NCBI GenBank assembly: GCA_964541305.1
Contig: CAZIPE010000006.1
Coordinates: forward strand, 1,957-65,956
Reading direction: 5' to 3'
Length of the DNA: 64,000 bases
From: an uncultured Candidatus Saccharibacteria bacterium
GTDB lineage: Bacteria > Patescibacteriota > Saccharimonadia > Saccharimonadales > UBA7683
The notes under the pieces are model-generated. The model saw only the letters and a program-made list of their open reading frames with translations. It was not told the DNA's origin and searched no databases. Positions 1-64,000 of this stretch are shown here, piece after piece (the stretch's first letter is position 1; each line of letters begins with the position of its first letter). The position numbers were made by a program, and so were the translations under genes.

Positions 1-835
1 CTCCTTTGCCGTCATCCCAGACTTGATCTGGTATCCAGTCAGATTTCTGGATTCCTGCCTTCGCAGGAATGACGATTCGTGCAGCTGGTTCTTCCATGAA
101 TGGTGCTTTTCTAGCTTGTGATTTTTCTGCTATTTCAAGTGCGTACTTGTTAGTAGGATGATGCACCAATAGATCATTTGCTGTTTGGTGATACGTGATA
201 TTTCGTTTTGCATTGACGTATTCATCCATCGAGGCATGAACATCCATATGATCTGGCTCAATCATCAATATAACTGCCGTTTGTGGAGATCTTTCAATAT
301 CCCATAGTTGAAAACTAGAAAGCTCAAATACGACGATACCAGCTTCACTGGCAGATTTTAGATTATTGATTATGGATTCTTGATCTATTACTTTTTGCAT
401 ATTGATTTTTGCATATTGCTCAATTTTATCTAGCACATCGAGTGCAGGAACACCGATATTACCAACCAACCATGTTTTATACCCTGCTGCTTCCAAAATA
501 GTGGAGATTAATGTGCTCGTGGTTCCCTTCCCTTTGGTGCCTGTTACTCCGATAATTGGTGCGGGGCATTTTTCAAAAAATTCGTTGGTTGCAGACCATA
601 TTTTTCCATGTGTCACAATTCGAGCAGGGTTAATCTGTGGACTACGGATTACAAGATCGTACTCATGAAGTTTTTCAAAAACTCCTTCACCCAAAAGAGT
701 TCTTGCACCTCCGGGAATATCTTCAACTTTATCTTTTTCATCAACGATAGTGATATCTGCGCCTAGCTGAGAATAATATCTATAACTTGCCTTACCTTCA
801 ACCCCAAAACCTGCTAGTGCTACTTTCAAATTCAT
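1..835 (-). CDS. murD: UDP-N-acetylmuramoylalanine--D-glutamate ligase, N-terminal part (gene runs off the left edge)
   Basis: My own translation of the minus strand from the ATG at 833-835 gives [17 protein letters not shown]...[19 protein letters not shown], which contains the Mur-ligase P-loop. It is absent from the ORF track because there is no stop codon inside the window. Confidence 0.8.
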
Positions 836-899
836 ACCTAAATTGTACACTACTTATACCCCTTGTGTTTGTAAATAAAATATATGGTAATGTACATTA

Positions 900-1634
900 A
901 TGAAAAATAATCTCGATCTACCCTTGATCGAATCTTGTGTAACAAGTTCTCTGGTGCCCGAAGTTCGTCTTGATAGGTATTCTAAACAAGGGAGACTTAC
1001 TCGCGCACTGCATCTACTGGGACCAGGTTTATGTAGCTATTTACATGATTTTGTTTTTGTCGACACACTTCCAGTCGCTTCTAACAATCATGGTCTAGAG
1101 CTCTGTGACTATGGGCATGAATCGATTGCTTGGAAAACTACCCATAACGGAGCGAGCCATATATTTAAGATTGACCGAAGAAATATCAACCAGCAAGATG
1201 AAACAAGATCGCTTGAAGGAAAGGTCAAAGATTACAGGTACTTTAACTCTATTTTTGGAGATATCGTGACGCCAACAGCTTTTTGCGTTGTTCAACAGCC
1301 ATACCGTCTCGGTAAACCAACCATTGCACGCGTTCAGCCCTATGTTGAATACTCTTGTGACATTTTCTCATCAGAGCTCCCAGATGTGGACCCTGCGTGC
1401 GCTAGTTCATTCGTTTCTGGACTGTTAGAGTGCATAGATAACGGAAGAATTCCTGATGTTATCGGGCACCATAATATTGTGGTAACTACCTCGGGCGGTA
1501 TAGCTATACTCGATGCAACACACGCAATAACACTAACTGATCAAAATTGGGGCATGTCAATTGAAAGAATCAATCGTACTATAGATATGCTAACGGCATC
1601 TAATCAGGGTGCTCCGCTTAACACCTCTGCCTAA
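900..1634 (+). CDS. hypothetical protein, possible atypical kinase-like fold
   Basis: 244-aa ORF, the only plus-strand gene in this neighbourhood. A weak protein-kinase-like pattern is visible by eye only (HIFKID ... IPDVIGHHNIVV ... ILDA). Confidence 0.4.
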   Translation: MKNNLDLPLIESCVTSSLVPEVRLDRYSKQGRLTRALHLLGPGLCSYLHDFVFVDTLPVASNNHGLELCDYGHESIAWKTTHNGASHIFKIDRRNINQQDETRSLEGKVKDYRYFNSIFGDIVTPTAFCVVQQPYRLGKPTIARVQPYVEYSCDIFSSELPDVDPACASSFVSGLLECIDNGRIPDVIGHHNIVVTTSGGIAILDATHAITLTDQNWGMSIERINRTIDMLTASNQGAPLNTSA

Positions 1635-4225
1635 CGGCGTTTTTTGCGGTTCTGACGTTGGTTTTTGCGTTTTTTTCTAATAGCATTTTTCGTACGCGAT
1701 GATGGTACACTCACTTTTTTGACCACTTGCCCATCGAAGTCTTCAGCACTTGATGCTATGCCGGTTGTGATTTGATTCGCGTTATCAGTTGCCTGACGGG
1801 CGGCTTTTGTAAGTTCTGTTTCAACTGCTTCCTGAATATGGTGCGCATGCAGATGATTCAAGCCACGCACCACTTCACCACGGAGCGTCGCTTGCATAGT
1901 TTCAAACAAATTCTGTCCTTCACGACGGTATTCTACCAACGGATCTTTTTGACCGATAGAGCGCCAACCAATACCATTACGCAAGTGATCCATATTTTCT
2001 AAATGCTCCATCCATAGCTGATCGAGCACCTGGAGTACCGCTTCTCGCTCAACCTGGCGCATAATATCTACACCTAACGCCGATTCTCTTTCAACATACA
2101 GTTCGTAGGCATATTCTTTAAACACCTTCACGCGCTCTTTTTCAGCTTGAGTGGTTTTAAGTTCTTTCAGTTGCTTTTCGCTCAGCGGAAACACGGTTTG
2201 AAGTTCTTTATAGAATTCCTTCGGGTTATCTACTCGTTGCAAGGCCCAGCTAGAAGCCTCTTGTTCTACCATTTGGCGAATTTGCTTAGATATATCTTCG
2301 CTCATTAATGCGCGACGACGTATAGTGTATACCGCTTTGCGGTGTCGGTTCATGACGTCATCGTACTGAACGACATTCTTTCGGGCATCAAAGTTGAATC
2401 CTTCAACTTTCTTTTGGGCATTTTCGAGTGTTTTCGAAACAGTGCGGTTTTCAATAGCTTGATCTTCAGCTACGCCCAAACGTTCCATCAATGCTTTAAT
2501 GCGATCACCACCGAAAATACGCATCAGGTCGTCTTCGCAACTGACATAGAACTGAGTCATACCAGGATCGCCCTGACGTCCACAGCGACCACGAAGCTGA
2601 TTATCAATACGTCGAGATTCATGGCGCTCCGAACCGAGCACCACTAAACCACCGAGTTTTTTCACCCCCTCACCGAGAACAATGTCGGTTCCGCGTCCAG
2701 CAATGTTGGTGGCCAGCGTTACGGCACCACGTTGACCTGCTTTCGCGACTACCGCAGCTTCACCTTCGTTATTCTTGGCATTCAACACTTGGTGCGGCAC
2801 CTTTGCTTCACTAAGCAATCTACTCAGCACCTCATTCTTTTCAATTGAAACAGTACCAACAAGAACGGGCTGACCTTTTTTATGAAGCGTCTTTACTTCA
2901 GCAACTAACGCCTTGAATTTACCTGCTTCCGTTTTGTAGATTTTATCTGTTCGATCATCACGAATGATGTCTCGATTGGATGGGATTTCAATAACATCAA
3001 TACCGTATATTTGGTTGAACTCTTCGGCCTCGGTTGAGGCTGTACCGGTCATACCAGAGAGTTTATTGTACAATCGGAAGTAATTCTGGAATGAAATTGT
3101 CGCCAGTGTCATACTCTCCTCTTTGACGTCTACGCCCTCTTTGGCTTCAATGGCTTGATGCAACCCTTCGTTATAGCGTCGTCCATGCATAAGACGACCA
3201 GTAAACTCATCCACAATAATAATTTCGCCGTCGTTACTTACCACATATTCCTTGTCGCGATGGAATAGTGTCTGCGCCTTGAGGGCTTGATCAAGGTGAT
3301 AAATCAATCGAATATGCTCAGTGTCATACAAGTTTTCAATTTTTAGTAGCTTCTGAATCTTTTCTACACCCTGATCATTAAGCGCTACTGAACGTCGCTT
3401 TTCATCAAGTTCGTAGTCTTCAGGTGTAAGTTTTTTGACCACGTCTGAGAACATTCCATAACCACTACCACTGTCTGACGATGGCGCAGAAATAATAAGT
3501 GGTGTTCGCGCCTCGTCAATTAAAATGGAGTCGACTTCATCAACAATCGCAAAGTGAAGATCTCGCTGACGTAAGTTTTCTTGGGTATTTACCATGTTAT
3601 CGCGTAAATAATCGAAGCCGAATTCATTATTGGTACCGTACGTAATATCGGCAGCATAGGCTTCTTTACGGGTGCACTGTCGCAGATGTTTCAGCCGTGG
3701 GTCGGTGTGCTTTTCGTTCACATAATCTGAGTCGTACACGTATGACTCATCGGCAATAATAACGCCTACTTGCATACCTACGGCAGCGTACACCTCTCCC
3801 ATCCAACCCGCATCACGTTGAGCGAGGTAGTCGTTTACGGTCACGACATGCACACCTTTACCCTCGAGTGCATTAAGATACACTGGCAACGTAGCCACCA
3901 GGGTTTTTCCTTCACCAGTTTTCATTTCGGCAACATTACCTTCATGAAGTGCCATGCCACCTATAAGCTGTACGTCAAAGTGACGCATACCAAGCGTTCG
4001 TTTTGATGCCTCACGAACAACCGCAAACGCATGTGGCAAAATGTCATCAAGAGTCTTCTTGTCTTTCAATTGCTTTTTGAATTCATCAGTTTGCTTGGCA
4101 AGCTTCTCCAAGCTCATTTTTTCATATACTTTTTCAAGCTCGTTAATACTGCCGACTTTTTTTCTCAGTCGCTTAACTGTTTTCGCCTGTGGATCACCGA
4201 ATACTTTTTTCAGAACATTCTTCAT
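1631..4225 (-). CDS. secA: preprotein translocase ATPase SecA
   Basis: 864 aa with SecA motor motifs (MKTGEGKTL, DEVDSILIDEARTPLIIS, LATNIAGRGTDI) and a basic C-terminal tail. Confidence 0.97.
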   Translation of the reverse strand: MKNVLKKVFGDPQAKTVKRLRKKVGSINELEKVYEKMSLEKLAKQTDEFKKQLKDKKTLDDILPHAFAVVREASKRTLGMRHFDVQLIGGMALHEGNVAEMKTGEGKTLVATLPVYLNALEGKGVHVVTVNDYLAQRDAGWMGEVYAAVGMQVGVIIADESYVYDSDYVNEKHTDPRLKHLRQCTRKEAYAADITYGTNNEFGFDYLRDNMVNTQENLRQRDLHFAIVDEVDSILIDEARTPLIISAPSSDSGSGYGMFSDVVKKLTPEDYELDEKRRSVALNDQGVEKIQKLLKIENLYDTEHIRLIYHLDQALKAQTLFHRDKEYVVSNDGEIIIVDEFTGRLMHGRRYNEGLHQAIEAKEGVDVKEESMTLATISFQNYFRLYNKLSGMTGTASTEAEEFNQIYGIDVIEIPSNRDIIRDDRTDKIYKTEAGKFKALVAEVKTLHKKGQPVLVGTVSIEKNEVLSRLLSEAKVPHQVLNAKNNEGEAAVVAKAGQRGAVTLATNIAGRGTDIVLGEGVKKLGGLVVLGSERHESRRIDNQLRGRCGRQGDPGMTQFYVSCEDDLMRIFGGDRIKALMERLGVAEDQAIENRTVSKTLENAQKKVEGFNFDARKNVVQYDDVMNRHRKAVYTIRRRALMSEDISKQIRQMVEQEASSWALQRVDNPKEFYKELQTVFPLSEKQLKELKTTQAEKERVKVFKEYAYELYVERESALGVDIMRQVEREAVLQVLDQLWMEHLENMDHLRNGIGWRSIGQKDPLVEYRREGQNLFETMQATLRGEVVRGLNHLHAHHIQEAVETELTKAARQATDNANQITTGIASSAEDFDGQVVKKVSVPSSRTKNAIRKKRKNQRQNRKKRR

Positions 4226-4303
4226 GTAAGCTACTTTTGCCCTCTCTTAAAATCTCAGAAAATAACCTTCCTATTGTACCCTAATCTGGTAGTTATTTCG
4301 ATA

Positions 4304-4675
4304 TTATTCTGCAGGTTGCTTACGGCGAAGCAGTCGTCGCAGTTTTGAGCGGTGATCTTTTTTATTACCACCATGAGAATCTTTGTACTTTTTAAGCTGA
4401 TTTTTTATTTTCATCTCAACAATATCAACGGCTGCGAACATGTTGACGGTAGCTGCCTTGGCGGTAATTTGTTGTTCAGGGAGGTGTATTACTGCTTCAC
4501 ACTCGTATTTATCGCTCTTCGTCTTGCGCTCAACGAGTCTTACTTCGGCGTGCATACTTTCTCGTGCATGCTTAGGAGCGAGCCTGTCGAGCCGACCGAT
4601 CTTCTTCTTGATATATTTCTTAATATCATCCGCAGCTTCGTACTGTCTACTGCTGATTTCAAGTTTGGAAATCAT
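4304..4675 (-). CDS. hpf: ribosome hibernation promoting factor (RaiA/HPF family)
   Basis: 123 aa with S30AE-family features (ISSRQYEA...IKKYIKKKIGRLDR...ECEAVIHLP). Confidence 0.8.
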   Translation of the reverse strand: MISKLEISSRQYEAADDIKKYIKKKIGRLDRLAPKHARESMHAEVRLVERKTKSDKYECEAVIHLPEQQITAKAATVNMFAAVDIVEMKIKNQLKKYKDSHGGNKKDHRSKLRRLLRRKQPAE

Positions 4676-4687
4676 GGAACCTCCTTT

Positions 4688-5986
4688 TTAGATAACTTTT
4701 TTCCCGCCCATGTACGGCCATAGTACCTCGGGCACCTTCACTGTACTGTCCTTTTGCTGATTATTTTCTAGTATGGCTTTAAGTATTCTGCCCATCGCAA
4801 AAGCTGTTGCATCATTAGTATGAACGAATTCAATTGAACCATTTTTGCGCTTTGTGCGTGTTTTCAAACGACGCGCCTGATAGTCAGTCATATAATCCGC
4901 CGTGTGAGTTTCGCGGTAGGCGCTCTGTGCTGGCATCCACGTATTAATGTCTACACCTTGGGCATTGGGTTTACCTATATCGGCGGTGCATTTTTGAATT
5001 AATTGATAAGGCAATCCTAGCAACTGCATTAAATGTTCTTGCAAAGCAACTAAAAGCTTATGTTCTTCAAGGCCTGTTTCGGAAGTTGAAAATACTTCCA
5101 TTTCCATTTTGTCGAACTGATGCATTCTAAAAATGCCCTCAGTGTCTTTACCGTAAGAACCGGCCTCGCGACGGAAACTCGTTGAGTAAGCAACGTATCG
5201 AATTGGTAGTTCTGACTCTTCTAAAATTTCATCCATGTACATTGTGCACATGCTGTGTTCGGCGCTGGCATTCATCCAAAGTTCATCATCTGCAAGTTTA
5301 TAGGTAACTTCTTGAGCGTCTAGTCGAGCAGATGCTTCGTAAGGTTCGGTCTTCACCATCGCCGGGGGCAGTACTGGCACAAAAGGTGTTGGCTTTAAAT
5401 CGAGTTTATTTTCTTTAATCAGCTTCTTTATAACTGCTTCGTCGGTAACCGTATCAATAACAAGTTGCATAATTGCTAACTGGAGCTTAACAAGATCGCC
5501 TTTTATGTACGCAAATCTCGCACCAGCAACTTTTGCCGCCCGCTCTTTGTCGATGATATTTTTGGTTTTACCAATTTCACTTTCACTTTTAGGATCAAAT
5601 TCAAATACGGGCTTTTCGCCTACCGTTTTTACAATCTGATTCTCATCTTCGCTAACTCCAACCGGTACTGTATCTAAAGCGACATTCGGGACTGCTTTCA
5701 ATAGCGCCATATATTCTTTTTCGGTGGGTTCGAGCCGTACTTCTAGTTCGCCTAGGATTTCTTTTATTCTTTTACCTTCGGCAATAAGTTCAGTAGATGG
5801 CTGGCCATTCTTCATTTGAGCGGCGGTTTCGTTACGTGCCTTTCGAAGTTTTTCAACTTCTTGCATTAATTCACGGCGCTTGCTATCAACCGTAAGAAGT
5901 CTGTCAACATCAACTACTACGTTTTTGTTCTTAGCTGCCTCTTTTACTTTTTCGGAATTCTCGCGGATGAACTGAATGTCTAGCAT
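4688..5986 (-). CDS. serS: seryl-tRNA synthetase
   Basis: Class II SerRS with N-terminal coiled coil and FRREAGS motif. The start is set at MLDIQFIRE (ATG 5984-5986). The extra MGYNKD codons in the track ORF actually spell a GGGTATAAT promoter. Confidence 0.93.
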   Translation of the reverse strand: MLDIQFIRENSEKVKEAAKNKNVVVDVDRLLTVDSKRRELMQEVEKLRKARNETAAQMKNGQPSTELIAEGKRIKEILGELEVRLEPTEKEYMALLKAVPNVALDTVPVGVSEDENQIVKTVGEKPVFEFDPKSESEIGKTKNIIDKERAAKVAGARFAYIKGDLVKLQLAIMQLVIDTVTDEAVIKKLIKENKLDLKPTPFVPVLPPAMVKTEPYEASARLDAQEVTYKLADDELWMNASAEHSMCTMYMDEILEESELPIRYVAYSTSFRREAGSYGKDTEGIFRMHQFDKMEMEVFSTSETGLEEHKLLVALQEHLMQLLGLPYQLIQKCTADIGKPNAQGVDINTWMPAQSAYRETHTADYMTDYQARRLKTRTKRKNGSIEFVHTNDATAFAMGRILKAILENNQQKDSTVKVPEVLWPYMGGKKVI

Positions 5987-5992
5987 ATCTTT

Positions 5993-5998
5993 ATTATA
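5993..5998 (-). promoter_or_regulatory. -10 box (GGGG-TATAAT) 6 nt upstream of the serS ATG; implies a leaderless mRNA
   Basis: The minus strand reads GGGGTATAATaaagatATG, and there is no SD sequence between the box and the start codon. Confidence 0.5.
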
Positions 5999-6028
5999 CC
6001 CCAAACCCGCAGGTCGTGCCCATGTATA

Positions 6029-6904
6029 TTATTGTAAAAATAGTGAATCAATCTGTTTTTTTACATCACTAAATTTTAGTATTGTTTGGGGCTGTTCAAT
6101 AGATGTCTGCCCTGTATATGTGGTTGGCTTGAGAACGATTATCGTAGCTTCATTCTTGAGCTGTATTTCCTTCAAGCTACCCTCTTCGTCCATTGCTATG
6201 AAGAGTTTCTCACTTTTGCCAAAGGAGTTGTTGCATTCGTTTGTGTTCTTGCTTTTTCCGAAAACTGCAGCTATAAATTCATCTGTTTGATCATTTGGTG
6301 ATAGTTCATATCTCACCACTTGTGAACCATCAAGTGTAATTCGATCTTCGCTTACTAGCGTGAGGAACGGATGTTTTTTAAAACTCGCTCTTAATAACTC
6401 TTCTTTTGTATCGTAGCCTAAGAGTGACTTCCAGCACTGTATCGATTGAGAAACGTCAGTTTCTTGATCTAATTCAATCCATTTATTTTGATATTGTTTT
6501 ACGAGAGGTTGAATGTTTGCTGAAATAGACCGTGAAAGTGGATCGTCTCCTAAGTTATCGGCTATGTCCGTGGCGTTGAGTATTTTAAGATAGCTTTTTC
6601 CATCGGCAGAGATTACTTCAACCTTAATGGAATCTTTTGCACCGCTCAAAAGTGATACAGACGCACTGGTTTTGCTAGCATTTTTGTTTATAGTTGTCTG
6701 AAAATCTGCTGATATCGGATAAGGACTATCTGTGATCAGTTTGCCACTAAAATCTACCTGGTCAGATGAAAATACCTGTACTGTTTTTATAAGTGTATCT
6801 TCAAGTTTATTTGATTTGGCTATCTGTAGCTGCAGAAAAAGCAATCCCGCAATTATTACTACCGTGATTACAAGACCCACGACAACAAGCCATTTTCTAC
6901 GCAT
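6029..6904 (-). CDS. hypothetical membrane-anchored/secreted protein
   Basis: 291 aa with an N-terminal hydrophobic anchor (WLVVVGLVITVVIIAGLLFL). I recognised no family motif. Confidence 0.6.
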   Translation of the reverse strand: MRRKWLVVVGLVITVVIIAGLLFLQLQIAKSNKLEDTLIKTVQVFSSDQVDFSGKLITDSPYPISADFQTTINKNASKTSASVSLLSGAKDSIKVEVISADGKSYLKILNATDIADNLGDDPLSRSISANIQPLVKQYQNKWIELDQETDVSQSIQCWKSLLGYDTKEELLRASFKKHPFLTLVSEDRITLDGSQVVRYELSPNDQTDEFIAAVFGKSKNTNECNNSFGKSEKLFIAMDEEGSLKEIQLKNEATIIVLKPTTYTGQTSIEQPQTILKFSDVKKQIDSLFLQ

Positions 6905-7442
6905 TTTTAAATCTTTCTCTTAATACAGTAATCCAATATGGTAGTGTTGTTTTGTGTTTTTCGCCCGATAAAATTCGTTCTTCTAACTGATCGATACTCA
7001 TCCACCATGCATCTTGATAATCCTCTTTGCTGTAGTTTTCTGGCGCTTTTTCAGTACGATACTCGTATAGACTCATGACGCAACCAAAGTCGTCAAATAC
7101 CTTTTTACCTACTAGTATGAGTTCTTCGGCTTTCACTTTTAAGCCTAGTTCCTCACTCATCCCGCGAATAGCTCCATCAATATGATCCTCGCCACTTTGC
7201 ACATGCTCAGCCATCGAAAAATCAAGGCCGTCAGGTGCAACCTTACGCCAGGGTTGTCGTTTTGGAATCCAAATCTGGTTTTGAGAATTGACTAATATAC
7301 AGGCAGTGCCACGAAAATATTGTCCTTTTTTAACATATGACTCTGAATCTACGTGATGCGCCTCGCGCTCAACCGTGCCTACAACGTTGTCGTTAGTATC
7401 CACGAGATCAAGCAGTTCATCGTCTTCTTCAGCGTGTGTCAT
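6897..7442 (-). CDS. NUDIX family hydrolase
   Basis: 181 aa with a Nudix-box-like segment, GEDHIDGAIRGMSEELGL. Confidence 0.65.
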   Translation of the reverse strand: MTHAEEDDELLDLVDTNDNVVGTVEREAHHVDSESYVKKGQYFRGTACILVNSQNQIWIPKRQPWRKVAPDGLDFSMAEHVQSGEDHIDGAIRGMSEELGLKVKAEELILVGKKVFDDFGCVMSLYEYRTEKAPENYSKEDYQDAWWMSIDQLEERILSGEKHKTTLPYWITVLRERFKNA

Positions 7443-7445
7443 ATC

Positions 7446-8813
7446 TTACTCTGTTCTCAATGCCTCTACGGGATCAAGCTTGGCCGCCTTTCGGGCTGGA
7501 AGCATTCCTGCGAGCACTGCAACCAACATCAAACCTAAGACTAAGCCAATAACTGGTAGCGGTTCAAATATCAACAACTTTTCACCCTCACCCAGTTCGA
7601 TTGTTTTAGTAATCCAAGGATTGAGTAGCGTACCCAGCACTATAGCAAATCCCGCACCGAGCATACCACCAAGTAAACCTATCCACGCCGCCTCGAAGCG
7701 AAATAGCCATGCCACGTGACGCCTTCTCATGCCGAGCGCCTTCATTAGGCCAATTTGCTGAGTACGCTCAAGCACACTAATATACTGCGTGTTCACTATC
7801 CCAAAGACCGACGCAATGACTGCCAAGAACGCAAAACCAATTACAATACCCTGCAAAATACTTATAAACTGCAGGAGGAACTTTTGGGTGTCTTCAACAG
7901 AAAGCGTCTGAAAACCACGTGATTTAAGCTCGTCTTGAACGGCCTTAAGCTTTTCTGGATCTTCGCCGTTCTTCACCTTGACGTACACCGAGGGGAACTT
8001 TCGGTAGTCTGATGTACCTTTGGTAGATATATCATTCAACCGCAACGCCTCGTCATTACTAATGTACATATAGAGTTCTGTACCTGGTTGTGCCGTGACG
8101 GGTTTTTTCAGAACCGCCATAACCACAAATTCTTCAACTACTATATTCGAATTACTCAGCTTTTCTAACTGATCAGGCGTTGCACCCTGAGCTAGTTTTT
8201 GGGCAATTGCCTTAGTATCAAGGGGTTTGCGTACCGCCACTTCTATCTTTTTCCCAATTGCTTGTTCAGCTGAACCAAAGCCAAGTGGTTCAATATATCC
8301 TTCTGGTAAAAGTAGTCTGTTGTTCTGTAGATTCTTTGGTATGCTCCCAGCTAGCGTTTCAGGTTTTTGAGCAGGGCTATAGGCTTGAAGCGTAGCAATG
8401 TACTTTTTTGAACCTTCTCGTGTGACGTAGTTTGCATTAACTGCAACGCCTTCACGGACAGATTCCACACCATCAACCTTGCGTAGCTCGTCAACGTCAC
8501 TTTGATCTAATCGCTTTATTTGAGTGATTGCTCCTGAATTACTAGACGACGTACCAAAGTTCGGGTCATACTCGCGTGGTTTGCTCGTATCTCCATTACC
8601 AATAATTTGCTCGTCTTTCGTCACTATTAACTCAGCAGGATCAAAGTTATCGCTAATAACTTGGTTGATAAATGCTTTCGTTCCGGTACTTGCAGCCAAT
8701 GTTAGCGTGAGGGTAAATGCACCCACCCCAATCGCAAGAGCCGTAAGTAGCGTGCGAATTTTCGCTTGCTTAAGACTTCGACCAGCTCGGCGGACGATAT
8801 CAAGGGTTTTCAT
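7446..8813 (-). CDS. ABC transporter permease, FtsX/MacB type
   Basis: 455 aa: N-terminal TM helix, a large extracytoplasmic domain, then 3 C-terminal TM helices. Its stop overlaps the start of the upstream ATPase gene by 4 nt. Confidence 0.85.
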   Translation of the reverse strand: MKTLDIVRRAGRSLKQAKIRTLLTALAIGVGAFTLTLTLAASTGTKAFINQVISDNFDPAELIVTKDEQIIGNGDTSKPREYDPNFGTSSSNSGAITQIKRLDQSDVDELRKVDGVESVREGVAVNANYVTREGSKKYIATLQAYSPAQKPETLAGSIPKNLQNNRLLLPEGYIEPLGFGSAEQAIGKKIEVAVRKPLDTKAIAQKLAQGATPDQLEKLSNSNIVVEEFVVMAVLKKPVTAQPGTELYMYISNDEALRLNDISTKGTSDYRKFPSVYVKVKNGEDPEKLKAVQDELKSRGFQTLSVEDTQKFLLQFISILQGIVIGFAFLAVIASVFGIVNTQYISVLERTQQIGLMKALGMRRRHVAWLFRFEAAWIGLLGGMLGAGFAIVLGTLLNPWITKTIELGEGEKLLIFEPLPVIGLVLGLMLVAVLAGMLPARKAAKLDPVEALRTE

Positions 8814-9505
8814 TTCTTTCCACCCTTCTTGTTATTTTCAATTTTTACTAATTTACCATCTTTTATGTAGATTCGCATGTCGCACTTCGCCGCCAATTCA
8901 TTGTCATGTGTCACCACAATAAGCGTTACTTTCTTCTTTTTGTTATAGCTAAACAGTAAATCTTCAATTTTCGCACCGGTGACAGAATCGAGATTACCCG
9001 TTGGCTCATCTGCAAATAGAATTTCAGGCTCACCTGCAATAGCTCGCGCAACCGCCAAGCGCTGTTTTTGACCACCAGAAAGATTTTTTGCCTTTTGCTT
9101 CTTTTTTTCCAGCAGACCCACCTGATCAAGTGCCTTTTCAATAAGTTCTTTGCGTTTTTGACGTGGATAACGAGCTATCTCAAGAGGTAGACTTACATTA
9201 TCGTAACAACTTTCGTTACCTTGCACAAAAAAACTCTGGAAGATAAAACCAATTTTCTCACAACGAAATGAATCAACATCTTTATTCTTCAGTTTTAATA
9301 TGTCGACACCATCAATAATAATCTCTCCGTGTTGCGGATGGTCGAGCCCGCTGATAGCGTGCATTAAAGTACTCTTACCCGAGCCCGACTTCCCCACAAT
9401 CGCCACCGAAGAACCCTTTGGCACCTTAAAATTTATATCATCAAGTGCGTGAAACAATTGTTTTTTTCGGCCATACGTTTTCGAAACACTCTTTACTTCA
9501 ATCAA
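8810..9505 (-). CDS. ABC transporter ATP-binding protein (MacB/LolD-like)
   Basis: Walker A GKSGSGKST, signature LSGGQKQR, Walker B ILFADEPT. The start codon appears to be TTG. Confidence 0.92.
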   Translation of the reverse strand: MIEVKSVSKTYGRKKQLFHALDDINFKVPKGSSVAIVGKSGSGKSTLMHAISGLDHPQHGEIIIDGVDILKLKNKDVDSFRCEKIGFIFQSFFVQGNESCYDNVSLPLEIARYPRQKRKELIEKALDQVGLLEKKKQKAKNLSGGQKQRLAVARAIAGEPEILFADEPTGNLDSVTGAKIEDLLFSYNKKKKVTLIVVTHDNELAAKCDMRIYIKDGKLVKIENNKKGGKK

Positions 9506-9567
9506 GACCCCTCCACTTTCGTTATGTCTATGATTATAAAGTGTTTACTTAAAAATTGCGATGCTTA

Positions 9568-10356
9568 TTATGGTCGGAGTGTGCCGGCAAACACTTGCCA
9601 CGCCAAGGCTGATTTTGCTACTAAACTTAAGATGATATAGGCCCGTTCACCGTACAAGTAGTCTGACCATTTACCCACCTTCTTGTACTGCAATATCATG
9701 TTTATTGCAAAACAATTGAAGAACACAAAAATTGAGACGAATATCCAATATACAAACGTTGGTGGTTTACTACCGTCTTGTGCTGAGAGGAAGAAATACA
9801 ATGCAACCACTAACCATGGGACGATACCTGCTAGACAACCAATCCAGTAAGTAATCCACTTCGGTTTTTCAAGACCTTGATTACTTACCTCCATAGCTAA
9901 GCCAAGCAGGTTCATTATGGCAGTGAGTGCAAATATCATACCCAGGCTAGCCAAGTCATATATACCCACTAACATAGAGATTGCTACCATCATTGTGCTA
10001 GCTGATACTGAATACTCAATCCATCGTGCTTTATTGATGCCCTGCTTCAAATTCTTTTCATACGTCTTTCGGTAGACAGTCGCTATTAACAGATGCGCTA
10101 GCGACGATATCACGAGAAAGCCGACAATCAAATACGCCAATGGAATTTCAAATAGCACTTTATTAGCAGGATCTAACTTTTGCGTAGCTTCATTGAATGA
10201 TAAAAAACTTCCGATAACGGGTAGTTTAAAATCTGTGCTTATAAGCAAGATAATTACCGCCTGAACACCGTGTAGCCCAGTCATCACTAAATTAAACCTG
10301 TGTAATTTTTCCAATTTTGACTTGGTAGACTGACTCTTTTTTACCATATACCCCAC
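9568..10356 (-). CDS. heliorhodopsin (7-TM retinal protein)
   Basis: 262 aa with 7 hydrophobic helices. The C-terminal GERAYIILSLVAKSALAWQVFAGTL is near-identical to the TM7 Schiff-base-lysine segment of heliorhodopsin 48C12 as I remember it. RWIEYSVSAS (counterion Glu), GCLAGIVPW and the two conserved His positions are also present. Confidence 0.78.
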   Translation of the reverse strand: MGYMVKKSQSTKSKLEKLHRFNLVMTGLHGVQAVIILLISTDFKLPVIGSFLSFNEATQKLDPANKVLFEIPLAYLIVGFLVISSLAHLLIATVYRKTYEKNLKQGINKARWIEYSVSASTMMVAISMLVGIYDLASLGMIFALTAIMNLLGLAMEVSNQGLEKPKWITYWIGCLAGIVPWLVVALYFFLSAQDGSKPPTFVYWIFVSIFVFFNCFAINMILQYKKVGKWSDYLYGERAYIILSLVAKSALAWQVFAGTLRP

Positions 10357-10415
10357 TTTCTTTCTTCTATACTAGTCAGCAAATCCTAAAAACACAAGCA
10401 TTACGTACGACCAAG

Positions 10416-11948
10416 CTACGCTATAAATTTGAGTCGGTTAATGAGCCAATCACGCGGAAGCAGACTTAAGAACCAGCCGGCACGTGGTCCGGAGTCTTTA
10501 CCGATAAGAGCTTGGTACAGCGTAGTAAACAGCTCCTTCGGCTCAAGTTCAACCTTTTCCTTGAATTCATATATTGCTTGATGAAACCACGCCCCGTCAG
10601 CATCTTCAGGAGCTTCACTAATTTTTTGTGCCAACTGTGCAAGATATAGCTTCTGAGCATCATTAAATTTACCCGAATCCACCGTATCTTGAAGTTCAAA
10701 CTTCACCTCTTCGGGTGCTTTTTTTTGAAGCCATGAATCAATAAATTTTAGCTCTTTCTTAAGAATATCTGCGTCGGCTTCTGCCGTTTCTTTGTGCTCA
10801 GTTCGCTTAATAACTTCAATAGTTTTACTCACATCTTTAAGAGATGCTTGGTAACTTGCAACTAGGTGCGTAAATGGAATATTACTAGCTGTTGGCTCGT
10901 CTACCCCGTGTAGACATAGATCAATAAGCTGCTGCTCTTCAGGAGTTTTGTCTTTCTTGGCAAGTAATTGTGCGAAATCATCAAATAAACGTATGAGCGT
11001 ATCTGTTTCGTCAAAATATAGCATTTTTTCGGGCCCCGCTCTAAGCAAAAAGAACCAGATAATTTCAGGTGGCATAAGTTCAAGAAGTTCTGCAGCCGTT
11101 ACAACGTCGCCTTTACTCTTACTCATTTTTTTTGTTTCGCCCGTTTTGTTGATAAATGCGTACGGAACGGGATATGGCGCCTCACTTCCAAAAACTTTTT
11201 GAACAATCACTTTACCTGTGTCGTATGATCCACCTTTAGTGGCATGATCACGACCAAATGGCTCTACGTGAACGTTCATCATCCACCAGCGAGCAGGCCA
11301 ATCGATTCTCCAATTTAGTTTTACTTGACCATCTGCATAGCTAATTTCCGCCTCTTTATTATCGGCTGAAATATAGGTAATCTTCCTCTGCTCAGTATTA
11401 ATAGCCTTGAATTGACGATTTTTAAGCCGATTGTTTTCAATTACCTGGATTGGTGACCACTGTTCATCGAGACTGCGACCAGAGACGTCCTCTAGTATTT
11501 TTCTTATTTCAGTGCTGTTATCGAGCGCTTTTTCAATAGCTGGAACGAAGTAACCCTCACGATACTTCTCGTGAGCACGCACTACTTCCATACTCAAACC
11601 CATTTCTTCAGCAGCATCCAACAATGCCTGTACAAAAAAATCACCATAAGATTTGTCTGCTCCATCGGGCGATGGCACGTCACACAGTGGCATCCCAAGA
11701 TACTTCTCAAAACTAGCATCTACATCAGCAGGCACTTTCCTAAATATATCTAAGTCATCGCAAATATGCAGGTGTCGTGCATCACGCCCACGACGTCGAA
11801 TCTCAACAGCTATAATCTCGGCCGTTAAAACTTCCCTGAGCGTACCAAGGTGGTATGTCCCTGATGGTGAAACACCCGATGAGACAACGATTTCACCATC
11901 AGGGTGTCGCTCGAGTACTTCATCTACAATTTTATTCAACCACTGCAT
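10416..11948 (-). CDS. lysK: lysyl-tRNA synthetase, class I
   Basis: 510 aa with a class I Rossmann fold: HIGH-type SGTYHLGTLRE and KMSKSKG. This is not the class II LysS architecture. Confidence 0.9.
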   Translation of the reverse strand: MQWLNKIVDEVLERHPDGEIVVSSGVSPSGTYHLGTLREVLTAEIIAVEIRRRGRDARHLHICDDLDIFRKVPADVDASFEKYLGMPLCDVPSPDGADKSYGDFFVQALLDAAEEMGLSMEVVRAHEKYREGYFVPAIEKALDNSTEIRKILEDVSGRSLDEQWSPIQVIENNRLKNRQFKAINTEQRKITYISADNKEAEISYADGQVKLNWRIDWPARWWMMNVHVEPFGRDHATKGGSYDTGKVIVQKVFGSEAPYPVPYAFINKTGETKKMSKSKGDVVTAAELLELMPPEIIWFFLLRAGPEKMLYFDETDTLIRLFDDFAQLLAKKDKTPEEQQLIDLCLHGVDEPTASNIPFTHLVASYQASLKDVSKTIEVIKRTEHKETAEADADILKKELKFIDSWLQKKAPEEVKFELQDTVDSGKFNDAQKLYLAQLAQKISEAPEDADGAWFHQAIYEFKEKVELEPKELFTTLYQALIGKDSGPRAGWFLSLLPRDWLINRLKFIA

Positions 11949-12043
11949 ATTGGGCTTAATTATACCCTATCAACAGATATAAAACGAGTTGCGTGGTTCA
12001 TTAGGTGTACGTAAACGAATTAACTCATGGGCTGATTGATGGA

Positions 12044-12595
12044 TTACTTTTTCTCAATAGACTTTATAATCTTGATGAAGTCGTCCTGAAAATCCAAAAG
12101 GTTGATACTTAGCACCTTCTCGGCATACGCTTTGTCGTTTATCGAACGACTGTCATCATAACTGACATGAAACTGTACTATATACCCCTCGTTGTTGTTT
12201 CCATAAAATCCAGTTACTGAGGTTGTTGAATCTCCTAACTTCCTTCCACAAAATTTTAAGCCGTCTACCTGAAAAACCTCTGATCCGAGAGTTTTTCCGC
12301 AAGTTATTGACGAAACCGGTTTGCTGATAGCTTTTGAAATAGTGAGTGCCACACCAATGTCGCCAGTTATTGGGTGAAATACTGCGTTCTCGTCTGATTC
12401 TAAATAAACTTTTTCGGATAGAGATATCGTTTGGTAATCTTTATAGTACTTTAAAGAATACGTAGCACCACCCTTATTGGTGTACTCTATTTTTTTGAAC
12501 TTAAAAATATTTACATACGCATACATTGATAATCCGACAATCAAAATGAGTAGAAAGCCTAGAAATATAATGAACTTGATCTTCTTGTTTGCCAT
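12044..12595 (-). CDS. hypothetical membrane-anchored protein
   Basis: 183 aa with a single N-terminal TM helix (FIIFLGFLLILIVGLSMYAYV). Confidence 0.55.
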   Translation of the reverse strand: MANKKIKFIIFLGFLLILIVGLSMYAYVNIFKFKKIEYTNKGGATYSLKYYKDYQTISLSEKVYLESDENAVFHPITGDIGVALTISKAISKPVSSITCGKTLGSEVFQVDGLKFCGRKLGDSTTSVTGFYGNNNEGYIVQFHVSYDDSRSINDKAYAEKVLSINLLDFQDDFIKIIKSIEKK

Positions 12596-12664
12596 TTGAA
12601 GCTAGTTTAGCACAATCAATATAGAACTTGCGAAAAACCTTACAACTAGCTAGGCCTGAATTAT

Positions 12665-13120
12665 TTAGGCAATTTCTTGGAGTTCGTAGGTAGTTTTGCC
12701 GGCGGGGAGTTCAATTACTACTTTTTCACTAACTTTTTTACCCATAAGCGCCTGACCAATTGGTGATTGGTCTGAAATTTTAGACTGCGCGGGATCGGCT
12801 TCAACTGAATCTACAATATGATAGGTGACAGTTTTTCGACCACTCTTGAGAGTAACTTTATTACCAATGCTTACGCTATTTTTTGGAGCACGGCTCACAA
12901 TTTCAGTATTCGCTAAAATGTGGTTGATTTCATCCATGCGATTGTCAATTCGTTCCTGGTCTTCTTTAGCGCTGTGATATTCAGCGTTTTCGCTCAAATC
13001 ACCCTGATCGCGAGCATCTTTGATTGCTTCAATAACTAATACGCGCTTAGCGGTAAGATCTTTAAGCTCAGCCTTTAGCTCTGCAACGCCGTCTTTTGTA
13101 AGTTGAAATTCTTTTTTCAT
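12665..13120 (-). CDS. greA: transcription elongation factor GreA
   Basis: 151 aa with an N-terminal coiled coil (DLSENAEYHSAKE) and a C-terminal FKBP-like domain. Confidence 0.93.
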   Translation of the reverse strand: MKKEFQLTKDGVAELKAELKDLTAKRVLVIEAIKDARDQGDLSENAEYHSAKEDQERIDNRMDEINHILANTEIVSRAPKNSVSIGNKVTLKSGRKTVTYHIVDSVEADPAQSKISDQSPIGQALMGKKVSEKVVIELPAGKTTYELQEIA

Positions 13121-13225
13121 GTCCGATTCTTCCTCTACTTAATTGTTTTAGCATTCAGTTTAAAAATAAAGCGCTCGTAGCGTGTGTACTACTGCGCATG
13201 GCACATTATTTACTTTTGCCCCATG

Positions 13226-13254
13226 ATTGTAGCACTGCACTTTTTATTTGTAAA
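13226..13254 (-). promoter_or_regulatory. sigma70-type promoter for greA (TTTACA-17-TACAAT)
   Basis: The minus strand reads TTTACAaataaaaagtgcagtgcTACAAT. Confidence 0.5.
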
Positions 13255-13311
13255 CTACAAATTTTCTACATGTAGAGTACTCTGCTTTTATGGTTACGCT
13301 ATATGTAGCGT

Positions 13312-14550
13312 TTAGAGCATTTTCAAAAGATCGCCCTCTGATACAATTCGCAAGTCTTTTTCACTACGTTTTTTATATTCTAAACCGCCAGCAGAAATAG
13401 ACTTCTCACTCACTACTACTCGGTGCGGAATGCCAATCAGATCAGCATCGGCAAACTTCTCTCCGGCTCGTGCATCGCGATCATCATACAAAACTTCGAT
13501 TCCCTGCTTTTGAAGCTTATTATACAACTCGTCAGCTGGTTGAGAATCCTGACCTAAGCTTATTAAATGCACCTTTGCTGGTGCAACTGATTCAGGCCAC
13601 ACAAGCCCTGCTTCGTCAGAGAAATGCTCGGCAATTGCACCAACCAAGCGACTAACACCAATACCATAGCACCCTGCGATAATACTTTGCTTTTGACCAT
13701 CTGCGTCGGTATAAAAAACATCGAGTGCATCGGTATATTTACTTTCTAATGGGAATATATTGCCCACTTCGATTGCTCTGCATTCTTCAAGCTTAGATTT
13801 ATCAATATCTATACTAGCCAGTCGCTCATCATCTATTACTTCTTTATTCACGGCAATTTTACGTTTTTTATCAACGAATATAGTATCCTCGCCAATATCA
13901 CTGAGCATTTGAAACTCGTCACTAAATCGCTCTGTAAAAATGCCACCGTCAGCGTATGTACGATATGTTATATCCCCAATTCCCAGTCGCCGATATACCT
14001 TGCTATACGCTAAAGCTACTTTCTCATATATATCGTCGTGCTCTTCTTGTGTGCGTGCGAATGAATACATATCTTTCATCACAAACTCACGTCCACGAAG
14101 CAATCCTGCTTGGGCTCTGAGTTCATTTCTAAATTTAGTTTGAATCTGGTAGATCAGTACGGGTAAATCCTTATATGAGTTAATATAGTCTGATAACATA
14201 TCAACTATGGGCTCTTCATGAGTGAGGCCCATACCAAGCTCAGATCCATTAACAAGTCTAGTCTTGAACCAATTATCAACTTTCTTGTCATCCCATCTGT
14301 CGGTTTTCTCAAAAATTTCTTTTGGTTGCAATACGGTCATTTGCACCTCTTGACCGCTAACTGCGTCCATTTCCTCTCGAATAATCTTCTTGATATTATC
14401 TAAAACCTTAAGTCCTAGTGGCATAAATACATACACTCCTGCCATTTCTTTATGAACAAACCCTGATCGAATAAGCAACTGGGCATTTTTGGCCACCTCA
14501 TCCGTTGGTGCCTGCTTTAGTGTTTTTGTGAATAGTTTTGATAATCTCAT
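13312..14550 (-). CDS. proS: prolyl-tRNA synthetase, bacterial type lacking the INS editing domain
   Basis: 412 aa with class II motifs (FRNELRAQAGLLRGREFVMKDMYSF; GCYGIGVSRLVGAIAE). Only about 125 aa separate motifs 2 and 3. Confidence 0.9.
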   Translation of the reverse strand: MRLSKLFTKTLKQAPTDEVAKNAQLLIRSGFVHKEMAGVYVFMPLGLKVLDNIKKIIREEMDAVSGQEVQMTVLQPKEIFEKTDRWDDKKVDNWFKTRLVNGSELGMGLTHEEPIVDMLSDYINSYKDLPVLIYQIQTKFRNELRAQAGLLRGREFVMKDMYSFARTQEEHDDIYEKVALAYSKVYRRLGIGDITYRTYADGGIFTERFSDEFQMLSDIGEDTIFVDKKRKIAVNKEVIDDERLASIDIDKSKLEECRAIEVGNIFPLESKYTDALDVFYTDADGQKQSIIAGCYGIGVSRLVGAIAEHFSDEAGLVWPESVAPAKVHLISLGQDSQPADELYNKLQKQGIEVLYDDRDARAGEKFADADLIGIPHRVVVSEKSISAGGLEYKKRSEKDLRIVSEGDLLKML

Positions 14551-14554
14551 AGAA

Positions 14555-15328
14555 TTATCCTACCACAAATTCAGTTGCATCTTTTCCACTCATATCTTTA
14601 TTTATACCCGCAATTCTCGTATAGATCCCGGCGCCAGCAGACTCCCGGGCAGCATTAACTTTTGTTATTAATCCACCCCTTCCCATTGAACTGCTTTGCC
14701 TTTTTTGAGCAATATCGCGCACTTTATTAATGTTTATTTTATCAACTCGACTTATTAGATTACCGCTATCATCAAAGATACCACCCTTTTTAGTAAATAA
14801 CGTCAGCGAGCGAGCGCCCACTGCTCTTGCGACGTGTGCAGCAAGTCCATCATTATCTCCACCGCAGGCCAGTAACATCAACTCAATATCGCTCAGAGCA
14901 TCTGCTTCATTAATAATTGACACTATGCCTTGTTTAGCGTTTTCTATAAGCATCTCTACAAAATTTGTATCTGAGCTACCTGCGCTAATATCATTAAGCT
15001 GGTGGTGTGTTATTGGGTAGCTTGAAGCACCCCTTCGTTGTTCAAGAAATGCAGTTTCCCACGCATTAAATACAGCAGTCGCGCCTAGACCTGCACACAT
15101 CTTATCTGAAAGTTCCAGAGCCTCCTCAACACCATATAGCTCACGCGCTCGAGCGCGGCCCGTCGCCACAGCTCCGGAGGTGACTACAATCAGACCATCC
15201 TGATATTGCTCACAAAGCCCAGAAACATACTTATTAATTGCAGTCGTGTTCAACCCATTGTCTGTATCAGTAACCAGATTCGATCCAAATTTTACAACGT
15301 CAATTTTATTGTTCATCATTTTCTCCAT
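14555..15328 (-). CDS. proB: glutamate 5-kinase-like amino-acid kinase (no PUA domain)
   Basis: 257 aa. VVKFGSNLVT, VVTSGAVATGR, INEADA..GGDNDGLAA and GRGGLITKVNAA align with ProB motifs. Confidence 0.7.
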   Translation of the reverse strand: MEKMMNNKIDVVKFGSNLVTDTDNGLNTTAINKYVSGLCEQYQDGLIVVTSGAVATGRARARELYGVEEALELSDKMCAGLGATAVFNAWETAFLEQRRGASSYPITHHQLNDISAGSSDTNFVEMLIENAKQGIVSIINEADALSDIELMLLACGGDNDGLAAHVARAVGARSLTLFTKKGGIFDDSGNLISRVDKININKVRDIAQKRQSSSMGRGGLITKVNAARESAGAGIYTRIAGINKDMSGKDATEFVVG

Positions 15329-15458
15329 TAAAAATCCCCTCTTTTGCTGAGGGGTGTTATCTTTACATTTATTTCATTACGCAAAATTACACCCGTGTGT
15401 GTGGAGTCGGCAAAACAGAATATGTGTATTGATAACTCATTACTTTCATATTATAGCA
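15329..15458 (-). promoter_or_regulatory. proB-proS promoter (extended -10 TGcTATAAT) plus leader with an SD-sequestering terminator-like hairpin
   Basis: The -10 box is at 15450-15455. The hairpin pairs CCCCUC (15349-15354) with the SD GAGGGG (15336-15341) and is followed by UUUUU and the ATG. A competing pairing, GGGUGU (15389-15394) with ACACCC (15352-15357), is also possible. Confidence 0.45.
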
Positions 15459-15463
15459 TTTTT

Positions 15464-16156
15464 TTATTTAACAACAAACAGTATAAGAAATGCTACTGAG
15501 TTTTTTAGCGCATGGAGTGTAATACTCGGAATCAAGCTATTACTCTTTTCTAGTAGCCAGCAGAGTGCCAAGCTGAGTGCAAAGGTATCAAGTGCTAAAT
15601 TCCACTGCAAATGTGCAACCGCGAAGACTATACTAACCACAATCATAGTTGGCACAAATGCAATATGCTTTCTGAGACCCCTAAACAACACTCCCCTGAA
15701 AATTATCTCTTCAAAAACTGGCACAATTATCACCAAGCTGACGAACGCAACCAAAAGTTCTATACCTGAAAGATTTTTTGCAAACCCAATATCCTGAGCT
15801 TGATTACTATCAAAACTCGGAAAAAGCTGTTTGACAATCAGTGCGAGAGCAACGGTAAAACACAGATATGCCACAAAAAGTGGAAGCACCATCAACATAT
15901 TTTTAAGTGTCGGTCGCCTCCCGAAGGCTTCTTTAAGAGATGTAATTTTACTAAACCCAAGCAGAACAACAAGCACTATCAGATTAATGGCGCTGAAGAT
16001 AGCAATCTGAATATTTTGAGATGACACGAACTGCTGTAACGGTAAAAATAATAGACCACCAATAAGTTGTGCTCCAAAAAATAGCAGCACGCTCAATACT
16101 ACAACAAGCAACGTACTTTGTGCCTTCTTTACGTCGCTATGTTTTTTTTCATCCAT
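15464..16156 (-). CDS. CPBP family intramembrane glutamic endopeptidase (CAAX protease-like)
   Basis: 230 aa, multi-TM, with motifs EEIIFRGVLF, FAVAHL and HALKN. Confidence 0.85.
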   Translation of the reverse strand: MDEKKHSDVKKAQSTLLVVVLSVLLFFGAQLIGGLLFLPLQQFVSSQNIQIAIFSAINLIVLVVLLGFSKITSLKEAFGRRPTLKNMLMVLPLFVAYLCFTVALALIVKQLFPSFDSNQAQDIGFAKNLSGIELLVAFVSLVIIVPVFEEIIFRGVLFRGLRKHIAFVPTMIVVSIVFAVAHLQWNLALDTFALSLALCWLLEKSNSLIPSITLHALKNSVAFLILFVVK

Positions 16157-16163
16157 GCTAGAG

Positions 16164-17243
16164 CTAGCGCCATATTCGATTTACATCAACCACCGTAATA
16201 ACGAGTGCGAGAAGCAGAAGTATAATCATACCTGTTCCATGAATTTTTTCTTCACGCTCTTTTGTGAGGGGCTTCTTCATAACTTTGTACAGTGCCATAA
16301 CAAACAATCTTCCACCATCAAGCGCGGGTATGGGCAAGCTATTCATAACCGCCAAGCTAACTGAGATCACACCAATTAGAAACAGTACGAACACAAAACC
16401 CTGATCAGCTAGGGATTTGAGAGTTACAACAATACCAACGGGGCCTGTGACGCTCTCAGACGCCTCTTTGCCGTTGCCACTAAAAAGATTGCCAAGTGCC
16501 GTAGCGATTCCTTTATAGGTTTCAGCGGTGAATTGAATGGTTGCTCCCACGCCAACAATTGGCGCAGACCAGGTCGAACGAACAAGGGTGTTTTCACCAG
16601 GAGCGACCCCAAAATTACCTTTCTGTGGATCATTGCGAAGTAGCACTTTTTTAGTAACTTGTTCACCATCTTTTTCATAGACTACGACCACCTCTTTACC
16701 CGCCCCAGCCGTTGTGGCTTCCCTTAGAATCTGGCTACTTGTGATTGCTTTCCCATCAATACTTACAATTACATCTTGAACTTCGAGACCACTCGCTTCA
16801 GCTGGTGAATCTTTCTCAACTACACCGGCAAAGACTTCTTGGCGAATAACTTTTGCATCACTTTTAACCTGGAACTGATTATCAATTAATTGTGGCATAC
16901 CAATAAAGGCAATGATTGTGAAGATAACTGCGGCAGCCAACCAGTTCATGAGTACACCTGCAGAAATAATTAATACTTTTTTAGAAAACGTAGCCGCACC
17001 AAATGTACCGGGTGCTGTTGCCGCATCATGCTCGCCCTTCAGCCTCACAAAACCACCGAGCGGTAGCCAGTTCAGTGTGTATGTTGTGCCGTTCTTCTTG
17101 GTGAGAACTCGAGCACGTGGCGGGAAGCCTATGCCAAATTCTTCAACCTCTACCCCGCTTCGCTTTGCAGCAATAAGATGGCCGTACTCATGCACCACCA
17201 CAAGAAAGACAAAGAGTATTAAACCTACAATTACAAGTAACAT
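16164..17243 (-). CDS. rseP: RIP metalloprotease RseP (site-2 protease, M50)
   Basis: HEYGH zinc motif in TM1, a central PDZ-like domain and a C-terminal LDGG motif. Confidence 0.9.
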   Translation of the reverse strand: MLLVIVGLILFVFLVVVHEYGHLIAAKRSGVEVEEFGIGFPPRARVLTKKNGTTYTLNWLPLGGFVRLKGEHDAATAPGTFGAATFSKKVLIISAGVLMNWLAAAVIFTIIAFIGMPQLIDNQFQVKSDAKVIRQEVFAGVVEKDSPAEASGLEVQDVIVSIDGKAITSSQILREATTAGAGKEVVVVYEKDGEQVTKKVLLRNDPQKGNFGVAPGENTLVRSTWSAPIVGVGATIQFTAETYKGIATALGNLFSGNGKEASESVTGPVGIVVTLKSLADQGFVFVLFLIGVISVSLAVMNSLPIPALDGGRLFVMALYKVMKKPLTKEREEKIHGTGMIILLLLALVITVVDVNRIWR

Positions 17244-17263
17244 TATGAACTATTATATCAGAC

Positions 17264-17962
17264 TTAAGCGCCGTATCGTCGCATACGCACCGCGTAATTA
17301 GCGAAGGCATCTTCTAGATCTTGTTCGCTAAATTCAGGCCATCGTTTCTGCGTAAAATACATCTCGGCGTACGCCATACGTGCCAACATAAAATTACTTA
17401 TCCGGTGTTCACCGCTAGTTCGAATCATTAAATCAATTGGCGGAATTTCTGGATGATACAGGTAGTTCACTACCACGTCCTCGTTAATTTTTTCTTCATT
17501 AATTCCCTCTGCAATAATTTTCTTTACAGCATCAGCAATTTCCCTCAAACCTCCGTAGTTAAAACAGAGCGCCAGCGTTCCTCCTGTATTATTCTTTGAA
17601 TCCTCTTCAACTTTGCGCAACGATTCAAGAACCTTTTTCGGTACTCTTTCCTCAATACCAAGCACCACTATTTTTATATTCTCTTTAATCAACTGTTTCG
17701 CATCTTTGGTGGCAATTTTCATGGCGAGATTCATAAGATAATCAACCTCCTCTTTAGTGCGATTCCAGTTTTCGGTTGAAAAAATGTATGCTGAAACAAA
17801 TTTCACACCCTTCTTAAATGCGGACTGTGAAATTGTCTTTAGATTATCGTAGCCCTTTCTGTGACCTACCAGCTTAGGTAAGTTATTTTCAGTTGCCCAA
17901 CGACGGTTTCCGTCGAGTATGAGGCCGAGGTGTTGAGGGATTGATTTAGTAGTTTTCAGCAT
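17264..17962 (-). CDS. uppS: isoprenyl transferase (undecaprenyl diphosphate synthase)
   Basis: HLGLILDGNRRWA and RTSGEHRISNF motifs. Confidence 0.93.
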   Translation of the reverse strand: MLKTTKSIPQHLGLILDGNRRWATENNLPKLVGHRKGYDNLKTISQSAFKKGVKFVSAYIFSTENWNRTKEEVDYLMNLAMKIATKDAKQLIKENIKIVVLGIEERVPKKVLESLRKVEEDSKNNTGGTLALCFNYGGLREIADAVKKIIAEGINEEKINEDVVVNYLYHPEIPPIDLMIRTSGEHRISNFMLARMAYAEMYFTQKRWPEFSEQDLEDAFANYAVRMRRYGA

Positions 17963-17986
17963 ATATATTTATTGTTTTCGATTTTC

Positions 17987-18538
17987 TTATACGGTCATTA
18001 TTTCTTGTTCTTTTGCCTTATGTGCCTCGTCTATTTGTTTTTGAAAATCGTTCATCATTTCCGTTACCTGGTTCTCAACTCGCTTTACATCATCTTCCGA
18101 GAGTTCTTTGGAGTCTTTTTTACTTTTGGCATCTTTTAGGCAATCGTGGCGGATGTTTCGTAATGATATTTTCGCCTCTTCAATAGTATCGCTGAGTGAT
18201 TTAACAATCTGTTTACGGCGCTCTTCGGTAAGAGGTGGCATTGGCACACGAATCACTCGCCCGTCATCAGTTGGGTTCAAGCCTAGGTTTTGATCATTAC
18301 GAATTGAAGTAGCAATAGCCTGTAGATTACTCGGATCAAACGGCGTTATTTGAAGAAGCTGGGCTTCAGGTGCGGTGATATTTGCAACCTGATTAAGTGG
18401 TGTTGGGACGCCGTACGCCTCCACCATTACGCCCTCAATAATAGATGGGTGTGCTCGACCAGTCCGTACCTTTTTAAGTTCATCTACCAAATGGTCTACT
18501 GCGCCTTGCATTTTAACTTTATAACTCGTTATATCCAT
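17987..18538 (-). CDS. frr: ribosome recycling factor
   Basis: 183 aa with typical RRF sequence (VRTGRAHPSIIEGVMVEAYG...LNPTDDGRVIRVPMPPLTEERR). Confidence 0.95.
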   Translation of the reverse strand: MDITSYKVKMQGAVDHLVDELKKVRTGRAHPSIIEGVMVEAYGVPTPLNQVANITAPEAQLLQITPFDPSNLQAIATSIRNDQNLGLNPTDDGRVIRVPMPPLTEERRKQIVKSLSDTIEEAKISLRNIRHDCLKDAKSKKDSKELSEDDVKRVENQVTEMMNDFQKQIDEAHKAKEQEIMTV

Positions 18539-18613
18539 AAGACTCCTTTTATTCTAAACCTATTTTAACAGATATGTTCAGATAATACTCGTGCGCTATA
18601 CTATGAGGTACAC

Positions 18614-19258
18614 ATGATCAAAAAAATGTTGCCTTTCGTCTTACTCATCATTCTGTGTGCAACCGGAATCTATGCTGGATTTCAAATTATTGAGGCAGAA
18701 AAAACGCCCAATAAAACAACCGGCGCCAATGTTCCAGTTGCCGTGGATACCACCCAAGTACCGTCGAAAAAAGTTGCACCTGTTCCTGAATTTTATGAAC
18801 GAATCACAAAGAAGAAATTTAGAACATACGTTACCTTAGAAAATTCACCAACACCACCCGAGCGATTTGTCGGCTATCACACGGGAGTTGATGTTGAATT
18901 TGAAGATGTCGAAAAAGACGTACCAGTTAAAGCGATTGCTTCGGGTACGGTGGTCTATAGCGGATACATTGACGGTTATGGTGGAGTGGTTTTGATTACG
19001 CATAAAATAAAGGGCGACGAAAGAACAGTGGTTTACGGTCATCTTGATCCCGCAAGTTTGCCTTTACTGGATAAACGGGTCAAGGCAAATGAACCGATTA
19101 GTGTGCTCGGTGATAATCGCAGTTCTGAGACAAATGGCGAAAGGAAGCATCTCCATTTTGCCATTCTCTCAGACAACAGAATCGATTTCAGGGGCTACGT
19201 CCAAGAAAAAAGCCAGCTCTCAGGCTGGCTCAATCCACTCTCGCTTAATTACGATTAG
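18614..19258 (+). CDS. M23 family metallopeptidase (LytM-like)
   Basis: N-terminal TM/signal segment, plus HTGVDVEF and HLHFAI motifs. Confidence 0.85.
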   Translation: MIKKMLPFVLLIILCATGIYAGFQIIEAEKTPNKTTGANVPVAVDTTQVPSKKVAPVPEFYERITKKKFRTYVTLENSPTPPERFVGYHTGVDVEFEDVEKDVPVKAIASGTVVYSGYIDGYGGVVLITHKIKGDERTVVYGHLDPASLPLLDKRVKANEPISVLGDNRSSETNGERKHLHFAILSDNRIDFRGYVQEKSQLSGWLNPLSLNYD

Positions 19259-19851
19259 CTCACTTGACCAAGTTCAACTCGAGCCATTTGACGAATAACC
19301 ATATTCTCGCCTAACTTAGCTATCTGCTCTTTTAGTAAATCTCCAACGGTCATGTCTGGATTTTTAATAAAGGGCTGATCGAGTAAACATTTTTCGGCAA
19401 AATACTTTTTTAGCATGCCTTCCACGATATTTTCAATCATATTTTCTGGCTTTCCCTCAGCAAGCGCTTTTTCGCTAAATTCAGCCTTTTTGGCATCTCG
19501 CTCATCAGCAGGAACATTTTCAATAGAAATGTATTCTGGGCTAGCCGCTGCAACATGCATTGCAACGTCGTGTACAAAGTTCTTGAAATCATCAGTACGG
19601 GCTACAAAATCGGTTTCGCAGTTTACTTCAACAACTACTCCAATACGACCACTGTGAACATAGGTATCCACCATTCCCTGACGAGCTTCTCGCTCACCCT
19701 TCTTTTCTGCCTTGGTCAGGCCTTTTTTGCGCATTGCTTCAAGTGCTTTATCGAAATCACCATCAACCTCAGTAAGTGCTTTTTTTGCATCTGTCAGACC
19801 AACACCCGTAAGGTTCTTCAGTCGTTTTATATCTTCAATTGATATTGCCAT
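19255..19851 (-). CDS. tsf: translation elongation factor Ts (short form)
   Basis: The start is set at MAISIEDIKRLKNLTGVGLTDAKKAL (UBA-like N-terminus). The gene sits downstream of rpsB, the usual arrangement. Confidence 0.9.
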   Translation of the reverse strand: MAISIEDIKRLKNLTGVGLTDAKKALTEVDGDFDKALEAMRKKGLTKAEKKGEREARQGMVDTYVHSGRIGVVVEVNCETDFVARTDDFKNFVHDVAMHVAAASPEYISIENVPADERDAKKAEFSEKALAEGKPENMIENIVEGMLKKYFAEKCLLDQPFIKNPDMTVGDLLKEQIAKLGENMVIRQMARVELGQVS

Positions 19852-19902
19852 ATCTAATCTATTATTCCTTTCTCGTCCTGAATTCACTTCAGACCGACTT
19901 TT

Positions 19903-20616
19903 TTATTCTTCTACTTTTGCAGTTTTCTGCTGAGCTTTTCCGTCGTTAATTGCTGAAACAACATAGTCAACCAGAAGTTGAATTGCCTTAAGGGCATCGT
20001 CGTTTGCAGGAATGACGTGATCAATAACGCTCGGATCAGCGTTGGTATCTACCACGCCAATAACTGGTACACCGAGACGCTTTGCTTCTTTGACCGCAAG
20101 ATGATCAACCACTACATCGGTAACATATACGAGGCCCGGTTTGCCCTGCAGATCTTTAATTCCACCGTACAGATGATTCATATGATCAATTTCTTCTTGG
20201 AATCGTTGAACCTCAAGCTTGTTGTAGCGGCTCTCGAGCTCACCACTTGCCATCTTATTTTCTAGATCTTTAAGATACTTAATACGACCGTTCATGGTGC
20301 CTACGTTAGTCAGCATTCCACCAACCCATCGGTTCACAACATACGGCATACCTGTATCTTCGGCAGCCTGTTTTACTAAATCTTTTGCTTGACGCTTGGT
20401 GCCCACGAGTAACACTTGTTTACCTTCGGCTACTGTTTTTGTAATGAGTGGCAACACCGCCTCAACTGCTTCAACCGTTTGAGCAAGATCAATGATATGA
20501 TTCCCCGCTCGTTTGCTGTGAATATATGGCGCCATTTTAGGATGCCACCGACTTGTGGTGTGCCCAAAGTGAGCCCCAGCTTCTAATAGTTTTTTAATGT
20601 CTACAGATGTAGCCAT
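19903..20616 (-). CDS. rpsB: 30S ribosomal protein S2
   Basis: The start is set at MATSVDIKKLLEAGAHFGH. The upstream track codons belong to a structured leader. Confidence 0.93.
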   Translation of the reverse strand: MATSVDIKKLLEAGAHFGHTTSRWHPKMAPYIHSKRAGNHIIDLAQTVEAVEAVLPLITKTVAEGKQVLLVGTKRQAKDLVKQAAEDTGMPYVVNRWVGGMLTNVGTMNGRIKYLKDLENKMASGELESRYNKLEVQRFQEEIDHMNHLYGGIKDLQGKPGLVYVTDVVVDHLAVKEAKRLGVPVIGVVDTNADPSVIDHVIPANDDALKAIQLLVDYVVSAINDGKAQQKTAKVEE

Positions 20617-20700
20617 ACATAAATCCTTTCGTTCTTCACGGACGAGCAACCAGCCGAATCTAGAGTTAGATCACAACCAGAAGGATTTCCTCTCCGCTGC
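20617..20700 (-). promoter_or_regulatory. structured rpsB-tsf 5' leader with long-range SD pairing
   Basis: AAAUCCUU (20681-20688) is complementary to AAGGAUUU (20621-20628), which contains the SD AAGGA 8 nt from the ATG. Inner hairpins lie between the two segments. Confidence 0.4.
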
Positions 20701-20747
20701 TTAATAGTTAACTTTTCTACTCTAACAGATTAGAATTAGATAATCAA

Positions 20748-21173
20748 CTATCTACCAGTAGCTCTTGCATAGATTATGACGCCGAAGCCACAAGCCAATA
20801 ATACCAAGCCTATCGCTTGCACAAACGAAACCTTCTCTTTAAATACAAAGTAACTTATGAGTGTCGATATGAAGATAGCACCACCAAAAACTACCGGAGC
20901 CACAATACCAACCTTATTAATTTCATACGCCTTATTAATAGACATCACAAAAAATGCAATCAACATTCCAGCTATAAGTGCGTAAATTACACCTAGTTTT
21001 CCTTCTACTACTAACTTCTTACTCATAATTGGAATGAGCGCCAACATCGGGACAATTGCCGATACTGAATTAACAATTGCTGCGACCAAGGTAGTGTTAG
21101 CATTACGAGAGGAAGCAGCTGCAAATATAATTGCCACACCGTACAATAACATCGCTAAGATTATGTAAATCAT
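20748..21173 (-). CDS. small DMT/EamA-like membrane protein
   Basis: 141 aa with 4-5 TM helices. The family assignment is based on general resemblance only. Confidence 0.45.
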   Translation of the reverse strand: MIYIILAMLLYGVAIIFAAASSRNANTTLVAAIVNSVSAIVPMLALIPIMSKKLVVEGKLGVIYALIAGMLIAFFVMSINKAYEINKVGIVAPVVFGGAIFISTLISYFVFKEKVSFVQAIGLVLLACGFGVIIYARATGR

Positions 21174-21191
21174 TGTACACAGTTTAGCAGA

Positions 21192-21220
21192 TTGACATTA
21201 GTACCCTCAACAGATATAAT
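21192..21220 (+). promoter_or_regulatory. consensus sigma70 promoter for rpmE (TTGACA-17-TATAAT)
   Basis: The plus strand reads TTGACAttagtaccctcaacagaTATAAT. Confidence 0.7.
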
Positions 21221-21294
21221 CAATCAGTTAATTACAAACAGCGACTGCAGACGGCCACTGCTAACCGCTTCAACTTACGGCCAGGAGAACTCCA

Positions 21295-21714
21295 GTGAAG
21301 AAAGATCTGCACCCAACAGACTACCGACCAGTCGTGTTTCAAGACACCTCAAGTAAATTTAGCTTTTTAACTCGTTCAACAGCAGCTACCCAAGAGACTA
21401 TTAAATGGGAAGATGGCAAAGAATACCCCTTAGTTAAAGTTCACATTTCGAGCGCCTCCCATCCTTTCTTCACTGGTGAAGAAAAGATTGTAGATGTTGA
21501 AGGCCGCGTTGATAAGTTTAAGGCTCGAGCACTCGCTGCCGAAAAAGCACGTCAAGCAAAAGTAGATGCTGTAGCCAAGGCTGACGCAAAAAAAGCTAAG
21601 AAGACTCCAAAGAAGAAGGTAGAACCCGCACAAAATTCTAAGGAAGTTCCGGCAGAAAAGATGCTTACTAAAACTCCGGAAGCCAAAGACGAAGAAGTTC
21701 AAGAAGAAGAGTAA
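21295..21714 (+). CDS. rpmE: 50S ribosomal protein L31, type B, with a Lys/Ala/Glu-rich C-terminal extension
   Basis: GTG start. [17 protein letters not shown]...HPFFTG, with no CxxC zinc motif, and about 60 extra charged residues at the C-terminus. Confidence 0.88.
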
Positions 21715-21725
21715 GCTAATTTAAG

Positions 21726-21765
21726 AAAAACACCGCTTTCATGTATTTGAGGCGGTGTTTTTAGT
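21726..21765 (+). terminator. rho-independent terminator after rpmE
   Basis: AAAAACACCGC (21726-21736) pairs with GCGGTGTTTTT (21752-21762), and the T-run continues. Confidence 0.8.
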
Positions 21766-21777
21766 AGAATGAAGTAG

Positions 21778-22839
21778 ATGCAACAAGAAAATCAACAAAA
21801 ATTACGAAATGAACTCATTCGGTTAGATGAGGAACTAAGCTCACCTGATGCCTTTAACGACCCTAAAGTGGGTGAAAAGAATCGTCGTCGAGCTGAGCTT
21901 GAAGAAATAGTGACAACACTTGATCAAAAAGTATTGTTTGAGAAGCAGTTAGCCGAATCTAACGAAATTTTAAGGGGCAATGATGACGAACTGACCGAGC
22001 TTGCCAAAATAGAAATTCCTGAACTTGAACAAAAAATTGCAGTGACCGAAGAAAAATTGTCCGAGTTATTAACCCCTAAAGACCCGAATGATCATAAAAA
22101 TGCCGTTATTGAAATTCGCGCTGGTGCTGGGGGTGATGAGGCAAGCTTATTTGCCGCAGAGCTACTCCGAATGTATCTTCGCTACTGCGAAACACACGGC
22201 TTAAAAACCGAGATGATGAGTGAAAATACCAATGACACTGGTGGGTATAAAGAAGTTATTTTTGAGGTACGTGGTGTAGACGCCTACAAACAATTAAAGT
22301 TTGAAGGCGGTGTTCACCGCGTTCAACGTGTGCCTGCTACTGAAAGCCAGGGTCGTATCCATACATCAACCGCTACCGTTGCTGTCATGCCTGAAGCCGA
22401 AGAAACTGACGTGGACATTAAAGATGCAGATTTGAAGATTGATACCTACCGCGCCTCAGGTCACGGTGGTCAGAGCGTAAACACAACTGATTCAGCCGTT
22501 CGAATTACTCACCTTCCAACCAACATTGTAGTTACTAACCAAGATGAGAAATCGCAAATCAAAAATAAGCTCAAAGCAATGAGCGTACTGCGCTCTCGCC
22601 TGCTTCAAAAACAGATTGATGAAGCGAATGCAACACTCTCAGCCCAGCGAAAAAGCCTTATTGGCTCAGGTGACAGATCTGAGAAAATTCGAACCTACAA
22701 CTTCCCCCAGGACCGCATCACTGACCACCGCATCACCTACTCTCGAAGCAATATCCCAGCTGCCATGAACGGCGAAATCGACGACATCATCGAAAAACTC
22801 CAATCCTACGAATCTCAACTAGCCCGCGAGAACTCATAA
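21778..22839 (+). CDS. prfA: peptide chain release factor 1
   Basis: PAT (PxT) tripeptide anticodon motif and SGHGGQSVN (GGQ). Confidence 0.95.
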
Positions 22840-23624
22840 TGATAATTTCTAGCCCGAGTAATCCCAAAATCAAATGGGTAAAGAGCTTGCATAAAAACAG
22901 CACCCGACGCAAAGAGGGTGTTTTTTTGGTTGAGGGCGCTAAAGAAATCACTCTGGCATTAGATGGTGGCTACTTGCTACATACATTGTTTGTGTGTCCT
23001 GAAGTTAGCGGGCAGGATTCAACTTTTGCATCATCAAGGTCCGTACCCGATGCATATACTATCACTCGAGAGTGTTTTGAAAAAATTAGCTACCGATCTG
23101 GGAGCGATGGCTTGTTGGCTGTTTTTCAGGCAAAAGAACGAACTCTAAATGAACTGAATTTTAGTGATAATCCCCTTTTTATCGTAGTCGAAGCTGTTGA
23201 AAAACCAGGAAACTTGGGTGCAATCATACGAACCGCAGACGGATGCGGTGCAGATGCGGTTATTGTCTGCGACGAGAAAGCAGATATATATAACCCCAAT
23301 GCTATACGTTCTAGCGTAGGAACATTGTTTACTACACAAATTGCAGTTACAGATAATCAGAGTTTGCTCAATTTTTTAGGGCAGCATGAAGTGTCGGCTT
23401 TTGGTGCAACACTATCGAGTGCATCAAAGCTTTATACAGATGTAGATCTTACTCGCCCGCTCGCCCTTATTCTAGGTGCCGAACATGAAGGATTGAGCGA
23501 ATTTTGGCAAGATAATTCTGAGCCTATTATGATACCGATGAACGGCGTAAACGACTCGTTAAATGTGAGTAACGCGGCGGCAATCTTAGCGTACGAAGTC
23601 GTTCGTCAACGAAACCAAGGCTAA
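22839..23624 (+). CDS. TrmH/SpoU family RNA 2'-O-methyltransferase
   Basis: 261 aa with SPOUT motifs (NLGAIIRTA, LILGAEHEGL, SLNVSNAAAI). Confidence 0.85.
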   Translation: MIISSPSNPKIKWVKSLHKNSTRRKEGVFLVEGAKEITLALDGGYLLHTLFVCPEVSGQDSTFASSRSVPDAYTITRECFEKISYRSGSDGLLAVFQAKERTLNELNFSDNPLFIVVEAVEKPGNLGAIIRTADGCGADAVIVCDEKADIYNPNAIRSSVGTLFTTQIAVTDNQSLLNFLGQHEVSAFGATLSSASKLYTDVDLTRPLALILGAEHEGLSEFWQDNSEPIMIPMNGVNDSLNVSNAAAILAYEVVRQRNQG

Positions 23625-23628
23625 AAAT

Positions 23629-24453
23629 ATGACTATTAGCTCGTGGCTGAATGAAAATATCAGAAAGCTGAAACAGGCTGAAATTGAATCAGCCAGGCTA
23701 GATTGTTTGCTACTTCTCGGTGATGTATTGAAAAAAAAACGAGAGTGGATAGTAGCGCATGATGATACTGAAATTGATATGTCTCATCTGTTGGAGTTGA
23801 ACACTAAAGTTGCTCAAAGATTAACCCGTAAACCGCTAGCCTATGTTCGAAGCACCCAAGAATTCTACGGTAGGAATTTCTATGTTGACGAAGCCGTTTT
23901 AATCCCCCGCCCTGAATCTGAGTCAATTATTAATCTACTACTCACCACTAACCACCAGCCATTAACTACAATTGTTGATATTGGTACCGGTTCGGGCATA
24001 TTAGCGATAACCGCAAAACTTGAACTCCCAGATGCAAAGGTTATTGCATCAGATATCTCCAAGGACGCTTTAGAGGTGGCCAGTAAGAATTCTACAAACC
24101 TACATGCTGATATTGGCTTTGTGAAGTCAGATCTTTTATCTTCGATTCCCGATCTACAATCTTCAATCTTTATCACTAATCTCCCCTACGTCCCAAGTGA
24201 TCTCATTACGTCACCCGAGATTACTCATGAACCCGCTCAAGCTCTGTTTTCAGGTCAAGCGGGTTTAGATTTGTATCAGAAGTTTTGGCAACAAATAGCA
24301 AGCCTGCCCTCGAAACCATACATTGTCATCACCGAAAGCCTTGAAACTCAACATCATTCAATGGAAGAATACGCCAAGCAATCAGGTTATACTCTCTTTT
24401 CAACTGAAGTGTTAGCCCAAAAATTCATAGTGAACCAACCCCACCAATATTAG
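23629..24453 (+). CDS. prmC: release-factor glutamine N5-methyltransferase PrmC/HemK
   Basis: DIGTGSGILA SAM motif and NLPYVP (an NPPY variant). It follows prfA, as is common. Confidence 0.88.
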   Translation: MTISSWLNENIRKLKQAEIESARLDCLLLLGDVLKKKREWIVAHDDTEIDMSHLLELNTKVAQRLTRKPLAYVRSTQEFYGRNFYVDEAVLIPRPESESIINLLLTTNHQPLTTIVDIGTGSGILAITAKLELPDAKVIASDISKDALEVASKNSTNLHADIGFVKSDLLSSIPDLQSSIFITNLPYVPSDLITSPEITHEPAQALFSGQAGLDLYQKFWQQIASLPSKPYIVITESLETQHHSMEEYAKQSGYTLFSTEVLAQKFIVNQPHQY

Positions 24454-24459
24454 TCTCTA

Positions 24460-25707
24460 TTATTGAGCGGGTGCCTTTGCGAGCAGTACCTGAACTTGCT
24501 GTTCTTTTCCATCACGAATTAGCGTCACATTAACTCGTTCACCCACCTTAAAGCGTCCAATAGCACTTGAAAGTGAGTTACGCTCATCTATCTTTACATC
24601 ATTTACTCTAATAATAACGTCTCCACCCTTAATTCCCGCCACGTACGCAGGGCCACCCGAGACAATTGATCCTCGTTCGGTGCTAATATATGCACCATTC
24701 TTACTAGTAAGACCGAGTTCCTGGGCAATATCAGGTGTAATGCTAAGATATCGTACGCCCATATATGGTCGAGTTACCTCTCCTGTAGCTCTGTAGCCTT
24801 CTATGAGAGCTTTGCCCTCACTAATCGGGATAGCGAACCCTACACTCTGTGCGCCCTCAGCAATCGCCGTATTCACTCCAATAACCTCACTGTCATAATT
24901 TACGAGCGGTCCACCTGAATTACCCGGGTTGATTGCTGCATCAGTCTGAAAGAGATTAGATAGCTGCTCACTTTCGCCGTTCCCATTTGTCGCCTCAAGC
25001 GGTCGTCCAATTCCAGAGATAATACCGGTGGTTACGGTGTTTTGAAACTGACCAAGTGCATTTCCTATAGCAATTACTTTCTGACCAACTCGCACCTTGT
25101 CTGAATCACCGAGTTTCGCAGGTACAAGATTCTTTGCGCCGTTGATTTTTATAAGTGCAAGGTCATTAAGCGGATCCCTACCGATTATGTCGACGTTTTC
25201 GTATATTGTTCCATCTGAAAGTACGATCCGAATTTTGTCGGTTCCCACATCAACCACGTGTTTATTGGTAAGAACGAGGCCATCACTATCAACAATAATC
25301 CCTGTTCCCGCACCCTGTTGAATTGAGCGCTGTGCCTGAAATCCATTGCTTACCACTTTTGTCTGCTGAGTGGTGATTGAAACCACGCTCGGTGAAACTT
25401 TCTGAGCGACGTCTGCAATTACTTCACCTTCTTGCAAAACTATCTTACGTTGATTTTCGAGCCCGCGAGGCACAAAGTACTTACCACCAAGAAGCAGCAC
25501 TGCGCCAACAAAAATGACGAGAATTACTGTGCTGAACAGAACGCTCAAAAAGAATCCAGCAACCAGATGGCGATGTGTCACTGTCTTTTCGCTTTTTGCT
25601 GAATTATCTTTTCTTGATTTTCTTGAACCCAATTTACTTATTGAAGGCTCTGTCGATATGCCGACGTTTTCAGATTGTTGAATGTCTTTTTTATCGTTGT
25701 CCTGCAT
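24460..25707 (-). CDS. htrA: HtrA/DegP-family serine protease with PDZ domain
   Basis: N-terminal TM helix, catalytic GNSGGPL, and a C-terminal PDZ domain. Confidence 0.92.
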   Translation of the reverse strand: MQDNDKKDIQQSENVGISTEPSISKLGSRKSRKDNSAKSEKTVTHRHLVAGFFLSVLFSTVILVIFVGAVLLLGGKYFVPRGLENQRKIVLQEGEVIADVAQKVSPSVVSITTQQTKVVSNGFQAQRSIQQGAGTGIIVDSDGLVLTNKHVVDVGTDKIRIVLSDGTIYENVDIIGRDPLNDLALIKINGAKNLVPAKLGDSDKVRVGQKVIAIGNALGQFQNTVTTGIISGIGRPLEATNGNGESEQLSNLFQTDAAINPGNSGGPLVNYDSEVIGVNTAIAEGAQSVGFAIPISEGKALIEGYRATGEVTRPYMGVRYLSITPDIAQELGLTSKNGAYISTERGSIVSGGPAYVAGIKGGDVIIRVNDVKIDERNSLSSAIGRFKVGERVNVTLIRDGKEQQVQVLLAKAPAQ

Positions 25708-25728
25708 TAATCCCCTCCCTATTATTTT

Positions 25729-26511
25729 TTACAGTTGTGTCGTCCACGAAGACGTTGCCAAAATTAGAGCTAGTAGTACTGCTCCAAATATTGCATTTTC
25801 AACCACCACACTCTTATTAACCTTTTCTACCTTATATGCATGATAGAGTGCACCCAAAACACCGGCCATAACCGTTACGATGAGGGCCACATTTGAGACA
25901 TTTAAGCCAAATAACTGGTAGTAACTGATCCAATGAAAGCCTATCCACGCAAGTTGAGCTACTAAAAATCCCCACACCATACTGAGCGCCTTATAATGCG
26001 GCTCTTCGTAGTTGCTTGAAAAGTGTCGCGCAGTTGACCACGCAACCACCCACACCAATAGTATGCCGACAAATGAGTACTCAAGCATAAATGGCATGGC
26101 GAAAATCGTTAGAATACCCAAAAACTGCGACCATAGCGCCTGAACACCGACCATAAGGTCGCTTGTTTGCGGCTTCAAGAAGAGCAACCAACCTAAGTAC
26201 AGAACCATCCAGAATATTGCTATCGCGTCCGATTCTGCTTGGAATAACAAGATGACCGTGCTTAACCCGACAACTATATCCGCTAGGTTCGTCTTGAGGT
26301 TTGGTAGCCAAAAACGTGGTTGAACCGCTAGAATACGCCACTTGCTGAGCAGAACCAGAAAAGCCGCCAGGAATGCAAGATTCCAATAACGCACAAATAA
26401 GAAAAGTACCAGCGCAAAAATGATATTAACGCCCACGTGTAACACATCGCCAATATCAAAACCAGGACGTTTCCCCCAAAATTTTCTCTGTACCTGTAGC
26501 ATAATACCCAC
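25729..26511 (-). CDS. hypothetical polytopic membrane protein
   Basis: 260 aa with about 8 hydrophobic helices. I recognised no motif. Confidence 0.55.
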   Translation of the reverse strand: MGIMLQVQRKFWGKRPGFDIGDVLHVGVNIIFALVLFLFVRYWNLAFLAAFLVLLSKWRILAVQPRFWLPNLKTNLADIVVGLSTVILLFQAESDAIAIFWMVLYLGWLLFLKPQTSDLMVGVQALWSQFLGILTIFAMPFMLEYSFVGILLVWVVAWSTARHFSSNYEEPHYKALSMVWGFLVAQLAWIGFHWISYYQLFGLNVSNVALIVTVMAGVLGALYHAYKVEKVNKSVVVENAIFGAVLLALILATSSWTTQL

Positions 26512-26529
26512 TAATTATAGCATTAAAGA

Positions 26530-28182
26530 CTAGTTTGAAGAGCTATTTGACGCTTTTTGCGCGCCAATAATAACCACGAAATCTGCGTCGTAATTTGCTG
26601 CATCTGGATACTTTGTTTTACTCGTAGTTGCAATGGTGTTAAAGGTTGATTCAAGGAGTTTTTTAGTTGCGTCTTTAGCCGTCTTTGTATCGGTGACAAT
26701 GACTGTGCCGGTACGGTTTGTTGCGTTAGCAACCGCTATAACATTTAACCCCTTCTTCGTGAGCTCGTCGGCTCGTTGTTGGGCAAGTCCGACGGTGCCA
26801 CTGCCGTTTAATACAACAATTTTGGCATCTTCTCTTACCACAGGATCGGTACTGGTGAGTTTCTTAAAGAATTTTTGAATTTGACTGAAATCGCTCAGCC
26901 CCGCCACCGGCTGGACAATACTTTGACCCTGATAATTGCCGGTTGTAAGGAGGTTGATTTCTTCAGAGGCAAGATCAATTGTTGTTACTTTCTTGCTATC
27001 AACCAATTTTGATATTTCATATAAACGTCTCAGTTCATTCGTTTTGAAGTCAGTCTTCACATTTTTACCTGCGGCGTCAAGTAGACCACTTATTTTGGCA
27101 GGATTCGTGAGCGTCCCTGCACTTATCGTTTTGTCTTTGAGCGCAATTAGCATCTGCTGTTGGTAGTTCGTACGGTCAAAGTCACCCCTCGCCATACCAT
27201 AGCCACCTGCAGAATTACGCGAACGCGCCAATGCAAGTGCCGTTTTACCATTTATTTTTTGAACGCCGTTAGCAAGCTTGAGTGGACCGCCGTCTTGAGG
27301 CTGAATGTTAGGATCATACACACCACGCGGGTCATCACTTTTAATGGTAACCTCTATTCCACCCACCGCATCAACGGCCTGTTTGAACGCCGTGTAGTTA
27401 ATTTTTCCGTAATAGTTAATTTTTAGGCCAAGATTATCAGATACAATCTTGGAAAGGAGCCCCATTCCGCCCTCAGGATAGCCTGCTTCATTGAACTTCA
27501 CATCTTTACCACATTGATAGACAACGTTAATTTTACCTTGATAGCCGCTCGCACAGGCTCGACCGTAATCTACCCACGTATCACGCGGTATACTAACCGA
27601 GAACGCCGTGTTATTTTTAGTATCTATGCTTACTACCATTATTGAATCTGTGAGGTCGGCACCTTGATGTCCGGGATCGTCCTCTGATGTTCCAGCAAGC
27701 AATATATTTACGCGCCCAACATCCTCTCCGCGTAGCTTCGTGTTGTCAAAAATTCCAAATACGTTGCCGTCAAAAATCTTACCTGCGTTTCTTAAAAACT
27801 TCCACCCCAAGAATCCGCCTACTGCAATTGCAATAACCAGCAACACAAGTATGGTTCGCTTGATTCTTTGCTTCTTAGTCAGTGGGGATTTTTTGTCTTT
27901 TTTGGATGATCGCTTAAAAATTCCGAAGCGCTTCTTCTCTTTTGTAGGTTTTTCAAGACGACCACCACTCAAATCCAACTCCTCGGGCTCAATTGTAAGA
28001 GTGTCCTCTGCTTTAGTATCAGATTTTTCATGAAACTCAATACCGTTTTCGGCTTTCTGGGCTTTGGGGATACTATTGAGTGTTCGGCGACGAGGCCTAG
28101 TGGAAGGTTCCTGGCCTTTACCAAGTTGTCTTGGCACGAAACCATCTATACTCGTGCGTGGTGTCTTTGATTTTTTTCGCAT
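26530..28182 (-). CDS. LytR-CpsA-Psr (LCP) family cell-wall glycopolymer transferase with C-terminal LytR_C-like domain
   Basis: Basic N-terminus, a single TM helix, and an LCP core (NILLAGTSEDD...DSIMVVSI...IPRDTWV). Confidence 0.85.
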   Translation of the reverse strand: MRKKSKTPRTSIDGFVPRQLGKGQEPSTRPRRRTLNSIPKAQKAENGIEFHEKSDTKAEDTLTIEPEELDLSGGRLEKPTKEKKRFGIFKRSSKKDKKSPLTKKQRIKRTILVLLVIAIAVGGFLGWKFLRNAGKIFDGNVFGIFDNTKLRGEDVGRVNILLAGTSEDDPGHQGADLTDSIMVVSIDTKNNTAFSVSIPRDTWVDYGRACASGYQGKINVVYQCGKDVKFNEAGYPEGGMGLLSKIVSDNLGLKINYYGKINYTAFKQAVDAVGGIEVTIKSDDPRGVYDPNIQPQDGGPLKLANGVQKINGKTALALARSRNSAGGYGMARGDFDRTNYQQQMLIALKDKTISAGTLTNPAKISGLLDAAGKNVKTDFKTNELRRLYEISKLVDSKKVTTIDLASEEINLLTTGNYQGQSIVQPVAGLSDFSQIQKFFKKLTSTDPVVREDAKIVVLNGSGTVGLAQQRADELTKKGLNVIAVANATNRTGTVIVTDTKTAKDATKKLLESTFNTIATTSKTKYPDAANYDADFVVIIGAQKASNSSSN

Positions 28183-28265
28183 AAATTACTCAGGCTAGTA
28201 TAGCTTCTTTTGCGTAAGCGGTAAAGTCGTGTTTTTTACCCTAAACACTGGTATACTTAACCACT

Positions 28266-29036
28266 ATGGAACCACAACAGCCACTTAATCCGAATGATGT
28301 CACTCCTCCTACACCACAGATTGAAGATATCACTTCAGACAGTACGCCTATGCCGAGCATCCCTGAATCAACCACTGTTCCACAGCCACAGCCACAGCCA
28401 CAGCCACAGCCACAGCCACAGCCACAGCCACAGCCAGACCAGTCTAAAACAAAGGATGGTGAGCAACGCAAGGGGGGCGGTATTGTCTCGTTCGCGGTTA
28501 CTATTATTGCCGCTATTCTTCTTACACAAGTGATAAACCTCTTCTTCTTCCAATCATATCGAGTGTTTGGTGAAAGCATGGCTCCAACAATGTCCAATGG
28601 CGACCGTTTGATAATCTCAAAGATCGGTAAAACTACTTCAAAACTCACCAGCAAGCCTTACCAGCCAGAACGAGGTGAAATAATTGTCTTCAAAGATCCA
28701 AGACCGACCGACCTCGAAGAAAAACAGCTTATTAAACGAGTTATTGGACTTCCTGGCGAACGAGTAGTAGTGAAAAACGGTACGATTACTGTTTTCAATA
28801 GCGAGAAACCAGAGGGGTTTAATCCTGATGATGCTGAATATGGCAAAGATCTCCCACCTGGAACGGGTAATATAGATATAACGGTTCCTGAAAACCACGT
28901 ATTTGTCAGTGGTGACAACCGTGAAGGCGGTAATTCACTCGATTCTCGCAATGAACTTGGGACTGTTCCAGAAGAAAACATTATTGGCACCACCTCGTTA
29001 CGCCTATGGCCTCTCGCCGAAGCTAAGTTCTTCTAA
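28266..29036 (+). CDS. lepB: signal peptidase I with an N-terminal (Pro-Gln)9 tract
   Basis: S26 motifs GESMAPTM, KRVIGLPGE and GDNREGGNSLDSR. Confidence 0.92.
   Translation: MEPQQPLNPNDVTPPTPQIEDITSDSTPMPSIPESTTVPQPQPQPQPQPQPQPQPQPDQSKTKDGEQRKGGGIVSFAVTIIAAILLTQVINLFFFQSYRVFGESMAPTMSNGDRLIISKIGKTTSKLTSKPYQPERGEIIVFKDPRPTDLEEKQLIKRVIGLPGERVVVKNGTITVFNSEKPEGFNPDDAEYGKDLPPGTGNIDITVPENHVFVSGDNREGGNSLDSRNELGTVPEENIIGTTSLRLWPLAEAKFF
28380..28433 (+). repeat. perfect tandem hexanucleotide repeat (CCACAG)x9 inside lepB
   Basis: Counted directly: nine identical units, in frame, encoding PQPQ... Confidence 0.95.
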
Positions 29037-29077
29037 AGTATTGCTTTTAGTGCACTTTAGTGTTAATGTAGTATCTT

Positions 29078-29242
29078 ATGGAAAATTTTCAGGATACAGT
29101 AAGTGGCAGAAGCACGCGCGCGGAAACTCCGAATCATCTCAGAGGACTCCCCGAAGGTGCGGCCGCTTTAATTGTAAATACACTACACAATGACCCTCAT
29201 GCGTCGTTAAACCGTCACCTTGCGATGCTTATAAAAGATTAG
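29078..29242 (+). CDS. candidate small ORF (54 aa), possibly leaderless; alternatively a small RNA
   Basis: My own translation is MENFQDTVSGRSTRAETPNHLRGLPEGAAALIVNTLHNDPHASLNRHLAMLIKD. It is below the track cutoff. A TTGCTT-17-TAATGT promoter (29041-29069) ends 8 nt before the ATG. Confidence 0.25.
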   Translation: MENFQDTVSGRSTRAETPNHLRGLPEGAAALIVNTLHNDPHASLNRHLAMLIKD

Positions 29243-29244
29243 GG

Positions 29245-30120
29245 CTATTTAGTTAGTTTCTCGGTTAGTTTCTTGAGGTGTTCTTCGTTTTTGTAACTGA
29301 TGAGAATTTGGCCTCCTTTAGCAAGGCGTCGCACGCGCACCGGAGTTTTAAGGAACTGAGAAATTTGTTTGGTTTCTTTAGTTTCACTCTTGGTATTTGC
29401 TACTGCTTTTGTCTTTTCATCATCTTTATTCAACTTTTTATGACCAACTACATATTGTTCGGCTTGGCGCACTGTCCATTTGTTCTTAATGATAAGTTCG
29501 AGTAATTTTAATTGTTCGGATTCTTCTTTTAGGGCCAGAATTTGGCGAGCATGACCTTCGACAATCTTACCCGCGTGGAGTGCCTGCTTGGCTTCACGCG
29601 GTAGTTTTAGGAGGCGAGTAATATTATGGACCGCGCTCGCGCTCTTGCCTACTTTCTTTGCCACCTGATCGAAACTAAGGTTAAATTGATCGTGTAGGCT
29701 CAAGTATGCGGCCGCCAATTCAAGTAAATTAAGGTCTTTGCGCTGTATATTTTCGATTAAAGCAACCTCTAGTTTTTGCTGTTCGCCAAACGAACGAACA
29801 ATAGCAGGTACTGTTTTTTGTCCAATCGACCCCGCCGCCCGCCAACGACGTTCACCGGCAATAATAATGAACTTTGACCCTTTTTTAGACACAATAAGCG
29901 GTTGAATGATGCCGTATTCTTTAATTGAATCGGCTAACTCTTGGAGCGATTCTTCATCAAATTGCTTGCGTGGTTGGTCGGGATTTGGTTCAATCTTACC
30001 TACCTGTATCTGCTCCACCATCTCACCTTGAGCTTGGCCTACGGCGAGTGCCTCAGACAACATATCATCTGGTATAAGAGATGAGAAATCTTTTCCTAAT
30101 CCTTTAGCTGACACGATCAA
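29245..30120 (-). CDS. parB: chromosome partitioning protein ParB
   Basis: ParB box GERRWRAA and HTH region. It overlaps the end of parA. Confidence 0.93.
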   Translation of the reverse strand: MIVSAKGLGKDFSSLIPDDMLSEALAVGQAQGEMVEQIQVGKIEPNPDQPRKQFDEESLQELADSIKEYGIIQPLIVSKKGSKFIIIAGERRWRAAGSIGQKTVPAIVRSFGEQQKLEVALIENIQRKDLNLLELAAAYLSLHDQFNLSFDQVAKKVGKSASAVHNITRLLKLPREAKQALHAGKIVEGHARQILALKEESEQLKLLELIIKNKWTVRQAEQYVVGHKKLNKDDEKTKAVANTKSETKETKQISQFLKTPVRVRRLAKGGQILISYKNEEHLKKLTEKLTK

Positions 30121-30862
30121 TAATCTCCTTGGTTAATGCTTTGTATGCCCGAGCACCCTTACTCCACTTATCGAGCTCACCTACAGGTTTACCATAACTC
30201 GGTGATTCAGCCAAGCGGATATTGCGTGGAACGGCAGTTGAAAATAGACGTGCACCAAAGTGCTTCTTAAGTTGCGTCTCTACCTGCGCTGAAAGTGTCG
30301 TGCGCGTACTATGCATAGTCATGACGACGCCTAAGATTGATAAACTCGGGTTCAGCGCTTGTCTCACCAGCTTCATAGTCTCAAGCAATTGCCCCAGCCC
30401 CTCAAGCGCGTAATACTCGGTTTGAACAGGAACAAGGACTGATGTAGCCGCCGTGAGCGCATTCACCGTAAGAAGGCCAAGGCTCGGTGGGCAATCAATC
30501 AAAATGATATCAAAGTCCGCGTCAGTCAAAGCTTTTTTCAGCTTAAGGGCACGGTCTTTTTCGCTCGCAAGATCTGTTTCGACAGTAGCCAACTGTGGTT
30601 CAGTCGGCAAAAGAGAAAGATTTTTATAGGCCGATGGAATGACTGACTGCGCAAGTGAAGCCTCACCTTTTAAGAGCTCTTTTGTGGTGACGGTTAGTTT
30701 GCTTTTATCGATACCAAGTCCGCTTGTGGCGTTGCCCTGCGGATCAAGATCAATCAATAGCGTCTTTTTACCACTTTTTGCAAGATTATAGGCGACATTA
30801 ACCGCTGTGGTAGTCTTGCCGACTCCACCTTTCTGATTAGTTACCGCTATTATATGAGCCAT
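30104..30862 (-). CDS. parA: chromosome partitioning ATPase ParA/Soj
   Basis: The start is set at MAHIIAVTNQKGGVGKTT (deviant Walker A). Confidence 0.92.
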   Translation of the reverse strand: MAHIIAVTNQKGGVGKTTTAVNVAYNLAKSGKKTLLIDLDPQGNATSGLGIDKSKLTVTTKELLKGEASLAQSVIPSAYKNLSLLPTEPQLATVETDLASEKDRALKLKKALTDADFDIILIDCPPSLGLLTVNALTAATSVLVPVQTEYYALEGLGQLLETMKLVRQALNPSLSILGVVMTMHSTRTTLSAQVETQLKKHFGARLFSTAVPRNIRLAESPSYGKPVGELDKWSKGARAYKALTKEIIDRVS

Positions 30863-30932
30863 GTTTGTTATTAACCCCTCCAAATCTACTTATTAGTATA
30901 CAGTGGGCGGGTCATTGGTTCCAGGGTTGAAA

Positions 30933-30958
30933 GCAAAAACGAGCCCGTAAGCTCGTTT
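30933..30958 (-). terminator. rho-independent terminator after rplU
   Basis: The minus strand reads AAACGAGCttacggGCTCGTTTTTG. Confidence 0.7.
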
Positions 30959-30982
30959 GCTATCGTAATCTGAATACGACTA

Positions 30983-31288
30983 CTAACTAATTTTAGTGAT
31001 TTCAATAATTGAATGTTGCTGACGATGACCACGTTTTTTGTTGACACGCTTTTTTGCCTTGTAACGAATCGCCACAACCTTGTCGCCTTTAACATTTTCT
31101 TCCACAACCTTGGCTTCAACTTTTGCACCCTTTACGAGCGGTTGACCAACTGATATTTTTTCACCATCGATGACTAAAAGTGGCTCAAAGCTAAGTGTTT
31201 TAGCGTCTCCAACGAGCTCGACTTCGAGTTTTTGCTTTTCGGCCACCAGATATTGATGTCCACCAGATATAATTACTGCTTTTTTCAT
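30983..31288 (-). CDS. rplU: 50S ribosomal protein L21
   Basis: 101 aa, beginning MKKAVIISGGHQYLVAEKQKL. Confidence 0.93.
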   Translation of the reverse strand: MKKAVIISGGHQYLVAEKQKLEVELVGDAKTLSFEPLLVIDGEKISVGQPLVKGAKVEAKVVEENVKGDKVVAIRYKAKKRVNKKRGHRQQHSIIEITKIS

Positions 31289-31406
31289 TCTTGGTTATCC
31301 TTTATCGTAACACTGGACTTTATAAACCCGAGGTGACTTAAGCCATTCGGAGCCAGGGTTAGATGTATATTATTAAACAAGTCAAAGACCAGTTTAACAG
31401 ATGCAA

Positions 31407-31799
31407 TCACTCCTGTAAAGACCGCTTATCTTCGAGTTCATGAATACGATCGTGATCTAAGCCAAAATAGTGGGCAATTTCATGCCATAACGTATGTTTT
31501 ATGCGCGCCCTCAGCTCTTCTTCACTATGAGATGAATAAAACAATGGCAGTTTGAACAGCGTAATTTTATCTGGTAGCTGACCTGAAAAACCATTACCAC
31601 GCTTTGTGAGCGGAATACCTTCGTAAAGCCCAAATAATGACTGGTTGCAAGCCAGTTTTAGCTTTTTACGTTGATCGAGACTCGGTTCATCTTCGTATGT
31701 AATGAGTACGTTATCGAGTTTTGAGGTATATTTTTCAGGTAACTCATCTAGCGCTCGACTCATCATACCTGAGAATATATCGTCTGTTGGAATATCCAT
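31407..31799 (-). CDS. zinc metallopeptidase-like protein (zincin, HExxH)
   Basis: 130 aa with a C-terminal TLWHEIAHYFGLDH motif. Confidence 0.6.
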   Translation of the reverse strand: MDIPTDDIFSGMMSRALDELPEKYTSKLDNVLITYEDEPSLDQRKKLKLACNQSLFGLYEGIPLTKRGNGFSGQLPDKITLFKLPLFYSSHSEEELRARIKHTLWHEIAHYFGLDHDRIHELEDKRSLQE

Positions 31800-31865
31800 A
31801 CATTTAAGTATACACTTAAAGCTTCTGTTTTCCGAACCATCCTTTGGTGCGTCCTATTGAAATAC

Positions 31866-34715
31866 CTAGGACTTTTTTAACTTGATGGTCAGTGTAGACC
31901 CCTCAACGGTTGCCGTAGCTTTAAAACCATCTTTCACTTCCACAATATCTGTTGCAAGTGTTTCAGCTTTAATTGTTTTAGCATGTTCATCTATCGCCTT
32001 TTGAAGTTCATTGTCATCGGTTGAAAGTGATAGCGTAATTCGATCATCAACGTTCAAGCCACCTTCTTTTCGAGCACTCTGCACATTCCTCACCACTTCG
32101 CGCATCAAGCCCTCTCGCTTAAGTTCGGGGGTCATGTGAGTATCAAGCTCTACTGCTTCTGAGCCTGTCTTGACCTGCTTTACATTCAGCTCTTCCATAA
32201 CAACATCAACAAGATATTCAGGACATGCCGGAAGCGTGACACTCGCCAATGGTTGTCTCACTTTTATTTGGGCTTGAGCTCGTAAGCGCAGCCCTTCGGT
32301 GATAGAGCCTCTTACGCCGTCCATTTCTTCCCCTAGATCACTGTGAACAAGCGCATTCTTTGCCTCGGGGAAATCAAGCAGATGAACCGAGTCTTTTGAG
32401 CCAGTAAGTTGCTGATATATATCTTCGGCCATAAATGGCGTAAATGGGGCCATCAGCTTTGAAAGTTCAACTAACACATAGTAGAGAGTATGGTACGCCT
32501 CGTTTTTGTCTCTATCATTCTCACTCTTCCAAAAACGCTTTCGAGATCGTCGTACAAACCAATTACTTAAACCATCCACAAACTCCATAATGGGTCGCGA
32601 GGCATGCATTAAATTGTATTCTGACATATTTTTATCTACATCTTGGATGAGCTTTTGTAGTTTACTTAGAATCCATTTATCAAGAATATTGACTGGCTGA
32701 GGAGTTCCCTCAACTGCCTTCCAGTCATCAACATCGGCATACATCAAGAAGAAATCTAAAACATTGTAAATCATACTGAGTTTTCGCTCCACTCCAAGCA
32801 CGTCTTTGTCGCTCAAATTAATATCTTCGCCCAATACAACAGGAGAAGTGAGAAAGAAGTATCGAAATGCGTCAGCACTCGTTTTGTTCATGAGTTCCAG
32901 TGGATCAGTGTAATTCTTCAGTTTTTTGCTCATCTTTTTGCCATCTTCGGCATTGATGAATCCAGTGCAAATAAGATTTTTAAATGGCGAAACACCAAAC
33001 AATGCAACGTTTACTGCAGTGAGTGAGTAGAACCAGCCTCGTGTTTGATCAATTGCCTCGACAATGAAATCCGCCGGAAAACTCTGTTCAAACTTTTCTT
33101 TGTTCTCAAATGGATAGTGGAATTGCGCATAGGGCATTGAACCACTCTCAAACCAACAATCAAGCACCTTGCCGGTATGCTTCATCATCACTCCGTCACA
33201 CTCAAACTCAACATTCATGACATTTGGTAAGTGATAATCTTCGAGTGATTTACCCGTAAGTTCTTCAAATTCCTGGTACGAACCTATAACTTTTATTACT
33301 TCAGTACCGTCGTTTCGCTCGCCCTTCCAAACAGGTATCGGAGTTGCCCAATAACGATCTCTTGAAAGATTCCAATCTGGTGCGGATTCAATAATATTTG
33401 TGAATCTTCCGTCCCGCAGTTTTTGTGGTACCCAATTAGTATTACTATTGCTCTCGAGCATTTCTGTTTTTTGCCCCTGGATATCCATAAACCAACTTGG
33501 ATGTGCACGATACATGAGTTTTGATCCACATCGATGACAGTGTGGATAATCGTGCGTGATGTATTCAACCTTAAGAGCTTTTCCTTCTTCAACCAACGTC
33601 TTTGCAATTTCTTTATTCACATCCCAAATGTTCTGGCCGAGCCACCGACCCTCGGTGTAGTGACCGTTTTCATCAACGAGTGAAACAATTGGTACTCCCT
33701 CTTTTTTACAGAGCTCGTAATCTTCCTCACCATAAGCGGGCGCTTCATGCGCAATGCCCGTGCCATCTTCAGCAGTTATAAAATCCGCAGAAAGCACACG
33801 GTGAGCATCAGGTCCATGATTTTCAAACAGTGGATGGTAAGTTTTACCAACCAACTCACTACCCTTCACCTTTTTGATGACTTCGTAGTCGAGTGATTGG
33901 TGTTTTTCATCTGTAAAAACGCCTTCTACAGCATCCTTCGCAACATATACTTTTTTGTCATTGTAGTTAACTAGAACATAGTCAATTTTGGGGTTTATGG
34001 CTATTGCGACGTTAGCAGGCAATGTCCATGGAGTTGTTGTCCATGTCAGTAAATATTCGTCCGTTCCTTCAAGCTGGAAATACACGTACACGCTCGGGTC
34101 TGTATCTTGCTGATAGCTATTTTCCATCGCAACCTCTGATTTTGAAATTGGAGTGGCATCCTTGGTGCAATACACCAGTATTTTTTCACCCTCGTAGATC
34201 TTCCCTTTTTCGTAAAGTTCTTTAAATGCCCACCACACACTTTCCATATACTCAGGATCCATAGTTTTGTAGGCACCCTTAAATTCAACCCAGCGACCCA
34301 CCCGATCGATGGTATCTTCCCATTCCGTTCCGGTTTTTACCATTGCAGCACGACACGCATTTACGTAATCTTCGATACTAATTTTTGTGCCGATTTCTTT
34401 TTTATTTGCAATTCCGAGCTGTTTTTCAACAAACACCTCTGCTGGTAATCCGTGGCAGTCCCACCCCCAGCGACGTTCAACATGCTTGCCCTTCATAGTT
34501 TGATAACGAGCAACCGTATCTTTAACAGTCGAAATTAAGAGATGTCCGTGGTGCGGTGTACCAGTTAAAAACGGTGGCCCATCGTAAAATACAAAGCTAT
34601 TGTCACTCGGTCTTTCGTCGACAGATTTATAAAACGTCTTATCTTCATGCCAAAATTTCCCAACTCGTTGTTCAATCTCCGAATGCTTCTGCTTTTCTCG
34701 TGTTTTAAATTTCAT
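31866..34715 (-). CDS. ileS: isoleucyl-tRNA synthetase
   Basis: 949 aa with HIGH-type PHHGHLL, KMSKKLKN and a CP1 editing insertion. Confidence 0.96.
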   Translation of the reverse strand: MKFKTREKQKHSEIEQRVGKFWHEDKTFYKSVDERPSDNSFVFYDGPPFLTGTPHHGHLLISTVKDTVARYQTMKGKHVERRWGWDCHGLPAEVFVEKQLGIANKKEIGTKISIEDYVNACRAAMVKTGTEWEDTIDRVGRWVEFKGAYKTMDPEYMESVWWAFKELYEKGKIYEGEKILVYCTKDATPISKSEVAMENSYQQDTDPSVYVYFQLEGTDEYLLTWTTTPWTLPANVAIAINPKIDYVLVNYNDKKVYVAKDAVEGVFTDEKHQSLDYEVIKKVKGSELVGKTYHPLFENHGPDAHRVLSADFITAEDGTGIAHEAPAYGEEDYELCKKEGVPIVSLVDENGHYTEGRWLGQNIWDVNKEIAKTLVEEGKALKVEYITHDYPHCHRCGSKLMYRAHPSWFMDIQGQKTEMLESNSNTNWVPQKLRDGRFTNIIESAPDWNLSRDRYWATPIPVWKGERNDGTEVIKVIGSYQEFEELTGKSLEDYHLPNVMNVEFECDGVMMKHTGKVLDCWFESGSMPYAQFHYPFENKEKFEQSFPADFIVEAIDQTRGWFYSLTAVNVALFGVSPFKNLICTGFINAEDGKKMSKKLKNYTDPLELMNKTSADAFRYFFLTSPVVLGEDINLSDKDVLGVERKLSMIYNVLDFFLMYADVDDWKAVEGTPQPVNILDKWILSKLQKLIQDVDKNMSEYNLMHASRPIMEFVDGLSNWFVRRSRKRFWKSENDRDKNEAYHTLYYVLVELSKLMAPFTPFMAEDIYQQLTGSKDSVHLLDFPEAKNALVHSDLGEEMDGVRGSITEGLRLRAQAQIKVRQPLASVTLPACPEYLVDVVMEELNVKQVKTGSEAVELDTHMTPELKREGLMREVVRNVQSARKEGGLNVDDRITLSLSTDDNELQKAIDEHAKTIKAETLATDIVEVKDGFKATATVEGSTLTIKLKKS

Positions 34716-35277
34716 CTTTTGCCTCCACTGGCTTATGCATGTTTAAAATTGGCATCTTTCCATGGAATAACTCTTTATCCGTGTCGCCTCGAATGAATCC
34801 ATATTGCTCGTAAAATTTGATTGCTCTTTCATTATACGCGACAACTTGAAGATGCATCGGCAAACTACCGACAAAATCGAGTGCCTCATCCATAAGTTCG
34901 TGAGCAACTCCAGTTCCTTTTAAATTATCTGTGAGGTAAATTGCATCAATAGTTGCTTCACTATTCTGCTTCGTAACGTGCATGAAGCCTTGGATAACGC
35001 CTTCTTCGTCCTTTACTACTCGGTATTGGGTATTTGGGTCATTTTTTTCAATGAGCTTTCTACGAAACTCATTACCGTTATCACGGCCACTATCAGTCTG
35101 ACCATCTTTAACCAGAAAATTAAATTCAGTTCGAATCCAGTCTTCGGTTACACCGTACTCGTCATTAGGGTACGTTTGCAACCAAGATTTCAAGTGCGCC
35201 TCACCAATACCAACAGCATCATCAATTGTCGCAGACTCGATTTCGAACCGTTTGTCGTTAAATAGTACCTCAGTCAC
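34705..35277 (-). CDS. GNAT family N-acetyltransferase
   Basis: 190 aa with GTG start and an acetyl-CoA-binding-like segment (LKGTGVAHELMDEALDF). Its 3' end overlaps the ileS start by 11 nt. Confidence 0.7.
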   Translation of the reverse strand: MTEVLFNDKRFEIESATIDDAVGIGEAHLKSWLQTYPNDEYGVTEDWIRTEFNFLVKDGQTDSGRDNGNEFRRKLIEKNDPNTQYRVVKDEEGVIQGFMHVTKQNSEATIDAIYLTDNLKGTGVAHELMDEALDFVGSLPMHLQVVAYNERAIKFYEQYGFIRGDTDKELFHGKMPILNMHKPVEAKDEI

Positions 35278-35505
35278 TTTCTTCCTTTCTTAATAGAAAA
35301 ATCACTGCTTTTGACTGCCAGAATCCCAATTTGTTAGGATGGTACCATCTGGCTTCCAAAAGAAGTGATTCTTTTAGCGCTTACTTACTGCTATTACGGG
35401 CTTACCCGAGAGGTTCTACTGGGCAAATAGCTTTTCTTCCTCTTCCGCCGTCCTTCAAAGTTTCAACGAAGAATGGATCGTGGTTGATAGCCACTACGGA
35501 TTACG
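35278..35505 (-). promoter_or_regulatory. T-box-like tRNA(Ile)-sensing leader of the GNAT-ileS operon
   Basis: The minus-strand RNA has a hairpin GUGG-CUAUCAA-CCAC (35480-35494) with AUC followed by A in the loop. Downstream lies an antiterminator-type element: GCCAGA, a 7-nt bulge UGGUACC, AUCC, a loop, GGAU, UCUGGC (35317-35353). This sits on a 14-bp extension followed by a U-run. Confidence 0.55.
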
Positions 35506-35509
35506 TAAG

Positions 35510-35538
35510 ATTATACGCTAGTTGCCCGATAGTCACAA
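35510..35538 (-). promoter_or_regulatory. sigma70-type promoter of the T-box leader (TTGTGA-17-TATAAT)
   Basis: The minus strand reads TTGTGActatcgggcaactagcgTATAAT. Confidence 0.55.
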
Positions 35539-35811
35539 TTACTGGGTGTAAAAACTTAATTCTGAAATGGTTGGCCATTTGTCTATTTCTGACCACGCTT
35601 GCACAAATTCACCCGTATCTTCGCGGACTAAAATGGCAGGAAACTGTAAAATGTCATAAATTTGAGCCAATTCTACACCCTCTTTACTGTCAGCGTCCAT
35701 GAGCTCTAGTTGTTTACCGGTACGTTGTTCAAAATCTCTGAGATAACCCTGCAATTGAGTATCTGTCTCGGAGATCGGCTTATGGAGAATAATCGCTTTC
35801 ATACTACTCAT
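35539..35811 (-). CDS. hypothetical small protein, thioredoxin-fold-like without CxxC
   Basis: 90 aa. The fold guess rests only on the pattern (AIILHK...FPAILV). Confidence 0.4.
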   Translation of the reverse strand: MSSMKAIILHKPISETDTQLQGYLRDFEQRTGKQLELMDADSKEGVELAQIYDILQFPAILVREDTGEFVQAWSEIDKWPTISELSFYTQ

Positions 35812-35825
35812 GATTATATCAGATA

Positions 35826-36353
35826 CTAGTCAATCAATTCCTTGATTCTTTTTACGCTGTCAGTAATTTCTATATGTGAGGTATCAATTACTGACACTCC
35901 TCTGTTCTTCCAGCCGTCAAAAAGTCGGTGATTCTCCCTCACTATGCTTTCTTTAAGTTTTGATTGCTCATCACGCCCATTATTCCGTTCTACGGTAGTT
36001 TCCTCATCCGGCAATAAAACAACTAGTTTGTAGGGAAGATCTTTAAGATGTTTCTCCCATATTACAAATTCTTCTAGTGGACCATAGAAATCTACCACAC
36101 AGTTTATGCCCGCTTCGTGATATCTTTTTGCCATATCTACGCACAGCGGAATTGAGACATTCCACTGTCGTTGAGTTTCTTTATTCCAGTCCTTGCGATA
36201 GTCATCTGCTGAATGGTAACCAGTAACCACAAGTTGTCGTAAATCGTCCTGACTAAGATATGCCCAGACACCTGAAGCACTTTCGAGGAACTCTCGAATC
36301 GTCGTCGTCTTTCCAGCTCCAGAAGGACCAGTTATTAAAAGTATCGTGGACAT
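35826..36353 (-). CDS. P-loop NTPase/kinase-like protein (AAA_33/zeta-like)
   Basis: The start is set at MSTILLITGPSGAGKTTT. The longer track ORF overlaps the nrdJ 3' end. Confidence 0.6.
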   Translation of the reverse strand: MSTILLITGPSGAGKTTTIREFLESASGVWAYLSQDDLRQLVVTGYHSADDYRKDWNKETQRQWNVSIPLCVDMAKRYHEAGINCVVDFYGPLEEFVIWEKHLKDLPYKLVVLLPDEETTVERNNGRDEQSKLKESIVRENHRLFDGWKNRGVSVIDTSHIEITDSVKRIKELID

Positions 36354-36375
36354 ATCTTTTCCTAATAACTGAGAC

Positions 36376-39177
36376 TTAGCTACAGCCAGAGGTGGTACCA
36401 CAACTTGTACAGACGTAACAACTGCCCGCTCTTTGAGTTTGATTGCCACAACTGTAGCAAAGTGGTGCGGTCTCGCCTGTTCCCGGCAAACTGGTCACTT
36501 CAGATTTGGGTATCTCAAAGTGTGGCTCAGGTGCAACAACAGGCTCTAGGTGAACATCCATTGGTTGAGTAGGAATTGCATTTTCAATCTGGCCTTCAAG
36601 TAAATTTGCTTGATGCGAAAGCGCTTCGGCCTCTAGGTCGTCGAGACTCGCAAGACCAAGCTCAAGTTGATCATCTATGCTCAAATATTCTTTTGCTAGA
36701 CGCCTAAATATGTAGTCTACCAAGCTCGATGCTGTTTGAATTTCAGGATCATCCGTCATACCCGCTGGTGCGAAGGCAACATTAGTCATACCGCGGACAT
36801 ATGCCTTGAGTGGAACACCATACTGCAAGCCATAGCTAATTGATCGAGCATAGGCATCCATCAAACCAGCAAGCGTAGATCCCATCTTGGCAACGCTCAT
36901 GAAGAGCTCACCTGGGGTGCCATCTTCAAACTCACCAACCGTGAAGTAGCCGTGACAATCAGCAACACGGAAGCTAAATGTCCTTGCATTGCGAGAACGA
37001 GGCATTTTGCGTCGAACATGTGGTTGCATGGCAATAAGTTGTTGGGTTATCTTCTCGGGGGATTCCGCAACATGTGCTGAAAGTTCATCTTTCTTTTCTT
37101 CCTTGCTTGAGGAAAGTGGCTGAGCAACTTTTGAGCCGTCACGGTAAATTGCCACCGCTTTCAGACCCAACTTCCAGCTCTCCATGTGGAGCTCTTCAAT
37201 GTCCTCAGCCGTTGATTCAACCGGCATATTAACTGTCTTTGAAATCGCACCAGATATGAATGGCTGAACGGCACCCATCATCTTAACGTGACCCATGTAG
37301 TGAATTGAGTTTTCACCAACGGCACACGAAAATACACTGTAATCTTCTTTCTTAAGATGTGGTGCGTTAATCACATTGCCCTTTTCGTGAATAAAGGCAA
37401 CGATGTCTTTTATCTCGTTTTCTGAATAACCCATGGTGCGAAGGGCACGAGGAATAGTCTGATTGACGATAATCATATTTCCGCCACCAACAAGTTTCTT
37501 AAACTTAGTGAGCGAGAAATCTGGTTCAACACCGGTAGTATCACAATCCATCATGAAACCAATCGTACCGGTTGGTGCAAGTACACTAGCCTGGGAATTA
37601 CGCACTCCATAGCGCTCGCCTAACTCTACTGCGTCATCCCACACCTCGGCTGCCGCACTGAGCAGATCTTCGGCTACAAGAGCTGGGTTGATTTCACGTA
37701 CTGCGTCACGGTGTTGTTTGAGCACCTTAATCATTCCTTCGCGGTCTTTGTGGAATCCAGCAAATGGACCAACTTGCTTTGCAAGTTTTGCACTCGTTGC
37801 ATAGGCGTGACCGGTCATGACTGCAGTGATAGCAGCAGCTTGAGCCCGACCTTCATCACTATCATATGCCAGACCCTGCGCCATTAGCATTGCACCGAGG
37901 TTTGCGTAACCGAGCCCAAGTTCGCGATAAGCACGCGCTGTTTTGCCAATACTTTCTGTTGGATATTCAGAGTAGCCAACGAGGATTTCTTGAGCAGTAA
38001 ATATAACCTCTACGGTTTGCTTAAACGCCTCAACATCGAATGTGCCATCTTCGTTTAAGTACTTTAGCAAGTTGATTGATGCAAGATTACAGGCTGAATT
38101 ATCAAGATGCATATACTCTGAACAAGGGTTCGAGGCGTTGATGCGCCCTGCGTTTGGTGTGGTGTGCCAGTTGTTGGCCGTTGTATCAAATTGCAAACCA
38201 GGGTCTGCACACTCCCAGGCGCTCTCAGCAATTTGGCGCCATAAGTCGCGGGCTTTCATGGTTTTATACACCTTTTGGTCTTTTACGCCAACCAGGTTCC
38301 AGTCTTGGTCGTTTTCAACTGCCTGCATGAAATCATCAGTCACCCGAACTGAGTTATTAGCATTCTGATACTGCACACTAAAGATGTCTTTTCCATCAAG
38401 GTCCATATCAAAACCAGCCTCTTGAAGAACCCGTGCTTTGCGTTCTTCAATTGCTTTGCACCAGATGAATTCTTCAATATCAGGATGTGATACGTTCAAA
38501 ATAACCATCTTTGCGGCACGGCGTGTCTTACCACCGCTCTTAATGGCGCCAGCGCTTGAATCAGCTCCACGCATAAATGAAAGTGGGCCTGAAGCTGTAC
38601 CAGCACTTTTACCGAGCGGTTCGTAGCTTGAACGAATAGTACTCAGGTTGAGGCCAGAGCCTGAGCCTCCCTTAAAAATCATTCCTTCTTCTTTATACCA
38701 ATTAAGAATTGAGGGCATGGTGTCATCAACAGCTAAAATAAAGCAGGCGCTCGCTTGCTGGGCACGTGAGGCGGCACCAATATTAAACCAGACCGGTGAA
38801 TTAAAGGCGGCCCGTTGTGAAGCCAAAATGTATTTGAGCTCCGCATTAAATGTTTTAGCTTGTTCGGCGCTTACAAAGTAATCTTCCTGTTCACCATGTT
38901 TGGTGATAGTATCAGCTACTCGATCGATGAGTGTTTTTAAGCTCGCTTCTCTGGCTTCTGTTCCTGGTGTCCCACAAAAGTATTTCTGACTAACAATATT
39001 GATGGCATTAAGACTCCAGGTATCTGGAAACTCAACGGCTTTTTGTTCAAACGCAACCTTACCCGTTAACGGGTTATCGATCTTAGAATCTCTCTCAACC
39101 CACGTGAACATATCATACGGATGTGTTCCTTTTTTTGTGAAATAACGCTCCAATTGGAGCGCAGTTGCTTGCGCCAT
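36376..39177 (-). CDS. nrdJ: adenosylcobalamin-dependent (class II) ribonucleotide reductase
   Basis: 933 aa with active-site NPCSEY, a single-chain architecture, and a C-terminal Cys-rich tail (CYSCGNQTQRAGSCYVCTSCGTTSGCS). Confidence 0.9.
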   Translation of the reverse strand: MAQATALQLERYFTKKGTHPYDMFTWVERDSKIDNPLTGKVAFEQKAVEFPDTWSLNAINIVSQKYFCGTPGTEAREASLKTLIDRVADTITKHGEQEDYFVSAEQAKTFNAELKYILASQRAAFNSPVWFNIGAASRAQQASACFILAVDDTMPSILNWYKEEGMIFKGGSGSGLNLSTIRSSYEPLGKSAGTASGPLSFMRGADSSAGAIKSGGKTRRAAKMVILNVSHPDIEEFIWCKAIEERKARVLQEAGFDMDLDGKDIFSVQYQNANNSVRVTDDFMQAVENDQDWNLVGVKDQKVYKTMKARDLWRQIAESAWECADPGLQFDTTANNWHTTPNAGRINASNPCSEYMHLDNSACNLASINLLKYLNEDGTFDVEAFKQTVEVIFTAQEILVGYSEYPTESIGKTARAYRELGLGYANLGAMLMAQGLAYDSDEGRAQAAAITAVMTGHAYATSAKLAKQVGPFAGFHKDREGMIKVLKQHRDAVREINPALVAEDLLSAAAEVWDDAVELGERYGVRNSQASVLAPTGTIGFMMDCDTTGVEPDFSLTKFKKLVGGGNMIIVNQTIPRALRTMGYSENEIKDIVAFIHEKGNVINAPHLKKEDYSVFSCAVGENSIHYMGHVKMMGAVQPFISGAISKTVNMPVESTAEDIEELHMESWKLGLKAVAIYRDGSKVAQPLSSSKEEKKDELSAHVAESPEKITQQLIAMQPHVRRKMPRSRNARTFSFRVADCHGYFTVGEFEDGTPGELFMSVAKMGSTLAGLMDAYARSISYGLQYGVPLKAYVRGMTNVAFAPAGMTDDPEIQTASSLVDYIFRRLAKEYLSIDDQLELGLASLDDLEAEALSHQANLLEGQIENAIPTQPMDVHLEPVVAPEPHFEIPKSEVTSLPGTGETAPLCYSCGNQTQRAGSCYVCTSCGTTSGCS

Positions 39178-39253
39178 TATATATACCCTCTCTTTTTATT
39201 ATTTTTTAAAGTTTTTGTTTAGAGCGAAACCGATCTCCACCTTGGTCACTCCT

Positions 39254-39352
39254 CCCTTACCAGTTGTGTGCTGTAATGCTTTTTGCATTCAGACGATGTT
39301 TGTGTGGGCCATCATGAAAGTGATGTTTCATGATGCACACAAATGGTAAGGG
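39254..39352 (-). promoter_or_regulatory. structured RNA/DNA element in the nrdR-nrdJ intergenic region
   Basis: A 17/18-bp outer stem (39254-39271 with 39335-39352) encloses a 10-bp hairpin (39310-39335) and a 5-bp hairpin (39275-39289). An alternative pairing of 39299-39306 with 39336-39343 is possible. Confidence 0.45.
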
Positions 39353-39367
39353 ACCAATGCCCAAAAT

Positions 39368-39844
39368 TTAAGATTTTTCTGTCTTGCCTCCTTTCCGTGC
39401 CTTAAGGGCACTCAACCCTTCTTCGAAGCTTTTTATGCTCGTGAAATGTCGGTAGACACTCGCGAACCGTACGTAAGCCACCTCGTCAGCTTGTGCGAGC
39501 TCATCCATGACAAGTTCACCAATCTCTTTTGCTGAAACTTCAGGCTTACCTAAATCGTACAGCGCATGCTCAATCCGCGCAACCATTTCTTCGCGTTGCG
39601 GTGCAGAAATAGTCGTTTTTTCACTGGCACGCTCAATCCCTGCAAGAACTTTATTGCGATTGAATAGCTCACGAACACCGCCCTTTTTAACTACTGTGAG
39701 GCTGGGGCGCTCGATTCGTTCGTATGTTGTGAACCTATCAGAGCATTTTTCGCACTCGCGTCGACGCCGAATACTATCTCCACCTGCGACATCACGTGAT
39801 TCTATGACTTTCGATTCACAAGATTGGCACTGGGGACATTTCAC
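39368..39844 (-). CDS. nrdR: transcriptional repressor NrdR
   Basis: The start is set at a GTG giving MKCPQCQSCESKVIESRDV (zinc ribbon), with GGAG 7 nt upstream. An ATP-cone domain follows. Confidence 0.9.
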   Translation of the reverse strand: MKCPQCQSCESKVIESRDVAGGDSIRRRRECEKCSDRFTTYERIERPSLTVVKKGGVRELFNRNKVLAGIERASEKTTISAPQREEMVARIEHALYDLGKPEVSAKEIGELVMDELAQADEVAYVRFASVYRHFTSIKSFEEGLSALKARKGGKTEKS

Positions 39845-39882
39845 TATTTTACTCCGTTTTACTGTTTTTAAGTTTTCCAAGT

Positions 39883-39931
39883 ACGCTTTATATGGTGTAC
39901 TTCCATATCATTATAGCGCTAATGCTAGTGT
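39883..39931 (-). promoter_or_regulatory. candidate tandem NrdR boxes flanking a TATAAT -10 upstream of nrdR
   Basis: On the minus strand, ACACTAGCATTAGCGC (39916-39931) and ACACCATATAAAGCGT (39883-39898) have centres 33 bp apart. TATAAT lies at 39910-39915. Confidence 0.4.
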
Positions 39932-39933
39932 CG

Positions 39934-41232
39934 TCAATCTTTTTCCTCTTCTTTTTCGTTGTGCTTTTTGCGACGGAAGCGACGTAAGAAGGCGGGCACA
40001 TCGTGTTCCTCTTTTTCAACAACCTCGTCAGCTTTTTCTTCAGACTTCTTCGCACCCTCGTCATCACTGCTCGCCCAAATACTTGGATCATGCTTGTCAT
40101 CTACTTTGTGAAATGGAGTTGGTGGCTCGTTCAAGTTATTAGAATGCTCGGTTTCATCATCCATATTTATGGTCTCTACTTCTTCGGGCTCGACGTCGGT
40201 GACGGGTTCGTTGCTCAAAATACTCTCTTCATCGTCGTCGTCTTCACTCTGCGAGGCATTTCGTTTCGTAAAGTATGAACCATCAAAACCAGTCGCTATT
40301 ACGGTAATATCAACCTTACCTTCCATATCTGGCTTAATAGTGGCACCAAATATAATATTGGCATCGGGTGAGACCGCTGCAGTAATCACCTCAGCTGCCT
40401 CATTAACTTCGTGCATTGAAAGATCATTTCCACCAGTGATATTGAATACAACTCCACGTGCACCATCAATTGACACCTCCAGAAGCGGTGATTCAATAGC
40501 TGCTTGCGCTGCAAGAACTGCTCTGTTTTCACCAGTTCCATGGCCAATACCCATAAGTGCTGAACCAGCGTGACTCATAACTGACTTCACATCGGCAAAG
40601 TCGAGGTTAATTAAGCCATGTTCAGTAATTAAGTCTGAAATGCCCTGTACACCTTGACGTAGTACATCATCAGCAACTTTGAATGCCTCAAGTAACGGCG
40701 TATTGCGGTCAATTGTTTGCAATAATCGATCATTCGGAATGGTAATGAGGGTATCAACGTATTGTGAAAGGTTTTGTATGGCAAATTCAGCATTCTTACG
40801 TCGCTTTTCGCCTTCAAAGGCAAAGGGTTTTGTCGCCACACCAACTGTCAAGATATCCATTTCTTTAGCGACTCGCGCCACAATGTGTGCCGCACCGCTT
40901 CCGGTACCACCGCCCGCGCCCAGAGTAATGAATAGCATATCAGTACCTGCAAGTGCCTCTTTTATTTCGCCCTCAGACTCTTCCGCTGCCTTCTGACCAA
41001 CTTCAGGGTCAGCTCCCGCACCTAAACCACGGGTAGTGTCTTTGCCGATATGAATTTTAACTTCAGCTTTGGAATGAAACAGAGCTTGAGCATCTGTATT
41101 AACTGCAATAAATTGCACACCAGTCAGTCCTACGTCTGCCATTCGGTTGACCGCAGAACCTCCGGCACCACCAACTCCCACTACTTTAATTGATGCAAAT
41201 GCTTGTATGTCAGCTGGTTTTACTTCAGGCAT
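39934..41232 (-). CDS. ftsZ: cell division protein FtsZ
   Basis: The start is set at the ATG preceded by GAGGGAG. GGGTGSG tubulin signature and an acidic/basic C-terminal tail. Confidence 0.96.
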
Positions 41233-41402
41233 GTGTTTCTCCCTCACTTCTTATGTCTCTAGTATAGGTCTTTGAACAAAAAAATCAAATATTTGAACAA
41301 GTTCGTTACACTCACCAAATATGAGTTATTTGTATTGCACCATTTTGGTGTTCGCTGTTTCTACAACACACTGAGCAATACAAAAATGTGTTCAATAATT
41401 AC

Positions 41403-42365
41403 TTAGCTATCCTCGTCAACCAATAGCCAATCTATGAAGCGTGTATGCTTCCTAGATTGATGGTGCGCAACCAGTGACTTATAGCTTGAAGCGTTACGAA
41501 CAGTTAAACTAGTGATAATTTTGTTTCTGGCGGACACATCTAACCTTCGTCCATGAGTCCAAAGGTCAACTCCTAAATAAGAAGCTCCCCTGCTTACACG
41601 CTTTATGTTGTCAATATTTTTGTTAATTTCTAACCCAAGTGTATCTTTTAAGAAGTGCTCAGCACTATTGTGAATATCAATTATAGTTTGCCTTTTAATT
41701 GAAAAACATAACCAATCATCACCATACCTCAAATATGCATTGGGTTTTATATTGTACTTCATAAAACGATCGAACTCGTTTAGATAAATGTTTGCTAGGA
41801 TTTGACTGGTAAGATTACCTATTGGAATGCCCCTATTATTGCCAGAGCTACTGTGACTATCTATGACCTCATCCAAAAGCCACAAGGCTGTCGGGTCATT
41901 TACCCGTCGCCTCAACAATTGTTTCATAGTGTGCTTATCAACCGAATCAAATAACTTCGTTATATCCCCGCGCCACAACCATCCGTCCTTATATTGCCAC
42001 ATAAATTTCTGTGCTCTATCTATAGCGCCGTGCAAGCCTTTATTTTGTCTGCACGACCAAGCATCGTAAATAAAAGTCTTGTTCCAGATTGAAACTAAAT
42101 AGTCATAAAGTAAGCGATGAACTACCCTGTCACGAACAGATGCCACGGCGATATCTCTTCGTTTATTATCGTTGACTATCATATGTGCATAAGGACCGTG
42201 CTTATAAGTGCCTGTTTGAACCTCTGTGGCTAACTTAATGATATTATCCAGCAGATCATATTCAAACTCGACAATGGCTCTGCTAGCCTTTTTGCCTGTG
42301 CGAAAGGCTACGAATGAACGCCATACGTCTGCTAAACTGATACCTATGGAAGAATTACCTGTCAT
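41403..42365 (-). CDS. DGR-type reverse transcriptase
   Basis: 320 aa. IPIGNLTSQILANIYLNEFD (the DGR-typical xxxSQ motif) and YLRYGDDWL (YxDD). There is no maturase or endonuclease domain. Confidence 0.92.
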   Translation of the reverse strand: MTGNSSIGISLADVWRSFVAFRTGKKASRAIVEFEYDLLDNIIKLATEVQTGTYKHGPYAHMIVNDNKRRDIAVASVRDRVVHRLLYDYLVSIWNKTFIYDAWSCRQNKGLHGAIDRAQKFMWQYKDGWLWRGDITKLFDSVDKHTMKQLLRRRVNDPTALWLLDEVIDSHSSSGNNRGIPIGNLTSQILANIYLNEFDRFMKYNIKPNAYLRYGDDWLCFSIKRQTIIDIHNSAEHFLKDTLGLEINKNIDNIKRVSRGASYLGVDLWTHGRRLDVSARNKIITSLTVRNASSYKSLVAHHQSRKHTRFIDWLLVDEDS

Positions 42366-42684
42366 TACTATTGCCTTTGAAATTTACAAAAAATTGTTAG
42401 AGCTTAATACTAAGCTGGACAAAAAGTACCGATACTCCCTTGGTAAACAAACAGCAAAATATTGGTCTGACACCTTGGAGCAACTACTTTTAGCAAAACA
42501 CGCCCCCAAGCCGATGAAGGCAAGTTATTTACTTAGGGCAAACGCGCTCGCCGAAATGACATCATTGCACCTGCGAGCCATCCTTGAACTCAAACTCGCA
42601 AACGAAACAAATGTACTCAAAGTCCAAGCACGCCTGAGCGAGGCGCGCCGAATGATTGGCGGCTGGCTCAAAAGCGTGCACTAG
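42346..42684 (+). CDS. avd: Avd-like accessory variability determinant (four-helix-bundle protein)
   Basis: 112 aa from the ATG at 42346. It has a helical-bundle pattern, and the C-terminus SEARRMIGGWLKSV resembles the Avd and 23S-IVS protein family. It sits beside the TR and RT. Confidence 0.75.
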   Translation: MEELPVITIAFEIYKKLLELNTKLDKKYRYSLGKQTAKYWSDTLEQLLLAKHAPKPMKASYLLRANALAEMTSLHLRAILELKLANETNVLKVQARLSEARRMIGGWLKSVH

Positions 42685-42698
42685 ACTAACACCTACAC

Positions 42699-42811
42699 AC
42701 CTCACCGCGAGACGAGCATCGCCGTCATTCCCGGCATTCGAGTTGTTCAGGTTCGGCTTACCATTCTGGTTCACGTAGGAATTCGGCACAATCGACCACC
42801 TGTCAACCGTT
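42699..42811 (-). repeat. DGR template repeat (TR)
   Basis: 113 bp, direct repeat of 43115-43227. It carries 28 adenines on the minus strand and an AAY-rich frame. Confidence 0.92.
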
Positions 42812-43112
42812 GACTCTCCAAAGTATCCTGTTCACTTATAATCCGCAGAAAATAAGGACCACTCTTCTTTCAGCACCACTTATGACGCTAACACTGGAGA
42901 CCCGTGGGGTGTAAAGGGTTCTTGATGTACTTGTTTGCCGTAAAAAGAGCCACTTTCAATAGAAAGTCTTTTTAGGCAGATACAAGTAACAATCTATCCA
43001 GGGCACCGATAGGTGCTTCAAGCCTTTGGACTACTTACCCCGAAATTATGGTTCGTAAGTAGTTTGCTAGATAAAAGAAAAAGAACAAAGGAAAGGAGCA
43101 AAGTTAAAGGCT

Positions 43113-45092
43113 TTACCCCACCGCGAGACGAGCACCGCCGCCAACCCCGGCACACGAGCCGTGCAGGTCCGGCTTACCATTCCGGTTCACGTAGGAACGC
43201 GGCACAAACGACCACCCGACAACCGTTTTTGGCTCTAGGTCAAAATGCCTAATGTAGGTTTTATCGAAAGCGCTACTATCGTCTAATTTGTCACCCTGCG
43301 CTCGCAAGGCATGCCAATAAGTAACCGCGTCAAGTAAACTTGGAACTCGTGAGTGTAACTCAGGACGGCTGGCTTGGCGTTCACGTAGTAAGTGTACTTG
43401 TGTTTCTACCGGCTTATTACTAATCTCACCGTCATAACGGCTTGGTATGAGGCTCAAGCGAACAGGTGCTTCGCCACTATTGCCCGACCACTCAGGCCCA
43501 CCGTAACGACCCTTACGATATAGTTCATCATAGACGTAGGTTGTGTATGGCTGATCTTTGCCAAAGCTTTCCGCTAATGCAACGATTTGGGCTTCGCTAG
43601 CTTCAATGTTAGGTGTAGCCACTAGATTAAAACGGGCACCATTTTCTATCAGCTGCTCTACCAGATAGTCGTACGTACCGTTTGCTTGCCATTCCCTGTC
43701 TTTTGAAGCAAACAGTTTTTCAAGCTCATTTGGAGTTAATGCTGTTTCGTCCTTACGAAATAGACGTTGTTTTCCACCTAATTGCTCTGCGACTGTCTTG
43801 TATGCCGCAAACGCACTACTTAGTTGCTCACGGATACTTTCAGGCAATATACGGGCAAGTTCGGGCTTATCTCTATCACCACGTAATTGTCTAATCTCGC
43901 CTATGCGTGGGTCGTCTTCATAGCCAAAACCCTGTATTTCGTGGTCTAGTTCGTACAGGAAGCGCAGTTCCTCCGCACTTAACTCGGCGTCAGGATTAGC
44001 TGTAATGCGTTTTTCAATAGCAGTTAAGCGCTTCATATCCTCTGCTTTACGAATGTACTCTTCACCACCGGGCAAGTCTTTAAGACGATTCGCCGTAATA
44101 TCAGCCATTTCAGGTTCAAGTTCTTGCGCGGCATTTACGCCCCGAACTTCGGCAACTTCGCCCTGCTCCATACGTATAGCCACCCGTAGAACAGTATCTC
44201 TGTCCTTCTCATCACGAGTGTAGTACACGAAAAAGTCGCCACCCCTTAGTTGCATAGTTGCTGTGCTTTCACCAGCCGTACACCAACCGGTTCCGTGCCC
44301 TTGTAGCGAACCAGAGAGCCTGCGGGCTGTACGGGGGTCGTCAGTCTGATTAAACTTAGTCCACGAACCTCTAGTGTCTTTTCTTAACTCTGGGCTATCA
44401 GGCGTAACTTCCAAAACAGCGTGGGCATAGAGTCTACCGAAATTACCACTTTTAAGGAGCTTTTGAAGTTCTGCATCGTTAGCCCCGCCATTGACTTGCT
44501 CGCCTTGTACCCGTGCTTTGTTCAGCACATCATAGACGTAAGCTAAAGCTTCACGGTTTAGCTCGGGGTAGGGCGCGGTCGTACCACGACTACGTTTCTG
44601 AAACTCGCTTTTATCCTTGTCATATGTTCCCAGTTTTGTAACTGATGACCAGGTATAGCTCTTAAACCAGTCTGGATAGCCACCGTCATCACCGCCAAGG
44701 TACTCAACCCATTTACCAAGTCCTGCACGTTGGTCAGCTTGTACCGCCTCAATAATTTGATGACGCATTTCAGAGGTTATGTGAATAACGCCGTGGCCTT
44801 GTTCACGAGCTATCCGGCGTTGCAATTCAAAATAACTTTCAGGTACATCCTCAGCTTTAATGACGTGAGCATCTATCTGACGGTCTATACTACCTTGATC
44901 GCCAGTTAAAATGCCGTCATTTACGTACTCACGGTTAGCCAAAAATCCCAGGTGAGCCGAGATTTTGTCAGCTGGTTCATTAGGAATAGACTCGCCACCC
45001 TGACGTAAATAGCCAACTACTACCTCAACTTCATCAGATGAGTGCATCTGTGGATTTCTATCGTGGAGAAAGGAGCTCCCGGGACTTTGCAT
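43113..45092 (-). CDS. DGR target (variable) protein, 659 aa, C-terminal VR
   Basis: The ORF ends in ...GWSFVPRSYVNRNGKPDLHGSCAGVGGGARLAVG*. No N-terminal signal peptide or TM helix is visible. Confidence 0.88.
   Translation of the reverse strand: MQSPGSSFLHDRNPQMHSSDEVEVVVGYLRQGGESIPNEPADKISAHLGFLANREYVNDGILTGDQGSIDRQIDAHVIKAEDVPESYFELQRRIAREQGHGVIHITSEMRHQIIEAVQADQRAGLGKWVEYLGGDDGGYPDWFKSYTWSSVTKLGTYDKDKSEFQKRSRGTTAPYPELNREALAYVYDVLNKARVQGEQVNGGANDAELQKLLKSGNFGRLYAHAVLEVTPDSPELRKDTRGSWTKFNQTDDPRTARRLSGSLQGHGTGWCTAGESTATMQLRGGDFFVYYTRDEKDRDTVLRVAIRMEQGEVAEVRGVNAAQELEPEMADITANRLKDLPGGEEYIRKAEDMKRLTAIEKRITANPDAELSAEELRFLYELDHEIQGFGYEDDPRIGEIRQLRGDRDKPELARILPESIREQLSSAFAAYKTVAEQLGGKQRLFRKDETALTPNELEKLFASKDREWQANGTYDYLVEQLIENGARFNLVATPNIEASEAQIVALAESFGKDQPYTTYVYDELYRKGRYGGPEWSGNSGEAPVRLSLIPSRYDGEISNKPVETQVHLLRERQASRPELHSRVPSLLDAVTYWHALRAQGDKLDDSSAFDKTYIRHFDLEPKTVVGWSFVPRSYVNRNGKPDLHGSCAGVGGGARLAVG
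43115..43227 (-). repeat. DGR variable repeat (VR), last 37 codons of the target gene
   Basis: It differs from the TR at 17 positions, all of them TR adenines. The identical GC-rich 3' end (GCTCGTCTCGCGGTG) is IMH-like. Confidence 0.92.
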
Positions 45093-45147
45093 AGTAATTT
45101 CTTATTGTAGCGTTTAGACTGTTTGTTTTTATTATCTAACAGACTAC

Positions 45148-45176
45148 ATACTATCATATTTTAAGGTGCGTGTCAA
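45148..45176 (-). promoter_or_regulatory. sigma70-type promoter for the DGR target gene (TTGACA-17-TAGTAT)
   Basis: The minus strand reads TTGACAcgcaccttaaaatatgaTAGTAT, immediately after the ftsA stop codon. Confidence 0.55.
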
Positions 45177-45182
45177 CTTTTT

Positions 45183-46421
45183 CTATCTGGAGCCGAAGAA
45201 TCTACCAAACAGAGATTTTGCTACACCAGCACCACGCTCCAAGTGTCCGCCAAGCCATTTTCCGCCATAACTAGTTGTTTCATCTTTGTGCATATCAAGT
45301 AGCATTAGCCCTACAGCCGTTGCGTAATCTGCGCGCGAAACCTTTTCTTTAAGTCCACTTACGTTGCCCGGAATGGCAATACGTGCTGAAAGTCCGAGTG
45401 TATCTCTCGCTACATCTTCAATACCAGATAGTAGCGCACCGCCGCCACTAAGTGTTACGCCACCAGGAAGTTTTCGTGATAAGTGTATTTTACCCAGTTC
45501 TTTGTCGACAGCCTCAAACAACTCCTCTAGTCGGGCGGTGATAACAAGTTCTATGTCTTTTGTCGGGAAGATGTATTCTTTTTGGTTGACCACTACTTTA
45601 ATGTGTTTCGGCCGATCTTTAGAGCTCTTGGCTAAATACTTATAGTTACGCTTCACTGCCTCTGCCACTTTTATATCCGTTCGAAGCCCAATTGCCAGAT
45701 CATTTGTGACCTGCATACTGCCGATTGGAATAACGGCCACGTGAAGCACGTCGCCTTCTTCAATCACAATGACATTAGTGGTAGATGCACCAATATCAAC
45801 AACTGCCACACCATTTTCTCTTTGTTCAGGACCGAGACTTGCTTGGGCGGATCCGAGACTTGCAACGCTTAAGCGGTTTATGTGGGTATTAGTGGTTTCG
45901 AGCACTTTTTCCAGATTCTTCAAAGCTGGACCTGCAATAGTCACTACATGCGCATCAACCTCGAGTCGCGTGCCACTCATTCCTATTGGATCTTTTATAT
46001 TACTATTTCCATCAACAATGTAGCTGCGCGGGAAAACGCTGAGTATTTCATAATGTTGAGGTAATTGAAGGAGTGTTGCTGCATCCTCAACCCGCATAAG
46101 ATCTTCTTGGGTGACTTCTTGACCAGATATCGCTACCGTCCCGCGCGAATCAATCCCACGAATATGTTCGCCATTTATATTAACTGTGGCTGAAGTTACC
46201 TGAACTCCCGACATACGTTCTGCAAAACCAATTGCCTGATCTACCGCCTGCGCTGTATCGGAAATATTAATGACTGAACCTTTTCGAAAGCCTGTGTTTG
46301 GCGCCTCACCCAAGCCAACCAAATCAACCTGCTGTTTTTCTGGCTTCATGACACCGATTACACAGCGAACTGTGGTGGTGCCGATATCAATGCCCACTAC
46401 GGCTTCAGTATGTTCTTGCAT
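45183..46421 (-). CDS. ftsA: cell division protein FtsA
   Basis: 412 aa with an actin-like ATPase fold (VVGIDIGTTTVRCVIG, VVDIGASTTNV). Confidence 0.94.
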   Translation of the reverse strand: MQEHTEAVVGIDIGTTTVRCVIGVMKPEKQQVDLVGLGEAPNTGFRKGSVINISDTAQAVDQAIGFAERMSGVQVTSATVNINGEHIRGIDSRGTVAISGQEVTQEDLMRVEDAATLLQLPQHYEILSVFPRSYIVDGNSNIKDPIGMSGTRLEVDAHVVTIAGPALKNLEKVLETTNTHINRLSVASLGSAQASLGPEQRENGVAVVDIGASTTNVIVIEEGDVLHVAVIPIGSMQVTNDLAIGLRTDIKVAEAVKRNYKYLAKSSKDRPKHIKVVVNQKEYIFPTKDIELVITARLEELFEAVDKELGKIHLSRKLPGGVTLSGGGALLSGIEDVARDTLGLSARIAIPGNVSGLKEKVSRADYATAVGLMLLDMHKDETTSYGGKWLGGHLERGAGVAKSLFGRFFGSR

Positions 46422-46469
46422 ACAGATTAGTATAGCGCTTATGTAGTTATCTACGCAACAATATTATGC

Positions 46470-47219
46470 TTATACTAAGGTAAGTATTTCAGCAGAGTCC
46501 TGGGTGATTAGAATTGTGTGCTCAAAATGGGCTGAAAGACTGCCATCGTAGGTTTTGATTGTCCAGCCATCTGAATCAAGCACCACCCTATCAGACCCTA
46601 ATGTACTCATGGGCTCAATACAGATAGTCATACCGGCTGAAAGCTTGTTACCCGTGCCGATTGATCCATAATTTGGAACATCTGGCTGTTCGTGAACGTG
46701 ATGTCCAACACCATGGCCCACCAGATCACGAACAATACCAAAACCATGCTTGGTCATTACTTTTTCGACCGCTGAACCGATATCACCGGTTTTTACACCA
46801 TCCTTTAGTACACCAATTCCTGCGTTCAGAGCCTCTTCGGTACCCTTAAGCAGCTTCCGCTTCTGCCCGTTCGATTCACCGGCACAGACTGTAATAGCCG
46901 CATCGGTAATCATACCGTTATACGAAACGCCAAAATCTAAGCTTACCAAATCGCCATCTTGAATTATCTCCTCGCCCGGGATACCGTGCACCACCTCATC
47001 ATTAAGCGATATACAGATGACATCAGGAAAACCGTTGTAGCCTAAAAATGCTGGTGTGCCACCAAGTTTTTTAAGTTCTTGCGCAGCACTATCGGCAAGT
47101 TGCTTTGTTGTCTGACCTATAGCCACTTGCTTCTTCAGGTATTGCAACACCGAGGCAAGCATCTGCCCCGAAATGCGCATATCATTTATTTCTTGCTCAG
47201 TTTTTATCTTAGTGAACAT
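46470..47219 (-). CDS. map: type I methionine aminopeptidase
   Basis: 249 aa with metal ligands in the DxxxD, H and E pattern (HGIPG, LVSLDFG, GHGVGHHVHE). Confidence 0.94.
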   Translation of the reverse strand: MFTKIKTEQEINDMRISGQMLASVLQYLKKQVAIGQTTKQLADSAAQELKKLGGTPAFLGYNGFPDVICISLNDEVVHGIPGEEIIQDGDLVSLDFGVSYNGMITDAAITVCAGESNGQKRKLLKGTEEALNAGIGVLKDGVKTGDIGSAVEKVMTKHGFGIVRDLVGHGVGHHVHEQPDVPNYGSIGTGNKLSAGMTICIEPMSTLGSDRVVLDSDGWTIKTYDGSLSAHFEHTILITQDSAEILTLV

Positions 47220-47222
47220 TAT

Positions 47223-47789
47223 TTATGATTTCTTTGATTCGTGCGCCACCAATTTACACGCCTCGAGTTCATCTTCAATTCTATCATGCACCTGACCGAC
47301 CGAACCCATACCGTCAATGTGCGCAATACGGACTTTCTGATCAGTAAGGTAGGTAAGAATGGGGTAAATTTCTTGACGATAAATATTTAAACGCTCCTCA
47401 ATAACCTCAGTCGTATCGTCAATTCTCCCGCGCACCTTCAATCGTTTTTCAAGCTCTGAGCGTGGCACCTCGAGGACTATCGCGAGCTCAATTGAACGTT
47501 CGTGCCGAGGTTGTGTTTCAAACAGCCACTTCGCCTGCTCTAGTTTGCGTGGATAGCCATCAAGAATAACTCGATCAATCCCCTTTGCTCGCTCGAGCGC
47601 ATCGGCAATAATATCATTAATCTGTTCGAGACCAACAAGCGCACCTTTACGCATATCTTCAACAATTTTTGGGTCGCGTGAATCACGCAGTAGCTGTCCT
47701 GAAGAAAGCCACCGCCACCCATGACGCGCGGCCAGAATCTGCCCCTGCACACTCTTACCTGCACCTGCTGGACCAAAAAATACAATCAT
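47223..47789 (-). CDS. adk: adenylate kinase
   Basis: P-loop GPAGAGKS and DGYPR motif. Confidence 0.92.
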   Translation of the reverse strand: MIVFFGPAGAGKSVQGQILAARHGWRWLSSGQLLRDSRDPKIVEDMRKGALVGLEQINDIIADALERAKGIDRVILDGYPRKLEQAKWLFETQPRHERSIELAIVLEVPRSELEKRLKVRGRIDDTTEVIEERLNIYRQEIYPILTYLTDQKVRIAHIDGMGSVGQVHDRIEDELEACKLVAHESKKS

Positions 47790-47800
47790 TGCTTCTCCTT

Positions 47801-48250
47801 TTAACTCAGTTTTTGTTTGACTAACAACGCAATTTTTGAACCATCCGCTTGGTTGCCAAGTTTTGACTTCACTGCGCCAATTACTTTTCCCATATCTTTC
47901 ATACCCTCTGGCTTGATTGTTGAAATTATCTCATCAACAGTTGCTTCAATAACCTCGTCACTCACCTGTTCGGGCAGATATTCTGTAATAATTTCTTTTT
48001 CTTTGAGTTCTTTTTGTTCGCGCTCACCATCGCCAGCCTTGCCGTACAAATCAGCTGCTTCTTGGCGCTTTTTTGCTTCTTTGCTAAGCACCTCAATTAT
48101 TTGGTCATCGGTAAGACCCGCTTCGCGTACACCCAGCTCAACCTCTTTATACAAAATGGCGCTTTTGAGCATATTAATAAGTTCGACTCGTGATTTATCC
48201 CCTGAAATCATCGCTTGCTTCAGGTTAGTACTCAAGAGTTCTTTGATCAT
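47801..48250 (-). CDS. GatB/YqeY domain-containing protein
   Basis: 149 aa, beginning LKQAMISGDKSRVELINMLKSAILYKEVE. Confidence 0.8.
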   Translation of the reverse strand: MIKELLSTNLKQAMISGDKSRVELINMLKSAILYKEVELGVREAGLTDDQIIEVLSKEAKKRQEAADLYGKAGDGEREQKELKEKEIITEYLPEQVSDEVIEATVDEIISTIKPEGMKDMGKVIGAVKSKLGNQADGSKIALLVKQKLS

Positions 48251-48252
48251 GA

Positions 48253-48471
48253 CTAGCGCTGTAGACCCAGGCGGATCCGCTTCATTTTCTCTAATTTACG
48301 AGCTTTTCTGATAATCGCCTTTTCTCGACGATCTCGCTTGCTCATAGGCTTCTGGAAAAACTCGTTGTCTTTTACAACCGTCAGTACTCCAGCCTGCTGA
48401 AATTTACGGTTGAATCGTCGGATGAGATTTTCCAAACCTTCTTTGTTGTCTTTACGCGTTACTTGAATCAT
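48253..48471 (-). CDS. rpsU: 30S ribosomal protein S21
   Basis: The start is set at MIQVTRKDNKEGLENLIRRFNRK. A TAGAAT -10 box (48479-48484) lies 7 nt upstream. Confidence 0.85.
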   Translation of the reverse strand: MIQVTRKDNKEGLENLIRRFNRKFQQAGVLTVVKDNEFFQKPMSKRDRREKAIIRKARKLEKMKRIRLGLQR

Positions 48472-48515
48472 GAATACCATTCTACTACAGATTGCTATCT
48501 GGTACAAGCCTGTTT

Positions 48516-48794
48516 CTACTTGCCTTGCCCTGCTCGCTGGCTCTTAAGTACCATGCTTTGAAGTTCCTTAAACAAAACAAATTGTTTATTTGTGTAGTAA
48601 ATTTTACTGTTTCCTTTTTTCTCTGATATCAGAAACCCGATTTTTTCGAGCTTTTTGAGCTCTCTTTGGATATTGCCAGGATCTTCACGTATAAGCTTTG
48701 CCAGCCCTCTTACGTGAGTTTTAAAATCAGGATATTTGGCATATACAATAATTATTTTGCGCCTAACACGGGAGGTAATAAATGTATCGAGCAT
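48516..48794 (-). CDS. winged-helix transcriptional regulator (ArsR/MarR-like)
   Basis: 92 aa with an HTH-like segment, VRGLAKLIREDPGNIQRELKKLEKIGFL. Confidence 0.6.
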   Translation of the reverse strand: MLDTFITSRVRRKIIIVYAKYPDFKTHVRGLAKLIREDPGNIQRELKKLEKIGFLISEKKGNSKIYYTNKQFVLFKELQSMVLKSQRAGQGK

Positions 48795-48886
48795 GTCTAC
48801 ATTATAGCACTACTTTTCATTGTCATTTACACAATATCTGCATTTTTTTGATGAATTTTCAGCAATAGTGCCGCCCTGCTCTGTAT

Positions 48887-50848
48887 ATGCAATCCGGGAA
48901 CAAAGGTATACTTACTAGTATGACGTATTATGTGCTGGTGTGTCCGATTGGGGTTGTGGGCGGAAAGAATGATTTACTCACCTATTCATATAGCGAAAAG
49001 CTTACAATCGGTCAGCTTGTACAGATACCCTACGGTACACAAACAAAAAATGGTGTGGTGTGGGGAGATATTGAAAAACCCGCGTTCAAAACGAAGCCAA
49101 TAGAAAAGGTGCTTGATGAAATAATGCCACAGCACCTCACTGCGCTTGCTGATTGGATACACATCTACTATGCTTCGCGACTTTCGATGGTACTTCAGAC
49201 ACTTTTACCCAGTGGCGCGGGACGTTCCAGAAAAAAGGAATTTGATCTTGAAACTCATGTGCAACGAAATACAAAAGTTCACGCACTGACTTCTTCTCAA
49301 AAGAAAGCAGTAAACAGTATTGAGGAATCAACTAGTACCACCCACCTTCTTCACGGAGTTACTGGTTCAGGCAAAACACAGGTTTACCTTGAACTAGCAA
49401 AGAAAACAATCGAGCAAAACAAGTCCGTCGTACTACTGGTCCCTGAAATAGCCCTAACATCACAACTTGCCAGTGATTTTACCACCGCCACAAAAAATCT
49501 CTTAGTACTTCACTCCCAGCAAACAGAGGCTCAACGACATTCTCTATGGAAAATGTTACAAAGTTCTACAGAGCCTTGGGTCATCATTGGACCACGTTCC
49601 AGTCTTTTCGCTCCACTGAAATCTATTGGTCTCATTATTATCGATGAATGTCATGAGCCAAGCTATGTGCAAGATAGTCAGCCAAAATACAACGCTCTTC
49701 GGGTTGCACGTAAACTTGCAGATATTAATAGAGCAAAGCTGGTACTGGGTAGCGCAACCCCAAACATAGCCGACTACTATCTCGCCAAAAAAACCAGCAC
49801 GCCTATCGTCGAACTACCACAACCAGTCCAGGTATATGACCGTGAAGTAATTGTGGTTGATAGCAAAGATCGTAATCAGTTCCTTTCTCACCCATTATTT
49901 TCAAAAACACTTATACATGAAATGATGCACGCTAGAGACCAGGGTAATCAAATACTCCTTTTCCATAACCGTAGGGGAACAGCACGACTCGCGCTCTGTA
50001 GTAGCTGCGGCTGGCTGGCTGAGTGCTCGAACTGCCATGTACCGTTGCGACTTCATCACGACACTCATATACTCAAGTGCCACATATGTGGAGTACACAG
50101 GCCCCTACCACCCAACTGTCCGGAATGTAAGCAGCCAGATATTGAATTTAAAGGATTTGGCAGCAAGCGAATTGAGCAAGAAGTTGCTAAATTATTGCCT
50201 GATGCACGCATTGCTCGATTTGATAGCGACACACCACAAAGTGAGCAAATCCATAAACGCTACAACGAACTTTTTAATAATGAAATTGACGTTATTATTG
50301 GCACTCAGGGTCTTGCTAAAGGCCTCGACCTTCCAAAGCTTTCAACGATTGGCATCGTGCAATCAGATACAGAACTGTTCGTACCTGACTTCAGTTCTGC
50401 CGAACGGGCATTTCAACTTATTACTCAGGTAATCGGCAGAGCGGGGAGAACCGGAGAAAAAGCCAAGGTAATTATTCAAACTCTCAACCCCGATCATTTT
50501 GTTTTAAAATCTGCGATTACGCAGAATTACGCAGAGTTTTATGCAACTGAAATAAAAACTCGTGAAATGACCCACTTACCCCCTTTCACCTTTCTTATGC
50601 AGTTGCGCACTGGCTACGCCACAAACACTAGCGCAGAATCAGCATGCAATAAACTTGCACGTGAGATTAAAAAACAGTACCCGAAGATAAGTATTCGTGG
50701 ACCAGTCCCGGCATTTCATAATCATCAAGGTGGTAAGTTTTATTGGCAGATGACAGTTTCTTCACAAACACGCGCAACTCTAGTAGACATTGCGCACAGT
50801 CTTCCTCAGCGCTGGCAATTTACCCTCGACCCAATGAATCTTTTGTAG
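48887..50848 (+). CDS. priA: primosomal protein N' (PriA helicase)
   Basis: Walker A GVTGSGKTQV, DECHE, and a Cys-rich zinc-binding insertion (CSSCGW..CSNCHV..CHICG..CPECK). The true start may be the internal M at 48920. Confidence 0.92.
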   Translation: MQSGNKGILTSMTYYVLVCPIGVVGGKNDLLTYSYSEKLTIGQLVQIPYGTQTKNGVVWGDIEKPAFKTKPIEKVLDEIMPQHLTALADWIHIYYASRLSMVLQTLLPSGAGRSRKKEFDLETHVQRNTKVHALTSSQKKAVNSIEESTSTTHLLHGVTGSGKTQVYLELAKKTIEQNKSVVLLVPEIALTSQLASDFTTATKNLLVLHSQQTEAQRHSLWKMLQSSTEPWVIIGPRSSLFAPLKSIGLIIIDECHEPSYVQDSQPKYNALRVARKLADINRAKLVLGSATPNIADYYLAKKTSTPIVELPQPVQVYDREVIVVDSKDRNQFLSHPLFSKTLIHEMMHARDQGNQILLFHNRRGTARLALCSSCGWLAECSNCHVPLRLHHDTHILKCHICGVHRPLPPNCPECKQPDIEFKGFGSKRIEQEVAKLLPDARIARFDSDTPQSEQIHKRYNELFNNEIDVIIGTQGLAKGLDLPKLSTIGIVQSDTELFVPDFSSAERAFQLITQVIGRAGRTGEKAKVIIQTLNPDHFVLKSAITQNYAEFYATEIKTREMTHLPPFTFLMQLRTGYATNTSAESACNKLAREIKKQYPKISIRGPVPAFHNHQGGKFYWQMTVSSQTRATLVDIAHSLPQRWQFTLDPMNLL

Positions 50849-50889
50849 ATAGCTTCAATCTCATCTGTATATCAGATATACTGTAGGTA

Positions 50890-51465
50890 ATGGATCGCAA
50901 CAGTATTATCGCCTTACCTAAAAAAAGTTTACGACAAACCTCGCAACGCGTCGGTGTAATTACTGATGAAGTGACGAAGTTGATTAAAGATATGATAAGC
51001 GCGACGATTGACTGGGAAGAACACCGTGATCAAGAAGTGGCCGTAGGCCTTGCCGCTGTTCAGGTCGATAGATTAACCCGTGTGGTCATCATACGAAATG
51101 ATTTTGAAGATGCTGCCGACAAACGCTTCACCGTTTTCATCAATCCAGAAATTGTTAAAAAAATTGGTCCAATTGAAGAAGATTACGAAGGCTGCCTGAG
51201 TGTGCCTGATATATACGGCAAAGTGCCTCGCTATCAAGGCGTAAAAGTAAAAGCACTAAACGAGGATGGCAAGCCATTTAGGGTAACTGCCTATGGGTTT
51301 CTGGCACGACTCTTGCAACATGAGGTAGACCACATTCAAGGCAAAGTTTTTATTGACCATATTAAAGGCAAGAAAGATGCCTTCTATAAACTTATGCCCG
51401 AAGGTGGGCTTGAACCGCTCGACTATGAAGAGTATGTTAAAGATAATCATGATCTGTGGGATTAA
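50890..51465 (+). CDS. def: peptide deformylase
   Basis: GLAAVQV, EGCLSVP and HEVDH motifs. Confidence 0.94.
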   Translation: MDRNSIIALPKKSLRQTSQRVGVITDEVTKLIKDMISATIDWEEHRDQEVAVGLAAVQVDRLTRVVIIRNDFEDAADKRFTVFINPEIVKKIGPIEEDYEGCLSVPDIYGKVPRYQGVKVKALNEDGKPFRVTAYGFLARLLQHEVDHIQGKVFIDHIKGKKDAFYKLMPEGGLEPLDYEEYVKDNHDLWD

Positions 51466-51468
51466 CTC

Positions 51469-52398
51469 ATGAATGGTAAAATATCAGTTGTATTTTTCGG
51501 CACAGGTCCAGTAGCCGCACAGTCACTTGAGCTATTACTTAATACCTTTGACGTCGAAGCCGTCGTTACTAAGCCAAAGCCGTCCCATCATCGAGGTGAG
51601 TTTCCTGTTTTAGAGATCGCCAAAAAATACCACCTGACTGCGCATGAGGTAACTGATAAAAAATCCCTTTCGGAACTCTTTCAAACTACTCAATTCAGCA
51701 GTGATGTCGCAATTTTAATAGACTTTGGCATTATTGTTACAAAAGATATCATCGACTACTTTAAGAAAGGTATCATCAATAGTCACTTTTCACTTTTACC
51801 GCAGTGGCGCGGAGCCGACCCTATAACATTTTCGATTCTTTCTGGTCAGAAACAAACAGGAGTAAGCCTGATGTTACTGGTCGAAGCCATGGATGAGGGC
51901 CCACTTCTTGCGATTGGCAAGCAAGCAATAGAAAATGATGAAACGACAATGAGTCTTACGCAAAAACTTATTTCTTTAAGCGACATTTTGTTACAAAAAG
52001 AAGTTCCGGAGTACCTTTTGGGTGGTACGAAAGGTATTGACCAGTCAAAAATGCACACGCTCATCCCCGACTATCCTCATGCGCCGAGTTACTCACGAAA
52101 GCTCACGAAAAATGACGGGATAATGGACTTTAATAAACCTGCAGTAGAACTAGAAAGAGAAGTTCGAGCCTTTAAGCAGTGGCCAAAAAGTAAAATAACC
52201 TTACATGGAAATGAACTAGTCATTACAGATGCTCATGTTGTTAATGAGTCTGGGAATCCTGGATCGTATGAGTTGCGCAAGAATGAGCTTATCATCTTTA
52301 CTTCTAAAAAAGCTCTTTCGATAGACGAGTTAAAACCATCGGGAAAACCAGCAATGCCAATCACTGCATTTCTAGCTGGTTATAAAAATCGACTTTAG
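51469..52398 (+). CDS. fmt: methionyl-tRNA formyltransferase
   Basis: NSHFSLLPQWRGADP motif. It follows def, the usual arrangement. Confidence 0.93.
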   Translation: MNGKISVVFFGTGPVAAQSLELLLNTFDVEAVVTKPKPSHHRGEFPVLEIAKKYHLTAHEVTDKKSLSELFQTTQFSSDVAILIDFGIIVTKDIIDYFKKGIINSHFSLLPQWRGADPITFSILSGQKQTGVSLMLLVEAMDEGPLLAIGKQAIENDETTMSLTQKLISLSDILLQKEVPEYLLGGTKGIDQSKMHTLIPDYPHAPSYSRKLTKNDGIMDFNKPAVELEREVRAFKQWPKSKITLHGNELVITDAHVVNESGNPGSYELRKNELIIFTSKKALSIDELKPSGKPAMPITAFLAGYKNRL

Positions 52399-52399
52399 A

Positions 52400-53026
52400 C
52401 TATTGTACTTGGGCGGGTGGAAATTGTGGGGGTTGCTGGTCGGTATAGTCTGAATCAGTCTGAACTGGTGGTTGCTGTGGCTGCACTGCTGGTTGGGATT
52501 GTGGTGCTGAGAAATCATTCTGTGGTGCGGACGACTGCATAACAGAAGGTTGCGTGGAAGTTTCGGCAGCCATTGAGCCGGCTTGCATGGCTTCAACTAT
52601 TTTCGACGAGTCAGCTTTAATCTCACCCTTTAACTTTTCTAGCTCTTCCGCAACAACTTGCTTGTAGTCAGGAAAGTTAGTTTCCAACCATGTAAGTGCA
52701 CCGAATTCAGTCTTTACTGCATTTTCATTGAATTGACGACCTGCCGTCTGCGCAGCAGATTGAGCAGATTGCACTGCTTTTACATACGCTTCACTCTGGG
52801 ACCAGCTTGGCTTGATCTGATTAAGATATCCTTCGGTAAATACCAAGTCACCATTAATAAAACGTTCGAATTCATCAAGCTGAGCATCACTCATTCTTTC
52901 AGCCAAGCGCATGCCAACGCGCATTTCGAGCGTTTCATATATCTGTCGTAGGAGCTTATCGCGTTCTTCTTTAGGTAGTGTTGCGAGCCCTAGTTCTTCA
53001 AGTAGCGAGTCGTCGATTCGTATCAT
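52400..53026 (-). CDS. hypothetical protein with a Gln/Pro-rich C-terminus
   Basis: 208 aa with a helical N-terminal domain and a low-complexity QP tail. Confidence 0.55.
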   Translation of the reverse strand: MIRIDDSLLEELGLATLPKEERDKLLRQIYETLEMRVGMRLAERMSDAQLDEFERFINGDLVFTEGYLNQIKPSWSQSEAYVKAVQSAQSAAQTAGRQFNENAVKTEFGALTWLETNFPDYKQVVAEELEKLKGEIKADSSKIVEAMQAGSMAAETSTQPSVMQSSAPQNDFSAPQSQPAVQPQQPPVQTDSDYTDQQPPQFPPAQVQ

Positions 53027-53062
53027 GTGTATGTTTCCTGTTTACGTTCTTATTGTACCAGA

Positions 53063-54838
53063 CTATAGCGTACGTTGAACTTCTTCTTGCTTATAAAATT
53101 CGAGTCGATCACCTTCTTCAAGGAGTGTTTTGCCCCTTGTTTTAATTTGAAGTCCACACATTTCACCTTCAAACACCTCTTTTGCTTCTTGTTGCTGGCG
53201 CTTCACGCTCACAATTTCAACTTCTGCAATCTGTTCTTTTTCACGAATTACTCGCGCTTTTACACCAGGCTCAACTTTTCCTTTAGTTACTTCTCCACCA
53301 CAGATGATTTCATCTTTGGTCGTTCTAAATACACCGCGAATAATCAATTTTCCAAGTTCAGTGACAACAATTTCAGGCTCAAGCAGTGCCGTAAGAACAT
53401 TCTTGGCATCATCGAGTAGCTCATATATAACATTAAACGATCGAATTGATACATTTTCTCGCTCTGCGAGTTTCGCAACTGATGGTGACACCGTAACATT
53501 AAACGCATAAATGAGCGCTTTACTGGTAGATGCCATCTGAATATCACTTTCTGAAACATTGCCCACGCCCGACCCGACTACTTGCATTTTTAGTTCATCG
53601 TTTTCAAGAAGTCGGATGCTATCTGTTACTGAAGTTAAAGAACCCTGCACGTCGGCCTTTACAATAATTGGTACTTCCTGAGTTTTCAGATTTTTGTTGA
53701 TGATACTAATCAGATCGCCACTCGTCATATTAAGCTTGCGGTCTACTTGCTTGAGTTTCTTTTCATTTGCTTTTAGTCGAGCTTCTTTTTCGCTCTTCAT
53801 AACAATGATGTGATCACCAAATTGTGGTGGTTCTTTTAAGCCAGTGAGCTGAACGGGTGTTGATGGTCCCGCTGTCTCAATAGATTTACCATTCCAACTC
53901 TCCAGTGTACGTATTTTTCCAAAAGTAACGCCAGCAACAACGAAATCACCTTTTTTTAACTGTCCGTGTTCAATAAGTGTGGTAACCAACGCACCTTTAC
54001 CTTGCTCCATGTGAGCCTCAATAACGATACCTTCGGCACTCCCTGCATTATCTGCCTTGAGTTCTTCGATATCAGCAAGCAACAATACCATATCGAGGAG
54101 TGAATCGATACCAGCCTTTGTCTTGGCCGAAACCTCTACCATCACGACATCTCCACCCCAATCTTCTGGCATGAGCCCAGCTTCTGAAAGACTTTGTTTC
54201 GTGCGGTTCACATCAGCTTCAGGTTTATCGGTTTTATTGATGGCTACTACAATTTTTGCGTGGGCATCTTTGGCAAATTTAATCGCCTCAACTGTTTGAG
54301 GCTTTACACCATCATCAGCCGCCACCACAATAATAACGACATCTGTTAATCGAGCGCCGTGTTGACGCAGGGCAGCAAATGCCTCGTGCCCAGGAGTATC
54401 AAGCAAGGTAAGTGTTCGATTGTTATACTCGGTTTGATAGGCAGATATATGCTGGGTGATACCGCCAGCTTCTCTATCGACAACTTTTAGATCTAAAATG
54501 GCATCAAGTAAACTTGTTTTACCGTGATCAACATGCCCCATTACTGCAACTACCGGTGGGCGCGTTGTGGCAGTATCGTTCTCTAGGCGAGCTGACTTCT
54601 TAACCACTTCTTCGGCGCTACTCGAAACATTTTCTTCAGATTCTTTTTCAAGCGTAACCTCAAGACCAAGCTCTTCAACAATTATTTGAGCAGTCTCAAA
54701 ATCAATTCGCTGGTTCACAGTCGCCATAATTCCGTTTTTAAACAGCTCACCTACCAACTGCGCAACCGGCAAATCAATTTTCTGAGCAAGATCACCTACG
54801 GTTATCATACTGTCTATCGTGATGGTTTTTTGACTCAT
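53063..54838 (-). CDS. infB: translation initiation factor IF-2
   Basis: GTPase motifs GHVDHGKTS, DTPGH and NKTD. Confidence 0.96.
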   Translation of the reverse strand: MSQKTITIDSMITVGDLAQKIDLPVAQLVGELFKNGIMATVNQRIDFETAQIIVEELGLEVTLEKESEENVSSSAEEVVKKSARLENDTATTRPPVVAVMGHVDHGKTSLLDAILDLKVVDREAGGITQHISAYQTEYNNRTLTLLDTPGHEAFAALRQHGARLTDVVIIVVAADDGVKPQTVEAIKFAKDAHAKIVVAINKTDKPEADVNRTKQSLSEAGLMPEDWGGDVVMVEVSAKTKAGIDSLLDMVLLLADIEELKADNAGSAEGIVIEAHMEQGKGALVTTLIEHGQLKKGDFVVAGVTFGKIRTLESWNGKSIETAGPSTPVQLTGLKEPPQFGDHIIVMKSEKEARLKANEKKLKQVDRKLNMTSGDLISIINKNLKTQEVPIIVKADVQGSLTSVTDSIRLLENDELKMQVVGSGVGNVSESDIQMASTSKALIYAFNVTVSPSVAKLAERENVSIRSFNVIYELLDDAKNVLTALLEPEIVVTELGKLIIRGVFRTTKDEIICGGEVTKGKVEPGVKARVIREKEQIAEVEIVSVKRQQQEAKEVFEGEMCGLQIKTRGKTLLEEGDRLEFYKQEEVQRTL

Positions 54839-54883
54839 GACAACCTTCCTTTCGGCTATGGTGATTTACTACTTACATCATTA

Positions 54884-55942
54884 TTACTGTAAACTTAGTG
54901 AAATTTTTCTATTATCTCTGTCAATTTCAAGAATTTTGAAATTCTTCTTTTCGTTGAGCTTAAACAGGTTTTCAGGGTCAACTCCGTCACCTTCACCAAG
55001 CTCTGAAACATGCACCAAAGCCTCAACTGCTGGGCTCAGCTGTATGAATGCGCCAAACGGAGTAATACGAGTTACCATACCTTCAACTTTATCGCCTTTT
55101 TTGAATGCCGCAGCCTCGGTTGCCCATGGATCTTCTTGCATTTGCTTCATACTGAGTGAAAGTCGATCTTTATCAATAGCAATAATCTTTGCTTCAATCT
55201 GATCGCCACTCTTAACATGATCAGATGGATTTTCGACTCGTTCCCAGCTAATTTCTGAGATGTGTACTAAGCCTTCAATACCTTCAACGTTTACGAACGC
55301 ACCGAAGTCTACGACACCAGTGACCATTCCCTTAACTACGTCGCCTACTTTCAGCTTTTCAAAACGTGCCTGCATGTCTTCGCGAACTGCTTCTTTTTCG
55401 CTGAAGATCAGCTTGTTTGCCTTGCGGTCAATATCAAGAATGCGCACCTTAAGCTTCTGCGTAGTAAGACTGTTGAGGCGTTGGAGAATTTCGTCTTTGT
55501 CTGAACTGCCAACGCGTGGATAGTGCTCTGCACTTAATTGTGAAACGGGGAGGAATCCGCGTACACCTTCGAGTTCTACCAATAATCCACCTCGGTTGGC
55601 GTCGTATGGAGTAACTTCAAGAGTTTCACCCTTATCAAACAATGCCTGGACATCATCCCAACCTCTGTCTTTAGCGGCTTTTCGAAGTGAAAGTAGCGCC
55701 TGACCCTCTTCAAACTCAGGGTCTACGATACTTGCCATCACCTCATCGCCTACTGCGAGTTTATGGCCAAAGCCAATCTCTCTTCGTGGCACCATGCCCA
55801 ACCCATTTATTCCGAGATCTAACCAGATCTCATTTTTCTTAACACTCAGGACCTTTGCTTCGAGTACTTCGCCAGCCTCCAGTTGTTTAAACTGAGCGTC
55901 AGCCAGTAACTCATCCATAGTAATAGTTGCTTGTTTTGTCAT
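54884..55942 (-). CDS. rpsA: 30S ribosomal protein S1-like protein (four S1 domains)
   Basis: The start is set at MTKQATITMDELL, with GGAAGGAG upstream. S1 OB-fold segments repeat (G.V..V..FGAFV). Confidence 0.85.
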   Translation of the reverse strand: MTKQATITMDELLADAQFKQLEAGEVLEAKVLSVKKNEIWLDLGINGLGMVPRREIGFGHKLAVGDEVMASIVDPEFEEGQALLSLRKAAKDRGWDDVQALFDKGETLEVTPYDANRGGLLVELEGVRGFLPVSQLSAEHYPRVGSSDKDEILQRLNSLTTQKLKVRILDIDRKANKLIFSEKEAVREDMQARFEKLKVGDVVKGMVTGVVDFGAFVNVEGIEGLVHISEISWERVENPSDHVKSGDQIEAKIIAIDKDRLSLSMKQMQEDPWATEAAAFKKGDKVEGMVTRITPFGAFIQLSPAVEALVHVSELGEGDGVDPENLFKLNEKKNFKILEIDRDNRKISLSLQ

Positions 55943-56009
55943 AAAAACAAAACTCCTTCCAAAAAATATTTCTTGTGTTCGTACTGTGCGAACCTTAAGA
56001 TTAGCTTCT

Positions 56010-56038
56010 ATTGTACAGGTGTTGATAACAGAAGTCAA
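56010..56038 (-). promoter_or_regulatory. sigma70-type promoter for rpsA (TTGACT-17-TACAAT)
   Basis: The minus strand reads TTGACTtctgttatcaacacctgTACAAT. Confidence 0.6.
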
Positions 56039-56063
56039 AACAACCTGTAACAGATGCTTAACT

Positions 56064-56501
56064 CTAAGCGACTTTTTTGTACTGCCGGCCCTTCAAAAAC
56101 AGGTATATTGCTGTACTTGAAAGTAGTGTTGTCATGAGCACATCAGTACCTAGCCCTGTTTCTGGCAGTGGCCCCGTTGAAGCAAGCCCGTCCGCAATCC
56201 CCCTTGGTACTGTCTCCTCTGTTGATTCGTCGGGTGTAGCTACGTCAGCAGCACCGGTACTCGCTCGGTCCGTGCTCGGATCACCCTCTACGATATCCTT
56301 CGTCTGAGTTGTTCCGCTACTCTGCGATTCTTTCTCATCTTTCTGCTGGCTTTGAGTTGTTGCTTCTTCCGCCTTTTTTGCGTCGTTCCTGTTGCCGATT
56401 GCTCGAATAAGCAAAAACGCTACAATCACCACAATTATCACCCCAATAATTAGTCGGATGAGCCCGCTAAAATGTGTAAGTAATCCCCTGTTTTCCTCCA
56501 T
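56064..56501 (-). CDS. LPXTG-anchored low-complexity surface protein
   Basis: N-terminal TM/signal segment, a Thr/Ser/Glu/Asp-rich middle, and a C-terminal LPETG followed by a hydrophobic helix and KGRQYKK. Confidence 0.75.
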   Translation of the reverse strand: MEENRGLLTHFSGLIRLIIGVIIVVIVAFLLIRAIGNRNDAKKAEEATTQSQQKDEKESQSSGTTQTKDIVEGDPSTDRASTGAADVATPDESTEETVPRGIADGLASTGPLPETGLGTDVLMTTLLSSTAIYLFLKGRQYKKVA

Positions 56502-56622
56502 AGTATCTCCTTGTCATTTTATAATACCCCCCCGAATACTAAACTGCAAAGATAAGCACTTTGACGTTGATTTAAGACACGCTCTCTACTCACCAACCAT
56601 GACAAGTGCTACAATTGTTTAT

Positions 56623-57441
56623 ATGATAATCGGGGTAGATATTGGAGGAACAAAAACACTTATTGCACTGTTTAATTCCGCTGGGGTCATAGAAAAAGAA
56701 CACTCTTTTACAACCCCTCTGGGCTACGATGAATTCATTTCAGAGTTTAGCGGGCACATCGTCAATTTCCCGACTAGTAAGATAGAGCTTTGTTGTGTCG
56801 GAGTACCAGGATTACTCGACCGATCCAAGGGTCTCGTACACAGCCTGGGTAACCTTCCTTGGGAGGAAGAAGCAATTGCACGCGATCTTTCAAAATGCAT
56901 GGACGACGTGAAAGTAGTTATTGAAAACGACAGTAAACTTGCCGGACTCTCAGAAGTACGCGCACTTCAAGAAGTGCCTCATCGAGCGCTATACCTCACT
57001 ATTAGCACCGGAATAGGTGGTGCTTTACTCGTAAACGGTAAGCTTTCTAAAGATATGATTGATATGGAAATCGGTAAAACACCCGTGCTATTTGAAGGTG
57101 AGCTTGCCGACTGGGAAACCTTTGCTTCTGGCAAGGCCTTTACTGAAGCCTATGGCGGAAAAGGCGATGAAATCAATAACCCACTCCTTTGGCAAAAATA
57201 TGCTCAAGAAAGATTAGGGCCTGGTCTCGTTGTTGCATGCAGCTACCTGCAAATTGATACTATAATTTTTGGCGGAGGACTCGGTCATCACAGTAAACAC
57301 TTTGCTGACTACCTCGCGCCTTATCTTGATGAACGACTGCACGCCATCGTAAAGCGACCGAAAGACCTCAGACCTGCAAAACATGGAAAGAATGCCGTCA
57401 TTTACGGGTGCTACGAATATGCCAAAGACAAACTTACCTAG
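56623..57441 (+). CDS. ROK family sugar kinase (glucokinase-like)
   Basis: The start is set at MIIGVDIGGTKT. The upstream part of the track ORF is antisense to the LPXTG gene. Confidence 0.82.
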   Translation: MIIGVDIGGTKTLIALFNSAGVIEKEHSFTTPLGYDEFISEFSGHIVNFPTSKIELCCVGVPGLLDRSKGLVHSLGNLPWEEEAIARDLSKCMDDVKVVIENDSKLAGLSEVRALQEVPHRALYLTISTGIGGALLVNGKLSKDMIDMEIGKTPVLFEGELADWETFASGKAFTEAYGGKGDEINNPLLWQKYAQERLGPGLVVACSYLQIDTIIFGGGLGHHSKHFADYLAPYLDERLHAIVKRPKDLRPAKHGKNAVIYGCYEYAKDKLT

Positions 57442-57901
57442 TATTATTGTCGTTATACGCGATTTTCCGCAGCTTACCCTTCGAGAATCTGAAGATTTTT
57501 ACTACTCCTCGCGTGATAAATGCGTTTACTACAACAAGGCTCATACACAAACTGAAGCTGGACTTTTTCAGTTATTCCATGAGATTGGTCACGCTTTAAG
57601 CTCACACCATCATTACGACAGTGGTATTCAACTACTGAAGATGGAAGCTGAGGCGTGGAAGGAAGCCAAAGCCATTGCTCAAACATACAAACTAACCATC
57701 CCCGATGATCTCATCGAACACTGCTTGAATAGTTATCGAGATTGGCTACACCTTAGAAGCACCTGCCCCACCTGTAAAAATATCGCCATTGAGGAAAAAT
57801 TAAACTGTTACCACTGCTTCAATTGCTATCAAAAATGGTCGGTTCCAACAGATCAGAGATCTCGCAGTTACCGCCACAAAGTAGTGCGTAGTGTCGAGTG
57901 A
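57419..57901 (+). CDS. HExxH metalloprotease-like protein (ImmA/IrrE-like) with C-terminal zinc ribbon
   Basis: LFHEIGHAL motif and CPTCKN...CYHCFNC. The start codon is uncertain. Confidence 0.45.
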   Translation: MPKTNLPSIIVVIRDFPQLTLRESEDFYYSSRDKCVYYNKAHTQTEAGLFQLFHEIGHALSSHHHYDSGIQLLKMEAEAWKEAKAIAQTYKLTIPDDLIEHCLNSYRDWLHLRSTCPTCKNIAIEEKLNCYHCFNCYQKWSVPTDQRSRSYRHKVVRSVE

Positions 57902-57924
57902 TTAGTTAGTAGTTAAAAACAAAA

Positions 57925-57950
57925 AGAGATACCTCAAATGAGGTATCTCT
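57925..57950. terminator. 12-bp hairpin between convergent genes (T-run on the minus-strand side)
   Basis: AGAGATACCTCA-aa-TGAGGTATCTCT. On the minus strand it is followed by TTTTTGTTTTT. Confidence 0.75.
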
Positions 57951-57987
57951 TACTATTCACCACCCACTAATCACTGTCCACTAGTAA

Positions 57988-58212
57988 TTATTTACTAGTT
58001 TTGGTACGTCGAGAGATTCGACCACCTCGTGAACCCGCAAGTCGTGCTCGTTCGCGGCCAGTCAAACCATCGGCACCCTTCTTATCGCTTGCAAACCCGC
58101 CTGTTCGGCCTAGTTTGCCACCTTTAGCACCAATTGATGCGTAAAAGTCTGCTCCGTAAAGAGCTTTGTTTCTTGCAGCAGCTTTTTCGCCACCTTTTTT
58201 AGTTCCAGCCAT
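57988..58212 (-). CDS. KGG-repeat general stress protein (YciG/GsiB-like)
   Basis: 74 aa with repeated KGG/GGK motifs (KKGGEKAA, GAKGGKLGRTGG, SRGGR). Confidence 0.75.
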   Translation of the reverse strand: MAGTKKGGEKAAARNKALYGADFYASIGAKGGKLGRTGGFASDKKGADGLTGRERARLAGSRGGRISRRTKTSK

Positions 58213-58376
58213 AGTAATGACCTCCCTTAAAGTTAATATTTATAAGTTTCTCTTTCAAAATATGAAACAAAAAGAGCCCGCACATTAACTGTGCAGACCC
58301 TCCTCATTTCACCTCTGAAATTATGCTTATGATATCACGTCAAAGCGCTCATGTCAATAGCTATACGACATTTCGT

Positions 58377-58571
58377 TTAAAGAGAGAGTAGCTCTAATAC
58401 GCGGTGCATCACAAATGCCGGCCAGACCATTGCCTTCAAAAGAGCAACAATGAATTCGCCAAACCCTTCAGATGCCTGCACCCAATACACTGCCGCACCA
58501 ATATAGGTGAGAAAATATGCACCACCCCACGCACCATTATCATGCACTATCTTTGTTGTTTTCTTACTCAT
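58377..58571 (-). CDS. hypothetical small membrane protein
   Basis: 64 aa with two hydrophobic helices. Confidence 0.5.
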   Translation of the reverse strand: MSKKTTKIVHDNGAWGGAYFLTYIGAAVYWVQASEGFGEFIVALLKAMVWPAFVMHRVLELLSL

Positions 58572-58628
58572 TTTATTCCTCCTATTTAGAATTATACTCT
58601 ACCCCGTCAATACGCTATACTTTATTTT

Positions 58629-58997
58629 ATGAAAATGAACGAATATACGACAATTGACGATTATCTTGCCAACTTCTCGGGAGAGACAAAAGAAAAACTC
58701 GAAACTATTCGCGCCCTTTGCCATAAAGAAGTTCCAGAAAGTGGCGAAAAAATAAGCTACGGCGTGCCGACTCTTACTCTAAACGGAAAATACTGGATAT
58801 ATTTTGCGGGCTACGACTCTCATGTCGCCATTTACCCACCCCCCTATTTAGACGACCCGATCTTACAACAAGAGATTCAACCATACAAAAAAAGTAAGGG
58901 CACACTCCGCTTTGAAAACACCCAACCGCTCCCCATTGAACTCATCAAAAAAATCATAAAAGCCAAACACCAAGACTACCTCGACCGGATGAAATAG
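58629..58997 (+). CDS. DUF1801 (YdhG-like) domain protein
   Basis: 122 aa containing TIDDYLANFSGETKEKLETIRALCHK...ISYGVPT. Confidence 0.7.
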   Translation: MKMNEYTTIDDYLANFSGETKEKLETIRALCHKEVPESGEKISYGVPTLTLNGKYWIYFAGYDSHVAIYPPPYLDDPILQQEIQPYKKSKGTLRFENTQPLPIELIKKIIKAKHQDYLDRMK

Positions 58998-59022
58998 TCG
59001 GAACCTAGCTGAGGTGATACTT

Positions 59023-62000
59023 TCATACCGTAATCTGCACCACCGTTCCTTTGCCCTCATGACTGACAATATTCACCGACCCACCGTACTTTTCTACAAT
59101 TAATCTTACGGTGTAGAGGCTGAGTCCGAGACCTTCATAATCATACGTTTCAGTTGAAGTGGCACGAGTAAAGGGCTGCATAAGTGTGCTAATTTTTTTG
59201 TGATCAATACCCTTCCCAGTATCGCCGACAGTCATAATAAATCGTCGTCGTTTATTTTTAGCAGAAACGTATACTCGACCACCCCCGGGCGTAAAGCGAA
59301 GTGCGTTGTCAATAAGGTGACTGCTGATAAATTCAAATTCCTGTGACGTAAACGGCACAACGACATGTGGTGCACCCTCATAGCTAAGTTCAATATGGGC
59401 TTGACTCGCGACAGATTGAAATTTGGCAACATCAGACCCAACCGAAATTGGGGCTTTGTGTGAGGTGCCTGCTGGTTTGTTGGTACGCAAGAGGTTCGCA
59501 ATATGCCCGAAAGTTATGCTCACCGACGAGAGCTGGTTGGCACCACTGGTAAAGTGTTTTATAAAACCAGGGTCGGAGATACCTTCACAATACTTTCGCA
59601 CCTCCTCTACTTTCGCACTTAACTCTTTTTGGTTAGAGGCGATAAATTCTACACGATCCTCGAGTAGTGACTGAGCTACCACTTGAGTTTGTTTTAGGTT
59701 AGAGTTTAGCTGACGCTGGTGCTGCCAAAATTTAAAGAACAATAGTGTTAGGAGTGAACCAGTTACAACCAATAGAAGCCCTAAAACATTAAAGGACACC
59801 CATGCCTCCTGCCGACCACTTTGTGCAGCCAGTGCCATACTGAGTGCCAGTAACCCAACAGACACCAATACGGGCAACACAACCCATCGGGAGGTTCGAT
59901 GCGTCTTAATCTGTCCAGCTGATTCAAGTTGTTTCTTGATTGGCTCCGTGCGTGTATTCAATTCACTTACTAAATTATTTACGTATACCTTAAGACTCTC
60001 GACAGACACCGCCAGCCCTCCCGTGGCCACCTGAGACTTTTTCCCTAGTGCTTCAATCGCTAGTGACATTGTTGTGATTGGTGTCCCCAAATAATGCGTC
60101 ACGATGTGTAGAAAACCCGATAGACCTTCGATTGTCTGATTGAGTAGTGCCTCTGCTGCTCTGAGTAGATGATTTTGTCGTTCTTGGCGGTATGCCTGAA
60201 TGGCATAGAATAGCGCCATAATTACCAACAATATCCATGACATATTTCTAGTGATTATTGCTATAGAAGCTACACGTTTTTTGTTCTGCTGTGCGACTTT
60301 TTCATTTTGAGCTTTTCCAATATTTGCCACCTCTTCTAAGTATTCAATGGGATCCGGAGGGTCTTTGGGTGTACCCTCTCTGGCGTTTCCAGAATTGGTT
60401 ATCGAAGCTGGTGGATTATTTGGGTCGGAGGGATTTTCAGGGTCAGGATCGTCAGGAGTATCTTCGTCTACTACATAGATATGGTTGAAGATATTGTTTG
60501 AGTTAATTGAGTAAATGGGTGCAGAGCCTACTATAGCACTACCAAAAAAATCTAGTTCTGAATCTTGCGGTCCAAGAACGAATCCTCTTAGGGTGGTATT
60601 GCCCCCAACATAGTCTGATGTGGTTGTAAGTTTAAGTTGCAAGCTCAGGCTACCCCCAACCGCTAATGCAGGATTGGGTCTAGCACCACAAGCCACTAAA
60701 CTTCCCTCGTAGCTCGAGAATGAAGCATAAGGAAAAGAAGATATTGAACCATAGTTTACACAAGTAGAACCGATGGTATTGTTCGTGAATGTAGCCGATT
60801 GATATGTCGTAACGGTTGGAATAAGTATGTATAAGATCAAGTAATCAGCCGATACATCTGGACCTAGGTTACTGACGGTTAAAGAATACTCTGCAGTATC
60901 ACCCGCAATAACTGGCTCCGAGTTATTTAGGCTAATTGATAGGGAGTGGTCTGAGATTAGACAAGCGGGAGTGGTGAATGTAGCGTCTTCGCCATACGCC
61001 GCACCCCGAGGGTTCTCCAAATACGCTCGGTAATGGTAGGTAACACCGCAATCTAAATTATCGATGGTAACCACTTGATTGCCCGGACTACTTGATGAAG
61101 GATATACGCTATTTCCATACGAATCATCTAGACCGTATTGAACAACAGCATAAGCTGAGTCACTAGAGATAATAGCAATACTCACTTCCGCAACTTCTTG
61201 CGATAGAGATTGAACTCCCCCCGTAGCCACTTGTGGCGAACATATACGAGTATCTCCGACTATATACCAGTCAAATTCAGCAATTATATACGCCCGTTCG
61301 TCTTCACTTTCACAGTACATGAAATCTTGTACTTCCAGTTGTATATTACTCTGAAGATTCTGCCCCGACCAACCCAATAGTATGGCGTCGTATGTTTCTG
61401 GAGATATCCCCGATCCACTTACAATTGACCACATGTAGCCAACATTCTCTACGTTTAACGTTCCAATATTTTGATTGAAGGCGATGGCGCCTGCGAATGT
61501 TGAGCCCAGGCTAGTAACGCTACTTGTATCCCAATCACCCATAGGCTGGTTGAAGCTGGTTGCGTTAGCGAACATGTAGCTCATCGAGGTGACATTGCTC
61601 GTATTCCAGTCGCTGAGGGATTGGTTGAAGGAGGTGGTATCCATAAACATTGCACTCATGTCGGTTACACTACCAGTATTCCAGGTGTTCAGGGATTGGT
61701 TGAATGCGGTGGCACCTGCGAACATTCCCGCCATGATAGTGACATTGCTCGTATTCCAGTCGCTGAGTGGTTGGTTGAAGGATGTGGCGCCGGAGAACAT
61801 ACTGCTCATCTTGGTCACACTGCCAGTGTTCCAGGTATTCAGTGGTTGATCGAATGATGTGGCGCCGGAGAACATTTCAGACATACTCGTAACCGTAGAC
61901 GTATCCCAACTACCTACAGGACTATTGAATGAGGTAGTATTTTTGAATGTTTTCGTCATATCCGTAACTCCACTCACATCCCAATTGTTAATATTCTGAT

Positions 62001-63993
62001 TGAAGGATATAGCATCTTCGAACATACCAGCACCGTACCCCCATGCATTCATGTGCTCAAGGGCACTAGTATCCCAGCTACCTATGTTTCCGTTGAATGC
62101 GGTGGCACCTGCGAACATGCCACTCATATCAGTAACGCTGCTCGTATCCCAATTGTTTAAGGGTTGGTTGAATGCAGTTGCACCAGTAAACATCCCCCCC
62201 ATGCTAGTAACCTTACTCGTATCCCAATTGTTCAAGGGCTGGTTGAAGGCGGTGGCGCCAGAGCCCGAAGGATAGCTCAATGAACCAAACATCTGCAACA
62301 TATCGGTAACGCTACTTGTATCCCAGCTGTTTATATTCTGGTTGAAGCTAGTAGCCCCAGAGAACATCCTGCTCATACTAGTAACGCTACTTGTATCCCA
62401 GCTGTTTATATTCTGATTGAAGCTAGTAGCCCCAAAGAACATATACCTCATCGAGGTAACACTACTCGTGTTCCAGGTGTTCAAGGGCTGGTTGAAGGAG
62501 GTGGCGCCTGCAAACATGCCATTCCAGCTGTCCCACTCCTCGGTCCCATTAAAGGCTGTTACTTTACTGGTGTCCCATGAGCTGATGTCACTATTGAAAG
62601 CAGTTGCACTATTGAACATACCACTCATACTAACCACGTTACTTGTGTTCCAGGTGTTCAAGGGCTGGTTGAATACAGCTGTATCTGCAAATGTTCTACT
62701 CATGTCAACAACACTACTCGTATCCCAGTTGTTGAGGGGCTGATCGAAAGCGGTGGCGCCTGCGAACATGTTACTTAAGTTGGTTACGTTACCAGTGTTC
62801 CAGGTATTCAGTGGTTGGTTGAAGGATGTGGCGCCTTGAAACATACTAGCCATACCGACTACACTGCTCGTATCCCACGTACTCAGATCTTGGTTGAAGC
62901 TAGTAGCACCCGCAAATACCGAACTCATGTACTGCACATTACTCGTATCCCAGTTGTTCAAGGGTTGGTTGAAGGATGTGGCGCCTGTGAACATTGAGTC
63001 TAGACTTACAACATTACTCACATCCCAGTTGTTAATATTGTCGTTAAAGTTTGTGTTGTCTGCGAATGCCCCTCCTAAGTTGGTTCCGTTCGATAGATTA
63101 GGGGTGTCAGTGGCGGTAATATGCATATTTGTGGCGCCACCCAAATACATGTGTTCCCATGGTGTATTGCCCCACTGCTGTATCTCGAGGATCTTCTTGG
63201 AATCGTTCCATACAGTGTTTCCGTAGGTTTCGTAATGAACTCTGGTGAGTAATCCTGAAATTGCTACGGTATAGATACCGGCAACGGGGTATGTACACGT
63301 AATACCATAGTAGCCGCTTTGATTTGTGAATTCCCAGGTACCATCGTTATCACAGTCTACATTGAAGTTCATATTGGCAGTCCAGTTAGCGGGGCTCGCA
63401 AGCACCATACCAATCACAAACTGGTTATTGCTGGAGTTGCCACCTGGGTTATCAGTTTTAACTAGCATTGCAAAAACATCACTTCCATGTGGACCACTAT
63501 ATGGCCCAGTAGCAAAGGCCGACCCAATGTGGCTCGAAATCATTAAGGCAACGAAAGAAAATACCGTTAGACCGTAGGCAACCCAATAAAACAATTGCCC
63601 CCAGTTATACCGTATTTTCGGAATCACTACCTTTTGTGCGTGATGTACTAATCCATAAGTTAATGCATAATCCTCTCGCTTCAGCAATTTCGCTTGCTGG
63701 TGATAATCTATCCAAAGATACAGAGTGGCACTTAGGAACAATAAAGCCAGTGTCAGCGCTATAATTCTAGCCCCACTAAGTAGCACTGGGATGTCCATAA
63801 TCACACTATTTACGACACGTCTTGCATCATAGTTTAGCGCGAGTATAAGCCAGGCAATAATACAAAATGCAACCGTAAGTACGGGAATGATAATTACCCA
63901 TACATTGGAGCCAAACGTTTGACGCCAAAAACTAACCAATTGTGCTTTTATTTTTTTGTTTTTTTGTTTCATAGCTTTTTTGCTATTTAGCAT
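59023..63993 (-). CDS. giant membrane sensor histidine kinase with a DUF285/BspA-like repeat ectodomain
   Basis: 1656 aa: 3 N-terminal TM helices, about 20 repeats of F.GAT.FNQ.L..W[DN]TS.V..M..MF, an FN3-like module and a DUF11-like module, a Pro/Asp linker, and a TM helix. Then comes an H-box ([10 protein letters not shown]), two more TM helices, and a C-terminal HATPase ([21 protein letters not shown]). Confidence 0.85.
61410..63140 (-). repeat. about 20 tandem coding repeats of roughly 75-80 nt (DUF285/BspA-like units)
   Basis: I counted 20 W[DN][TV][SG] cores in the translation. At the DNA level the repeats are diverged. Confidence 0.85.
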
Positions 63994-64000
63994 GCTAATT

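Follow-up and report, generated by a model that had tools for sequence, protein, structure and literature searches.

The heliorhodopsin locus

The window analysed here, a 64-kb stretch of DNA, carries a heliorhodopsin gene situated between a class I lysyl-tRNA synthetase gene (lysK) and a MacB-type ABC transporter gene pair (Table 1). This arrangement had been given in the preliminary description of the locus, and both the coordinates and the Pfam and NCBIfam matches agree with it. The lysK, heliorhodopsin and ABC genes are co-directional, with gaps of about 60 bp, and there is a 4-bp overlap between the ATPase gene and the start of the permease gene. The position of lysK upstream of the heliorhodopsin gene is context only and carries no functional link. 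A promoter and terminator scan of positions 5900-12800 gave matches that did not exceed the expectation from shuffled sequence, none of them informative for the stretch from lysK through the heliorhodopsin gene to the ABC genes. Scans of the whole window for tRNAs and Rfam families returned no matches. A diversity-generating retroelement is also present, as a side finding.

Table 1. Features at and around the heliorhodopsin gene.
Feature	Coordinates	Strand	Details
Hypothetical protein, 291 aa	6029-6904	minus	One half of the NUDIX accessory pair (6029..7442)
NUDIX hydrolase	6897-7442	minus	Other half of the accessory pair
MacB/FtsX-type permease, 455 aa	7446..8813	minus	MacB_PCD and FtsX domains; resident of the conserved block
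ABC ATPase, LolD/FtsE/MacB type, 231 aa	8810..9505	minus	Downstream neighbour; resident of the conserved block
Heliorhodopsin CDS	9568..10356	minus	GTG start at 10356, giving 262 aa
Schiff-base Lys codon AAA, K248 (48C12 K241)	9613..9615	minus	Motif S244-L-V-A-K248, TM7; from alignments and sequence
Counterion codon GAG, E114 (48C12 E107)	10015..10017	minus	TM3; from alignments and sequence
Class I lysyl-tRNA synthetase (lysK)	10416..11948	minus	Upstream neighbour; Pfam PF01921, TIGR00467 382.8 bits
UppS	17264-17962		Isoprenoid enzyme

The real start of the heliorhodopsin gene is probably the ATG at 10347, which would give a product of 259 aa, because every close homologue is 259 aa long and this ATG is preceded by AAGTGGGG, a Shine-Dalgarno-like stretch. 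An exact-sequence look-up with the 259-aa product found no record, the nearest cluster being 93% identical. The closest homologues in the databases show 63-93% identity; where a source is named, the label is Saccharibacteria, Patescibacteria or Nomurabacteria.

Family assignment and conserved residues

The strings on which the gene had initially been called a heliorhodopsin (GLHGVQ, SLAHLL, RWIEYSVSAS, GCLAGIVPW and SLVAKSALAWQ) are all found in the translation, and the profile search that had been suggested as a check bears the identification out, with a full-length match above the curated cutoff. Pfam PF18761 matched at E=3.1e-99 and 331.7 bits (cutoff 26.7), covering profile positions 1-242 of 242, and the NCBIfam equivalog NF038020, 'heliorhodopsin HeR', matched with 322.5 bits, its cutoff being 100. 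A sequence search of the PDB returned TaHeR (6is6) at E=6e-78 (phmmer) and 48C12 (6su3) at E=7.4e-55. The family match is far above chance level, and the fold and key residues agree with it. The ORF is a genuine, full-length and canonical heliorhodopsin.

The alignment with 48C12 that had been proposed places the SLVAK motif on 48C12 S237 to K241, with S244 and the Schiff-base lysine K248 invariant in 120/120 homologues, and places E114 on the counterion E107. Residues E114, S84, S118, H29 and H88 are likewise present and invariant across the 120 homologues, the two histidines matching H23 and H80 of 48C12; the TM1 and TM2 histidines named in the preliminary description are therefore in place, as is the GCLAGIVPW segment. 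Conservation in the alignment with 48C12 extends to N22, Y99, N108, R111, Y115, E156, Q223, Y233 and E237. Kovalev 2020 (PMC7049168) lists a structure-defined core of 37 residues, and the window protein is identical to 48C12 at 35 of them. The exceptions are I142, replaced by N, and Q213, replaced by M; both substitutions recur in TaHeR and in essentially all of the 120 homologues, and Met is a documented variant at 48C12 position 213 (PMC7049168). That the lysine, the glutamate and both histidines are invariant in 120 homologues argues for purifying selection. The motif for the predicted lateral fenestration, or carotenoid site, is also complete (Y170, C174, G177, F213, N214 and A217), as defined by 48C12 positions 162, 166, 169, 206, 207 and 210 in a preprint (Kornilov 2025; bioRxiv 10.1101/2025.11.27.691015).

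The AF2 model of the protein (pLDDT 90.0, pTM 0.84) has seven helices (11-39, 73-92, 109-129, 135-158, 168-193, 200-225 and 233-259) and a long AB beta-hairpin with strands at 44-55 and 60-72. In Foldseek comparisons the model aligned to TaHeR (6is6) with TM-scores of 0.91/0.95 and an rmsd of 1.7 A, and to 48C12 with a TM-score of about 0.88, against query-normalised TM-scores of at most 0.68 and 9-17% identity for type-1 rhodopsins. The predicted seven-TM fold is nearer to the solved heliorhodopsins than to type-1 rhodopsins. Assignment to another 7-TM family was considered and rejected on these type-1 scores and on the Pfam search, in which no competing match was found. Lys and Arg are unevenly distributed: the N-terminus together with the BC, DE and FG loops has 16 of them, and the opposite face (AB loop, EF loop and C-terminus) has three. 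By the positive-inside rule this supports an inverted topology, in which the N-terminus would be cytoplasmic and the C-terminus outside.

Genomic context of the heliorhodopsin gene

Housekeeping synteny around the locus is common to Saccharibacteria genomes assembled from metagenomes, and the heliorhodopsin gene is an insertion into the block UppS-RseP-CAAX-ProB-like kinase-ProRS-GreA-LysRS-ABC-MacB-SerRS-SecA. The LysRS slot of this block holds the class I enzyme in the window and a class II LysRS in close relatives, an in-place swap, and the ProRS type is likewise swapped in place among relatives. The portion GreA-LysRS-ABC-MacB-SerRS-SecA is common to loci encoding relatives of the MacB-type permease. 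Heliorhodopsin is carried by 0 of 80 such loci, 48 of which have enough flank to reveal one, and the intact LysRS-ABC-MacB-SerRS arrangement is visible in 35 of the 80; for the closest MacB relatives (L096-L098, 59-67% identity) the upstream flank is too short to be informative. The ABC pair is considered ancestral and independent of heliorhodopsin because these 80 heliorhodopsin-free loci keep the LysRS-ABC-MacB-SerRS-SecA block. The best explanation is that the heliorhodopsin gene is an accessory that entered a deeply conserved housekeeping block, and it very probably adjoins the ABC genes because of where it inserted and not because of a dedicated partnership.

A gene for DUF427 recurs beside heliorhodopsins in relatives of this locus. 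It lies immediately downstream of heliorhodopsin in P0001 (93% identity), P0012 and P0008, with gaps of -1, 12 and 16 bp, respectively, is found 86 bp upstream in L073, and occurs 2.4 kb away in the non-syntenic loci L011 and L018. Within the block it is present in 8/21 heliorhodopsin loci, compared to 1/80 blocks that lack heliorhodopsin (Fisher p=8e-6, a value that overstates the signal, since the loci are phylogenetically non-independent). Only the closest relatives with a heliorhodopsin have the NUDIX-hypothetical pair, which directly follows heliorhodopsin in P0004 (20-bp gap) and occurs in 0/80 of the heliorhodopsin-less blocks. Such observations could be explained if the heliorhodopsin, DUF427 (NTP_transf_9) and/or the NUDIX-hypothetical pair form a small accessory cassette in which one of the soluble proteins is the light-regulated partner of the heliorhodopsin, and if the window copy has lost DUF427. 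This is unlikely, however, as DUF427 is absent from the window and the NUDIX-hypothetical pair there is set apart from the heliorhodopsin gene by the ABC genes. The pair is, moreover, confined to three close relatives, and DUF427 is missing from the ten published heliorhodopsin-neighbour groups (PMC11109279). Similarly doubtful is the suggestion that a HeR-DUF427-NUDIX-hypothetical cassette arrived in this Saccharimonadia clade, inserting to one side or the other of an ancestral transporter of the MacB type, and that the uncharacterised DUF427 protein or the type VII ABC transporter itself is a new kind of light-regulated partner in an episymbiont borrowing its chromophore from the host. The recurrent, closely spaced pairing of heliorhodopsin with DUF427 in relatives is nonetheless a modest lead in the search for a partner.

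A second possibility is that the heliorhodopsin regulates the adjoining MacB-type ABC transporter in a light-dependent manner, in parallel to OcHeR, which activates the ABC exporter OmrDE (PMC11109279), but with a new class of transporter. Besides this precedent of heliorhodopsin-ABC regulation, the genes in the window run in the same direction, 62 bp apart, no terminator is predicted in that gap, and the MacB pair lies within the heliorhodopsin flanks of 12/21 block-sharing loci. It is missing in the other 9/21, and where present it stands on either side, downstream as in the window in six loci and upstream in six, at distances from 43 bp (L095) to 5.6 kb. A regulatory role of this kind is improbable given that permease relatives keep the block without heliorhodopsin in all 80 loci, and that heliorhodopsin occurs without an adjoining pair in close relatives such as P0004 (81% identity), L063, L069, L071 and L073. 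The approximately 59 loci outside the block also have no MacB-type pair beside heliorhodopsin, the only one being that of L022, around 8 kb away and on the opposite strand.

The conservation of ABC linkage across relatives, which the preliminary description had put forward as a check, did not emerge as a heliorhodopsin-specific signal from these permease loci, nor from the density of ABC ATPases, which is 0.295 per 10 kb near heliorhodopsin compared to 0.236 per 10 kb at 4-8 kb (p=0.35); enrichment of ABC genes near heliorhodopsins was rejected accordingly. In an unbiased census of neighbours within 4 kb of heliorhodopsin in 81 loci, no family exceeded 16 loci, and the leading cluster is made up of generic ABC ATPases joined by single linkage. 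The resemblance to OcHeR-OmrDE is that a heliorhodopsin gene adjoins ABC transporter genes on the same strand, but the two differ in transporter type and gene order. OmrDE, from an actinobacterium, is a heterodimer of half-transporters in which TMD and NBD are fused, and its genes lie upstream of helR (PMC11109279), whereas the window has a separate ATPase and MacB/FtsX permease, encoded downstream, in a block that is kept in heliorhodopsin-less genomes. Two further loci from Patescibacteria (L033 and L037) do have true OmrDE-like pairs directly upstream of heliorhodopsin. Since insertion into the conserved block explains the adjacency seen in the window, it should not serve as evidence of a heliorhodopsin-MacB partnership.

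Retinal supply and proposed function

The initial observation that no carotenoid or retinal gene lies in the window is upheld by a Pfam scan of 54 ORFs (all 53 of at least 120 aa, plus ribosomal protein L21), in which none of the crtE, crtB, crtI, crtY or blh/brp families was found. UppS is the sole isoprenoid enzyme among the scanned ORFs. The NUDIX protein was considered as an IPP isomerase, something that would have offered an isoprenoid link, and was rejected, its best NCBIfam match scoring 35.5 bits against a cutoff of 127. Rhodopsin-bearing Saccharibacteria have been reported without blh, with retinal from hosts proposed (PMC9296517), genomes with only heliorhodopsin are reported mostly to have no full retinal pathway, and an external source of chromophore is already stated for heliorhodopsins generally (Shihoya 2019). 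A chromophore obtained from the host or environment, as had been proposed for this gene, is thus a reasonable view that is already published. Because the lineage is reported without blh, the retinal is most likely scavenged, and it would enter through the lateral fenestration described above.

By comparison with homologues, all-trans-retinal would form a protonated Schiff base with K248, the stabilising residues being the counterion E114 together with S244, S118 and S84. The adjoining Schiff-base cavity, predicted to be water-filled, would be lined by H29, H88, N108, R111, Y115 and E237. As in the heliorhodopsins characterised from prokaryotes, light may then drive a slow photocycle without net ion pumping. 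In its long-lived activated state the protein probably modulates a second protein by way of its positively charged cytoplasmic loops, which would make it a light sensor or regulator. Overall, we estimate a probability of roughly 85% that this is a functional heliorhodopsin of the sensor type, using scavenged retinal and inserted in a housekeeping block.

Alternatively, the protein could transport ions, as does the proton-transporting viral V2HeR3, or could mainly harvest light energy instead of sensing. Proton transport has been described for some viral heliorhodopsins, and a 2025 preprint (bioRxiv 10.1101/2025.11.27.691015) argues for two-antenna, carotenoid-binding heliorhodopsins, the motif for which is complete here. 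The transporters, however, form a divergent and mostly viral subfamily 2 with altered core residues and without the fenestration/carotenoid site, whereas the window protein has a subfamily-1-type core (35/37) and 52% identity to the non-pumping TaHeR. Bacterial heliorhodopsins have also been reported not to pump (PMC11109279), and transport or energy harvesting is highly improbable for this protein. That the gene is a non-functional relic, whose apoprotein never meets retinal, might be supposed from the lack of retinal genes among the scanned ORFs and from the lineage being reported without blh (PMC9296517), but is scarcely credible for an intact, full-length ORF whose catalytic and core residues are kept in 120 homologues down to 63% identity, in a family that is widespread and whose members rapidly bind exogenous retinal according to the literature, reportedly within tens of seconds for the TaHeR apoprotein.

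Comparison with known heliorhodopsins and rhodopsins

Relatives of this heliorhodopsin are encoded in at least 578 stretches of the species-representative genome collection, and of about 98 CPR heliorhodopsins reported, 80 belong to Saccharimonadia, SLVAK being the motif seen most often (PMC9166423). The window gene resembles these CPR/Saccharimonadia heliorhodopsins (Chiriac et al. 2022, PMC9166423; Bulzu et al. 2021) in lineage and in its SLVAK TM7 motif, and the published reading of a sensor or oxidative-stress role with no retinal pathway fits it unchanged; it differs in sequence, the best cluster being 93% identical. Homologue names and housekeeping synteny place the host in Patescibacteria, most likely in the class Saccharimonadia, and a monoderm host with a reduced genome would be consistent with this; the monoderm state itself is taken from the literature and not from the window. 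Heliorhodopsins of Saccharibacteria, the SLVAK motif, the missing blh and the scavenging of retinal have all been published already. The window gene is one more sequence in a populous, already described Saccharibacteria/CPR group, and the questions it raises, the function of heliorhodopsin and the source of its retinal, are the standing ones for the entire family.

Amongst solved structures the closest relative is TaHeR (6is6, 7clj and 7u55), at 52% identity, from Thermoplasmatales archaeon SG8-52-1. It has the same core residues as the window protein, among them the N and M at 48C12 positions 142 and 213, and its SLVAKSALAWQVFAGTLRP C-terminus is identical in the window protein; its host is archaeal, whereas the window protein is bacterial (CPR). 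The lining of the fenestration, on the other hand, is as in 48C12 (I178 and F210) and unlike that of TaHeR (F and A), a lining associated with a tighter fenestration opening (Kovalev 2020, PMC7049168). The founding member 48C12 (6su3 and 6uh3) has the same fold and shares K241, E107, H23, H80, S237 and the Schiff-base cavity set, but is only 42% identical overall, with I142 and Q213 replaced by N and M in the window protein.

The SacR rhodopsins, type-1 proton pumps of Saccharibacteria (Jaffe et al. 2022, PMC9296517), belong to the same phylum and present the same problem of a retinal protein without blh, for which the proposed solution is retinal from Actinobacteria hosts, taken up via an opening in the apoprotein (PMC9296517). 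They are, however, members of a different family (PF01036), being outward proton pumps with a DTS motif, and their topology is opposite to that of the window protein.

Identification of the heliorhodopsin

To the extent possible from sequence and predicted structure, the protein is established as a member of the heliorhodopsin (HeR) family. PF18761 (Heliorhodopsin) is its sole Pfam match (E = 3.1e-99, 331.7 bits, entire profile covered), with 322.5 bits it also clears the cutoff (100) of the NCBIfam equivalog NF038020, "heliorhodopsin HeR", and the best sequence matches in the PDB are TaHeR (6is6, E = 6e-78), the closest solved relative, and the founding heliorhodopsin 48C12 (6su3, E = 7.4e-55). 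These profile searches bear out the family proposed in the preliminary description, the gene lies exactly where it was placed there, and every string quoted (GLHGVQ, SLAHLL, RWIEYSVSAS, GCLAGIVPW and SLVAKSALAWQ) occurs in it. Since the close homologues are all 259 aa long and a Shine-Dalgarno-like stretch, AAGTGGGG, precedes an ATG at 10347, the real product is probably the 259-aa protein starting there; residue numbering follows the 262-aa version.

Conserved residues, predicted fold and proposed mechanism

The structurally defining residues listed by Kovalev et al. 2020 (PMC7049168) were mapped through an alignment that joined the window protein to 48C12, to TaHeR and to its 120 top-ranking homologues in the database, and 35 of the 37 positions are the same as in 48C12. 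The alignment confirms the Schiff-base lysine (48C12 K241, here K248), the counterion (E107, here E114) and both histidines (H23 and H80, here H29 and H88) that had been picked out by eye. S237, S76 and S111 correspond to S244, S84 and S118, and the cavity set (N16, Y92, N101, R104, Y108, E149, Q216, Y226 and E230 in 48C12 numbering) is kept, as are P40, P172 and W246. The two departures, I142 to N149 and Q213 to M220, are common to TaHeR and all or nearly all of the 120 homologues, and Met at position 213 is a frequent variant (PMC7049168). That every core residue is strictly conserved over the 120 homologues argues that the gene is functional rather than a relic.

An AlphaFold2 model built on an alignment of 38 sequences (mean pLDDT 90.0, pTM 0.84) contains seven helices and, as is characteristic of heliorhodopsins, a long AB beta-hairpin. 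In Foldseek it superimposes on TaHeR with a TM-score of 0.91/0.95 (rmsd 1.7 A) and on 48C12 with about 0.88; with type-1 rhodopsins its query-normalised TM-score does not exceed 0.68. Lys and Arg number 16 on the N-terminus plus the BC, DE and FG loops and 3 on the opposite face, which by the positive-inside rule fits an N-in/C-out topology. The fenestration and carotenoid-site motif described in the Kornilov 2025 preprint (aromatic side chains at 162 and 206, small ones at 166 and 210, G169 and N207) is complete (Y170, C174, G177, F213, N214 and A217).

A standard prokaryotic heliorhodopsin is the best-supported reading. We infer that the protein binds retinal and is photochemically active. 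Retinal would be attached to K248 with E114 as counterion, and a slow photocycle would proceed without net pumping, signalling to or modulating some partner protein through the basic cytoplasmic loops. Retinal would be taken up from outside via the fenestration, by which a xanthophyll antenna might also be acquired.

Relatives and retinal supply

Relatives of the protein form 7,939 clusters at E < 1e-20, the nearest being 93% identical, and those with names come from Saccharibacteria, Patescibacteria or Nomurabacteria. At least 578 stretches in a species-representative genome collection encode relatives; the best 80 of these are almost all from Saccharibacteria/Saccharimonadales genomes assembled from metagenomes, with which the housekeeping genes around HeR are syntenic at 50–85% identity. 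The host genome accordingly belongs to the Patescibacteria and most likely to the class Saccharimonadia. One relative lies on a 988-kb contig, consistent with small genomes. One Saccharimonadales contig (DASTXH010000031.1) carries two HeR genes about 54 kb apart, and in locus L061 a further heliorhodopsin-like match, highly divergent (24% identity), lies about 1.2 kb downstream of the HeR gene. Identity and synteny disagree between loci L002–L060 and L061–L077: many loci without any neighbour common to the window encode HeR 62–70% identical to the window protein, whereas several with the whole housekeeping block encode HeR only 56–61% identical, which hints that HeR genes have been exchanged between Saccharibacteria or have evolved at uneven rates.

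The absence of retinal and carotenoid genes from the window was borne out by a Pfam scan of 54 ORFs (all 53 of at least 120 aa, plus ribosomal protein L21), among which no such family was found and UppS is the sole isoprenoid enzyme. The ORFs are chiefly housekeeping (SecA, SerRS, LysRS, GreA, ProRS, RseP, UppS, RRF, EF-Ts, S2, L31, RF1, PrmC, HtrA, ParAB, IleRS, class II RNR, NrdR, FtsZ, FtsA, Map, Adk, PriA, Def, Fmt, IF-2 and S1), and tRNA and Rfam scans of the window gave no matches.

The interpretive points of the preliminary description are correct, but they are already in print. Heliorhodopsins were found predominantly in Saccharimonadia in a screen of CPR genomes (80 occurrences), with SLVAK among the commonest TM7 motifs (Chiriac et al. 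2022, PMC9166423). Bulzu et al. 2021 described a Patescibacteria cluster, noted that heliorhodopsin-only genomes mostly lack a full retinal pathway, and proposed exogenous retinal capture with sensory or oxidative-stress roles. Jaffe et al. 2022 (PMC9296517) found no blh in rhodopsin-bearing Saccharibacteria, reported rapid uptake of external retinal, proposed Actinobacteria hosts as its source and drew an explicit comparison to the opening of TaHeR.

Linkage to the ABC transporter genes

Only the linkage of HeR to the MacB-type ABC pair was possibly new, because regulation of an ABC transporter by a heliorhodopsin is known solely for OcHeR-OmrDE (PMC11109279). The window block (UppS-RseP-CAAX-kinase-ProRS-GreA ... 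SerRS-SecA) is common to only 13 of the best 80 loci; the others have none of the window's HeR-flanking genes, and they include those of highest HeR identity after L001. An unbiased neighbour census of 81 loci found no family in more than 16, and ABC ATPases are not enriched near HeR (0.295 per 10 kb within 4 kb vs 0.236 per 10 kb at 4–8 kb, p = 0.35). Among close relatives (74–93% HeR identity), the order HeR-ABC-MacB recurs in P0011, P0013, P0014, P0015 and L001, and in P0008 with a DUF427 gene inserted; it is reversed (ABC-MacB-HeR) in P0012, an adjacent pair is not seen beside HeR in P0004 (HeR-NUDIX-hypothetical-SerRS), P0002 or P0001, and P0017 has an unrelated context. The pair lies within the HeR flanks in 12 of 21 loci sharing the housekeeping block (six downstream, six upstream) and not in the other nine.

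Reciprocally, no heliorhodopsin was found, even weakly (E up to 10), in any of 80 metagenomic loci that carry genes for relatives of the MacB-type permease (42–67% identity), a sample more distant than the HeR-bearing clade in which 48 loci have enough flank to show one and the three closest have too short an upstream flank to be informative. LysRS-ABC-MacB-SerRS is present in 35 of them, in most cases preceded by GreA and ProRS and followed by SecA; the LysRS-to-ABC gap ranges from 10 bp to 4.4 kb, and that between MacB and SerRS is 48 bp at the median and up to 2.8 kb. Both edges of the ABC pair are therefore places where an old, conserved block tolerates insertions, and a single sub-lineage has HeR at one edge or the other. 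The adjacency is explained by where HeR landed and should not be read as functional; the linkage does not hold as a feature specific to HeR.

Candidate partners and other features

The most interesting of the alternative readings, though one of low probability, is a DUF427 or NUDIX protein as partner. DUF427 abuts HeR in three relatives (gaps of -1 to 16 bp) and occurs in 8 of the 21 block-sharing HeR loci (12 of 96 HeR loci overall) vs 1 of the 80 HeR-less blocks, a statistic that is phylogenetically confounded; the window itself has no DUF427. The gene may be associated with heliorhodopsin, and the neighbour groups published for the family do not include it. The NUDIX-hypothetical pair was seen only in the closest HeR-bearing relatives (P0004, P0012) and is absent from all 80 HeR-less blocks. 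IPP isomerase is the best NCBIfam match of the NUDIX protein, yet was rejected at 35.5 bits against a cutoff of 127.

In the slot between GreA and HeR, the LysRS class has been replaced in place among close relatives: class I, as in the window, is found in P0002, P0012, L061, L071 and L073, and class II in P0004, P0008, P0011, P0013, P0014, P0015 and most HeR-less blocks. A single slot likewise holds three ProRS forms among close relatives. Elsewhere, the window carries a diversity-generating retroelement whose 113-nt repeats are 85% identical, with 17 of 17 mismatches at adenines of the template repeat (A>G 11, A>T 4, A>C 2), and a giant ORF that probably continues past the window end.

Features of the window and of related loci (L-numbers)
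Feature	Location	Strand	Remarks
Heliorhodopsin ORF	9568..10356	-	262 aa from GTG
NUDIX hydrolase and 291-aa hypothetical	6029-7442		downstream of ABC genes
Class I LysRS	10416-11948		TIGR00467, 382.8 bits
Class II LysRS	L091:6425-7945, L081:6351-7862, L084:6387-7898		NF001756, 475.6 bits
ProRS, 412 aa	13312-14550		bacterial type without INS editing domain; TIGR00409 in two stretches
ProRS, 569 aa	L091:3468-5177		full bacterial type with tRNA_edit
ProRS, 475 aa	L092:2106-3533		archaeal/eukaryote type; TIGR00408, 521.8 bits
DUF427/NTP_transf_9, 100 aa	L087:1976-2278		gap to HeR -1 bp
DUF427/NTP_transf_9, 100 aa	L090:8797-9099		gap to HeR 16 bp
DUF427/NTP_transf_9, 100 aa	L095:6793-7095		gap to HeR 12 bp
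DUF427/NTP_transf_9, 100 aa	L073:7615-7914		gap to HeR 86 bp
Diversity-generating retroelement	41403-45092	-
Reverse transcriptase, 320 aa	41403-42365	-	retroelement
Template repeat	42699-42811	-	retroelement
Variable-protein ORF, 659 aa	43113-45092	-	no Pfam or NCBIfam match; variable repeat at 3' end
Variable repeat	43115-43227	-	3' end of 659-aa ORF
Giant ORF, >1,656 aa	59023-63993	-	six DUF285 repeat stretches, 630 bits; histidine-kinase-type HATPase_c at C-terminus

Comparison with OcHeR-OmrDE

The published HeR-activated exporter (PMC11109279) differs from the arrangement in the window: it is an actinobacterial heterodimer of fused half-transporters, with its genes upstream of helR. In two related loci, L033 and L037, a tandem pair of genes for fused TMD-NBD ABC exporters (580 and 609 aa; 579 and 625 aa) stands directly upstream of HeR (gene at 8001), ending 27–50 bp before it. 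Their layout is that of the OmrDE-OcHeR operon described in print, but both loci come from metagenome-assembled Patescibacteria genomes.

Follow-up and report, generated by a model that had tools for sequence, protein, structure and literature searches.

A candidate tRNA-Ile T-box leader of ileS in Saccharibacteria with a predicted terminator that encloses the discriminator domain

To our knowledge, almost nothing is known about gene regulation in bacteria of the Candidate Phyla Radiation (CPR). The locus described here, from a Saccharibacteria genome, raises the question whether the RNA leader in front of an isoleucyl-tRNA synthetase gene (ileS) senses tRNA-Ile in the manner of a T-box riboswitch, and by which route it would act on the genes behind it. 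In the window, i.e. the whole 64,000-nucleotide stretch of DNA that was analysed, the leader lies between a sigma-70-like promoter and a gene for a GNAT acetyltransferase, which overlaps ileS by 11 nt (Table 1). The initial annotation had mapped the promoter, the hairpins, A1 with its bulge, the lower helix with UUUUU, the Shine-Dalgarno (SD) sequence with the GUG start, and the 11-nt overlap to the minus strand, and every one of them was recovered at the same position.

Table 1. Features of the leader and of the genes behind it, in window coordinates; all lie on the minus strand.
Feature	Position	Strand	Remark
Promoter, sigma-70-like TTGTGA-17-TATAAT	35510..35538	(-)	10/12 consensus matches
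Transcription start, predicted	~35503	(-)	from promoter position
P0 basal helix under Stem I, 5' strand CCG	35497..35499	(-)	partner CGG ~35450-35445; covariation read by eye
Ultrashort Stem I GUGG-CUAUCAA-CCAC	35480..35494	(-)	4-bp stem, 7-nt loop
Specifier AUC (Ile)	35488-35486	(-)	then conserved purine A at 35485
Lineage-specific hairpin UCCAUUCUUCG...GAAGGA	35451..35477	(-)	between Stem I and P0 3' strand
Stem II, lower helix AGAGG/CCUCU	35409..35443	(-)	5+3 pairs, all covary
S-turn strands AAGAAA and AGUAGAA (predicted)	35438-35433 and 35420-35414	(-)	in Stem II, flanked by two covarying helices
Stem IIA hairpin CGG-GUAAGC-CCG with linker forming Stem IIB pseudoknot (predicted)	35390..35408	(-)	
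F-box CGUAA	35398-35394	(-)	family form CGU[A/U/C]A
RRRxG purine string AAGCG	35378..35382	(-)	directly 5' of Stem III
Stem III CUAAAAGAA-UCAC-UUCUUUUGG	35356..35377	(-)	predicted ON-state helix
AA linker 3' of Stem III	35355-35354	(-)	AA in 62/74 copies
Discriminator core A1/bulge/A2	35317..35353	(-)	geometry reproduced by MFE fold
A1 GCCAGA/UCUGGC	35353-35348 with 35322-35317	(-)	
Bulge UGGUACC	35347-35341	(-)	7 nt
A2 AUCCUAA-CAAA-UUGGGAU	35340-35323	(-)	7 bp
OFF-state intrinsic terminator enclosing intact A1/bulge/A2	35297..35370	(-)	predicted fold and covariation
Terminator helix, AAUCACUUCUUUUG (Stem III loop and 3' half) with CAAAAGCAGUGAUU	35370-35357 with 35313-35300	(-)	
U-run UUUUU behind terminator helix	35301-35297	(-)	
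SD AAGGAAG of GNAT gene	35287-35281	(-)	
GNAT acetyltransferase gene, 190 aa	34705..35277	(-)	GUG start at 35277; Pfam Acetyltransf_1, E 1.9e-10
ileS, type 2 isoleucyl-tRNA synthetase, 949 aa	31866..34715	(-)	Pfam tRNA-synt_1, Anticodon_1, DUF5915

The leader is far more than a chance occurrence. By blastn it was located in front of ileS in the genomes of dozens of other Saccharibacteria, and one copy was present in 74 of the 79 informative Saccharibacteria ileS loci, always upstream of ileS and on the same strand, i.e. strictly in cis with it (74/74 copies). A covariance model of the leader, built from a trimmed alignment, detected a single copy each in 74 of the 80 loci (46-164 bits), including 20 copies outside the seed. 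A sequence pattern that leaves out the specifier yet covers most of the family would contain only ~12 fixed bases, for which more than 1e4 chance matches were estimated in a metagenome scan. The five loci without the leader were still empty on a search with the filters off, and the same model gave no further copies in the 64-kb window. In an alignment made by MAFFT without guidance, 88.3% of the cells were paired versus 67.5% when shuffled (0 of 500 shuffles as high) and 35-46% in a slid-partner control; across the analyses the value was 88-94%. The covariation check proposed for the ileS leaders of relatives came out in favour of the predicted structure, with compensatory changes in 37 of the 40 base pairs.

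Promoter-like sites with at least 9/12 consensus matches were identified by consensus scanning upstream of 38 of 73 leaders, versus 8 of 70 control windows. The IleRS encoded in the window reached ~690 bits with IleRS2 and cytoplasmic structures as reference, compared with ~350 bits for type 1; actinobacterial IleRS is of type 2. GNAT is the first gene behind the leader in the window genome and had been taken as part of the regulated unit, a view that was not borne out for the family, since ileS stands immediately behind the leader in 52 of the 74 loci and heterogeneous genes are inserted in the others. The linkage of leader and ileS is kept whichever gene is inserted between them; ileS is the conserved regulated gene and GNAT a lineage-specific passenger. 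The genes inserted behind the leader comprised GNAT, lipases, restriction-modification genes and toxins.

The proposed check with a T-box covariance model gave a divided outcome. The window produced no match to RF00230 either at the gathering score (93 bits) or at E≤10, and none of 16 relatives matched at the gathering score. However, E-value searches gave significant sub-threshold matches in six of the nine relatives tested (26.6-38.8 bits, E 4e-5 to 0.025), and failure at the gathering score therefore does not amount to absence. In the relatives, the aligned part extended from Stem II through A1, each element being matched to its counterpart (in L035, for instance, Stem II to Stem II), and ~72 Stem I positions of the model were deleted. 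At least six independent T-box-specific motifs occur together in the leader, in the right order and at the right spacing.

The ultrashort Stem I carries the specifier AUC in 71 of the 72 full-length copies, followed by A in 68; its stem was paired in 100% of cells, and compensatory changes occurred at all four pairs. The earlier assignment to the T-box-type leaders for tRNA-Ile that have a short Stem I and precede ileS was supported. UGGNACC is kept in 72 of 74 copies. The lack of a T-box model match, together with loss of the UGGUACC bulge and the AUC loop from orthologous leaders, had been named beforehand as the refuting outcome; the lack of a match holds for the window copy itself, but both motifs were decisively retained. 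Under Stem I, the pairs of P0 vary among the relatives (UGC/GCA, UAC/GUA, GACA/UGUC, GGAC/GUCC, CCGU/ACGG and CUCGC/GCGAG), as judged by eye. In most copies, also by eye, P0 and the specifier stem are separated by a K-turn-like 5'-UGA / 3'-GAA loop, in which the window copy has UA in place of GA. The hairpin inserted between Stem I and P0 is shared by the window copy with some relatives (L025, L017, L043 and others); in most relatives the extra hairpin lies on the 5' side of Stem I instead.

[quoted passage not shown] The pairs of Stem IIA were paired in 96-99% of cells. The loop-linker complementarity of the putative Stem IIB pseudoknot averaged 3.40 in matched versus 2.44 in mismatched combinations (0 of 5000 permutations reached this value), and the pseudoknot of the window copy is weak, with 2 bp at most (GC/GC). 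The F-box of the Mycobacterium tuberculosis element is CGUCA (PMC11297988).

[quoted passage not shown] Stem III appears in the minimum free energy (MFE) fold once the 3' tail is removed, all seven of its core pairs showed compensatory changes, and ~90% of cells were paired. The antiterminator geometry that had been described, with A1, the UGGUACC bulge and A2, is present and supported by the MFE fold, except that A2 comprises 7 bp (AUCCUAA/UUGGGAU) and not 4 bp. Many compensatory changes occur in both helices, A1 being 97-100% and A2 ~90% paired. The conserved 14-nt T-box sequence AGGGUGGNACCGCG (defined in PMC11297988) is not matched; the window has CCAGAUGGUACCAUCC, in which the UGGNACC core alone is kept. 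All 74 copies have A-U rather than G-C atop A1. The closing pair of A2, where the steric sensor would be G-U, is A-U in the window; among the 74 copies this pair is GU in 28, UA in 19, GC in 14, AU in 7 and CG in 3, so that G-U is the commonest form without being conserved. The bulge reads UGGUACC in 60 copies, UGGAACC in 8, UGGCACC in 3 and UGGGACC in 1, and its variable base is other than U in 12 of 74. Among complete genomes, CP011211.1 carries UGGA, OY970356.1 UGGC, and CP025011.1 and OZ246417.1 UGGU. No tRNA-Ile genes were found in the window or in 60 related loci (L001-L060). Judged on its sequence, the leader is a full short-Stem-I ileS T-box, very divergent and conserved across Saccharibacteria.

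How such a sensor would act on transcription is suggested by the fold of the 3' part. The predicted free energies for the window are -22.1 kcal/mol for the ON and -30.2 kcal/mol for the OFF conformer. In ~62 of 70 leaders, folding yielded an enclosing terminator built on the loop and 3' half of Stem III, and the truncated RNAs folded as Stem III plus A1/A2 where the full RNAs gave the enclosing terminator (~62/70). The terminator helix is followed by a U-run in 68 of the 70 leaders, with 4-7 U directly adjoining it. All pairs of this helix covary, and the mean energy of the duplex was -14.4 for matched, -7.5 for mismatched and -5.5 for shuffled strands (reached by 0 of 2000 permutations). At least three nucleotides of Stem III are reused by the 5' strand of the terminator in 58 of 70 leaders (median 8). 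Because the terminator uses the Stem III loop and 3' half, Stem III (ON) and the enclosing helix (OFF) are mutually exclusive in the predicted folds, and folding and covariation together show two such exclusive, covarying conformers. A1/A2 was retained in the full-length folds of 69 of the 70 leaders. In three relatives only (L026, L031, L032), a canonical terminator on the 3' strand of A1 takes its place, a sign that selection acts on the platform for disruption of the discriminator, whichever of the two routes is taken. The structure earlier called a textbook antiterminator does exist, but it lies inside the terminator, and it is Stem III that would be exchanged instead. On the basis of the folds and the covariation, control by the leader is predicted to be transcriptional, by way of an intrinsic terminator.

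On the model of the homologous ileS T-boxes with solved structures, the anticodon of tRNA-Ile(GAU) would pair with AUC in the 7-nt loop of the ultrashort Stem I, and the 3'-NCCA of uncharged tRNA with UGGU of the A1/A2 bulge. As uncharged tRNA-Ile would hold Stem III docked, the tail could not invade, and RNA polymerase would read through into ileS. With charged tRNA or no tRNA, Stem III would be undocked, and the terminator, ~8 kcal/mol more stable, would form and stop transcription; its formation, by pairing of the Stem III loop and 3' half with the tail just 3' of A1, is predicted from folding and covariation. In single-molecule experiments on the M. tuberculosis ileS T-box, Stem III and the linker undocked when the tRNA was charged (PMC12647780). 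We regard it as very likely that the ~205-nt minus-strand RNA (~35503-35297) is a tRNA-Ile T-box riboswitch controlling read-through into GNAT-ileS, with this Stem III-exchange mechanism included.

Three other readings of the leader were weighed. The initial annotation had proposed translational control, in which the pyrimidine-rich 5' arm CACUUCUUU would pair with the SD and GUG, and tRNA would free the ribosome-binding site. Such a pairing is possible in the window at -7.6 kcal/mol, the known short-Stem-I ileS T-boxes act on translation (PMC7583486), and one relative (L053) has no terminator and would overlap the SD with its enclosing pairing. Comparative support was nevertheless missing: the arm-SD energies were -5.28 kcal/mol for matched versus -5.26 kcal/mol for mismatched combinations, with 2291 of 5000 permutations as low, and SD sequestration was rejected on this absence of covariation. 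The terminator pairing is also about twice as stable as the competing arm-SD pairing and does covary, and the U-run behind the helix in nearly all leaders speaks against translational control, which we consider highly improbable. Still less credible is a leader without tRNA sensing, whether bound by a protein (e.g. IleRS autoregulation by a tRNA mimic) or acting as a stand-alone small RNA. Its own promoter and terminator would let a ~200-nt species accumulate, and RF00230 fails on the window copy; against this stand the ordered set of at least six T-box motifs, the RF00230 matches in relatives with E down to 4e-5, and the invariable position in cis with ileS. The tRNA-mimic version was rejected since the loop presents the codon AUC and not the anticodon GAU, and thus complements tRNA-Ile rather than imitating it.

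A T-box with a terminator whose switch is something other than Stem III competition is unlikely, though less so than these two; here, for example, tRNA bound to the bulge might keep the lower helix from closing, by steric or kinetic hindrance, or A1 might melt as well in the real OFF state. Approximately seven relatives (among them L027, L028, L062, L064, L069 and L077) keep the enclosing helix without a Stem III, for which reason competition by Stem III is not the whole story, and tertiary or kinetic effects are invisible to MFE folds. Yet Stem III nucleotides are reused by the terminator in most leaders, and Stem III and the terminator helix both covary. In the variants without Stem III the 5' strand of the terminator sits directly between RAG and AA; so placed, it would remain in competition with the docking of that purine string. 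Moreover, undocking of Stem III and linker is the very response to charged tRNA measured in M. tuberculosis (PMC12647780).

The closest known relatives of the Saccharibacteria element, going by published motif descriptions, are the short- or ultrashort-Stem-I ileS T-boxes of Actinobacteria (M. tuberculosis, M. smegmatis, N. farcinica; 'class II' in TBDB). Shared with them are the regulation of ileS, the AUC+A specifier, a short 5' Stem I, the lack of a distal tRNA-elbow platform, the GAA/GUAGA S-turn, the Stem IIA/B pseudoknot, the CGUNA F-box, the RAG/RRRxG-Stem III-AA string, and A1, the 7-nt UGGNACC bulge and A2. In contrast, the actinobacterial elements act on translation because the SD is sequestered, whereas the Saccharibacteria leader is predicted to work on transcription through an intrinsic terminator. 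The OFF helix is formed by the Stem III loop and 3' half with the tail instead of by the 3' strands of A1/A2, and the bulge context is ...GA-UGGNACC- with the invariant A-U atop A1 instead of AGGG-UGGNACC-GCG. The extra hairpin at the junction at the base of Stem I and the host phylum, Saccharibacteria, likewise set the leader apart.

With the Firmicutes class I T-boxes (RF00230; Bacillus subtilis tyrS, glyQS), the leader shares the specifier codon, the UGGN-NCCA pairing and tRNA-dependent transcription antitermination, as predicted here, as well as a discriminator made up of Stem III and the antiterminator, and a terminator with a U-run behind it. It differs in having no long Stem I, and hence no specifier internal loop, AG bulge or distal T-loop platform, and RF00230 scores far under the gathering score. 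The 5' strand of a canonical terminator is the 3' side of A1/A2 (PMC7583486), and the bulge domain is consequently destroyed in the canonical OFF state. In the Saccharibacteria leaders, A1/bulge/A2 is predicted to persist inside the terminator in nearly all cases, the canonical design being confined to the three relatives named above. We lean, with some reserve, towards a phylum-wide Saccharibacteria lineage of ileS T-boxes with a rewired terminator, which would capture Stem III and wrap the intact tRNA-3'-end-binding domain while A1 is not unzipped.

The initial annotation knew of no T-boxes characterised in CPR bacteria, and we likewise found no published report of T-boxes in CPR or in Saccharibacteria. 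The Saccharibacteria ileS T-boxes would have escaped annotation because they score below the Rfam threshold and lie outside the taxa searched by TBDB. The gap points to a wider blind spot: every copy tested was missed at the Rfam gathering score, and since the short-Stem-I model of TBDB has been run on Actinobacteria only, such elements would be left systematically unannotated.

The leader would extend the T-box mechanism to the CPR. These bacteria are epibionts with reduced genomes that depend on their hosts for amino acids, and a sensor of tRNA-Ile charging on the sole IleRS gene would be physiologically meaningful for that reason. The variable cargo behind the leader suggests that unrelated genes may be brought under amino-acid control, and the two terminator topologies within one family illustrate the evolution of expression platforms while the sensor stays the same. 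The enclosing terminator may amount to a natural experiment: within the T-box discriminator, the helices that bind the tRNA end would stay folded and only Stem III and the purine linker be exchanged. It agrees with the recent single-molecule evidence of Stem III undocking and could make the response to charged tRNA accessible in a simpler setting. If the reading is true, the docking of Stem III, a step whose sensitivity to charging has been appreciated only lately, would serve as the direct and only read-out of this T-box. No native RNA switch responding to a ligand would have been defined earlier in CPR bacteria, and the leader could be taken over as it stands as a part for genetic tools in them.

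Every leader element proposed in the initial annotation was seen when the minus strand of positions 35100–35700 was read (see the table), and the long bulged hairpin was reproduced by the MFE fold of the window leader. The ORFs downstream encode a GNAT acetyltransferase and a class I IleRS, with an overlap of 11 nt.

Reference genomes were scanned with the IleRS protein, which resulted in 80 ileS loci (L001–L080) of 56–79% identity, with titles nearly all referring to Saccharibacteria or Saccharimonadales and a few generic or labelled otherwise. By blastn, the 3′ half of the leader was matched at 70–85% identity in about 45 of the 80 loci, and the 18-nt block AGTGGCTATCAACCACGA, i.e. the specifier hairpin, was identical in at least ten. 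A regex census for a 4-bp hairpin with NN-AUC-NN and a UGGNACC motif 105–170 nt 3′ of it returned about 67 loci, with the compensatory specifier-stem variants GUGG/CCAC, GCGG/CCGC, GUAG/CUAC, GCAG/CUGC, GUGA/UCAC and AUGG/CCAU. Unguided RNAalifold on a MAFFT alignment of 57 leaders identified Stem I, Stem II (5+3 bp), Stem IIA, and the helices A1 and A2 flanking the bulge, with double-sided changes in 24/27 predicted pairs. Once the long-range helix was added, 88.3% of cells were paired, against 67.5% in column shuffles (0/500 reaching) and 35–46% for slid partners, and the covariation score was 0.58 versus 0.08–0.15 for slid partners. The covariance model of the leader (R1) produced a single match in the window, with none elsewhere in the 64 kb, and exactly one match in 74 of the 80 loci, each on the ileS strand and upstream of ileS; 20 of these 74 loci were outside the seed. 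With search filters off, the element was absent from five of the 80 loci, and one further locus was truncated. In the 74-member alignment, 93.6% of cells were paired and 37/40 pairs had compensatory changes.

Element for element, the predicted anatomy matches the literature description of short-Stem-I ileS T-boxes (PMC7583486; PMC11297988). The specifier was AUC in 71/72 copies, followed by A in 68. The basal helix beneath Stem I covaries, the UGA/GAA loop between it and the specifier stem is reminiscent of the Stem I K-turn of T-boxes, and an extra hairpin is inserted on either side at the basal helix, varying by leader. Stem II strands are AAGAA[A/C] facing AGUAGAA, which include the strands GAA/GUAGA known from the N. 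farcinica S-turn, and CGU[A/U/C]A after Stem IIA corresponds to the Mtb F-box CGUCA. The loop-linker pseudoknot covaries (UACGA/UCGUA, GACAG/CUGUC, AGUGA/UCACU), with a mean of 3.40 for matched versus 2.44 for mismatched partners (0/5000 permutations reach matched). Of the purine string, AAGxG abuts the 5′ side of Stem III (strict RRRxG in 47/55) and AA its 3′ side (48/55). The 7-nt bulge between A1 and A2 was UGGUACC in 60, UGGAACC in 8, UGGCACC in 3 and UGGGACC in 1 of the 74 copies.

Detection by RF00230, the Rfam class I T-box leader model (gathering score 93 bits), was divided: the window copy was undetected even at E≤10, and no tested copy in the window or relatives attained the gathering score, but sub-threshold matches were obtained in relatives. 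At the E-value threshold, L035 was matched with 26.6 bits (E 2e-4), and its alignment agrees exactly with the present assignment of all five elements: Stem II S-turn, Stem IIA with F-box, Stem III, AA and T-box core. L037, L029, L013, L012 and L044 were also matched (28–39 bits, E 4e-5 to 0.025 for a search space of 60 kb); L031, L001 and L023 were not matched at the E-value threshold. Unlike RF00230-type T-boxes, the Saccharibacteria leader is missing the long Stem I, and of the T-box consensus sequence it keeps the UGGNACC core only. The pair atop A1 was A-U in 74/74 copies, and the A2 closing pair was G-U in only 28/74 and A-U in the window. The anatomy match and the sub-threshold matches in relatives argue for a genuine but divergent T-box. 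The original observation is real, and its core reading, as a T-box-type tRNA-Ile leader, is correct.

Discriminator regions were folded one by one, with and without the 3′ tail. Without the tail (ON fold), Stem III, AA and A1/bulge/A2 formed in order; with the tail (OFF fold), the Stem III loop and 3′ half re-paired with a segment 2–3 nt 3′ of A1 into a helix of 8–14 bp, which encloses the intact A1/bulge/A2 and terminates at a run of 4–7 U. An enclosing helix of 6 bp or more was present in the MFE fold of 62/70 leaders, at least 3 nt (median 8) were common to Stem III and terminator in 58/70, and A1/A2 was kept in the OFF fold in 69/70, with a mean ddG of −7.9 kcal/mol. In the window, fold energy changed from −22.1 to −30.2 kcal/mol with the tail, giving a 12-bp terminator with 8 shared nt. 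An alignment-free test of the long-range pairing gave mean energies of −14.4 kcal/mol for matched, −7.5 for other-genome partners and −5.5 for shuffled tails (0/2000 permutations reach the observed mean), and Stem III covaries in 7/7 core pairs. Mutually exclusive helices that are each maintained by selection typify a riboswitch expression platform. Because of homology and single-molecule data on the Mtb ileS T-box, uncharged tRNA-Ile would be expected to hold Stem III and its purine string locked against the duplex of bulge and NCCA, and thereby to keep the tail from invading; in Mtb, charged tRNA leads to linker undocking and departure of Stem III, followed by the OFF fold (PMC12647780).

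In the canonical T-box, the 3′ strands of A1 and A2 turn into the terminator 5′ strand (PMC7583486), which differs from the majority Saccharibacteria topology capturing Stem III. The canonical design was found in three relatives, e.g. L031 with UCCUGCGAC-AUAUAC-GUCGUAGGA followed by U7; the enclosing terminator is the majority, and two expression-platform topologies coexist within one family. About seven relatives are without Stem III, with the terminator 5′ strand directly between RAG and AA. Translational control had been proposed through pairing of the 5′ arm with the SD and GUG region, but this pairing showed no covariation (matched −5.28 vs mismatched −5.26 kcal/mol, 2291/5000 permutations as low). 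L053 has a complete T-box with a UGGGACC bulge and without terminator or U-run; here the counterpart of the enclosing helix, UCUGG/CCAGG, would involve bases of the SD (CCAGGAG), and within the family this copy may represent a variant acting on translation.

The variable base of the bulge was other than U in 12/74 copies, the closest relatives of the window among them, and these copies would mispair if tRNA-Ile carries the usual A73. ARAGORN found no tRNA gene in the 64-kb window, and there was no Rfam match at gathering threshold anywhere in it. TGGTACC, which contains GGTACC, occurs nine times in the window versus about four expected.

Features of the window and of related ileS loci
Feature	Position or loci	Strand	Remarks
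Promoter TTGTGA-17-TATAAT	35538-35510	minus	10/12 consensus match
Specifier hairpin GUGG-CUAUCAA-CCAC	35494-35480	minus	AUC at 35488-35486
Extra inserted hairpin	35477-35451	minus
Stem III CUAAAAGAA-UCAC-UUCUUUUGG	35377-35356	minus
Lower helix AAUCACUUCUUUUG with CAAAAGCAGUGAUU	35370-35357 + 35313-35300	minus	then UUUUU
A1/bulge/A2: GCCAGA / UGGUACC / AUCCUAA-CAAA-UUGGGAU / UCUGGC	35353-35317	minus
SD AAGGAAG, then GUG start	35277 (GUG)	minus
IleRS	31866-34715	minus
Small ORF	35539-35811	minus	no Pfam match
P-loop kinase-like protein (AAA_33/CPT)	35826-36449	minus	upstream neighbour
Class II (B12-dependent) ribonucleotide reductase with TSCPD domain	36376-39177	minus	upstream neighbour
Genes between leader and ileS	window 34705-35277; L003, L008, L012, L014, L016, L021, L022, L024, L025, L030, L033, L046, L052, L054-L058, L061, L067, L076, L078
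Canonical terminator	L026:2800-2975, L031:2807-2990, L032:2735-2905		5′ strand = A1 3′ strand
T-box without terminator	L053:2813-3005		UGGGACC
Bulge UGGA	L002, L003, L004, L014, L043, L063, L066, L078
Bulge UGGC	L010, L070, L073
Bulge UGGG	L053
Small ORF upstream of ileS	L047:2721-2990, L079:201-467		T-box-less
Conserved element upstream of ileS	L020:2880-3000, L039:1490-1607		T-box-less

The GNAT gene, which had been included in the regulated unit, is not a conserved part of it, as ileS starts 15–103 nt after the U-run in 52/74 loci. In the other 22, one or two unrelated genes lie between leader and ileS, including GNAT, GDSL lipase, HAD and inositol phosphatases, InPase-like proteins, T5orf172, EcoRI-type methylase with GmrSD/HNH, FMN reductase, RibD_C, methyladenine glycosylase, a CdiA_C toxin domain and a PemK-GNAT fusion. 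The short spacer that leads from the T-box terminator to ileS is a hot spot for insertions, and the passenger genes would all be placed under the predicted tRNA-Ile switch. Promoter-like sites were found upstream of 38/73 leaders versus 8/70 controls, usually about 30 nt before Stem I, which fits the additional 5′ hairpin carried by most relatives, and 15 nt before it in the window. The window IleRS is of type 2 (“eukaryote-like”) with a DUF5915 C-terminal domain, scoring about 690 bits against IleRS2 and cytoplasmic IleRS structures versus about 350 against type 1.

The small ORF upstream of the window leader extends exactly to the −35 box of the promoter of this leader. In two T-box-less loci, ileS is immediately preceded by a similar small ORF with the ending ...LPLMDEVAGY..., and synteny is therefore kept with or without the leader. 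The two ORFs farther upstream overlap by about 74 nt, probably due to start-codon choice. Two other T-box-less loci have a common conserved element of about 100 nt upstream of ileS, a hairpin (GGAAUCGAUGC...GCAUCGAUUC in one, GGAACCGG...CCGGUUC in the other) followed by CACU...UAUUAUAGCA, which may represent a regulatory element of another type or part of a promoter.

Full-text literature searches returned no paper pairing T-box with Saccharibacteria, Patescibacteria or TM7, and none describing a native riboswitch in CPR. For T-box terminators of an unusual kind in which Stem III takes part, nothing comparable was found by title or abstract, which cannot prove that no report exists. Actinobacteria are the hosts of cultivated Saccharibacteria, and the leader may either be inherited or have come from them together with ileS. 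The TBDB short-Stem-I model was run only on Actinobacteria and on sequences that RF00230 had already found (PMC7778990), a procedure that would miss the Saccharibacteria family. The leader is a phylum-wide ileS T-box, unannotated until now, with a short Stem I and a predicted action on transcription, and in most members the terminator is predicted to compete with Stem III and not with helix A1.
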